Source: Crocosphaera subtropica ATCC 51142
Lineage (GTDB): Bacteria; Cyanobacteriota; Cyanobacteriia; Cyanobacteriales; Microcystaceae
DNA length: 32,000 nt
Direction of reading: 5' to 3'
Assembly (NCBI RefSeq): GCF_000017845.1
Contig: NC_010546.1
Span: 2,070,001 to 2,102,000, forward strand
A model generated the notes under the pieces. The model had not been told where the DNA came from and ran no database searches. It saw only the letters and a list, made by a program, of their open reading frames with translations. Position numbers and translations under genes: made by a program. Positions 1 to 32,000 of this stretch are shown piece by piece. Positions within the stretch are counted from its first letter, which is position 1. The number at the start of each line of letters is the position of its first letter.

Positions 1-909
1 AAAGTAGTTATTGGTGGCATTATGGAACATATTGAACAAGCAGGGGTACATTCTGGAGACTCTGCTTGTTCGGTTCCTTATACCACCCTTTCTAAAAGCG
101 TTATTGAGACGATTCGGACTTGGACTGTTGCGTTAGCGAATAGTTTAAAAGTTGTCGGTTTAATGAACATTCAATACGCTGTTCAAGGGGAACAAGTTTA
201 CATTTTAGAAGCGAACCCTCGCGCCTCTCGAACGGTTCCTTATGTGTCTAAAGCAACCGGTCGTCCGTTGGCTAAAATTGCCTCTTTAGTGATGTCAGGA
301 AAAACCTTAGAAGAGTTAGGCATAACCGAGGAATTTGTCCCCCGTCATATTGCGGTTAAAGAAGCGGTTTTACCCTTCCAAAAATTCCCCGGTGCAGACA
401 CTTTACTCGGGCCAGAAATGCGTTCTACCGGTGAAGTAATGGGGATAGATGAGGACTTTGGAAAGGCGTTTGCCAAGGCAGAAATTGCTGCCGGTGTTGA
501 TTTAGCCACCAGTGGAACGGTGTTTGTTTCCATGAGCGATCGGGACAAAGTTTTAACGGTTCCTGTGGTCAAAGATTTACTTGATTTAGGGTTTAAAGTG
601 GTAGCCACTTCTGGAACACAAAAAGTTTTAGAAGAAAACGGAATTGAGGGAATAGAGGTGGTTTTGAAACTTCATGAAGGTCGTCCCCATGTGATAGATT
701 GGATCAAAAATAAGCAGATTCAATTTATTATTAATACTCCCAGTGGAGAAGATTCTCAAATTGATGGTCGTAAGATTCGACGCACTGCATTAGACTATAA
801 ATTGCCCATTATTACCACTATAGCAGGGGCAAAAGCAACCGTTGCAGCCATTCGTTCTTTACAGACTGAACCCTTAGAGGTTAAAGCGTTGCAAGACTAC
901 ATTTCCTAA
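1..909 (+). CDS. carB: carbamoyl-phosphate synthase large subunit, C-terminal portion (5' end outside window)
   Basis: Frame 1 is open from base 1 (KVVIGGIMEHIEQAGVHSGDSACS...). LEANPRASRTVPYVSKATG and the C-terminal MGS-like allosteric domain (GTVFVSMSDRDK...ATSGT) are classic CarB. TAA at 907-909 is followed by a hairpin terminator. Confidence 0.95.
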   Translation, partial: KVVIGGIMEHIEQAGVHSGDSACSVPYTTLSKSVIETIRTWTVALANSLKVVGLMNIQYAVQGEQVYILEANPRASRTVPYVSKATGRPLAKIASLVMSGKTLEELGITEEFVPRHIAVKEAVLPFQKFPGADTLLGPEMRSTGEVMGIDEDFGKAFAKAEIAAGVDLATSGTVFVSMSDRDKVLTVPVVKDLLDLGFKVVATSGTQKVLEENGIEGIEVVLKLHEGRPHVIDWIKNKQIQFIINTPSGEDSQIDGRKIRRTALDYKLPIITTIAGAKATVAAIRSLQTEPLEVKALQDYIS

Positions 910-919
910 CATTTAGTCG

Positions 920-942
920 GGTGGGCATTGCCCACCTTTTTT
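920..942 (+). terminator. rho-independent terminator downstream of carB
   Basis: GGTGGGC (920-926) pairs with GCCCACC (930-936) in a 7-bp GC-rich stem with a short ATT loop, followed by TTTTTT (937-942). It starts 11 nt after the carB stop. Confidence 0.8.
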
Positions 943-1022
943 CTGTAAAACTATTAAACTGAACTGACATCTTGCACCAGTACAAAAAAACTCAGCAACA
1001 AAATATTGATGTAACTCCTGAT

Positions 1023-3083
1023 TCAAATTTGACCAATTTCGATAATTTGACTTAATAATTGTTCTTGGGTAGTGGCTGGTTCTAAACAAGATAAACCTTG
1101 ACAGACTAAACCGATCGCATTGTTCGGTAAATTATCATCTAAACGATAAGCCGTAGTAGGAAGATATCGAGTTATTAATGTAGGTAATACGGTTTCATTT
1201 GTTCTCACTAAACAGCCGAAATGATACCAATCTAAAGCCGTTAATAAACTAGGACAAGCGCGAGGAGATTCCCTTAAAACATAACTAAAAGCTTGTAATG
1301 CTTGTTCGGCTTTATCTAAATAGTCTAAATTATCCGTTAACCTAGCTAAGCGAACCAAATTACTAATCGCAATACCATTAGCTGAAGGGGTAGCATTATC
1401 AATATAGCTGCGTTCACGAACTAATAAATCATTGTTATTATCGTCCGCATTGTTATAGTAGCCTCCCGTGTCTACACTCCAGAAGTATTCATCAAATTCT
1501 TGTTGAATTTCCATTGCTTTATCTAACCATTGAGTGTCTTGAGGATTAGCTGCTTGTAAGTCTAATAAGGCTTTAATGAAAAAAGCATAGTCTTCTGATT
1601 GGGCTAAAATGGAGGGGTTTCCTTGGTAATTAATGCGCTGAAATCGTCCATTTACCCATTGTTTTTCTAAGATAAACTGAGTGGCATTACAAGCCAATTG
1701 CCAATATAAAGGCTGTTTAAATACGGCATACGCCCTAGCTAACCCAGAAATCATTAATCCATTCCAAGCCACAATCATTTTAGTATCTGTTACTGGAGGA
1801 ATGCGTCCCGGCCAATGAATGGTTTTTGCGTCTTGATTATTTTTAGCTGCTTGAAAGGTATCTAAATTGTTTCTAGATGTGCCATACCTTTCTTTAAATA
1901 ATTTATCTAAAATAGTTTCGATACTATCAGAAAGTTTCTCTTTATTACGGCGTTGTAAAACATTTTTTCCTTCAAAATTTCCTTCTGGTGTAATGGTAAA
2001 AACGTCTGTTAATGCTTCTAATTCTGTGGAGGTTAATAGCTGTTCTAACTGTTCATATTCCCATACATAAAATGCCCCTTCTTCGGGTTCTTTGTCTTCT
2101 TTTGTGGCAAAACTATCCGCATCTTGGGCTGCATAAAAATAACCATCAGGGGCGGTCATTTCCCGTTGTAACCATTGTACCGTTAAAGCGATCGCCCGTT
2201 CAAAGGCAGGTTCTTGCTGTCCGCTACTCCACAGATTGGCTAAATATTCCACAATTTGTCCATTATCGTAGAGCATTTTCTCAAAATGGGGAACCGTCCA
2301 CGTTGAATCTACCGTATAACGATGAAATCCACCCCCCACCTGATCAAAAATTCCTCCTAAGGCTAAATCTTGTCCCCTTTGTATGACTAATATGTGTCTT
2401 TCTTCTGGTTCTCCAAATAAAAAGCGAGTTCCTTGTAAGGCTAAATTACTATAAGGAATCATAGGAAAACAAGGACGACCAAAATCTTCGGCTGTTACTT
2501 GAATGATTTTGGTATTAACATCAACGCCACGATAAATTAATTGAGCATTATTAACATTAATATCAGTTTTTGGTAAAATGGCTGATTGTTGTAAAGTGTT
2601 AACAATTTCTTGTTTAAATCCGTTTAATTTTTCTTTTTCTACATCATAAAAACGACGGATTGATTGCAGGACTTGCAAGAAACCGGGACGACCATAACGG
2701 GGTTCAACGGGGAAATAAGTTCCTCCATAAAATGGCACTAAATCTCCTGGTGTGAGAAAAATATTTAACGGCCAACCCCCTTGTATTCCCATCATTTGTA
2801 GAGAACTCATGTAAATACTATCGAGGTCTGGACGTTCTTCTCGATCTACTTTTATAGGAAGAAAATTATCATTGAGATAAGTAGCGATCGCCAGGTCACA
2901 AAATGCTTCTCCTTCCATAACCGTACACCAATGACAGCTAGAATAACCAATAGAAAGAAAAATAGGTTTATTTTCGTTTTTTGCAATTTCTAGGGCTTCT
3001 TCGCACCAATACCACCAATCTATAGGGTTTTCTGCGTGTTTACGGAGGTAGAGACTTTGGGTATTGGCCAGACGGTTAGGCAT
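1023..3083 (-). CDS. thioredoxin domain-containing protein, DUF255/YyaL family (N-terminal thioredoxin fold plus six-hairpin glycosidase-like domain)
   Basis: 686-aa ORF with an ATG start at 3083. N-terminal NPIDWWYW...[19 protein letters not shown] matches the DUF255 CxxC-like signature, and length and layout are typical of the family. Confidence 0.9.
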
Positions 3084-3157
3084 AATGTTTAGTTGATAAA
3101 AATCTAACTCTTTTTATCCTACCATCTTCTCTTTATATAAAAGCATTCAGCAGTCAG

Positions 3158-3214
3158 TATTCTTAAGAATATAGCTGATAGCTGACGGCTGACAATTGAT
3201 AGCTAATGAATGAA
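3158..3214. repeat. 14-nt perfect palindrome plus STRR-like heptamer array in a divergent intergenic region
   Basis: TATTCTTAAGAATA (3158-3171) is its own reverse complement. It is followed by six in-phase degenerate heptamers AGCTGAT AGCTGAC GGCTGAC AATTGAT AGCTAAT GAATGAA (3173-3214). Flanking CAGC.GTCAG (3148-3157) can pair with CTGAC.GCTG (3182-3191). Confidence 0.6.
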
Positions 3215-3354
3215 TAAAGAATAAAATTATAAAAGTTATCAATCATTGATTAATGGACAGGTAAGACGACAGACCACTAAGAAAACAGTTTCATATTGGG
3301 TTAAGATAACATAGGTAAGAATTGACTTTCTTTCACTGGGGAGGAGTGGTGACC

Positions 3355-3816
3355 ATGTTTAAATATTTTCTATCTATGACAGCGTTAATGGTATCGGTAG
3401 CTGGAATTGGCGTTTCTTTAGCGAGAGAAGAGTTTAGATGTTATTTAGGGTTAGTCTCTGCTGCTTGTGATTCATCGCAAATTAAGTCAACATCACCAAC
3501 TAAAGGTGAATCTATTTTAAATCAAGAAATCACAAAAAATAGTGAGTCTAATCATCAAGAAAAAGCAAACCCTCAACCCTCCTTAAATGCTAAATCCTCT
3601 GATAGTTTGCTGCCTCAAAACTCCCAACAAGAAGATAATAAATCTTCTACTAGAGAAACCTTGGAAGATGATAGTAAGTTTATTTCGGTTGAAGAACTGT
3701 CTCGTATTCCTAAAGAAAAACCAGAGGTTAATGTAGATAATGCTGTCCCTTCTGGGGAAGAAGGTTATATAGGAATTCCCATTGAAGTTGAACCTTTTAA
3801 TGAGGAAAATAATTAA
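3355..3816 (+). CDS. hypothetical membrane-anchored or secreted low-complexity protein
   Basis: The track ORF starts at TTG 3322. The first ATG at 3355 is preceded by GGAGGAG (3339-3345) and gives MFKYFLSMTALMVSVAGIGVSLA, a signal/anchor helix. The rest is Ser/Asn/Glu/Pro-rich with no recognisable domain. Confidence 0.55.
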   Translation: MFKYFLSMTALMVSVAGIGVSLAREEFRCYLGLVSAACDSSQIKSTSPTKGESILNQEITKNSESNHQEKANPQPSLNAKSSDSLLPQNSQQEDNKSSTRETLEDDSKFISVEELSRIPKEKPEVNVDNAVPSGEEGYIGIPIEVEPFNEENN

Positions 3817-3848
3817 GAGATTCGAGGAAAATTTACTATGAATGAACG

Positions 3849-4625
3849 ATGATAGACCAAATTTTTATTTTAATTATTAGCGGTTTGGGTTCGGGACTAC
3901 TAGCAGGAATTTTAGGGATTGGAGGAGGAACGGTTTTGGTTCCTCTTTTACTGGTTTTAAATTATACGCCATTACAAGCAGTTGCTACCAGTAGTTTAGC
4001 CATTGTCATTACTTCTTCTTCGGGAAGTATTCAAAATTGGCGCATGGGATATTTAGATTTTCAACGGGTCATGTTATTAGGAATTCCTGCGATTCTAACA
4101 GCACAATTGGGGGTGATCGTTGCCAATTATATTCCTGAATTTGCTTTGCTAACAGCCTTTGGTTTTTTATTAGTTTTCAACATCTTTTTAAGTAATATTC
4201 GTCGTCAATTAGTTACCGCATCCCATCAAGAAGCCGGTAATAAATTATCTGAAAAATTGGCTTGCTTATTCACAGGAGGAATCGGCGGATTTTTAGCTGG
4301 TTTATTTGGTATTGGGGGAGGAGTGATTATGGTTCCTCTGCAAATGTTATTGTTGAAAGAAACGATAAAAGTAGCCATACAAACCAGTTTAGGCGTTATT
4401 GTGATTACGTCGATTTCTTCTTGTGTGGGTCATGCGTTAAATAATAATGTTTTATGGTTAGTGGGAGTCATTTTAGGGTTAGGGGGATTAATTGGGGCGC
4501 AAATTAGTGCAAGATTTTTACCTAGATTACCTGATAAAGTGGTTCGTTTTTGCTTCTATGTCATGTTAGCTATGTTATCCGTTTATACCTTTTGGGAAGC
4601 TTGGAAACTGTACACAACCAATTGA
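3849..4625 (+). CDS. sulfite exporter TauE/SafE family membrane protein (DUF81)
   Basis: 258 aa and polytopic. It has duplicated Gly-rich helices (GILGIGGGTVLVPLL and GLFGIGGGVIMVPL) characteristic of TauE/SafE. Confidence 0.9.
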   Translation: MIDQIFILIISGLGSGLLAGILGIGGGTVLVPLLLVLNYTPLQAVATSSLAIVITSSSGSIQNWRMGYLDFQRVMLLGIPAILTAQLGVIVANYIPEFALLTAFGFLLVFNIFLSNIRRQLVTASHQEAGNKLSEKLACLFTGGIGGFLAGLFGIGGGVIMVPLQMLLLKETIKVAIQTSLGVIVITSISSCVGHALNNNVLWLVGVILGLGGLIGAQISARFLPRLPDKVVRFCFYVMLAMLSVYTFWEAWKLYTTN

Positions 4626-4648
4626 AAATGGGTCTATAAATCCTCTTT

Positions 4649-5473
4649 TTACCAACTTCCTCCTGCCCCACCACCACTACTCTCACCTCCTCCGAAACTC
4701 CCTCCTGTACCACCACTATAACTATGACCATAACCTGGCGTATTAGCCTGATCTCCTAAGAGAAATCTAAGAGAATTTTGTCTCTTTTTCTTATATTTTT
4801 CTACCAGAATAATCACTAATCCATGAACAGTAATCATAGTCAAAATAACAATACACAGATTAACATTTTTCCTAAATGAAGATAATTCTTTTTTTGAAAC
4901 ATCTCTTGTGTCTTGATTAAGTAATAATTGTCTATCAAGTTCTACAATCAAAGCTTTGGTTCCTTCCAATATTCCTTGATTATAATTTTTTTGTTTAAAT
5001 TGGGGCCTTATTTTATTATCAATAATATCTTTAATGTAAGTCTGACTCAGTAGGGTATCGATTCCCGATCCTGTTTCAATTTCTACACGGCGATCGCCCA
5101 AAGAAATTAAAAATAAAACTCCATTATTTTCTCCTTTTTTTCCAATCCCCCAATAATTAAATAATTGAGTTGTAAACTGTTTGGGAGTGAGGAATGGTTT
5201 AGTATCAGTAACAGTTACAATTGCTATTTCAGCACCATTTTTGACTTCTAATTGAGTAATTAAATTATTAAGTATAATCTCTGTTTTATAGTCTAAAATG
5301 TCTGCCATATCTGTTACCCAACCCTCATTCATTTGACGAGGATTAGGAACTGCTTCAACCATCAAAGCATCAGCCGTTAAAGGATAGATTAACGTGACAC
5401 AAGATAATAAGATTGACCAAAATATAATAAAAACTAAGGTTTGAATCTTTCTGTTATGGGTAAAGTTAACCAT
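4649..5473 (-). CDS. TPM domain-containing protein (YgcG-like) with Gly-rich C-terminal tail
   Basis: N-terminal TM, a TPM-like core ([10 protein letters not shown]...[10 protein letters not shown]...[20 protein letters not shown]), a second TM and a GGxGG tail. The track start 5485 is TTG. The first ATG at 5473 is preceded by AAGGAG and overlaps the ftsH stop by 8 nt. Confidence 0.85.
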
Positions 5474-7448
5474 TTTCTCCTTCAACTTGATTAAGAAGTT
5501 GGTGTAATTCCTCTCCTTCTATCACTTCAACGGCCAATAATTGTTGAGCAATTTGTTCTAGGAGATCACGGTTATGATTAAGAATAGATAAAGCCTTTTG
5601 ATGGCCAGAATCAACAATTTGCTTCACCTCTTCATCAATGGCTTTTGCGGTTTCCTCACTCACCAAACGACGAGGGTTCACCCCACTACTGCCTAAAAAA
5701 TTAGCTTGTTGTCGTTTTTCGTACGCCAATGGCCCCAATACCTTACTCATGCCATAGGTAGTGACCATCCGTTCAGCAATATCCGTGGCCCGTTGTAAAT
5801 CATCCGAGGCCCCATTCGTCACATTACCAAAGATAATCTCTTCTGCGGCCCGTCCTCCTAATAACATGGCAATTTGTTGACGAAATTCCATATCACTCAT
5901 CAAAAAACGGTCTTCCGTGGGCATTTTCAAGGTATAACCCAACGCAGATAACCCCCTGGGAACGATAGAAATTTTCGAGACTTTACCGCCACCTGGCATC
6001 ACGGCCCCCACTAAAGCATGGCCAACTTCGTGGTAAGCGACAATTTTCTTTTCAATGTCTCCTAACACTCGGCTTTTCTTCTCCAAACCGGCCACAACTC
6101 GTTCAATGGCCTCTTTAAAGTCGGCTTGGGTCACATATTCCCGTTGATTTCTCGCTGCTAATAAAGCCGCTTCATTCACCAAGTTCGCTAAGTCAGCCCC
6201 GGCAAATCCTGGGGTATGGGTAGCGATATCTTTGAGGTTAACATCGGGGTCAATTTCTACCCGTTGGGCGTATATTTCTAAAATAGCCAATCTTCCTGCG
6301 AGATCCGGGCGATCGACCAATACTTGACGATCAAAACGTCCCGGTCTTAATAAGGCTGGATCAAGGGTTTCTGGGCGGTTGGTGGCTGCTAAAACGATCA
6401 CGGTGGCATCCCCCACCGCAAAGCCATCCATCTCCGTTAAGAGTTGATTTAAGGTTTGTTCCCGTTCGTCGTTACTGCCACTAATGCCATTCCCTCCACT
6501 GCGAGACTTGCCAATGGCATCTAATTCGTCGATAAAAATGATACAAGGGGCTTGTTTTTTGGCCTGTTCAAACAAATCTCTTACCCTAGCGGCCCCGGTT
6601 CCCACGAATAATTCCACAAATTCCGAGGCCGAGATACTAAAAAAGGTCACACCGGCTTCTCCGGCCACCGCTTTGGCTAAGAGGGTTTTTCCCGTTCCTG
6701 GCGGCCCCACTAATAACACCCCTTTGGGGATTCTGGCCCCAATGCGACTAAAGCGATCGGGATTTTTGAGAAATTCGACAATTTCCACTAATTCGGTTTT
6801 CGCTTCTTCGGCCCCGGCTACATCAGCAAAGGTAATTCTGGCGGCTTCTCCTTCAACGTACACTTTGGCTTTACTTTTACTAAAGGCCAGCGATCCCCGA
6901 TCTTCGTTACGATACAGTAAAAATTGCATGGCTAAGACTAAGATAATCGGAGGAATCACCCAAGCCAAAAGGGTACTTACCCAACTATTTTGAGGGGGTG
7001 GGGCTGCTTCAAAAATGATCCCTTTTTCTTTGAGTAAACTAGGTAAATTAGGATCATCGATGGGAATGGTGGCTAAAACTTTGCCTGTATTCCCTGACGG
7101 TTGGACTTGAGAGGGGGTTGAAGCGGTTGGCCCATGAAGGGGGTTATTAGAATTATTAGTGTTGTCTAAGGGGGTTTCTGGTAGGGGTAATAAGTCTTCG
7201 GAAGGAGACAGTAGGGATAGGGACTTGAGTTGATACAGAATTAAGCTGTTACCGATTTTGACTCTGGCGACTTTATCGTTTTCAACTTTCTCTAAAAATT
7301 CACTATAGGGTTCGATGGGAACTTCGTTATCAGACCGATTGGTGTAGTAATAGATGAGATAAATAAAAAAGATCACCCCAACCCCCATTAAGATCAAACT
7401 GCCGAGAGGGGGAAGACGTAGAAAGCGAGAGTTATTTTTGAGTCCCAT
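5466..7448 (-). CDS. ftsH: ATP-dependent zinc metalloprotease FtsH
   Basis: Walker A GPPGTGKT, Walker [31 protein letters not shown], zinc motif HEVGHAL, and two N-terminal TM helices. Confidence 0.97.
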
Positions 7449-7531
7449 GATAATTGCCCACTGTTTCCCGAAGACTATTATTCTTTTATAGCTTAGCAGT
7501 TCAGATCAGTCGGTTAGAATGTTGATAAATG

Positions 7532-9229
7532 TTACTTATTTTTTGTGAGAAAAGGACGAACCAAAAACCATCCCCCTAATAAGAAAAAGAAGGCCATGGA
7601 TCTCGGTTCATCAACCTGTGGACCGCCATTGATAAAAAACTGACTCCGTTGCCAGACTTCTGTGGCGACTTGACGACCTAACTTGCGGCCTTCTAAATCC
7701 CCACAAATAAAGTGGATACCACCATAACATCGAGAAATTCCTGCTTCGTTCGCTGCCTCGGTAAAGGTTGTCCAGGAGAGAGTTACGGGACGACTAGGAG
7801 TGAACCCAGGTTCAAAACGAGAAGACCCCACCGGAAAAGTAATCGAATCCCCATAAAAATCACTGCCAGTCAATAACTTTAAGATTTCTGCTGCTGCTGC
7901 ACTAAAACCACTGTGTCCTGACGTATACTCAGGAAACGGAGGGGAAGGGTTGCCTTCTGGATTTTGATAGGTCATAAAGTCTGTGGCTAGAATCCGTTGG
8001 GTTCCCTGTTGGGGTCCTCCCCACGCATCAATATAACAGTCTCCACTACCAGGAACCTCTTCTGTCCCGATCAGGCATAACCGTCCTAACTCACGAATGG
8101 CACGGACGGGACGAGCATAGTCATAATAATATTTACTATCCCAAACGGCAATGCCTGCATCCATGACGGAATTACCCAACGCAAAAAACAACTTCACCTC
8201 TTCATCTAAACCATAGCCATCTCGTTGGGATACAAATTGACCAATTTCTAACCAATGACCCGGCGGAAAAGCGGTTCCACTGGGGTCTTCCCAATATTCG
8301 GCGATCATTTTTTCTTCATCCGTTAGGTTAGCACTGAAACTGATGATCGCTTCAGATTCATTGATGAAATCGGGGTTAATATCAATGCCAATAATATCTT
8401 TACTAATAGGAACAACCGTACCGTCCCTACGAGTAATGGTTTCAGCTTGTAAGTCTGCTGTAGCTAAGGGGTCCAGTAAAAATGAAAAAGGGGTGGGAGG
8501 ACGAAATTGACTACCAGAGGTGAGGGCAAAGGGAGTCACCTCTCCCCATTGAGGGGTCAAAGGGCTTTGAATGGGGGCATTCAGATTATCGATGGGAATG
8601 TGTTCGGCTGTCCAACGGGTGATATCGATAACCAATGGTTCTTGACCCGGTAAGGTGAGATTAACGGGCTGATAACCGGTTGTATCAGCATAATTATTGA
8701 GTTGGTTAGAACCATCCAGACGACGAGACTGCATCAGGGTTTCTGCCATGATGTTACCGATTCCGGCTGCTGTGGTGCTGTCAGTGGTGTTATTATCGGG
8801 GTTAAAGCCTAAATTAACCATTTGGTTCCTAAATAGAGTCTCTTGATTGGGAAATAACTCTGCTAGGACTCGGTAAGAAGCATAACTAATGGCTTCTATC
8901 TTATTGTTCTCAGTATTTTCTTGACGGGGGCGTTGCAAACTATCTTCTAACAGGGTACTAATGGGAGTGGGTTCATAGGCCGCCCAAGCGTCGTAAATGG
9001 CAGTTCCTAAAAGCCCATAAGCCCGTGACGCTGAGGTGGGTCCAGTAATGGGATCTCCGGTGATGGGGGTATTCTCAACCGCCATTAAAGTAAGATCCAC
9101 CCAGTCACTGACGATAGTGGTTGCACTAACGGGCAATATTGCGGCGACGCTACTGGTTAAGACTCCCATAGGCAGTAGGGAAGACAATAATTTAATGTTG
9201 ACTTTTTTCATAATTTTCCCAAGATTCAT
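7532..9229 (-). CDS. secreted PAP2-superfamily / vanadium-dependent haloperoxidase-like protein with PEP-CTERM-like tail
   Basis: N-terminal signal peptide. The PAP2/V-HPO motif set is present: KYYYDYARP (Kx6RP), PEYTSGHSG (PSGH-like) and SRCYGGIHF (SRx5H). The C-terminus DEP-SMAFFFLLGGWFLV-RPFLTKNK resembles a PEP-CTERM anchor. An alternative ATG lies at 9211. Confidence 0.8.
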   Translation of the reverse strand: MNLGKIMKKVNIKLLSSLLPMGVLTSSVAAILPVSATTIVSDWVDLTLMAVENTPITGDPITGPTSASRAYGLLGTAIYDAWAAYEPTPISTLLEDSLQRPRQENTENNKIEAISYASYRVLAELFPNQETLFRNQMVNLGFNPDNNTTDSTTAAGIGNIMAETLMQSRRLDGSNQLNNYADTTGYQPVNLTLPGQEPLVIDITRWTAEHIPIDNLNAPIQSPLTPQWGEVTPFALTSGSQFRPPTPFSFLLDPLATADLQAETITRRDGTVVPISKDIIGIDINPDFINESEAIISFSANLTDEEKMIAEYWEDPSGTAFPPGHWLEIGQFVSQRDGYGLDEEVKLFFALGNSVMDAGIAVWDSKYYYDYARPVRAIRELGRLCLIGTEEVPGSGDCYIDAWGGPQQGTQRILATDFMTYQNPEGNPSPPFPEYTSGHSGFSAAAAEILKLLTGSDFYGDSITFPVGSSRFEPGFTPSRPVTLSWTTFTEAANEAGISRCYGGIHFICGDLEGRKLGRQVATEVWQRSQFFINGGPQVDEPRSMAFFFLLGGWFLVRPFLTKNK

Positions 9230-9473
9230 AAAGCCAATAAAATATTAATTGAGTGGTCTAATATCCCTAAAATGCTAGGTTAAAGTACGTTATCGAATGC
9301 TAATTATCTTTTCGACCATCACTCCGCAATCCACTTTACCCTAATGCCCTTCATTGATTGTTAGTTTATTCCTATTTTCTTAATATTTACAATCAGTTAC
9401 AATGAAAATGAAGGATAATGATAGAAATTTCCTACCATTTACTGCCCATTCGTTCTTTTGTATTGACTTTATT

Positions 9474-11291
9474 ATGTCTGAATCTAATTCTTTAGCGAAC
9501 CGTTATCAACAACTTATTGATTCTATTGTGGATATTACTCTAAAAGGAAAAATTAGATCAAAAGAACAAGTTTATCGGATGTTATTGAAAGAGATTGAAT
9601 CAGGAACAGGAGAAATTTTTGAGCGGGTCCTAGATGAAAATATCCAAAAAACCACAGCACAATTAGAAAAAAAATTAAAAGCAACTCGTATTTTAAGGGC
9701 ATTACAAACGATTCAGGGTGAATGGGAACGCTGGCAAAAGGAAAATCAAAAAGAACAAGTAATTATTTTAGCCATCGAACAAATAAAAAAGGCTAATTCT
9801 CAACATTTGCTGTCTTCTTTTTTGCCTTTTCTAGATCAAAGCAATCATAATAGTTTAAATCGAGAACAATTAGAAAAATTATCTCAATCTTTAAAAGACT
9901 CGAATGATGCTGTAGAAACCCTAGAATTAGCCAATGGTATTAGGGATGGATTACGGGAATTTTCTCGTTTAGAACCTGAGTTAATTACTTGGATTTATGA
10001 ACAAAGTCAAAGTACCCTAGGGTTTGGTTCAGAAAAACAAGGACCTTGGCCTTGGTGGGAGAAAAAAACCAGTTTACCCCTGGCACAAATGCTGTTTAAA
10101 ACCTTAGCTAATAACCAATCTATTCGGGAATTATCAGAGAAAAGTTATCAAGTAGAATTAAGGGCATGGGTTGAATTAATTTTACTGTTACACTTCCTAG
10201 AAAGGGGGTTAGTTAAATGGTTCGATGAACAGCCTTATAATGCTAAGTTTGGTCAACGGTTATCCTATAGTACCTTGTTAATCTTTTCGATGATTTTTGC
10301 TCAACTTTCTCAAGGATTTACTGGTAAAAATATCAATTTAAGAGAAGGTTTCTTTTTAATGATGTTACAATCATTACGTCAGTTAACTAAGCGAAAAGAT
10401 TTTCCGTTATATGGTGGTATTTTTGCTTCATTTTCTGGTGAGAATTTGCAATATACGTTAACTTATTTTGATGATCCCCTAAAAGAAGTAGAACGTACCC
10501 AAGAAAAAGCGAGAATTTTGACCTTACTGGCTTATTCTCAACTAACATTAGGAAACTATAAACAAGCAAAACAATTTCATTTAGAAGCCTTAGAAATTGC
10601 TCAAGAATCTTCTGATAAACCCTGTGAAATTGCTAATTTTAATCATCTCAGTCGCATTTGTATTGCTGAAAAAGATTACGATCAAGCGATTAATTATAGT
10701 CAAAGGGCGTTAATGTTTTCTCGTCAAGTGGGGGATAAATTAGGGGAAGCCAACGGCTTAATTAATGTGGGTTATAGCGAGGTATTTCGGGCTAAAGAAC
10801 TCGAACAAATGAATACCGAAATCTATGAATCTGCTATCAATTATTTAGAACAAGGTGCCACATTAGCAGAGAGATTAGAAGATTATCAAAGTCAAGCATT
10901 AGCTTATAATAGTTTGGGCATTGCTTATGTCATTTTATCTCAACCCTCTGCTGCTATTACTGCTTTAGAAAAAGGCATTAAAATGGCGTTAAATTCGGGC
11001 AATACTTACCTCCAAGGGTTAAACTTTACCTACTTAGCAGAAGCCTATTATACTTTAGAAAATTTACCTCAAGCGGTTTATTCTGGATGTTTAGGAATGT
11101 ATCTATTGCATCAAATTGACTCTAGTGAATATCGGCAAGCAGCAGGGTTATTAACAGTAATAAAGGGTAAAATAACTGACAAAGACTTTCAAACTTTACT
11201 AGAACAAAATCGACCTAATATTATTAAATTGATTGGAGTGGATGGCTATGACGAAGTACCGAAATTGTTAGAAGAGTATAAAGCAGGGTAA
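9474..11291 (+). CDS. TPR repeat-containing protein, function unknown
   Basis: The ORF is open from ATG 9402. I prefer ATG 9474 (MSESNSLANRYQQ...) because the first 24 codons look like AT-rich non-coding sequence. The C-terminal half holds several 34-aa TPR-like units (e.g. ARILTLLAYSQLTLGNYKQAKQFHLEALEIAQ, ANGLINVGYSEV..., ALAYNSLGIAYVILSQPSAAITALEKGIKMA). Confidence 0.75.
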   Translation: MSESNSLANRYQQLIDSIVDITLKGKIRSKEQVYRMLLKEIESGTGEIFERVLDENIQKTTAQLEKKLKATRILRALQTIQGEWERWQKENQKEQVIILAIEQIKKANSQHLLSSFLPFLDQSNHNSLNREQLEKLSQSLKDSNDAVETLELANGIRDGLREFSRLEPELITWIYEQSQSTLGFGSEKQGPWPWWEKKTSLPLAQMLFKTLANNQSIRELSEKSYQVELRAWVELILLLHFLERGLVKWFDEQPYNAKFGQRLSYSTLLIFSMIFAQLSQGFTGKNINLREGFFLMMLQSLRQLTKRKDFPLYGGIFASFSGENLQYTLTYFDDPLKEVERTQEKARILTLLAYSQLTLGNYKQAKQFHLEALEIAQESSDKPCEIANFNHLSRICIAEKDYDQAINYSQRALMFSRQVGDKLGEANGLINVGYSEVFRAKELEQMNTEIYESAINYLEQGATLAERLEDYQSQALAYNSLGIAYVILSQPSAAITALEKGIKMALNSGNTYLQGLNFTYLAEAYYTLENLPQAVYSGCLGMYLLHQIDSSEYRQAAGLLTVIKGKITDKDFQTLLEQNRPNIIKLIGVDGYDEVPKLLEEYKAG

Positions 11292-11304
11292 ATTGACTTT
11301 TCTT

Positions 11305-13317
11305 TTATGACTTATGTCCTAACATTTTATCCCGAAGATGTTTAATTTTATCTCTATATTTAGCGGCTTCTTCAAACTCTAAATTCTTGGCAGATTCTTG
11401 CATTTGTTGTTCTAATTGTTGAATTAATTCAGGAACTTTATCTAAGGGTAAATCATCGGCTTGGGTGTAAACTTCTTCTAACTGTTGGGCATTTAAACGA
11501 CGGGATATATCTAAGAAGGATAAAATAGCATTACTTGACCTTTTAATAATGGGTTGAGGAGTAATATTATGACGCTTATTATAAGCCATTTGAATGTTTC
11601 TTCTTCTGTCTGTTTCTTCTATGGCTTTAATCATACTATCGGTTAAATTATCCCCGTATAATATAGCTTGTCCATTGACATGACGGGCAGCCCTACCAAT
11701 GGTTTGAATTAAGGATTTTTCTGCCCTTAAAAAGCCTTCCTTATCAGCGTCTAAAATAGCCACTAAAGACACTTCTGGCAAGTCTAACCCTTCCCTTAAT
11801 AGGTTAACCCCAATTAATACATCAAAGTCCCCATTTCTTAATGCTTGTAAGATTTCAATGCGTTCAATGGATTTAATTTCGGAATGCAAATATTGCACTT
11901 TAACATCTCTTTCTTGAAAATATTCGCTTAAATCTTCGGCCATTCGTTTCGTTAAAGTGGTAATTAAAACCCGTTCTTTACGCTTAACTCTTTGTTTAAT
12001 TTCTCCTAATAAATCATCCACTTGTCCCTCCGTTGGACGGACAAAAATTTCAGGATCTAAAACTCCCGTAGGACGAATAATTTGTTCAATGACTCTATCT
12101 TCTGATTGTTCAATTTCCCAGTTTCCAGGAGTAGCAGAAACAAAAATACATTGATTGACTTTATCCCAAAATTCTTCGGATTTTAAAGGTCGATTATCCG
12201 CCGCACTAGGTAAACGAAAACCATGATCAATTAACACTTTTTTCCTAGCCTGATCCCCGTTATACATTCCCCTAATTTGGGGTACAGTAACATGAGATTC
12301 ATCCACAATTAATAACCAATCTTTAGGAAAATAATCCACTAAACATTCTGGAGGTGATCCTGGTTTTCTTCCTGCTAAATGACGAGAATAATTTTCGACT
12401 CCGTTACAATAACCTACCTCTCTTAAGAGTTCTAAATCGTAACGAGTGCGTTGATCAATGCGTTGCGCTTCTAATAGTTTACCTGCTTTTTCTAAGTTTA
12501 AAACTTGCTCTTTTAACTCAATTTCTATGGCTTCACAAGCAGCTTCTAATTGTTCCTCTGGGGTAACAAAATGTCGTGCAGGATAAATATTAATATTTTT
12601 AAGACTATTTAAAATTTCTCCTGTAACGGGATCTAAATAGCGAATAGCATCAATTTCATCCCCAAAAAATTCAACTCGAACGACTCTATCTTCATAAGCT
12701 GGAACGATTTCTAAAACATCTCCTTTAACTCGAAATCTTCCTCTTTGTAAATCAAGATCATTACGAGAATATTGAACAGTAACTAAGTCTCTTAATAGTT
12801 GTCTTTGATCCACTTCTTTTCCTACTTCTAAAGGAACAGAAGCTTTTAAATATTCGGCGGGCATTCCTAACCCATAAATACAACTAATCGAAGCCACGAC
12901 AATGACATCTTTTCGCTCAAATAATGATCGGGTGGCTGAGTGCCTTAACATATCAATCTCATCGTTAATAGAGGCACTTTTTTCGATATAAGTATCACTA
13001 ACAGGAATATAAGCTTCTGGTTGATAATAATCGTAATAACTGATAAAATATTCGACAGCATTATTAGGGAAAAATTGTCTTAATTCATTGCATAATTGGG
13101 CGGCCAAGGTTTTATTATGTGCCAATACTAAGGTAGGTTTTCCTATGTTTTCAATTACCGCAGCAATGGAAAACGTTTTACCTGTTCCTGTTGCTCCTAA
13201 TAAGGTTTGAAAACGGTTATTTTCTTGTAGAGATTGGGTTAATTGTTTAATGGCAGATGGTTGATCGCCAGTGGGTTTGAATGGTGCTTGTAATTCAAAA
13301 ATGGGATAAGTAATCAT
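11305..13317 (-). CDS. uvrB: excinuclease ABC subunit B
   Basis: Walker [10 protein letters not shown], helicase motifs ([15 protein letters not shown]) and a C-terminal UVR domain [17 protein letters not shown]. The 670-aa length is typical. Confidence 0.98.
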
Positions 13318-13356
13318 TAAGAATAATTTATAGTATTATACTAATTATAACTTAAT

Positions 13357-13653
13357 TTATTCTGCTTTATTGCCCCGAATTAAATAACGAACTTCTTCCA
13401 GTAAAACATTAAATCTTTCATCATTTTCTGCTTGTCTTTGTTTTACTAATGCCATCTCTTCATCAAATCTATCCATTCTCAGTTGATTTTGTGCAGCTAC
13501 TTGTAATAATGCTTGTGTGGTTACTCTCAAGCCGTCGATGCTATCTCGCACGTCTGAAACACTTTCTCTGAGTTCTGTAATGCTTTCTCGCATTTCATCT
13601 ACATTAGAAGCTAAACCATCAAGCATTTCATCATTCCAACGTTGTGTGGTCAT
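13357..13653 (-). CDS. hypothetical coiled-coil protein
   Basis: The track start 13662 is TTG and the first ATG is at 13653 (MTTQRWNDEM...). Heptad-repeat sequence MRESITE LRESVSD VRDSIDG LRVTTQA. No known domain recognised. Confidence 0.65.
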   Translation of the reverse strand: MTTQRWNDEMLDGLASNVDEMRESITELRESVSDVRDSIDGLRVTTQALLQVAAQNQLRMDRFDEEMALVKQRQAENDERFNVLLEEVRYLIRGNKAE

Positions 13654-13730
13654 TTTTGTCAAACCCTATTAACTTTTTATTTATTTATTGTATCTTACAA
13701 AAACAAATTTTAGAGCGATCGCTTAATCAA

Positions 13731-14894
13731 TTAATTCTTTAATAATAAATAATAAAGTTGTCCTTCATTACTAATTAAACCGGCTCGATCGCCTGCTTCT
13801 TTTCCTGTCCCCATAAAAATATCGACTCTTCCCGGTCCTTTTATGGCACTACCAGTATCTTGATCTAACACATAACGACTGACTAATTTTGCTTCGATTT
13901 CTCCTGTTTTTGTCAGATAAGGAATAGGGGTTTTAATTAAGGCTAATGCACCAGGAGGCATAATAGATTTATCCGTAGCAATGGATCGTTCAGCCGTAAC
14001 AGGAACACTTAAATTTCCTTGAGGGGGTGCGCCATCGGTTTCACGGAAGAAAATAAAGCGATTATTACGGGGTAAATAGTTGCTTAATTGTTCAGGATTT
14101 GCGTTTAAATATTCCATTAAACGGGGTAAAGTTAACTCATTTAAAGCAAAAATACCATCATTAACCACTTCTTTTCCAATACTGACATAAGGATAATCCG
14201 TACTGCTATCATAGCCGACGGTTATGGTTTCCCCATTGGTTAATTTTAGCCGAGCAGAACCTTGGACATGAACTAAATAAGCCTCTAAGCGATCGCGCAT
14301 CCAAATCAGTTCATTGCCCCTAATAATACTATTATTTCCTAACCCATCTTTTCCCTCTAATTCTAATCGTGTTGGGTGGGGTTTTTTCCAGTTGGCAAAG
14401 TCTTTTGGTTCAAGATATAATGGATAACGATACTCAGACGTTCGTTGACGACTGGCGGTATAAACTGGTTCAAAATACCCTGTAAAATGGACTGTTCCTT
14501 GATTATCATGACCCACCGATTGATACAAAGTAAATTCTTTTTCAATCGCTGCTTGTAAAGCTTTTGGAGTCTTAGCTGTTTTTAATAATTCTTTAAAACG
14601 AATTAAAGAACGACGAACACGATCGCGAGTAATTCCAGAAATGGGATAATTCTCATAAACTTCTGCTGCTTTTGGGGTATCTAAATAGCGTAAGCTATAA
14701 CTAATAGCCCGAATTAATGACCATTTATCCCCTGGATTTTCTGCGGTTCCCCAAAGTTGTTCATCTTCTGACCAAATAGTATTAATTTCTGTCGGGTTAA
14801 CCTGACGTAAGGGCAGTTGCTGCGCCATCATCATCTGTGTCGGATAAAAAGCAAATCCTAATCCTAAACAAAGAGTGGGGATAATATTATTCAT
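13731..14894 (-). CDS. mltA: murein transglycosylase A (MltA domain plus 3D domain) family protein
   Basis: 387 aa with an N-terminal signal-like segment. MltA-type core (FTGYFEP...YRYPLY...HVQGSARL) and C-terminal 3D-domain motifs (IATD..PPGALA...DTGSAIKGPGRVDIFMG). Confidence 0.85.
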   Translation of the reverse strand: MNNIIPTLCLGLGFAFYPTQMMMAQQLPLRQVNPTEINTIWSEDEQLWGTAENPGDKWSLIRAISYSLRYLDTPKAAEVYENYPISGITRDRVRRSLIRFKELLKTAKTPKALQAAIEKEFTLYQSVGHDNQGTVHFTGYFEPVYTASRQRTSEYRYPLYLEPKDFANWKKPHPTRLELEGKDGLGNNSIIRGNELIWMRDRLEAYLVHVQGSARLKLTNGETITVGYDSSTDYPYVSIGKEVVNDGIFALNELTLPRLMEYLNANPEQLSNYLPRNNRFIFFRETDGAPPQGNLSVPVTAERSIATDKSIMPPGALALIKTPIPYLTKTGEIEAKLVSRYVLDQDTGSAIKGPGRVDIFMGTGKEAGDRAGLISNEGQLYYLLLKN

Positions 14895-15166
14895 CGAATC
14901 AGGTTATGGAGTAAGGAAACAAATGTCGTTAGGGCTATTTAATCATACTTTGTCCCTCTTTTATAGCAGGTTTCATTTGCATAGATTAAACATGAAAATA
15001 CAAATACTCCCCACACTCACTCTGACTGACAATTTGGATACATTCAATTGGAAACGGCTGTTAGACTGATGAAAGAGAGATATCTTTCCTAGTTGCTCAG
15101 GGTAAAATAGATTAACGAATGAGAATTTTTCCTAAGTAAGAACAACAAGAGGTTCAAGAAATCCCC

Positions 15167-15577
15167 ATGGCAACAGTTTTGATTGTAGAAGATGATCCGA
15201 TTAACCTTCGTGTTTTTTCAAAAATTCTCACCAAACGGGGCGGTTTAACCGTCAAAGGGACTGAAGATGTAGATGAAGTGATGACCATTGCTCAACAGGG
15301 CGAAGTTGATATTATTCTGATGGATGTTTCTCTGTCCCATAGCGTTTATCAAGGAGAAGCCGTCGATGGCATCAAAATCACTCAATTTCTTAAAGCTGAT
15401 CCCAAAACGGCGCATTTACCGATTATTTTAGTCACTGCCCATGCAATGGAAGGCGATCGTGAGCATTTCTTAGAAAAAAGTGGGGCTGATGGTTATATTT
15501 CTAAACCTGTTGTGGATCATGAAAAATTTGTTAATCAGATTTTAACGACCATCACTCATCATCCTCAACCTCAGTAA
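15167..15577 (+). CDS. single-domain response regulator (CheY-like receiver)
   Basis: VLIVEDDPIN acidic pocket, phospho-acceptor D53 in IILMD, T90 (LVTAH), K113 (YISKP). No output domain and no adjacent kinase. Confidence 0.9.
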   Translation: MATVLIVEDDPINLRVFSKILTKRGGLTVKGTEDVDEVMTIAQQGEVDIILMDVSLSHSVYQGEAVDGIKITQFLKADPKTAHLPIILVTAHAMEGDREHFLEKSGADGYISKPVVDHEKFVNQILTTITHHPQPQ

Positions 15578-15718
15578 CCTGAGTTCGGTGTTAGGAGTTC
15601 GGAGTGCGACTACGTCGTGCTACGCAACGGAGTTAGGATTTTTTTAACGAGGGAATCAGAGTTTGAGACTTCCTATTTTGACACGTTATCTATCAATTTC
15701 CTTATATCGAACTCAGGT
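15576..15718 (+). repeat. MITE-like repeat element, copy A (full length)
   Basis: ACCTGAGTTCG (15577-15587) is the exact reverse complement of CGAACTCAGGT (15708-15718). Between them lie eight in-phase heptamers from 15581 (GAGTTCG GTGTTAG GAGTTCG GAGTGCG ... GAGTTAG), a T7 run (15639-15645) and the core AACGAGGGAATCAGAGTTTGAGA (15646-15668). Related copies occur at 22748 and 28133. Confidence 0.8.
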
Positions 15719-15744
15719 CAGGTTCATATAAAGTCTTAATAGTC

Positions 15745-15782
15745 AATAAAAAAGAATCCTGATCGAAACAAGATCGATCAGG
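15745..15782 (-). terminator. rho-independent terminator of the EF-G gene
   Basis: CCTGATCGA (15758-15766) and TCGATCAGG (15774-15782) form a 9-bp stem with a 7-nt loop. On the minus strand the hairpin is followed by ATTCTTTTTTATT (complement of 15745-15757). It lies 30 nt after the EF-G stop. Confidence 0.75.
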
Positions 15783-15811
15783 CAAAAAATAATAAATGTC
15801 AACGGAAAAGT

Positions 15812-17905
15812 TTAAGCAAGGGCTGCTTGACGTTCGTGAGCCTCTTTAATGACCTCTTCTGCTACATTAGCAGGACAGGGGGCATAGTGAGAAAACTCCA
15901 TAGAGAACTGGCCCCGGCCTGATGTCATAGTCCGTAGATCACCAATATAACCAAACATTTCACTTAAGGGAACATCAGCTTTAATACGGGCCCCCATAGG
16001 AGTAGAATTTTGAGACTTAATCATGCCACGACGACGGTTGAGATCGCCGATGACATCTCCCATGTAATCATCTGGAGTAAACACATCTACGTGCATGATA
16101 GGTTCTAATAACTGAGGACCAGCTTTGGGAACCGATTGACGATAAGCTGCTTTAGCTGCAATTTCAAAGGCGATCGCAGAAGAGTCAACGGGGTGATAAG
16201 CACCATCCATTAAGGTTACTTTGAGGTCAACACAAGGATAACCCGCTAAAACCCCTTTATCAATACTCTGTTCAAAGCCTTTTTGAACAGCCGGCCAAAA
16301 TTCTCTGGGAACGTTACCACCAGTTACCTTGGACTCGAACTGGAAGCCACTGCCGGTTTCCCCTGGTTCGATCACATAGTCAATCTTACCAAATTGACCG
16401 GAACCCCCAGACTGTTTCTTGTGGGTGTAACTGTCGTTAATGGTTTTGGTAATGGACTCACGATAAGCGACTTGAGGTTTACCCACTTCCACTTCTACCC
16501 CATGAGTCCGCTTGAGAATATCTACCTTAATATCCAGGTGTAATTCTCCCATCCCTTTAATAATGGTTTCACCGCTTTCTTGGTCGGTTTCCATGTAGAA
16601 AGAGGGGTCTTCTTGAACCATTTTACTTAACGCCATGGACATTTTTTCGTTGTCCCCTTTCTTCTTGGGTGAAACAGCCACAGAAATTACTGGATCTGGG
16701 AAGACCATCGGTTCTAGGGTAGCCGGGGCTTTGGGATCACAAAGGGTATGTCCGGTTTGTACTGTTTTCATCCCCACAATGGCCACAATGTCGCCGGCTT
16801 GGGCGGTTTCAATTTCTTCACGGGAGTTAGCGTGCATTTCTACCAAACGACTCACCCGTTCGGTTTTGCCAGTGGCATTATTGAGAATGGTATCCCCTTT
16901 AGAGATGGTTCCTGAATAAATACGGGTGAAAGTCAACGCCCCAAAGCGATCGTCCATAATCTTGAAAGCTAAGGCTCGCAAGGGTTTTTCAGGGTCAACG
17001 TGAGCAAAGGCTCCTTCGATTTTATTGCCTTCTGCATCCATTTCGGGCTGAGGGGGAACTTCTGTGGGGTTGGGGAGATAGTCAACTACGGCATCGAGAA
17101 CTAATTGTACCCCTTTGTTTTTGAAAGAAGAACCGCAATAGGTGGGGAAAAAGGCTAGTTCACGGGTTCCTTTACGGATACAGGCTTTAATTTCATCGAT
17201 GGTGATTTCTTCCCCTTCGAGATATTTCTCCATGATGGCATCGTCTTGCTCGATGGCAAATTCAACCATGGCTTCACGATACTCTTCCACTTGTTCCTTC
17301 ATGTCTTCGGGAACTTCTTCGATGGTGTAGTTCATGGGATCACCCGAATCATCCCAGATCCACGCTTTTCTGGTCAGTAAATCGACCACACCCTTAAAGT
17401 CACTTTCAATACCGATGGGAAGTACCATGACTAAGGGGGTCGCTGCTAAAATTTCTTCAACTTGTTTGACAACGCTGAAAAAGTCCGCTCCGGTTCTATC
17501 TAATTTATTGACGTAGATGATTCGCGCCACCTTAGAATCGTTCGCATAACGCCAGTTGGTTTCAGACTGAGGTTCGACTCCGCCTGAACCACAAAATACC
17601 CCAATCCCACCGTCAAGAACTTTTAGGGAACGATATACCTCAATGGTGAAGTCAACGTGACCAGGGGTATCAATGATGTTGAGTTGATGATCCTTCCAGA
17701 AGCAACTGGTGGCTGCTGACTGAATGGTAATACCCCGTTCTTGTTCTTGTTCCATGAAGTCGGTGGTCGCTGCACCTTCGTGTACTTCACCGATTTTGTG
17801 GATTTTTCCTGTTAATTTGAGAATTCTTTCGGTTGTGGTGGTTTTTCCAGCATCTACGTGAGCAAAGATGCCGATGTTTCTATAGAGGGTAAGGTCTTTC
17901 TTCAT
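15812..17905 (-). CDS. fusA: elongation factor G (stand-alone paralog, not in an str operon context)
   Basis: G1 [10 protein letters not shown]3 DTPGH, G4 NKLD, and full five-domain length. The track start 17932 is TTG. The ATG at 17905 gives the canonical [24 protein letters not shown]-terminus. Confidence 0.95.
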
Positions 17906-18241
17906 ATTTACTTCTAGCGTTAGGTTTGACAAATGGTTAGCATCTACTGAAAGGGAGTACCTACAGAGGAATCGGCGTTGCCTTTGATAGCTTAATTGAG
18001 CTATGCTAAACCACTCTCGAATATAAGTTTTGAGGTTTTGGCTATCTCAATTGTAGACAAGTCTATTTTCGCCTTTTTCATTACCAATTGTAATTAATTG
18101 TAAATTACTTTGGCCAAGTTTCATGATAAGCGAAGGGTAATGGGGTGATGGAATGAGGAGAATTTTGTTATCCAAAGTTCTCATAACTTGTTTGTCTAAC
18201 ATCCTCCCCTAATTTAATCATCCCACTCCTTCCCAACAGGG

Positions 18242-19174
18242 TTAAACTAGCCTTAAATTAGGATAGTTGACTAAAACATCGTCTCTGCTTAGGGTGTCTC
18301 CTTCTGCTTGAGGAGTCCACAATATTTCAACGGCTAAGAGGCGATCGCTACCAATGGAAGCAATTTGTTGCAGGGCCTGTTGAAGATTATCAACTTCGTT
18401 GATCTGGGGTAGGTCTAATTTTCCTTGAACCCCGACAATGATCGAGGCCACAATATATTCCCCTGTTTCTGTGAATTTAGATAATTCTCCTTTGCCTTCT
18501 AATAATTGGGTTGGAGAACTTCCTCGTAGTTGGTTGTTGACATTAGAGAGGGTTTCTGAACTGAATTTACTTCTTTCGGCTAAGGCCAGTTGATTAAATT
18601 TGGCTTCTGCTGCATCAATACCGGTGGTATTGGCTTCGGTTAAACCAGACACCCAATATTCAGGATGACGTAGGAGGGCTAAACTGGCTTCTTGGAGTAC
18701 GGTTGCCCGTCCAGATGCGGTGTTAGTGTCGGCGGTTTGGGCTAATTCGTCGAGTTCTTTTTGTAGGTAACGGCCACTGGCTAATAATCCGACCTGAACT
18801 TTAGCAACCGATACCTTAGTATTATCGTAGCTGTTGCCTATTTGATCACCGCCTAAGTTGCTGACGGTTCTGATTAAGAAGTTAGCTAGGGCAATGACGA
18901 TAAGGACGGTAAATAGGCTACCAAAGCCCCCAAAACCAAAGAAGGGAATAAGGAAGGGAAAGCCAAAGCCTCCGCCCCCATAACCGTAACCTCCGCCTCC
19001 GTATCCACCGCCCCTAGGGGAACTATAGGTACGGCTAGGGCCTCTAAAGGAACCACCGCCAATTCTCCCCCCAGTACGGGCTGCTAAGGCACTGCCTACG
19101 TCTCCAAACACCAGGGTAATGACTAAAACGAGGATTAGTAAGGGTTTGAAAAAGGGTTTAATTTTTTTTAACAT
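18242..19174 (-). CDS. DUF1517 domain-containing membrane protein
   Basis: Signal/TM helix, a Gly-rich segment (GGRIGGGSFRGPSRTY...GGGYGGGGYGYGGGGFGFPF), a TM helix, then a conserved soluble C-terminal domain. The layout is recalled from cyanobacterial/plant DUF1517 proteins. Confidence 0.75.
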   Translation of the reverse strand: MLKKIKPFFKPLLILVLVITLVFGDVGSALAARTGGRIGGGSFRGPSRTYSSPRGGGYGGGGYGYGGGGFGFPFLIPFFGFGGFGSLFTVLIVIALANFLIRTVSNLGGDQIGNSYDNTKVSVAKVQVGLLASGRYLQKELDELAQTADTNTASGRATVLQEASLALLRHPEYWVSGLTEANTTGIDAAEAKFNQLALAERSKFSSETLSNVNNQLRGSSPTQLLEGKGELSKFTETGEYIVASIIVGVQGKLDLPQINEVDNLQQALQQIASIGSDRLLAVEILWTPQAEGDTLSRDDVLVNYPNLRLV

Positions 19175-19309
19175 ACAACGATAACTAGATGATCCGAATA
19201 ATCTCTTATTTCTAGTTTATCGATATTTGCTTTGTGAGTTGTTTATCTATCGTTTTATTTTTACTTTCTCTATCACACATGTATTGTAATATCAAGTGTT
19301 ATAAACCAA

Positions 19310-20218
19310 TCATTTTTGATGGAGATGACTGCCTAAAAAATGATCAATTGTCTCGTAAATAGCAGTCATCTCTTTGTTCCCAAACCCACCATGACCCCCA
19401 TCGGTAATAGTCATCAGTTCATTGGGAACTTGTGCCTTTTCTAATGCTTGGTGTAGTTGAACCGCATGACTATAAGGAACCAGGGTATCAGCGTCACCAT
19501 GAATGGTGAGAATAGGGGGTAAGTCATCTCGTACATAGTTGATGGGAGAAATCTTTTGAGCAATGTTTAAACGATCGCTTTGATTCCCTAACCATTCTAC
19601 TGCATAATCTTGTTGATTTTCCCCTTGCAATACATCGACCACATCGGCGATACCGTACCAGTTAACAATGGCTGCTACCTTAATTTTTTTGTTGTCTGGA
19701 CACTGATGATCAAGATCGCTACTTGCTGGTAGCATCCCTGTTATTAGGGCTAAATGTCCCCCTGCAGACTCACCAGAAAGAACTATTTTATTAACATCAA
19801 AACCGTATTCATCGCCATTATTAATGACCCATTTAACTGCACATAAACTGTCTTTTACGGCTGCCGGGGCAAGGGAAACATTACCTAATCGATATTGAAC
19901 CGTGACCACTCCCCATCCTTTTTTTATATAAGGTAAAATACTCGAAAGGGTAGCATCTTTTGTGCCACTAATCCAACCTCCACCATGAAAATAAATCAAG
20001 GTAGAAACTGGTTCATTCTTGTTTTTTGGGGCATAAATATCTAGCTTTAAAGAAATATTGTTAACTTCTAAGTAGGTAATATTTAAGTGTTTTTGGTAGT
20101 TTTGGGGGGCGGTGGTTACTCTTCTAACTCTGTCGGTCAGCTTAACTAGAAGGGGAAGGATCATGATCAGGAAAGGTACAACTAAAATTAATAACAATTG
20201 TGGTTTGAATTTAAACAT
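19310..20218 (-). CDS. alpha/beta hydrolase (esterase/lipase, HGGG-type) with N-terminal membrane anchor
   Basis: Oxyanion motif FHGGGW, nucleophile elbow GESAGG, Asp in HGDADTLVP and His in DGGHGG. N-terminal hydrophobic helix LLLILVVPFLIMILPLLV. Confidence 0.85.
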   Translation of the reverse strand: MFKFKPQLLLILVVPFLIMILPLLVKLTDRVRRVTTAPQNYQKHLNITYLEVNNISLKLDIYAPKNKNEPVSTLIYFHGGGWISGTKDATLSSILPYIKKGWGVVTVQYRLGNVSLAPAAVKDSLCAVKWVINNGDEYGFDVNKIVLSGESAGGHLALITGMLPASSDLDHQCPDNKKIKVAAIVNWYGIADVVDVLQGENQQDYAVEWLGNQSDRLNIAQKISPINYVRDDLPPILTIHGDADTLVPYSHAVQLHQALEKAQVPNELMTITDGGHGGFGNKEMTAIYETIDHFLGSHLHQK

Positions 20219-20236
20219 AGAAACATAAACAATATA

Positions 20237-21916
20237 TTAACTACGTCGTGATTGGGCAATTTGCCAACTGAGAAAAATCACAGGAATCATACCTACTAAA
20301 ACAATAGCTAAAGCAGGGGCTGCTGCATCGGATAATCGTTCGTCGGAGGCATATTGATAAACTCTAATAGCTAGGGTATCAAAGTTAAAAGGACGAATAA
20401 CTAAAGTAGCTGGTAATTCTTTCATGACATCCACAAAAACTAACATAATTGCTGTTAGCATTCCCCCAGTCATTAAAGGCGTATGAATTTTAATTAAAAT
20501 CTTACTTGGGGTTGAACCTAAACTTCTAGCTGCATCGTCTAAACTCGGTTTAATTTTCCCTAAACTGGATTCAACAGCACCAAAAGCAACGGGCAAAAAT
20601 CGCACTAAATAAGCATAAATTAAGGCTAAAATCGTGCCACTAATTAATAAGCCTATTTTGAGATTAAAACCCTGTTCCATTATATTAGCGATCGCATTAT
20701 CTAATCGTCCCACGGGTATCAAAATCCCCACGGCAATAACAGACCCTGGAATAGCATAACCTAAAGCAGCAATTCTCACACTGGCATTCATAAAAAAGTT
20801 ATCTTGTAGTCGTTTTCCATAGGCCATAATTAAGGATAAAATCAAAGCTGCGATCGCTGTTACCACTGACACCATTAAACTGTGATTCGCCAAGTTAAAA
20901 AAGTTATTTTCTAAAGCTGTTTCTGCATTAGCTATAACTAAATCAACTAAATAAAGAGAAGGGGCTAAAAATCCTCCGAAGAAGGGAAGAAAACAAACTA
21001 ACCAGGCTAAAATAGCTCGCCAAGAAGTTAGTTGATACCGAGGAATATGGCTTTTAGGACTACTATTTTGATAATATCGGGCTTGACGACGGGACCATAA
21101 TTCTAAAAGAATTAATGTAAAAATAAATAACATCAAAAAAGCTGCTAATTGCGCTGCCGCTTCTCTTTCTCCTAAGCCAAACCAGGTGTCATAAATGCCA
21201 GTTGTAAAGGTATTTACTCCAAAATATTTAACCGTTCCAAAATCATTTAAAGTTTCCATTAATGCCAGTGCTAAACCGGCCATAATTCCTGGACGGGCTA
21301 AGGGAAGGGCAACTTTAAAAAAGCTTTGCCAAGGACTACAACCTAAAGAACGACTCGCTTCTAAGGTACAAATTGACTGTTCTAAAAAAGCGGTTCTTGC
21401 TAATAAATAAACATAGGGATAAAGTACCAAAATCAACATAACAATAGCACCCCAAACCGAACGAATATCGGGGAACCAATAATCATTATAATTTTGCCAT
21501 CCAAACCAAGAACGAAGGGTACTCTGCACAGGACCATAATAGTCCAACATATTCGTATAAGTATAGGCTAATAAATAGGCTGGTGCTGATAAAGGAAGTA
21601 GCAATAACCATTCAAACCAACGACACCCCCAAAAGCGACAAATGGTAACTAACCATGCCGTTGCGATACCAATAATTAATACCCCTATTCCTACCCCAAA
21701 CATGAGTAGCAAAGAGTTTAAAATATAACTGGTTAGTACGGTTTCGGCTAAGTGTTTCCAGATGGTTCCAGCATCGATAAAAATGCTACTGACAACAAAT
21801 AAAATTGGCGTAGCAATTAAAACAGCTATAATTACAACGATCGCTGTCCAACCTTTAGAGGGCAGATAATTAATTAAGTTACGGGAGTTAGAAATAATTG
21901 GGTTAGATTCGTTCAT
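20237..21916 (-). CDS. futB: iron(III) ABC transporter permease, fused two-domain FutB/HitB/FbpB type
   Basis: About 560 aa with two MetI-like transmembrane modules, each carrying an EAA-type loop (EASRSLGCSPWQSFFKVALPLARPG and DAARSLGSTPSKILIKIHTPLMTGG). The track start 21931 is TTG and the first ATG is at 21916. Confidence 0.85.
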   Translation of the reverse strand: MNESNPIISNSRNLINYLPSKGWTAIVVIIAVLIATPILFVVSSIFIDAGTIWKHLAETVLTSYILNSLLLMFGVGIGVLIIGIATAWLVTICRFWGCRWFEWLLLLPLSAPAYLLAYTYTNMLDYYGPVQSTLRSWFGWQNYNDYWFPDIRSVWGAIVMLILVLYPYVYLLARTAFLEQSICTLEASRSLGCSPWQSFFKVALPLARPGIMAGLALALMETLNDFGTVKYFGVNTFTTGIYDTWFGLGEREAAAQLAAFLMLFIFTLILLELWSRRQARYYQNSSPKSHIPRYQLTSWRAILAWLVCFLPFFGGFLAPSLYLVDLVIANAETALENNFFNLANHSLMVSVVTAIAALILSLIMAYGKRLQDNFFMNASVRIAALGYAIPGSVIAVGILIPVGRLDNAIANIMEQGFNLKIGLLISGTILALIYAYLVRFLPVAFGAVESSLGKIKPSLDDAARSLGSTPSKILIKIHTPLMTGGMLTAIMLVFVDVMKELPATLVIRPFNFDTLAIRVYQYASDERLSDAAAPALAIVLVGMIPVIFLSWQIAQSRRS

Positions 21917-22160
21917 AAATAGATTGTTCAAGGAGTGATCTGCTATGAGTTAATTTAATTTATATTAATTACAGAACATAAATAACAAATATTATAATAC
22001 CTTAACTTTTCTAGTTTAGGATACAACTGTTAAAATTATCATGATATTGGCCAAGTAATTATTATCTAAAATCAATTATGTCATCACATCTTTAAATTCA
22101 GTGATTGATAAAACTCATTCTAGGCTAAAATCAAAGGAGTCCTATTAGTTGAACATCATT

Positions 22161-22529
22161 ATGAAAGACTTACCCCCTCTTAACACTGACACCATTAATG
22201 CCATTCTCAATGAAGAAATTGATGATGAAACAGTGATGCAAATGGTGTGGTATTATTTGGGATATCGTTATGATGAAAACAGTAAAACCTGGGATAGTTC
22301 CGAGGTAGAAGCATCCTGGAAAGAAGTCTATCCCGAACCGCCAAACTTTATTGAAAATCGTCCTCCTACCGTAAAATTGACCCGTTCTATTCCGAAAGAA
22401 AATAAACAGTTATTGAAAGAAAAATTAGGCTTTAAAGGCTATAAATTAGGCACTTTTGACCCTAGGGATACCCGTCGTGCAACTATGGCTAATTGGTTAT
22501 TAAGTTATTTAATGATACACTCATCTTAA
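22161..22529 (+). CDS. DUF1823 family protein (conserved cyanobacterial/plastid-lineage hypothetical)
   Basis: About 122 aa. The sequence LPPLNTDTINAILNEEIDDETVMQMVWYYLGYRYD...TRRATMANWL matches my recollection of DUF1823. The track start 22149 is TTG and the first ATG is at 22161; either start is possible. Confidence 0.6.
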   Translation: MKDLPPLNTDTINAILNEEIDDETVMQMVWYYLGYRYDENSKTWDSSEVEASWKEVYPEPPNFIENRPPTVKLTRSIPKENKQLLKEKLGFKGYKLGTFDPRDTRRATMANWLLSYLMIHSS

Positions 22530-22747
22530 TTCAGTGAATACACAAAATTGATTTCCTAGTTAGAACAAGCACAAGGCAACGAGGTTATTGCAATGTGTAA
22601 TTAATTCGGCTTACATAGTTAATTGTTTTCTATTAAACACTAAAATTAAGAGTTCAAATTTGGTGAAAGCTCCAAAAAGAAATAGCTATTATAGGAAAAA
22701 GTCAAGAAATAAATTTTATCTCACAGTTAATAAAGACGGAACTTTTT

Positions 22748-22933
22748 AACCTGAGTTCGGTGTTAGGGGTTCGGAGGAAGGCATTAACACTATGGGTCTT
22801 CTGGCTTAACGTGAGTTCGGAGTTAGGAGTTCCGAGGTCAAAGTTAGGATTTTTTTAACGAGGAAATTAGGGTTTGAGAGTTCTTGTTAGTTGTCAGTTC
22901 TTCATAGATTCTCTTCTGTCCAACTCACGTTGG
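22748..22933 (+). repeat. MITE-like repeat element, copy B (composite, two heptamer arrays)
   Basis: The first 30 nt are near-identical to copy A (AACCTGAGTTCGGTGTTAGGGGTTCGGAG). A second left end AACGTGAGTT (22808-22817) is complementary to AACTCACGTT (22922-22931). Heptamers GAGTTCG GAGTTAG GAGTTCC GAGGTCA AAGTTAG span 22813-22847, followed by a T-run and the core variant AACGAGGAAATTAGGGTTTGAGA (22857-22879). Confidence 0.8.
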
Positions 22934-23074
22934 TTTAAGTCTGTCAAAAATTAGTAAAATAGGGCAAAAGCCAAGGGTTTCTCCCCCTCTAACAGCGATT
23001 TTCAATTGAGTGGAAATCTAGAAATCTAATATGAAATCAGCTTACAGAATTTTTGAACTGATTGGATAAGACTT

Positions 23075-24289
23075 ATGCGCCTTAGACAAAATATTGTAGC
23101 TATATTTTCTACTTTCCTACAATTCGAGGCAGACCAGTTTAGCCATTGGTCTAGGGACCCTCAATTGCATCGTAGCATGAAAAAATGTCTAGCTGAGCAG
23201 TCGTTGAAGGAACGCTCTGAGCGTTTTTGGGGACTCTATTGGTACAAAATTTGGGAAACATCTTCTCAGTCCCAACAAAAAGCCCACACAAGGCAAGCGA
23301 GATCCCATCTGACTGCTTACTTACAAGAAGCGGGTTACTGGGCTGCTAAAAAAGCCACTACTGATTTTCGGCAACTCAACTATGAAGTGTCTGATTGCTT
23401 TCAAATTGCTTTATCTTCGGTTGATCGTATCCTTCAAGGGTTTGATCCCCTTCAAACAGGTAATTTCAAAAGCTATGCCAGCATTGTTCTATCCAATCAT
23501 ATTAGAGAAATTTTACGGCAAAGACAAGAAATTGATATTTGTAGCCCCTGGGCTTTATTACGCAAATTGAGTCAAAAACGGCTGGTCGAATCATTACAAC
23601 AGGCAGGTTTATCAACTGAAACGATCAACGCTTATGTCCTCGTTTGGAAGTGTTTTAAAAGTAATTATGTTCCCAGTGGCGGTTCGCCTCCCACTAGAAC
23701 CCGTCAATTACCAAAACCGGATAATGCTACCCTAGAGGCGATCGCTAACCAGTATAATCAAGACCGCTATAGTCAACTAAATGTGCCTGGATCGACTCTT
23801 AACCCTCAAACCATAGAACAATATCTTCTCGATTGTGTCAAAGCGGCCCGCGCCTATCTTTACCCAACTGTTTCCTCCATTAATCAGCCAACCCCAGGAC
23901 AAGAAAGTGGGGAATTAGTCGATATTTTACCTGAATCTGAATCCGAATCCCTATTAGGAGATTTAATTACCCAAGAAGAAGAACAGCAACGGTTGTCCCA
24001 ACAAGCTCAGATGAATCAAACATTAACAGCAATTTTGACTCAAATCACCCCAGACTTGCAACAAATTCTTGATCTTTATTATGGTCAAGGATTAACGCAA
24101 AAGGAGATTGCTCAACAATTAGAAACGAAGCAATATACGGTTTCACGACGTTTAACCAAAGCCAAACAAACTCTTTTGTTGAAATTGAGTCAATGGAGTC
24201 AACAAACCCTGCATATTTCCTTAACTTCGGACATACTCAATAGTATGAGTACCGTTTTAGAGGAATGGTTAACCAACCATTATCAGTAG
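23075..24289 (+). CDS. sigma-70 family RNA polymerase sigma factor, atypically long (404 aa)
   Basis: Region 2-like segment aa ~78-150 (LTAYLQEAGYWAAKKA...FDPLQTGNFKSYASIVLSNHIREILRQ). Region 4 HTH aa ~325-370 (LQQILDLYYGQGLTQKEIAQQLETKQYTVSRRLTKAKQTLLLKL). Clean ATG start. Confidence 0.85.
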   Translation: MRLRQNIVAIFSTFLQFEADQFSHWSRDPQLHRSMKKCLAEQSLKERSERFWGLYWYKIWETSSQSQQKAHTRQARSHLTAYLQEAGYWAAKKATTDFRQLNYEVSDCFQIALSSVDRILQGFDPLQTGNFKSYASIVLSNHIREILRQRQEIDICSPWALLRKLSQKRLVESLQQAGLSTETINAYVLVWKCFKSNYVPSGGSPPTRTRQLPKPDNATLEAIANQYNQDRYSQLNVPGSTLNPQTIEQYLLDCVKAARAYLYPTVSSINQPTPGQESGELVDILPESESESLLGDLITQEEEQQRLSQQAQMNQTLTAILTQITPDLQQILDLYYGQGLTQKEIAQQLETKQYTVSRRLTKAKQTLLLKLSQWSQQTLHISLTSDILNSMSTVLEEWLTNHYQ

Positions 24290-24307
24290 ATCGAAAACTG
24301 ACTTGTT

Positions 24308-24386
24308 TGGGCCCCAAGGGAGACGAGCGACCCCGGTCGGGTTCCCCGACATAGGGAACGCACGAGGAGCGCCGAAGCAGGGGAGA
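24308..24386. other. isolated GC-rich island (~70% G+C) in the sigma-DUF1822 spacer; possible structured RNA or regulatory element
   Basis: Hand count gives 55 G/C in 77 nt (24309-24385), against an AT-rich background. Two mutually exclusive hairpins are possible: GTCGG/CCGAC (24336-24340 / 24346-24350) or GTTCCC/GGGAAC (24341-24346 / 24354-24359). No convincing ORF. Confidence 0.5.
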
Positions 24387-24604
24387 TTATTTTGAACTAT
24401 TTTAGAGAAAATAAAGAGTTTAAACGCCATAAAATCCTAAAAAACAACTATACTCACTAATTTATTCTTGTTTCCCCTACTTTCTTTCTCCCATTCTCTA
24501 TTATCCCTGCTCCCCCACAATCTTAACTAGGATCTTGATGATCTACTTATTATGGCTCAACCCCTTCTTCTTCTACTTAACCACTGCTTATTAGGGAATA
24601 TCCC

Positions 24605-25756
24605 ATGACTTTCTTATTTGCTCAACCTAACCAACTTTGGCTTGAACTATCAGAGACTAACCTCTCCCAAGCTTGGCAACAAAGCCATATTTGTTCGAGT
24701 GCTACCACAAGATGGCGAGCCTATCTCAATAGACTAAGCTTAACTTGTTTTCTTTCCTATGTTCAAGAAGAATGGTCCTATAGGATGACAAGTTGGCCAG
24801 AAGACCCTTTGACCAACTTGTGGGAATTGGTTGAGGGTTCAACCCTTATTTTAGGGAATAAACGCATTGTCCTCTTGCCAACGGAAGCAATGGATGAGGA
24901 TGAACTACGGGTTCCTCAAGAATGGATTGATATTCCTGAATGGGTGGCTGATTATTATCTCGCTGCTCAAGTTAATTTAGATGAGCAATGGTTAAACATT
25001 TGGGGTTACACGACCCATCAAAAATTAAAAGAGATAGGACACTATAATAGTAGCGATCGCACTTACAGCCTAGAGAAACCATTTTTATTTCAAGACATCA
25101 ACGCCTTTTGGGTATCCCAAGAACTGGCTTTAGAAGAAGTCACTCAAGGGGAGATTCTTCCCTTAACCCCTTTATCTTCAGTACAAGCTGAAAATTTAAT
25201 TGAGCGTTTAGGTAATGCTGAATTAAAAGAACCCCGTCTCGCTGTTCCCTTCACCCTTTGGGGTTCACTCCTTGCTAATTCCAGTTGGCGACAACAATTG
25301 TCTCAACATCGTCAAGGGAATACTCAACCTAATGTCTTGGTTAACTTAAGCAGTTGGTTCGATAATCTCTTTGAAAGCTCTTGGCAAGCTCCAGAAACCT
25401 TAAATTTAGCCTTTAGTAGCCGACGCAATACCACAGCCAACACTCAGACCATTCAACGAGCTAATTTAATTACCCTGGGTAGAGAACAAGTTATTTTACT
25501 GGTCGAACTCACCCCCGAAGAGGATGGTAGAATCGCTATCAGTCTTCAACTCTTTCCCCCGTCCAACCGTCGTTATTTACCAGAAATGATACAACTGACC
25601 TTGTTATCAGAAACGGGGGAGGTTTTGCGATCGGTTCAATCTCGCACTCAAGATAATGCCATCAGAATTCCTCGGTTTAAGTGTGCCACAGGATTTCGTT
25701 TTCGTCTTCAGATCACACTCAATGAGCATTGCATCACAGAGGATTTTATTGTCTAA
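24605..25756 (+). CDS. DUF1822 family protein (cyanobacteria-restricted, function unknown)
   Basis: 383 aa with no TM and about 15 Trp. The N-terminal pattern ...AWQQS...RWRAYLNRLSLTCFLSYVQEEW and the beta-rich C-terminus (VILLVELTPEEDGRIAISLQLFP...LPEMIQLTLLSETGEVL...GFRFRLQITLNEHCITEDF) match my recollection of DUF1822. The stop abuts the next ATG. Confidence 0.7.
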   Translation: MTFLFAQPNQLWLELSETNLSQAWQQSHICSSATTRWRAYLNRLSLTCFLSYVQEEWSYRMTSWPEDPLTNLWELVEGSTLILGNKRIVLLPTEAMDEDELRVPQEWIDIPEWVADYYLAAQVNLDEQWLNIWGYTTHQKLKEIGHYNSSDRTYSLEKPFLFQDINAFWVSQELALEEVTQGEILPLTPLSSVQAENLIERLGNAELKEPRLAVPFTLWGSLLANSSWRQQLSQHRQGNTQPNVLVNLSSWFDNLFESSWQAPETLNLAFSSRRNTTANTQTIQRANLITLGREQVILLVELTPEEDGRIAISLQLFPPSNRRYLPEMIQLTLLSETGEVLRSVQSRTQDNAIRIPRFKCATGFRFRLQITLNEHCITEDFIV

Positions 25757-28129
25757 ATGAGTAAACTGGTTGTTTTAAAATTGGGCAAAGGAAATTGGCA
25801 ACAGGGATTTTCTAATGTCAATGTCCAAGTTTCAGAACCGAATCGTCCCATGTCTTTGCAACTAAGTGGGAGTTTACCCTCTGACCTAGAATTATGGGAC
25901 CAGTATCAACAATGGCGGAATCTTTACGAAGCCCTTTCTGTGAATTTGAGATTGCGTCGTTATCGTAGTTCGATGCAGCCCATGATTGAATTTGATAGCG
26001 AAGAAGTTACCCATATTTCCGATGGAGAATTTCTCTACCTGTGCGATCAATTAGAACAACAATTAAATCGGTGGTTAAGCACAGAATCCTTTAGTCGCAT
26101 TGAACGTCAACTACGCAGTCATCTCAATGTTGGCGATGAAATTCGCTTGATTATCGAAACCGAAAATCAGGAACTGCGACGGTTTCCTTGGCATTTGTGG
26201 CATTTTTTTGAAGATTATCCTTTCGTTGAAGTCGCTTTAAGTCCGGCTGAATATGGACAGGTTTCGACAGCTTCAGTGCAACGAACTGGAAAGGTGAGAG
26301 TTTTAGCCATTTTAGGTAACAGTCAAGGAATTGATGTTGAAAAGGATCGTACTATCCTTCAACAATTACCCGATGGTGAGGTAATTTTTCTAGTTGAACC
26401 TCAACGTCAAGACTTGGATCGTTGGTTGTGGGATGAACAAGGATGGGACATTTTATTTTTTGCAGGTCACAGTTTTAGTCAATCCCAAGGAATGACCGGA
26501 CAGTTAGAAATTAATCCCCAAGAGTCTCTTTCTTTATCACAACTACGCAATGCTTTAAAAACAGCCATTCGTCATGGATTAAAACTGGCTATTTTCAACT
26601 CCTGTGACGGTTTAGGATTAGCCCAACAATTAGCCGATTTACATATTCCCCAAACTATCGTTATGCGGGAATCCGTTCCTGATGTGGTTGCTCAGGAGTT
26701 TCTGACCCATTTTTTGAGAGCTTTTTCGGGGGGAAAATCTTTTTATTGTTCCGTTCGAGAAGCTAGGGAACGGTTACAAGGACTAGAAGGGTTATTTCCT
26801 TGTGCGAGTTGGTTACCTGTAATTTGTCAAAATCCTGTCGAAACACCACCAAATTGGCAGAAATTACGGGATAAACAAGCAAATTCATCGGTGATTTCTC
26901 CTTCTCGACCAAAAGTAAGAGGGATTGTCCTAGCTAGTTTAGCAGTCACTATAGTAACGATGGGGTTTCGTTGGTTGGGATGGTTGCAAAGTTGGGAACT
27001 GAAAGCCTTTGATTATTTCATGGTACATCGTCCCCAACAAGAAGCTGATAACCGTTTATTAATTATTGGAGCCGATGAGGAGGATCTGAATCGCTATGGT
27101 TATCCCCTTTCCGATGAGGTAATCGATAAACTCCTGACTCAATTGCAATCCTATCAGCCTTCGGTCATCGGTATGGATATTTTTCGAGATCAACCTGTAT
27201 TGACTTCTAATGTGGCTAAATCTTCTCCCTTGTCTCAAACCTTAGCCCAAAGTCAGAATGTGGTTGCCATTTGTACTTTTGGAGAAAGTTTAGCTGCTAG
27301 TGTTGCTCCCCCTGAATCCATTTCCCCTCAACAAGTAGGCTTTGTTAATCTATACGACGATCGCCAGCCAACTCAGGGAGGAGATGATATGGTTCGTCGT
27401 TATCTTCTTTCCCGTAGTGCCAATCCTTTAGAAGCAATGTCCCGTTGCACAACTCCCTATTCTTTTGCTTGGCAACTGGCTTATCGTTATCTTCAGAACC
27501 AAGATATTTCCGTCATATCTCAAGGGGAAGACTGGCGGTTTGGTAAGGTATTGGTTCAACGTTTAAAAAACCGCAGTGCAGGTTATCAAACCTTGGACGA
27601 ACGGGGAAATCAATTACTGATTAACTATAAAAATACACCGCAAATTGCTCAACATATAACCGTTCGAGATATTTTAGATAATAACAAACATCTCAATCCT
27701 GCTTGGATTAAAGATCGAGTCGTATTAATTGGCATTACGGCTCCTAGTATTCCTGATAGGCATGATACTCCTTATGGCGAAATTCGAGGCATCAATATTC
27801 ATGCCCATGTCGTTAGTCAGTTATTGAGCGCAGCAGAAGGCAACAATTCCACTTTATTTTGGTGGTTACCTCAGTGGGGAGATTTTCTGTTAACGTTATT
27901 TTGGTCATTAATAGGAGGATTGATTGTTTATCTTCACCAACCGCTTTATCGAGTCGGTTTTGTTGTGTTTTCTTTGTTATTTATGTCGGGAATTTATTGG
28001 TTTATTTTTCTTCAACAGGGATGGCTTCCTCTCATTCCGTCCGCACTGGCTTTTTTAGGGTCAGTTGGAATAATTGTTTTGATAAAAAATTTAAAAATTG
28101 GCAAATATAACAGTATAAAAAAAGGTTAG
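25757..28129 (+). CDS. CHAT (caspase-like protease) domain fused to CHASE2 sensor, membrane protein
   Basis: CHAT core aa ~178-360 with VRVLAILGN, FFAGHS (H238, nt 26468-26470) and IFNSCDG (C283, nt 26603-26605). TM1 spans aa ~388-410. CHASE2 hallmarks are present (WELKAFDYF...LLIIGADEEDLNRYGYPLSDEV...IGMDIFRDQP, VGFVNLYDD...MVRRYLL, DRVVLIGITAPSIPDRHDTPYGEIRGINIHAHVVSQLL). Three C-terminal TM helices span aa ~707-776. Confidence 0.85.
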   Translation: MSKLVVLKLGKGNWQQGFSNVNVQVSEPNRPMSLQLSGSLPSDLELWDQYQQWRNLYEALSVNLRLRRYRSSMQPMIEFDSEEVTHISDGEFLYLCDQLEQQLNRWLSTESFSRIERQLRSHLNVGDEIRLIIETENQELRRFPWHLWHFFEDYPFVEVALSPAEYGQVSTASVQRTGKVRVLAILGNSQGIDVEKDRTILQQLPDGEVIFLVEPQRQDLDRWLWDEQGWDILFFAGHSFSQSQGMTGQLEINPQESLSLSQLRNALKTAIRHGLKLAIFNSCDGLGLAQQLADLHIPQTIVMRESVPDVVAQEFLTHFLRAFSGGKSFYCSVREARERLQGLEGLFPCASWLPVICQNPVETPPNWQKLRDKQANSSVISPSRPKVRGIVLASLAVTIVTMGFRWLGWLQSWELKAFDYFMVHRPQQEADNRLLIIGADEEDLNRYGYPLSDEVIDKLLTQLQSYQPSVIGMDIFRDQPVLTSNVAKSSPLSQTLAQSQNVVAICTFGESLAASVAPPESISPQQVGFVNLYDDRQPTQGGDDMVRRYLLSRSANPLEAMSRCTTPYSFAWQLAYRYLQNQDISVISQGEDWRFGKVLVQRLKNRSAGYQTLDERGNQLLINYKNTPQIAQHITVRDILDNNKHLNPAWIKDRVVLIGITAPSIPDRHDTPYGEIRGINIHAHVVSQLLSAAEGNNSTLFWWLPQWGDFLLTLFWSLIGGLIVYLHQPLYRVGFVVFSLLFMSGIYWFIFLQQGWLPLIPSALAFLGSVGIIVLIKNLKIGKYNSIKKG

Positions 28130-28132
28130 CAT

Positions 28133-28187
28133 AACCTGAGTTCGGGGTTCGGAGTTCGGATTTTTTAACGAGGGAATCAGAGTTTGA
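28133..28187 (+). repeat. MITE-like repeat element, copy C (short, right end degenerate)
   Basis: AACCTGAGTTCG left end, heptamers GAGTTCG GGGTTCG GAGTTCG (28138-28158), a T6 run, and the core AACGAGGGAATCAGAGTTTGA (28167-28187). It fills the 47-nt gap between two convergent stop codons and contains the coaBC stop. Confidence 0.75.
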
Positions 28188-29415
28188 TATTTCTTCTCCT
28201 CAACTTTTCCAGGTTAACAAAGTCTAATAATTGATGAGCCAGTTCTAATTTAGAACAAGATTTTATGGGTTGTTGTTGTCCGTCAGCCTTAATAAAAATA
28301 GCTTGATTTGTATCAGTCCCAAACCCTGAGTCTGGCTTATCGATAGGGTTAGCAACAATTAAATCTAACTTTTTTCTTTTTAATTTATCCAAAGCTGGAT
28401 TAATAATATCTCCTGTTTGTGCTGCAAATCCGATTAAGATTTGATCAGCTTTTTTTAAGCTTCCCAACTTAGCTAAAATATCAGTAACCGATTCTAACTT
28501 TAAGTCAGTGGGTAGCTCTTTTTTGGGCAATTTATGATTAGTGTAATAAGCCGGTTTAACATCCGCTACGGCCGCAGACATAATAATTATCTCAGACTCA
28601 ACGAAATGACTCATCATCACGGCTTCCATTTGGTCGGCACTAACCACAGAAATAAGTTGATAATTGGGGGAGATGGGAAGTAATTCTGGTGCAATAGGGC
28701 CATGAACTAAGGTGACAATCCCTCCACGATCGCTGGCTGCTTGAGCGAGGGCTAAGGCCATTTTTCCCGTGGAAGGATTCCCTAAAAATCTCACCGGATC
28801 AAGATGTTCTCTCGTTCCTCCGCCACTAATTAAAATTCGTTTACCGTTAAAGTCTTGTTGTCCTTGGGTGTGGGCTAAAGACTGTAATTGAGTGATAATT
28901 TCTGCTGGTTCAGCCATACGTCCCGATCCCACCCGATCGCAAGCCAATAACCCAGAACCTGGACCAATGCTATGATAACGACTGTTTTGTGTTAACTGCT
29001 GCCAGTTGCGTCGTATCACAGGTTGCTCCCACATTTCTGTATTCATAGCCGGGGCTAATAAAATAGGACAACGAGAGGCCAAAACTGTATTGGTCAGTAA
29101 GTTATCGGCTAATCCATGAGTTAACTTACCCAAGGTATTAGCGGTTAAAGGTGCAATGAGAAATAAATCAGCCTCTTCTCCTAGGGCAATATGCAAAGGA
29201 CGGGAATGGTTAGCTTGCCAAAAATCTGCATCGGTATAGGCTTGATGACGACTGAGGGTGGAAACCGTTAAGGGTGTGATAAATTGTTGGCCAGTTTCTG
29301 TCAGGATGACACGCACCTTTGCTCCGGCTTGAAATAAAGAAGAAATAACCTCACAGACTTTATAAGCAGCAATACCGCCACCAATGCCTATGAGGACAGA
29401 TTTAGATTTAAGCAT
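28177..29415 (-). CDS. coaBC: bifunctional phosphopantothenoylcysteine decarboxylase / phosphopantothenate-cysteine ligase
   Basis: N-terminal flavoprotein domain ([21 protein letters not shown]) and C-terminal CoaB domain ([33 protein letters not shown]). I start it at ATG 29415 ([10 protein letters not shown]...), 2 nt after the upstream gene's stop. The track extension to 29511 overlaps that gene. Confidence 0.93.
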
Positions 29416-29417
29416 GA

Positions 29418-29630
29418 TTATGCTTCGTCGTAGGCTTCGATATCGAGCAAGTATAGATAAGGTTCTGCGAGGTCTTGACGTTGGAAGGCGATCGCCCGTA
29501 ATGTATGCCAATCTTTAAGAGCTTCAAAAGGATTGGTATAATCATCTTGTTCCAGTCGCCCTGCAAGATCCGCCACATCTTGCTCGGTTAACGCAGAAAT
29601 ATCTTGCCCTGTCAAACTTAAGGTTGTCAT
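29418..29630 (-). CDS. small conserved cyanobacterial hypothetical protein (possibly DUF2555), coupled to coaBC
   Basis: The ATG at 29630 ([19 protein letters not shown]...) is preceded by GGAGG with a 7-nt spacer, so the longer track ORF start at 29696 is unlikely. 70 aa and acidic. The family name is from memory only. Confidence 0.7.
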
Positions 29631-29905
29631 CACCGCACCTCCTCTGACGTTGCTAATTCTCCCATCTTCCCCATTGTACCCTGATCTCTGACTCATCTTC
29701 AGGTCATTTCAATTATTCTTATTGTTTACTACTTATCGTTGGTTTCTACACGAAAAACCATAGCAATAATTATTAACCCCACAAGCTCAAAAAATTCCCC
29801 TCCATCTCCCCCTTACAAGCCCCAAAAATGAGCTATGGTAGAAGAGAGGGATTGTGGCTTGAATTGTAAAAGTAAGTAACAACAATCAACCATTTAGGAG
29901 GATTT

Positions 29906-32000
29906 ATGCGTGCAGTGCTAATGGCTGGGGGATCAGGAACTCGATTACGTCCATTGACCTGCGATTTACCTAAGCCGATGGTACCTATATTAAATCGCCC
30001 TATCGCAGAACATATTATTAACTTACTAAAACGACATAATATTACGGAGATTATTGCCACTTTATACTATCTTCCCGATGTCATGCGAGATTATTTCCAA
30101 GATGGCAGAGATTTTGGAGTAGAAATGACCTACGCCGTAGAAGATGAGCAACCCTTAGGCACTGCAGGTTGTGTGAAAAATGTCGAAGACCTTCTACAAG
30201 ATACTTTTTTAGTGATTAGTGGGGATAGTATTACCGATTTCGATCTCAGAGAAGCGATCGCCTTTCATCGTCAAAAAAAATCGAAAGCCACCCTTGTTCT
30301 GACCCGTGTCCCGAACCCTATGGAGTTTGGGGTGGTCATTACGGATAAAGATAACAGAATTATCCGTTTTCTCGAAAAACCTTCCTCTAGCGAAATTTTC
30401 TCCGATACCGTTAATACAGGAACCTACATCTTAGAACCAGAAGTTCTTCAGTATCTCCCTGCCAACGAAGAAAGTGATTTTTCCAAAGATTTATTTCCCC
30501 TTCTCCTGGCCAAAGGGGAACCCATGTATGGCTACATTGCCGAAGGGTATTGGTGCGATGTTGGCCATTTAGATGCCTATCGAGAAGCCCAATACGATGC
30601 CCTAGAAAAAAAAGTGAAGCTAGAGTTTGCTTATGACGAACAGTCTCCAGGAATTTGGTTGGGGCAAAATACTTATATCGATCCCACGGCTAAAATTGAA
30701 CCCCCGGCCCTCATTGGGGATAACTGTCGCATTGGTCCAGGGGTCATCGTCGAACAAGGATGCGTGATGGGGGATAACGTCACCATTGGGGCAGCTTCAG
30801 ACTTAAAACGCCCGATTATTTGGAATGGTGTTACCGTTGGCGATGAATCCTATTTAGCGGCTTGTGTCATTGCCAGAGGCACTCGAATTGATCGGCGATC
30901 ACAAGTGTTAGAAGGGGCGATTATTGGTCCATTATCTATTTTGGGAGAAGAAGCACAAATTAGCTCAAATGTTCGTGTTTGGCCGAGTAAACGCATCGAA
31001 TCGGGAGCTATCTTGAATATTAATTTAATTTGGGGTAGTACGGCTAATCGCAATCTCTTTGGTCAACGGGGAGTGACTGGACTGGCGAATATTGATATTA
31101 CCCCAGAATTCGCTGTAAAATTAGGGGCGGCCTATGGCTCAACCCTCAAAGCCGGATCGCAAGTGGTGGTATCACGGGATCAACGGGGATTTTCTCGTAT
31201 GATTAGCCGTTCTTTGATTTCTGGGTTGATGTCGGTAGGGATTAATATTCAAAACCTCGAAGCCACTGCTATTCCAATTTCTCGTACCATGACTCCCAAG
31301 TTAGGGGTATCCGGTGGGGTTCATTTACGGGCCCATCCGGATCGCACGGATCATATCTTAATCGAATTTTTTGACGATCAAGGCATTAATATTCCTAAAT
31401 CCCAAGAAAAGAAAATTGAAGGGGCTTATTTTAAAGAAGATTTACGACGGGTGGGTATTCCTGATATTGGTAATATGTCCTATCCAGCGCAAGTGATTGA
31501 TACCTATCGTGAAACCTTTGAGACTCAACTGGATATTGAAAGTATTAGCAACAGTGACCCCAAAATTGTCATTGACTACGTTTATGGGGTGTCAGGGGCG
31601 ATTTTACCCCAACTGCTGACTAAGTTTGGTTGCGATGCGATTGTTCTCAACGCCAGTTTACGTCAAACCACCGTTTCAACGGAGGAAAGGGAGTCTTTAC
31701 TCCATCAATTGGGCCAAGTGGTCGAAGCAGTGAAAGCGAATTTAGGGGCGCAAGTTTCGGCCAATGGAGAACAGTTTATCCTAGTGGATGAATCTGGCCT
31801 CTCTATTCGGGGAGAATGGTTAACCGCTTTGATGGTTAATACGATTTTTACGGCTTATCCTCGCAGTACGGTGGTTGTCCCTGTAGAAGCGTCTAGCGCA
31901 GTGGAACAAATTGCCCGTCGTCACGATGGTAAGGTTATTCGCACGAAATCGAATCCGACTGCATTGATGGAAGCAGCACAAATGAATCCTAACGTCTCTT
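29906..32000 (+). CDS. sugar-phosphate nucleotidyltransferase (mannose-1-phosphate guanylyltransferase-like) fused to left-handed beta-helix and phosphoglucomutase/phosphomannomutase-like domains; 3' end outside window
   Basis: Found by manual reading. AGGAGG (29896-29901) precedes ATG 29906. The frame stays open to base 32000, checked codon by codon. N-terminus MRAVLMAGGSGTRLRPLT carries the GxGTRLxPLT signature. Hexapeptide repeats lie around 30.7-31.0 kb, followed by a PGM/PMM-like alpha/beta domain. Confidence 0.9.
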   Translation, partial: MRAVLMAGGSGTRLRPLTCDLPKPMVPILNRPIAEHIINLLKRHNITEIIATLYYLPDVMRDYFQDGRDFGVEMTYAVEDEQPLGTAGCVKNVEDLLQDTFLVISGDSITDFDLREAIAFHRQKKSKATLVLTRVPNPMEFGVVITDKDNRIIRFLEKPSSSEIFSDTVNTGTYILEPEVLQYLPANEESDFSKDLFPLLLAKGEPMYGYIAEGYWCDVGHLDAYREAQYDALEKKVKLEFAYDEQSPGIWLGQNTYIDPTAKIEPPALIGDNCRIGPGVIVEQGCVMGDNVTIGAASDLKRPIIWNGVTVGDESYLAACVIARGTRIDRRSQVLEGAIIGPLSILGEEAQISSNVRVWPSKRIESGAILNINLIWGSTANRNLFGQRGVTGLANIDITPEFAVKLGAAYGSTLKAGSQVVVSRDQRGFSRMISRSLISGLMSVGINIQNLEATAIPISRTMTPKLGVSGGVHLRAHPDRTDHILIEFFDDQGINIPKSQEKKIEGAYFKEDLRRVGIPDIGNMSYPAQVIDTYRETFETQLDIESISNSDPKIVIDYVYGVSGAILPQLLTKFGCDAIVLNASLRQTTVSTEERESLLHQLGQVVEAVKANLGAQVSANGEQFILVDESGLSIRGEWLTALMVNTIFTAYPRSTVVVPVEASSAVEQIARRHDGKVIRTKSNPTALMEAAQMNPNVS

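Follow-up and report, generated by a model that had tools for sequence, protein, structure and literature searches.

A sigma factor, a DUF1822 protein and a CHAT-CHASE2 protease form a conserved cyanobacterial gene trio that probably switches on transcription by proteolysis

Why should a sigma factor, a DUF1822 protein and a membrane-anchored caspase-fold protease be encoded side by side? In a 32,000-nucleotide stretch of the Crocosphaera subtropica ATCC 51142 genome (hereafter, the window), the + strand genes cce_2056 (23075-24289), cce_2057 (24605-25756) and cce_2058 (25757-28129) encode a sigma-70-family, a DUF1822 and a CHAT-CHASE2 protein, respectively. Their neighbors in the window are the housekeeping genes for FtsH, UvrB, EF-G and CoaBC. 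The original prediction described three co-oriented genes with no other ORF between them, and the ORF listing of the window agrees: the spacers contain no ORF of at least 60 aa, and the other listed ORFs are short and nested inside these three genes. Its domain assignments were likewise borne out when we searched all three proteins against Pfam and NCBIfam, with matches to TIGR02937 and Sigma70_r4, to PF08852, and to CHAT and CHASE2. The further claim that the trio lacks an experimental description holds insofar as our literature search found no experimental study of it. However, the trio has been known computationally since Kaur, Iyer, Burroughs and Aravind (eLife 2021; PMC8195603), whose accessible text lists EACC2-caspase genes accompanied by those for an ECF sigma factor and DUF1822 and proposes a similar idea on computational grounds only. 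The cce_2056-cce_2058 locus was not found in the searchable parts of their tables.

The 790-aa product of cce_2058 combines protease and sensor in one chain. Its first 100 aa (25757-26056, + strand), which begin the constant module and correspond by position to the EACC2 of Kaur et al., show approximately 37% conservation across orthologues and have no match in Pfam. The CHAT caspase-fold domain (26057-26866, + strand) matches PF12770 over aa 105-342 (3e-14, 53.5 bits against a cut-off of 24). A profile search of the protein gave no TPR domain, and a PDB search with the CHAT module returned no sequence relative at E <= 1. The predicted His/Cys dyad is intact: H238 (codon 26468-26470) lies within LFFAGHSFS and C283 (codon 26603-26605) within AIFNSCDGL. 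Neither these residues nor the GHS and NSCDG motifs around them vary among 36 paralogues with unrelated C-termini. CHAT is also the best-conserved part of the locus, with a median identity to orthologues of 62% compared to 35-44% elsewhere. Together with the invariant dyad, this suggests that the protease is kept under selection.

The remainder of the protein is the membrane sensor part (26921-28129, + strand), consisting of a first TM segment (aa 389-407), CHASE2 (PF05226, 1e-63, 215.8 bits, aa 398-722), three C-terminal TM segments between aa 708 and 776 (aa 708-726, 733-751 and 758-776, from hydropathy), a basic cytoplasmic tail and the stop codon. Because basic residues precede TM1 and occur throughout the C-terminal tail, CHAT is predicted to be cytoplasmic and CHASE2 to lie outside, as originally proposed. 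Unlike in most CHASE2 proteins, the output domain is N-terminal to the sensor. Paralogues share 49-61% identity in the constant module (aa 1-370), which in them is followed by CHASE2, TIR, nSTAND1, cyclase, LysM, Macro, PsbP_2, CVNH, GUN4, pentapeptide or TPR domains. The CHASE2 variant forms a set of orthologues that is conserved widely and keeps a stable synteny.

The first gene (23075-24289, + strand) encodes an atypical sigma factor. In line with the prediction of a 404-aa sigma-70-family protein with a region 4 HTH, TIGR02937 matches aa 81-370 (2e-30) and Sigma70_r4 matches aa 321-364 (6e-09). From the alignment and an AF2 model (mean pLDDT 74), we divided the protein into an N-extension (aa 1-75), sigma2 (approximately aa 78-165), a sigma3-like helical domain (approximately aa 167-262), an acidic disordered linker (aa 265-291), the sigma4 HTH (approximately aa 293-372) and a C-extension (aa 373-404). 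Conservation in the family runs the full length of the protein, both extensions included. ECF (group 4) sigma factors are two-domain sigma2-sigma4 proteins of approximately 200 aa that do not contain sigma3. In cce_2056, the helical domain of approximately 95 aa between sigma2 and sigma4 is conserved and modelled with confidence. Foldseek aligned 325-360 columns of the model to full-length sigma2-3-4 factors (SigD, SigB, sigmaA and sigma32), and region 4 is nearest to SigF and FliA. Among NCBIfam models, only the superfamily-level TIGR02937 passes its cut-off, and no ECF subfamily model does. The length, the sigma3-like domain and the Foldseek matches are not those of a minimal ECF factor; cce_2056 looks instead like a three-domain, group-3-like sigma factor.

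Between these two genes lies the least familiar member of the trio. The product of cce_2057 had been recognized as a soluble, Trp-rich DUF1822 protein, and it matches PF08852 over profile positions 1-370 of 370 (4.9e-92, 309 bits against a cut-off of 25) and contains 15 Trp (3.9%). The family comprises approximately 2,400 sequence clusters at 50% identity. Its predicted restriction to cyanobacteria holds for every named source, the one exception being L004, a contig assigned to Crocinitomicaceae by binning; its trio is of the cyanobacterial type, and the assignment is probably wrong. Pfam and NCBIfam give only DUF1822 for this protein and no anti-sigma domain of the zf-HC2 or RskA type, which weakens the idea that DUF1822 is an anti-sigma-domain protein but not the idea that it acts as an anti-sigma factor. 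A PDB sequence search at E <= 10 returned nothing except one spurious match, a fold search with the model gave no convincing match to solved structures, and neither sequence nor fold is detectably similar to known anti-sigma domains, Csx30 or CalpT.

The AF2 model of DUF1822 consists of two modules joined by a linker. The N-terminal module (aa 1-240; 24605-25324, + strand), an alpha/beta domain plus a helical region spanning PF08852 positions 1-222, has pLDDT values mostly of 80-95. The linker (aa 241-282; 25325-25450, + strand) is predicted to be disordered, with pLDDT below 50 at aa 244-257 and aa 271-279, and some family members carry insertions at this position. The C-terminal beta-sandwich (aa 283-383 plus stop codon; 25451-25756, + strand) has eight strands within aa 283-382. 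With its alpha/beta domain and beta-sandwich, the model is not that of a TPR protein. The C-terminus occurs as two sequence types, of which type 1, found in cce_2057, adjoins CHAT genes; type-1 proteins share a conserved linker motif (group consensus vnLSrWle...WqaiEt..lAf.fR). We regard the linker as a candidate docking or cleavage segment. More weakly, the beta-sandwich may be MATH-like, echoing the animal TRADD-N/MATH pairing. The accessible tables of Kaur et al. (PMC8195603) give short NCBI 'DUF1822 family proteins' the label TRADD-N+TPRs, with TRADD-N described there as an RRM-like alpha+beta domain bearing a conserved small-residue-Ser turn; the 50 best whole-chain Foldseek matches of cce_2057 include no TRADD-N entry.

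Are the three genes linked beyond this one genome? Neighborhood statistics show co-occurrence far beyond chance. The sigma gene lies directly upstream of DUF1822 in 69/75 DUF1822-anchored loci. The gene directly downstream is CHAT in 72/74, and this CHAT gene carries CHASE2 in 65/68. Conversely, DUF1822 is the next gene after sigma in 71/74 sigma-anchored loci. The original prediction also read the TAAATG junction at 25754-25759, where the DUF1822 stop codon abuts the CHAT-CHASE2 start codon, as a hint of translational coupling. The junction is there, but it is particular to close relatives: the DUF1822-CHAT gap ranges from -4 to several hundred nt across loci, and elsewhere the tight junction is usually that between sigma and DUF1822, where spacers are mostly -4 to 30 nt (74 loci). 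Tight junctions are typical of sigma/anti-sigma pairs. The window's own sigma-DUF1822 spacer (24290-24604, + strand) is, at 315 nt, unusually long for the family and includes a GC-rich insert of approximately 85 nt (24305-24390) that is absent from the close relatives L001 and L002. Its fold z-score is only -1.7, Rfam gave no match in it at the gathering threshold, and the regions upstream of the sigma genes yielded no conserved promoter motif.

The exceptions to the linkage are instructive. DUF1822 is the gene that is always present, while sigma-DUF1822 pairs without CHAT and DUF1822-CHAT pairs without this sigma both exist. Approximately 19/32 sigma-anchored loci with room on both sides have no caspase-fold gene nearby. 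In a sister clade of sigma-DUF1822 pairs, a Peptidase_C14 orthocaspase rather than CHAT holds the protease position, and the Peptidase_C14 constant module lies beside type-2 pairs in 18 of the 47 loci having upstream sequence. The match between C-terminal type and protease family is not without exception, as pCC7120alpha has a type-2 DUF1822 beside a divergently transcribed CHAT-CHASE2 gene. One DUF1822 can be accompanied by several CHAT-X paralogues, with three in L081 and two after the sigma-DUF1822 pair in L171. Whenever the upstream gene belongs to this sigma family, the N-module is conserved, in CHAT-linked, C14-linked and unlinked groups alike. The type-1 C-module, for its part, persists in short DUF1822 proteins that do not have the N-module, directly before CHAT genes at loci where the gene upstream of DUF1822 is not this sigma. 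DUF1822 is thus the hub of the module, its N-module going with sigma and its C-terminal linker and beta-sandwich with CHAT, and we infer that the N-module is the sigma-facing one. Searches of the accessible parts of Kaur et al. found neither the sigma-DUF1822 core pair nor the C14-caspase partner nor this modular split.

Co-variation between the partners follows the same division. We calculated distance-matrix partial correlations with bootstrap intervals for 65 complete trios; the mirror-tree signal in this set is modest, and its sequences are not independent of each other phylogenetically. The highest values were those for DUF1822-N with sigma regions 2/3 (0.48, interval 0.16-0.51) and for DUF1822-C with CHAT (0.30, interval 0.05-0.40). 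DUF1822-C with the sigma N-extension gave 0.26 (interval 0.01-0.35). The intervals include zero for DUF1822-N with CHAT, DUF1822-C with sigma2/3, sigma2/3 with CHAT and sigma2/3 with EACC2.

We conclude that the trio is probably a conserved module that switches on transcription by proteolysis. The original prediction was a switch in which CHASE2 senses an envelope cue and activates CHAT, which cleaves DUF1822 or the extensions of sigma. The domains, the three-way linkage and the position of DUF1822 as the link all fit such a switch; binding, cleavage, sigma inhibition and the cue are steps that we infer. The best explanation, held tentatively and with somewhat less than even confidence, is release of sigma through cleavage of DUF1822 by the sensor-activated protease. 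By its predicted topology, the CHAT-CHASE2 protein sits in the membrane with CHASE2 facing outward and CHAT toward the cytoplasm. The N-terminal module of soluble DUF1822 would bind the co-encoded sigma and hold it inactive, and the C-terminal linker and beta-sandwich would be the part recognized by the protease. A cue at CHASE2 would then lead CHAT to cut DUF1822, most plausibly in the disordered linker (approximately aa 241-282), and the freed sigma would direct RNA polymerase to its regulon. A broader and more doubtful reading is that DUF1822 is a general two-module adaptor connecting caspase-fold proteases (CHAT or Peptidase_C14, with interchangeable fused sensors) to transcriptional outputs. 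In that case the window's CHASE2 version would be a membrane-signal-gated, non-CRISPR caspase-to-sigma switch widespread in cyanobacteria, and the outputs would include HTH/TRADD-N proteins and other sigma factors as well as this sigma family.

A role in conflict or immunity, as proposed in the accessible text of Kaur et al. (PMC8195603), overlaps mechanistically with DUF1822 cleavage but assigns the system to defense or programmed cell death rather than envelope signaling: an invader cue, received through the variable C-terminal domain, would trigger EACC2-caspase autoproteolysis, and sigma would drive a defense response. Fusion of the constant module to TIR, Macro, nSTAND1, cyclase, LysM, CVNH, pentapeptide and other conflict-system domains favors this role, as do the DUF1822/caspase systems on conjugative plasmids (pNPUN03 and pCC7120alpha; 31 plasmid records in total) and the occurrence of more than one locus in some genomes (e.g., L036 and L080). 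For the trio in the window, however, we consider it unlikely. The genes lie among housekeeping genes, the CHASE2 variant keeps its synteny rather than occupying a hypervariable island, and CHASE2 is a sensor domain, not a releasable effector. In addition, neither DUF1822 nor the CHAT-CHASE2 protein matches a PADLOC model, and DUF1822 is not encoded in any phage record.

Alternatively, sigma itself could be the substrate, with DUF1822 serving as a scaffold that presents it and the protease activating it by removing the N-extension (aa 1-75) or the C-extension (aa 373-404), much as pro-sigmaE and pro-sigmaK are processed in Bacillus. The strong conservation of these extensions outside the sigma2-4 core is consistent with processing, and the low pLDDT (below 50) of aa 1-27 would suit a stretch that either takes its fold from a partner or is cut off. 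The co-variation of DUF1822-C with the N-extension points the same way. Yet sigma-DUF1822 pairs with no protease gene nearby conserve the extensions to the same degree, and the intervals for sigma2/3 with CHAT and EACC2 include zero. Moreover, C-module-only DUF1822 proteins beside CHAT genes without this sigma make DUF1822 itself look like the protease's partner, and processing of sigma seems rather improbable. Least probable is mere co-regulation, in which sigma and DUF1822 are a sigma factor and its cofactor or anti-sigma and the caspase-fold genes simply belong to the sigma regulon or answer a common cue: many pairs do lack a protease gene within 7 kb, and some protease genes are divergent from the pair as expected of a regulated target, but this explains neither the DUF1822 C-module staying with CHAT when sigma is absent, nor two different caspase-fold families in the same position, nor the co-variation of DUF1822-C with CHAT.

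If cleavage of DUF1822 does free sigma, caspase-like proteolysis would be a routine cyanobacterial route from an external or cellular cue to a change in sigma factor, and a function would follow for both the DUF1822 family and an unclassified sigma family. It would also mean that a logic demonstrated until now only for CRISPR-associated systems (Craspase and CalpL) applies more widely. Because the same module occurs on plasmids of the genetically tractable Nostoc sp. PCC 7120 (pCC7120alpha) and Nostoc punctiforme (pNPUN03), the hypothesis is directly testable.

How does the trio compare to known systems? It most resembles that of Kaur et al., as described in the accessible parts of their paper: a constant module that joins a small domain to a caspase-fold domain bearing a His/Cys dyad, a variable C-terminus that can be CHASE2 with TM segments, and adjacent sigma and DUF1822 genes are all found in the window. 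The accounts differ in that Kaur et al. call DUF1822 a TPR protein and the sigma factor ECF, whereas our model of the former is alpha/beta plus beta-sandwich and cce_2056 looks three-domain. Experimental precedents for protease-released sigma factors are Csx29/Csx30/CASP-sigma, CalpL/CalpT/CalpS and SAVED-CHAT/PCaspase/PCc-sigma (bioRxiv 10.1101/2023.06.23.546230). Type III-E Craspase shares the logic proposed here, with a CHAT protease, a large soluble sigma-binding partner with a cleavable inter-domain region and a sigma output, but its sensor is an RNA-guided complex rather than a membrane CHASE2. The trio is not a Craspase module: cce_2056 scores 22 bits against the CAS_III-E_sigma model NF041236 (cut-off 100), DUF1822 has no detectable likeness to Csx30, the protease has no TPR, and neither gRAMP nor a CRISPR context was observed in the window. 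In type III-B CalpL-CalpT-CalpS, a SAVED-Lon protease cleaves the anti-sigma CalpT and frees the ECF sigma CalpS (bioRxiv 10.1101/2023.06.23.546230). This system and SAVED-CHAT/PCaspase/PCc-sigma are likewise tripartite, combining a protease activated by a signal with a partner protein and a sigma factor. They differ in protease family or sensor (Lon-SAVED or SAVED-CHAT activated by cyclic oligoadenylate), in partners not detectably related to DUF1822 and in their CRISPR or CBASS context. Regulated intramembrane proteolysis of RseA by DegS and RseP resembles the trio in its path from extracytoplasmic cue through proteolysis to sigma release. The trio's partner, however, is a soluble protein lacking both an anti-sigma domain and a TM segment, its sigma is not a two-domain ECF factor, and its protease, a caspase-fold domain in the cytoplasm, belongs to the same polypeptide as the sensor.

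The trio occupies the forward strand and comprises genes for a sigma factor (23075-24289), a DUF1822 protein (24605-25756) and a CHAT-CHASE2 protein (25757-28129), annotated as cce_2056, cce_2057 and cce_2058 (proteins ACB51406 to ACB51408) in Crocosphaera subtropica ATCC 51142, formerly Cyanothece 51142. An ORF listing of the window placed all three exactly where the original prediction had them, and profile searches bore out each of its domain calls. The sigma factor matches TIGR02937 (2e-30, aa 81-370) and Sigma70_r4 (6e-09), the second protein covers the whole of the PF08852 profile (4.9e-92), and the third contains CHAT (3e-14, aa 105-342) followed by CHASE2 (1e-63, aa 398-722). The predicted dyad residues H238 and C283 are at their expected positions, and the TAAATG junction of the DUF1822 and CHAT-CHASE2 genes is real. 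By hydropathy, CHASE2 is preceded by a single transmembrane helix and followed by three, and the charges flanking these segments place CHAT in the cytoplasm, as had been proposed.

The neighbours in the window are housekeeping genes, encoding FtsH, UvrB, EF-G, MltA, CoaBC and an ABC permease. A DUF1823 gene (22149-22529) lies upstream of the sigma gene on the same strand; it has no place among the conserved neighbours elsewhere and is therefore probably unrelated to the trio. Also unrelated are a DUF6851 plus vanadium-chloroperoxidase-like helical-bundle protein (7532-9229, minus strand) and a long, sugar-phosphate nucleotidyltransferase-like ORF (~29.9-32.0 kb, plus strand) that runs past the window end.

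Neighbourhood counts across genomes support the grouping of the three genes in the original prediction. Scanning one genome per species with a DUF1822 alignment returned at least 583 loci, and linkage was counted in the best 80. Among these, a sigma gene is directly upstream of DUF1822 in 69 of the 75 loci with room for one, a CHAT gene is directly downstream in 72/74, and that CHAT gene bears CHASE2 in 65/68. The same best 80 range over Nostocales, Oscillatoriales, Leptolyngbya-like and unicellular forms. Conservation along the locus peaks in the CHAT domain (median identity 62%); the sigma factor, DUF1822, CHASE2 and the first 100 aa of the CHAT protein have medians of 35-44%. One complete trio, ~52% identical to that of the window, is on a contig binned as Crocinitomicaceae (Bacteroidota; L004, JAKVAR010000137.1). 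It is very like the trio of a unicellular cyanobacterium (L003), and the contig is probably mis-binned. An insertion of ~4.7 kb separates the DUF1822 and CHAT-CHASE2 genes of Calothrix sp. PCC 7716 (locus L062, 8186-12953).

A second set of loci was anchored on the sigma factor, using a metagenome scan and two genomes. Here DUF1822 directly follows sigma in 71/74 loci, and a CHAT gene is rare (4/82 loci, or 1/32 with room on both sides). The core of the system is therefore the sigma-DUF1822 pair, whose genes are usually -4 to 30 nt apart. Of the sigma-anchored loci, 23 contain a Peptidase_C14 (orthocaspase) gene, including 18 of the 47 whose upstream sequence extends for 3 kb or more; in most of them it lies just upstream of sigma and is divergently transcribed. 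Examples are L126:4271-6562 and L148:1393-6726, both on the minus strand. The N-terminal 270 aa of the C14 protein form a second constant module, with identities between loci mostly of 56-84%; it is followed by a soluble region of ~450 aa in some proteins and by nSTAND1 and WD40 repeats in others.

The CHAT protein is likewise built around a constant module (aa 1-370; 49-61% identical across paralogues) in which the His/Cys dyad is invariant. Its paralogues carry a wide range of C-termini: CHASE2, TIR, nSTAND1, adenylate/guanylate cyclase, LysM, Macro, PsbP_2, CVNH, GUN4, pentapeptide, TPR and DUF8082. Several can stand behind one DUF1822, as in L081 (three) and L171 (two, after a sigma-DUF1822 pair), an arrangement that fits several sensors feeding one switch. 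Searching PDB sequences with the CHAT-module profile gave nothing usable.

The AlphaFold2 model of DUF1822 (pLDDT 82) begins with an alpha/beta N-domain and a helical region (together aa 1-240), continues through a low-confidence linker (aa 244-279) and ends in a beta-sandwich of eight strands (aa 283-382). As modelled, DUF1822 is not a TPR protein. Its sequence retrieved nothing usable from the PDB, and Foldseek found no solved structure resembling the whole chain. The Foldseek matches were confined to the sandwich and weak, being Ig-like and MATH-like (TM ~0.25). Several of them, among many Ig-like ones, are to the SPOP MATH domain (probability 0.4-0.8, TM ~0.25, for aa 283-383, window 25451-25753). 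In animals TRADD-N has a MATH domain as binding partner, which makes the MATH-like matches intriguing, but they are too weak to carry a claim.

The family is large, with 2,416 clusters at 50% identity. Comparing 152 of its proteins, we found the N-terminal module (DUF-N) conserved in every group and the C-terminal 140 aa divided into two clearly different, homologous types. Type 1 adjoins co-directional CHAT genes, including that of the window; type 2 occurs in C14-linked loci and in loci lacking a nearby protease gene. A strict rule that the C-terminal type predicts the protease family is broken by the plasmid pCC7120alpha, where a type-2 protein sits beside a divergent CHAT-CHASE2 gene.

More distant systems contain short DUF1822 proteins consisting of linker and sandwich only (Pfam positions ~198-370). 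They are encoded directly upstream of CHAT genes, and the gene before them is not a sigma of the trio family. Examples of 218-235 aa are at L173:767-1423, L174:4746-5453 and L169:6287-6988, where the plasmid CHAT genes downstream are very large. A Pseudanabaena plasmid pairs a 216-aa sigma factor with a DUF1822 protein that matches the window protein over aa 247-383 only. Supplementary tables of Kaur et al. (PMC8195603) list the short form as "TRADD-N+TPRs", followed by "EACC2+CASPASE+CHASE2+TM+TM"; their "TPRs" thus correspond to the module that forms a beta-sandwich in our model.

Mirror-tree comparison across 65 complete trios gave partial correlations of 0.48 for DUF-N with sigma2/3 (bootstrap interval 0.16-0.51) and 0.30 for the C-terminal module, DUF-C, with CHAT (0.05-0.40), values that are no more than suggestive given the common ancestry of the sequences. 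The intervals for DUF-N/CHAT, DUF-C/sigma2/3 and sigma2/3/CHAT include zero.

Taken together, a protease-gated sigma switch is the best-supported reading of the locus, with binding, inhibition, cleavage and the cue being what we infer. CHASE2 would sense a cue, the fused CHAT protease would then cut the DUF1822 adaptor, most plausibly in its linker, and the sigma factor, held until then by DUF-N, would be set free.

One rival is pro-sigma processing, in which DUF1822 would serve as a scaffold; cleavage of sigma extensions was itself one option in the original prediction. Conservation of the factor extends over its entire length, the N-extension (aa 1-75) and the C-extension (aa 373-404) included, and the mirror-tree interval for sigma2/3 with CHAT is among those that include zero. 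The modelled sigma aligns with sigma2-sigma3-sigma4 factors across 325-360 columns and has SigF and FliA as its nearest matches in region 4, so it is better termed an atypical group-3-like factor than a minimal ECF. We considered whether it is the known Nostoc SigJ and found no supporting evidence. Neither CHAT nor CHASE2 comes up in the main text of the ECF classification by Casas-Pastor et al. (2021).

Another rival is the reading of Kaur et al., who see such loci as a conflict system with autoproteolysis. DUF1822 is present on 31 cyanobacterial plasmid records, among them the conjugative pCC7120alpha of Nostoc sp. PCC 7120 (L167, NC_003276.1 335726-346409), where the module spans about 336.5-341.9 kb and the CHAT-CHASE2 gene diverges from sigma-DUF1822, and the conjugative pNPUN03 of N. 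punctiforme (L168, NC_010630.1 62709-73911), which keeps the gene order of the window. The pNPUN03 module is at 65.2-70.1 kb, and a few kb upstream of it is a gene for a tyrosine recombinase. DUF1822 is absent from phage collection records, none of the window ORFs scanned has a cas-family or known defence domain, and neither DUF1822 nor the CHAT-CHASE2 protein is represented by a PADLOC model.

Plain co-regulation is the weakest rival. That two distinct caspase-fold families take up one and the same position argues strongly for the importance of protease function to the sigma-DUF1822 pair.

The window's sigma-DUF1822 spacer is atypically long (315 nt, compared with the usual -4 to 30 nt) and includes a GC-rich insert of ~85 nt (24305-24390) that the closest relatives, L001 and L002, lack. 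This insert is not conserved, not significantly structured (fold z-score only -1.7) and without an Rfam match; at the gathering threshold, Rfam has no match in the whole window. Upstream of 142 sigma genes, k-mer enrichment and inspection by eye revealed no bipartite promoter common across clades; the strings that emerged were clade-specific and close to the start codon. A generic sigma-70 and terminator scan gave matches at or below shuffle expectation. STRR-like tandem heptamers (GAGTTCG / GGGTTCG; 8 matches, 0.5 expected) flank the trio on both sides (22746-22837 and 28136-28163) and recur in another intergenic region (15581-15606). These heptamers are probably a generic kind of intergenic repeat in the Crocosphaera genome.

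In many Nostocales loci the trio has companions: a secreted DUF928 protein encoded next after CHAT-CHASE2 (23 loci), HlyD (18), a C39-peptidase ABC exporter (17) and giant TPS-domain proteins (14), as at L031:10785-11765, L050:10646-14486, L048:803-5470 and L171. They may supply a ligand, belong to the regulon or act in secretion; the window has none of the four.

Both the trio and a comparable idea have appeared in print as a computational observation (PMC8195603), and the window locus is an ordinary member of the predicted class. We found no experimental study of the trio, and literature searches on cce_2056 to cce_2058, DUF928 and orthocaspases with sigma factors retrieved no relevant study. 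Five points may be new, since they do not appear in the searchable passages and tables of PMC8195603: sigma-DUF1822 as the core pair, the C14 caspase as alternative partner, the modelled two-module split and non-TPR fold of DUF1822, the predicted three-domain sigma, and the presence of the module in tractable model strains. The system occurs widely, is uncharacterised and lends itself to direct testing, but it will not surprise specialists of the area. Its proteins do not detectably belong to the families of Csx29/Csx30/CASP-sigma, CalpL/CalpT/CalpS or SAVED-CHAT/PCaspase/PCc-sigma, three systems that provide experimental precedents for a protease-gated sigma factor.

Follow-up and report, generated by a model that had tools for sequence, protein, structure and literature searches.

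We propose, with evenly balanced confidence, that the CHAT-CHASE2 gene in the window (the whole stretch of 32,000 nucleotides analyzed here) encodes the sensor-protease of a conserved cyanobacterial cassette, which consists of genes for an ECF-like sigma factor, a DUF1822 protein and an EACC2-CHAT-CHASE2 protein (Table 1), and that the cassette would operate as a sigma-release relay. The architecture and the gene neighborhood are already in the literature and are not a discovery. Kaur et al. (eLife 2021, PMC8195603) described systems of the form “EACC2 + caspase + variable sensor (e.g. CHASE2)” with a neighboring ECF sigma factor and DUF1822 gene, and their supplementary tables place ‘EACC2+CASPASE+CHASE2+TM+TM’ beside proteins that NCBI names DUF1822. 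The domain order, the ECF-like sigma and DUF1822 neighbors and the phylum are the same in those systems and in the window, without essential difference, and nothing sets the window gene apart from other members. Our additions are the conserved LAFxFR loop of DUF1822 and an argument based on the linker between the CHAT domain and the membrane. The original prediction overlooked the sigma factor and DUF1822 operon partners, which are the main clue to function.

Table 1. Features of the cassette, with coordinates in the window
Feature	Coordinates	Strand	Basis
Sigma-70-family (ECF-like) sigma factor, 404 aa	23075..24289	+	TIGR02937, Sigma70_r4
DUF1822 protein (383 aa), proposed to bind the sigma factor; putative protease substrate	24605..25756	+	PF08852, 309 bits
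DUF1822 L268-R273, LAFSSR (LAFxFR in the family consensus), candidate motif for cleavage or docking, inter-domain loop	25406..25423	+	Conservation; AF2
CHAT-CHASE2 gene	25757..28129	+	ORF of 790 aa
N-terminal alpha+beta head, EACC2-type constant domain, residues 1-104	25757..26068	+	AF2; matches starting at residue 1
CHAT caspase-fold protease domain, residues 105-360	26069..26836	+	Pfam CHAT; Foldseek; invariant dyad
His238 codon, predicted catalytic	26468-26470	+	
Cys283 codon, predicted catalytic	26603-26605	+	
Flexible K/R-rich linker to the membrane, residues 361-388	26837..26920	+	Low pLDDT; low conservation; insertions
TM1, residues 389-408	26921..26980	+	Hydropathy; AF2 helix 387-407
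CHASE2 sensor domain, predicted extracytoplasmic, residues 409-706	26981..27874	+	PF05226; confident alpha/beta AF2 model
TM2-TM4, residues 707-777	27875..28087	+	Hydropathy; AF2 helices 706-723, 729-752, 759-789
Basic cytoplasmic tail (predicted), 13 residues, and stop codon	28088..28129	+	C-terminal end of ORF
Terminator-like hairpin (28136-28159) and T-run, end of operon	28136..28169	+	

Domain layout and membrane topology

A Pfam scan of the 790-aa protein, which reported matches at E <= 0.01, returned only CHAT (PF12770, residues 105-342, 53.5 bits against a cut-off of 24) and CHASE2 (PF05226, residues 398-722, 215.8 bits against a cut-off of 26.3, E 1e-63), the latter spanning profile positions 3-257 of 257. 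The same scan gave no match to Peptidase_C14 and no TPR domain, and no anti-sigma domain was detected in the protein with the Pfam and NCBIfam profiles. Hydropathy placed four hydrophobic segments at residues ~389-408, 708-727, 733-752 and 758-777, in agreement with helices 387-407, 706-723, 729-752 and 759-789 of the AlphaFold2 (AF2) model. Both support the four transmembrane (TM) helices originally predicted, with one TM before CHASE2 and three after it, and the Pfam matches and the AF2 model bear out the proposed order of CHAT, TM1, CHASE2 and three further TM helices.

The charge distribution was evaluated in 111 homologues. The 20 residues preceding TM1 carry 4.0 K/R versus 1.0 D/E, the ~20 residues past TM1 carry 2.1 K/R versus 3.0 D/E, and the C-terminal tail carries 2.2 K/R versus 0.7 D/E. 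This positive-inside bias favors the predicted N-in/C-in topology, including its positive C-terminus, and fits a cytoplasmic CHAT domain and an extracytoplasmic CHASE2 domain. Together with the bias, two CHASE2 cysteines that are invariant in the homologues (C506 and C564) point to the extracytoplasmic location of the sensor. We considered and rejected the inverted arrangement, in which CHAT would be periplasmic and the CHASE2 part cytoplasmic. DdvA provides a precedent for a CHAT domain that works in the periplasm, but the protein has no N-terminal signal sequence, its partners (the sigma factor and DUF1822) are soluble and cytoplasmic, the two invariant cysteines fit an oxidizing compartment and the charge bias runs the other way, making this arrangement exceedingly improbable. 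No solved structural relative of CHASE2 was found by PDB sequence searches or Foldseek.

The translation ends in ...KNLKIGKYNSIKKG*, and the prediction that no output domain follows the last TM helix was upheld. Every homologue has a short tail, whose sequence is not conserved (conservation 0.12), and a convergent coaBC-like gene (28177-29511, minus strand) leaves a gap of only 47 nt after the CHAT-CHASE2 stop codon, within which the terminator-like hairpin lies. Homologues are 765-817 aa long in one alignment and 772-849 aa in 74 loci; more than 180 were examined and none has a C-terminal output domain, all stopping ~0-20 residues past TM4. Because of the 47-nt gap, the hairpin and the shared ending of the homologues, we ruled out an artefact, and the probability that a frameshift or truncation conceals a C-terminal output domain is negligible. 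The protein thus differs from canonical C-terminal-output CHASE2 proteins in having no cytoplasmic domain past the last TM helix. An Rfam search of the whole window gave no match.

The N-terminal head and the CHAT protease domain

The CHAT domain is a predicted cysteine protease with an intact H238/C283 dyad. The dyad, already named in the original prediction, was assigned from the Pfam match, residue invariance, secondary-structure position and Foldseek matches. Both residues are invariant in 28 homologues and in 111 homologues, and among 150 50%-cluster representatives of the head+CHAT module their equivalents do not vary either; the flanking motifs, G-H-S and N-S-C-x-G, are equally invariant in the three sets. 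In the AF2 model, H238 directly follows strand 232-236 and C283 directly follows strand 277-281. The top Foldseek matches of the model were separase, Csx29/TPR-CHAT, SAVED-CHAT (8tl0) and DdvA, with E values of 3.6e-9 to 2.8e-6 and a probability of 1.0. PDB sequence searches with the full-family profile, the CHAT core alone, DUF1822 and the sigma factor yielded nothing usable.

The conservation of His and Cys with their motifs in all of the 28, 111 and 150 sequences makes it very improbable that CHAT is a non-catalytic scaffold, a pseudo-protease whose CHASE2 domain only anchors or regulates a membrane sigma/anti-sigma complex. Such a role could be suggested by the incomplete active site of the DdvA CHAT domain and by pseudo-orthocaspases, which are common in cyanobacteria (PMC6426788).

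The head was originally described as an uncharacterized region of ~175 aa. Since the Pfam CHAT match begins at residue 105, the extra head is ~100 aa in length and the second half of the region belongs inside the CHAT match. The head itself corresponds to the EACC2 constant domain, an identity assigned by its fit to the published description, as Pfam and NCBIfam contain no EACC2 model. In the AF2 model it consists of strands 2-8, 17-27 and 30-40, which form a beta-meander (residues 2-40), followed by helix 44-72 and a disordered segment (residues 73-88).

Distribution of the architecture

A relative is encoded at no fewer than 591 loci in species-representative genomes, and the best 80 of these loci are all full length, matching residues 1 to ~775. 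The head+CHAT module occurs in 2392 50%-clusters, with matches that begin at residue 1. Among the best 150 of the 2392 cluster representatives, 74 carry CHASE2 and 76 carry other partners. In a Pfam scan of 58 of these 150 representatives, nSTAND1 (STAND NTPase) and WD40 repeats were among the top families listed for the partners, and the module can also sit at the C-terminus, as it does in some of the proteins. Head+CHAT is a constant module joined to many sensor domains, of which CHASE2 is the commonest. The suggestion that the architecture is inverted and unusual does not stand in view of these counts and of its publication in 2012 and 2021.

The earlier of these publications concerns a metacaspase (Peptidase_C14)-CHASE2 protein of Trichodesmium erythraeum (Jiang 2010, PMC2853523; Asplund-Samuelsson 2012, PMC3501461), which has a cytoplasmic N-terminal caspase-fold protease and a CHASE2 domain with 1+3 TM helices and nothing after them, as is the case here. 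The argument for this topology was already in print in 2012 (PMC3501461), made there for a metacaspase-CHASE2 protein. The T. erythraeum protease is classed as metacaspase/C14, whereas the window protein is CHAT, not C14, and has the EACC2 head in addition. Canonical CHASE2 receptors (adenylate cyclases, GGDEF proteins such as Dgc2, and histidine kinases) have this CHASE2 domain too, again with 1+3 TM helices; their output is C-terminal to TM4, whereas the effector is N-terminal in the window protein and in TIR-CHASE2 proteins. Ser/Thr-kinase-CHASE2 proteins, reportedly noted by Zhulin and colleagues in 2003, are said to have their effector N-terminal likewise.

The sigma factor and DUF1822 partners

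The sigma factor matched TIGR02937 with 105.5 bits (cut-off 42.9) and Sigma70_r4 at residues 321-364; it has a ~80-aa N-terminal extension and a long insert that separates regions 2 and 4. Its match to the III-E sigma model was weak and generic (22 bits, cut-off 100). In related loci, TIGR02937 matched 45 of 69 second-upstream ORFs, and further sigma-type ORFs were recovered by tblastn. DUF1822 is the ORF next upstream of the CHAT-CHASE2 gene in 66 of 73 related loci and lies one gene further in two more loci. In the window, the TAA stop codon of DUF1822 abuts the ATG of the CHAT-CHASE2 gene (0 nt), and the DUF1822 stop is no more than 30 nt from the CHAT start in 28 of 59 loci. Besides being conserved, the cassette partners are in many cases translationally coupled. 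Several paralogous cassettes are present per genome, and every one of them includes separate sigma and DUF1822 genes (loci L008, L051 and L075). Cassettes with DUF1822 are also present in Nostoc punctiforme. When the regions upstream of 23 sigma genes were searched by k-mers for a common promoter motif, only A/T-rich words emerged. We also tried a GC-rich element in the sigma-DUF1822 spacer as a candidate folded structure and rejected it, as it scored no better than shuffles (z = -1.7).

The AF2 model of DUF1822 (mean pLDDT 83.6) comprises an N-terminal alpha/beta region, a helical middle, a disordered loop and a C-terminal beta-sandwich. Foldseek gave no significant match to the model (best E 3.8e-3, low probability, mostly generic beta-sandwiches) and did not confirm an anti-sigma, TPR or TRADD-N fold; no sequence match to DUF1822 was found in the PDB. 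Kaur et al. call the DUF1822-type partner a TPR protein, whereas the model obtained here is unlike TPR. The only long low-confidence stretch of DUF1822, residues 271-280 (pLDDT <50), contains R273, which is nearly invariant across all DUF1822 subfamilies, and LAFxFR is the one disordered motif of the cassette that shows strong conservation. The motif may be a cleavage site, as we infer, and could equally be a docking site.

The linker and the proposed relay

The original prediction had the signal run backwards through TM1 alone, for which ligand-driven oligomerization of the protease domains was offered as an example. The pLDDT of the CHAT-TM1 linker falls below 50 at residues 374-381, and its mean conservation is 0.46, with only the C-terminal tail and the short TM2-TM3 loop being less conserved. 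No conserved motif was seen at residues 361-388 in the homologue alignments, and the linkers of homologues accept insertions that range from 50 aa to a whole ~200-aa adenylate cyclase domain. A rigid mechanical relay via TM1 is therefore unlikely, as the linker is modeled with low confidence, poorly conserved and tolerant of insertions. Oligomerization is plausible as a mode of activation, with a precedent in SAVED-CHAT, which is activated by filament formation.

In the relay that we propose, a periplasmic signal at CHASE2 would alter the oligomeric state or the proximity of the tethered CHAT domains, rather than act as a rigid piston through TM1. The activated protease would then cut the co-expressed DUF1822, most plausibly after R273 of the LAFxFR loop, and the cleavage would free or activate the cognate sigma factor, leading to a transcriptional response. 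That DUF1822 binds the sigma factor is conjecture, and so is the cleavage of DUF1822. An Arg at P1 is not assured because the P1 specificities of CHAT proteases differ, being Arg for separase and Met or Leu for craspases.

A bolder version, which we put forward tentatively and consider doubtful on balance, is that the cassette represents a third, CRISPR-independent protease-released sigma switch and is the first of these to take its input from outside the cytoplasm. In this version, the protease clustered by CHASE2 would cut DUF1822 after the Arg of LAFxFR and free the ECF-like sigma factor, bypassing the classical site-1/site-2 route of intramembrane proteolysis, and each paralogous cassette would be its own sensory channel. 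If the relay is true, the protease-gated sigma principle of Craspase and CalpL would extend from antiviral systems to ordinary cyanobacterial envelope signaling, and DUF1822 would gain a function. The LAFxFR loop and the C283/H238 dyad are directly testable by mutation.

Kaur et al. (PMC8195603), who defined the EACC2 module, favor autoproteolysis of the caspase protein itself. Set off by the signal at the variable sensor, the caspase would cut its own chain, in cis or in trans within an oligomer, and so detach EACC2-CHAT from the membrane. The sigma factor and DUF1822 would act downstream, and DUF1822 would not be the primary substrate. The flexible linker, exposed in the AF2 model, would suit such a cut, and the structural match DdvA is also proposed to autoproteolyse in trans. 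However, the linker (residues 361-388) is poorly conserved and devoid of a conserved motif, and the sole strongly conserved disordered motif of the cassette is in DUF1822, so that we regard autoprocessing as the primary event as unlikely. Autoprocessing and cleavage of DUF1822 are not mutually exclusive.

A role in cell death or abortive infection appears less probable still. Here, the membrane-tethered caspase homologue, set off by an outside trigger, would degrade many proteins or start an orthocaspase cascade, and the sigma factor would only control expression of the cassette. Reviews suggest CHASE2-linked orthocaspases as death receptors, and head+CHAT also occurs fused to STAND NTPases and WD40 arrays, which are typical of conflict systems. 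The cassette, however, is surrounded by housekeeping genes (FtsH, UvrB, EF-G and CoaBC) and not by a defense island, and its tight linkage to DUF1822 and to a sigma factor of its own, seen in several paralogous cassettes of a genome, resembles a set of specific signaling channels.

Comparison with known protease-sigma systems

The sigma-release relay favored here would resemble the Craspase-Csx30-sigma and CalpL-CalpT-CalpS pathways, with an extracytoplasmic CHASE2 sensor in place of CRISPR or cyclic-nucleotide input. Type III-E Craspase (Cas7-11 + Csx29; PDB 8eey, 7zoq, 8d9f) has a CHAT fold and a dedicated sigma gene, as does the window cassette, and its Csx29 (TPR-CHAT) cuts Csx30, releasing the sigma factor. 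The input of Craspase is RNA-guided, whereas that of the window cassette would be periplasmic, through CHASE2, with DUF1822 as the presumed substrate. The window cassette lacks a TPR domain and Cas7-11, and neither Csx30 nor Csx31 was detectable in it.

DdvA-DdvS of Myxococcus xanthus (PDB 8rot; PMC11506125) likewise combines a membrane protein, a CHAT fold and control of an ECF sigma factor, and DdvA is a structural match of the CHAT model (Foldseek, E 2.8e-6). DdvA is a transmembrane anti-sigma factor with TPR-CHAT, which forms dimers and for which trans-proteolysis has been proposed (PMC11506125). Its CHAT domain lies in the periplasm and has an incomplete site, the cytoplasmic part of that chain carries the anti-sigma domain, and release proceeds via RseP. 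In the window protein, by comparison, CHAT is predicted to be cytoplasmic, the dyad is intact and the partner of the sigma factor would be a protein in its own right. The window protein thus falls outside the DdvA/RIP type, defined by an anti-sigma domain on the same chain and a periplasmic CHAT.

SAVED-CHAT (PDB 8tl0) and CalpL-CalpT-CalpS share with the proposed relay a protease that is switched on by ligand-induced oligomerization, and the CalpL protease cleaves an anti-sigma-like partner, which resembles the proposed cleavage of DUF1822. They differ from the window protein in that SAVED-CHAT and CalpL are soluble and respond to cyclic oligoadenylate, and CalpL is a Lon-type protease, not CHAT.

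Domain architecture and topology of the CHAT-CHASE2 protein

The CHAT-CHASE2 protein combines an N-terminal CHAT protease domain with a CHASE2 domain and four membrane segments, and it truly ends after TM4, as the original prediction held. The stop codon is separated from the convergent CoaBC-type gene by only 47 nt, which contain a terminator-like hairpin. The homologues are 765-817 aa long and end 16-38 residues on from the conserved P761 (n=111, aligned); the ORFs at 74 related genomic loci span 772-849 aa. Because the gap is so short and holds a hairpin, and because homologues end alike, frameshifting and loss of an output domain were ruled out; there is virtually no chance that an artefact hides a C-terminal domain. 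The head had been taken as ~175 aa, but with the Pfam CHAT match starting at residue 105, only ~100 aa of it lie outside CHAT. In the AlphaFold2 model of the 790-aa protein (alignment of 111 homologues; mean pLDDT 86.6) this stretch forms a beta-meander (2-40) and a long helix (44-72).

Features of the cassette and its surroundings
Feature	Nucleotides	Strand	Size or residues	Evidence or remark
DUF1823 gene, cyanobacteria-type	22149-22529	+	126 aa	just upstream of the cassette
Sigma-70-family, ECF-like sigma factor	23075-24289	+	404 aa	TIGR02937, 105.5 bits (cut-off 42.9); region 4 at residues 321-364
G+C-rich stretch	24305-24390		~85 nt	GGCCCCAAGGGAGACGAGCGACCCCGGTCGGGTTCCCCGACATAGGGAACGCACGAGGAGCGCC...
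DUF1822 protein	24605-25756	+	383 aa	PF08852, 309 bits
DUF1822 model regions			alpha/beta 1-160; helical 165-237; low-confidence loop 241-280; beta-sandwich 283-382	AlphaFold2 model m5e74cb8d05dc, pLDDT 83.6
LAFxFR motif (LAFSSR in the window)	25406-25423	+	268-273	DUF1822 protein
CHAT-CHASE2 ORF	25757-28129	+	790 aa	C-terminal end KNLKIGKYNSIKKG*
CHAT (PF12770)			105-342	Pfam, 53.5 bits (cut-off 24)
CHASE2 (PF05226)			398-722	Pfam, 215.8 bits (cut-off 26.3)
Four membrane segments			~389-408, 708-727, 733-752, 758-777	hydropathy
Helices at membrane segments			387-407, 706-723, 729-752, 759-789	AlphaFold2
C506 and C564 codons	27272-27274, 27446-27448	+		CHASE2 domain
Terminator-like hairpin	28136-28159			3' of CHAT-CHASE2 gene
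CoaBC-type gene	28177-29511	convergent

Across the 111 homologues, average counts are 4.0 K/R and 1.0 D/E in the 20 residues preceding TM1, 2.1 and 3.0 in the ~20 residues following it, and 2.2 and 0.7 in the C-terminal tail. Sequence and hydropathy revealed no signal-peptide-like stretch at the N-terminus, which is modelled as a beta-strand, and the CHASE2 domain, predicted to be periplasmic, has two cysteines, C506 and C564, that never vary (28 and 111 homologues). Charge bias, N-terminus and cysteines agree and fit an N-in/C-in topology, CHAT being cytoplasmic and CHASE2 external; hydropathy and the AlphaFold2 helices likewise bear out the four TM helices proposed at the outset. The inverted topology is extremely unlikely. 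C506 and C564 may form a disulfide.

Catalytic dyad and CHAT fold

The proposed dyad, H238 (FFAGHS) and C283 (FNSCDG), is strictly conserved, being invariant in 28 homologues and again in 111; the equivalent His and Cys likewise never change among 150 sequences that each represent a 50%-identity cluster of this N-terminal module. As modelled, H238 lies directly after strand 232-236 and C283 directly after strand 277-281, positions that match dyad placement in the caspase fold. The invariant dyad speaks against the CHAT domain being a non-catalytic scaffold, a reading we consider very unlikely. PDB sequence searches with the protein gave no match, and the top Foldseek matches against the PDB were CHAT proteases only, with caspases and gingipain weaker and below them. 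The matches included separase (9hma, 3.6e-9), Csx29/TPR-CHAT of Craspase (8eey_B, 4.5e-9; also 7zoq, 8d9f and 7y85), SAVED-CHAT (8tl0) and the anti-sigma factor DdvA (8rot_A, 2.8e-6).

A constant module with exchangeable partners

We compared query residues 1-370, the head plus CHAT, with 1.84 billion cluster representatives and recovered 2392 clusters at E <= 1e-3 and 1587 at E <= 1e-30. CHASE2 follows the module in 74 of the best 150 representatives, the complete sequences among them never extending more than ~30 residues past the last helix. The other 76 have different partners, with the module C-terminal in some; a Pfam scan of 58 of these 76 found CHAT in all, and partners including nSTAND1 NTPases and WD40 propellers. 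Because the module joins both CHASE2 and other partners, the protein is properly described as a constant protease unit whose sensor can be swapped, CHASE2 being the commonest, and not as a CHASE2 receptor turned back to front. In about six of the best 150 (e.g. P0291, P0300, P0352, P0369, P0271), an insert of ~200 aa separates CHAT from TM1; in the homologues P0070 and P0072 the inserted residues form an adenylate cyclase domain (PF00211). In these proteins the membrane part with CHASE2 is preceded by two cytoplasmic effectors, and once more nothing comes past TM4.

The layout observation is correct, well above chance, but the arrangement is not unusual, given at least 591 related loci, the frequency of CHASE2 after the module, and descriptions in print in 2012 and 2021. 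A caspase homologue of Trichodesmium that bears CHASE2 appears in the list of Jiang et al. 2010 (PMC2853523), and Asplund-Samuelsson et al. 2012 (PMC3501461) described that protein as having an N-terminal metacaspase and a C-terminal CHASE2 with 1+3 TM helices around it, the protease being cytoplasmic and the receptor external. Nor is the head uncharacterised: Kaur, Iyer, Burroughs and Aravind (eLife 2021, PMC8195603) introduced a new alpha+beta domain, EACC2, which together with the caspase domain behind it makes up a constant module; they described variable sensors such as CHASE2 attached to it, and neighbouring genes for an ECF sigma factor and DUF1822. The supplementary tables of that study include 'EACC2+CASPASE+CHASE2+TM+TM' beside proteins named DUF1822 by NCBI, and a 'TIR+TM+CHASE2+...' protein, another CHASE2 with an N-terminal effector. 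The window cassette is therefore an already known, ordinary member of a computationally described family. Since Pfam and NCBIfam contain no EACC2 profile, the assignment to the EACC2 family is based on architecture, on the module common to nSTAND1/WD40 proteins and on neighbour genes. In the literature searched, no experimental work on the cassette turned up, and DUF1822 was mentioned in only two papers.

Conservation of the cassette

Sigma factor and DUF1822 genes lie directly upstream, and the DUF1822 TAA stop adjoins the ATG of the CHAT-CHASE2 gene. The original prediction, sound on anatomy, topology, dyad and oligomerisation, overlooked these operon partners, besides taking the layout as unusual and the head as unknown. 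A search of one genome per GTDB species gave at least 591 loci encoding a relative among at least 600 pattern matches; the best 80 covered query residues 1 to ~775, and all but one were labelled cyanobacteria or unclassified metagenome bins. The partners are conserved and often translationally coupled: DUF1822 is the ORF immediately upstream in 66/73 related loci and one gene further in 2 more, the second ORF upstream matches TIGR02937 in 45/69, and the gap between DUF1822 stop and protease start is <=30 nt in 28/59. Divergent subfamilies keep the gene order with shorter sigma-like (~210-320 aa) and DUF1822 (~310-340 aa) proteins. The window's cassette has a 57% identical counterpart, cyanobacterial in type, on a contig labelled as a Crocinitomicaceae MAG (Bacteroidota; L002, JAKVAR010000137.1), where mis-binning is likely.

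Some genomes have 2-3 paralogous CHAT-CHASE2 genes (loci L008/L051/L075 in one Rivularia genome, L014/L040, L030/L069, L023/L052), most with their own upstream sigma and DUF1822 genes, as at each Rivularia locus, suggesting separate signalling channels. The remaining window genes (FtsH, UvrB, EF-G, MltA, CoaBC, cyanobacterial DUFs) mark ordinary chromosome, not a defence island. This housekeeping context and the dedicated sigma factors argue against a death or abortive-infection effector, which we regard as unlikely. The 315-nt sigma-DUF1822 spacer is A/T-rich except for one G+C-rich stretch, which occurs once in the window, has no Rfam match and shows no better folding than shuffled sequences do (z = -1.7).

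Proposed activation and DUF1822 as candidate substrate

What remains of interest is the mechanism, for which the analysis suggests concrete mutants. The CHAT-TM1 linker (361-388) has pLDDT <50 at 374-381 and a mean conservation of 0.46; lower values are confined to the C-terminal tail (0.12) and the five-residue TM2-TM3 loop (0.45). The linker takes a 50-aa insert (homologue P0018) or an entire cyclase domain. A piston or rotation signal down one helix is hard to reconcile with so flexible, poorly conserved and insertion-tolerant a linker. A backward signal through TM1 alone is thus unlikely to be a rigid relay, while the suggested oligomerisation has a precedent in the structural match SAVED-CHAT, which is activated by filament formation. 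Ligand-controlled clustering of the tethered protease domains, with which such a linker agrees, would similarly activate CHAT by proximity.

Activated CHAT would then cleave DUF1822, freeing or activating the sigma factor. The LAFxFR motif overlaps residues 271-280, the only long DUF1822 stretch with pLDDT <50, and is kept across all DUF1822 subfamilies including the short proteins, with the Arg (R273) in all but one sequence examined. A basic residue that hardly varies and sits in an exposed loop between domains resembles a clan-CD protease site, and separase cuts after Arg; the motif could serve as a protease site or for docking. CHAT cleavage specificities vary, which counts against certainty of an Arg site. 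There are precedents for such a link to sigma control: Craspase cuts Csx30 and so releases a sigma factor, CalpL cleaves CalpT to release CalpS, and in the membrane protein DdvA a CHAT fold is coupled to control of an ECF sigma factor. Taken loosely, as a signalling cassette whose protease gates its sigma factor, the proposal has roughly an even chance; the specific version, with DUF1822 cut at R273, is less likely than not. Kaur et al. favour self-cleavage of the caspase protein; such processing, with the module set free, would be compatible with sigma gating, and we judge it rather improbable.

The DUF1822 model gave no significant Foldseek match, to an anti-sigma factor or otherwise. Kaur et al. 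described DUF1822 proteins as TPR or TRADD-N+TPRs; unlike that description, the model has an alpha/beta domain, few helices and a beta-sandwich, with no TPR array. At the divergent subfamily loci L016, L017, L019, L023, L024, L026, L055, L056 and L067, where the sigma-like protein is much shorter at ~150-320 aa, the short DUF1822 (~306-340 aa) detectably retains only the C-terminal half of the window's protein.
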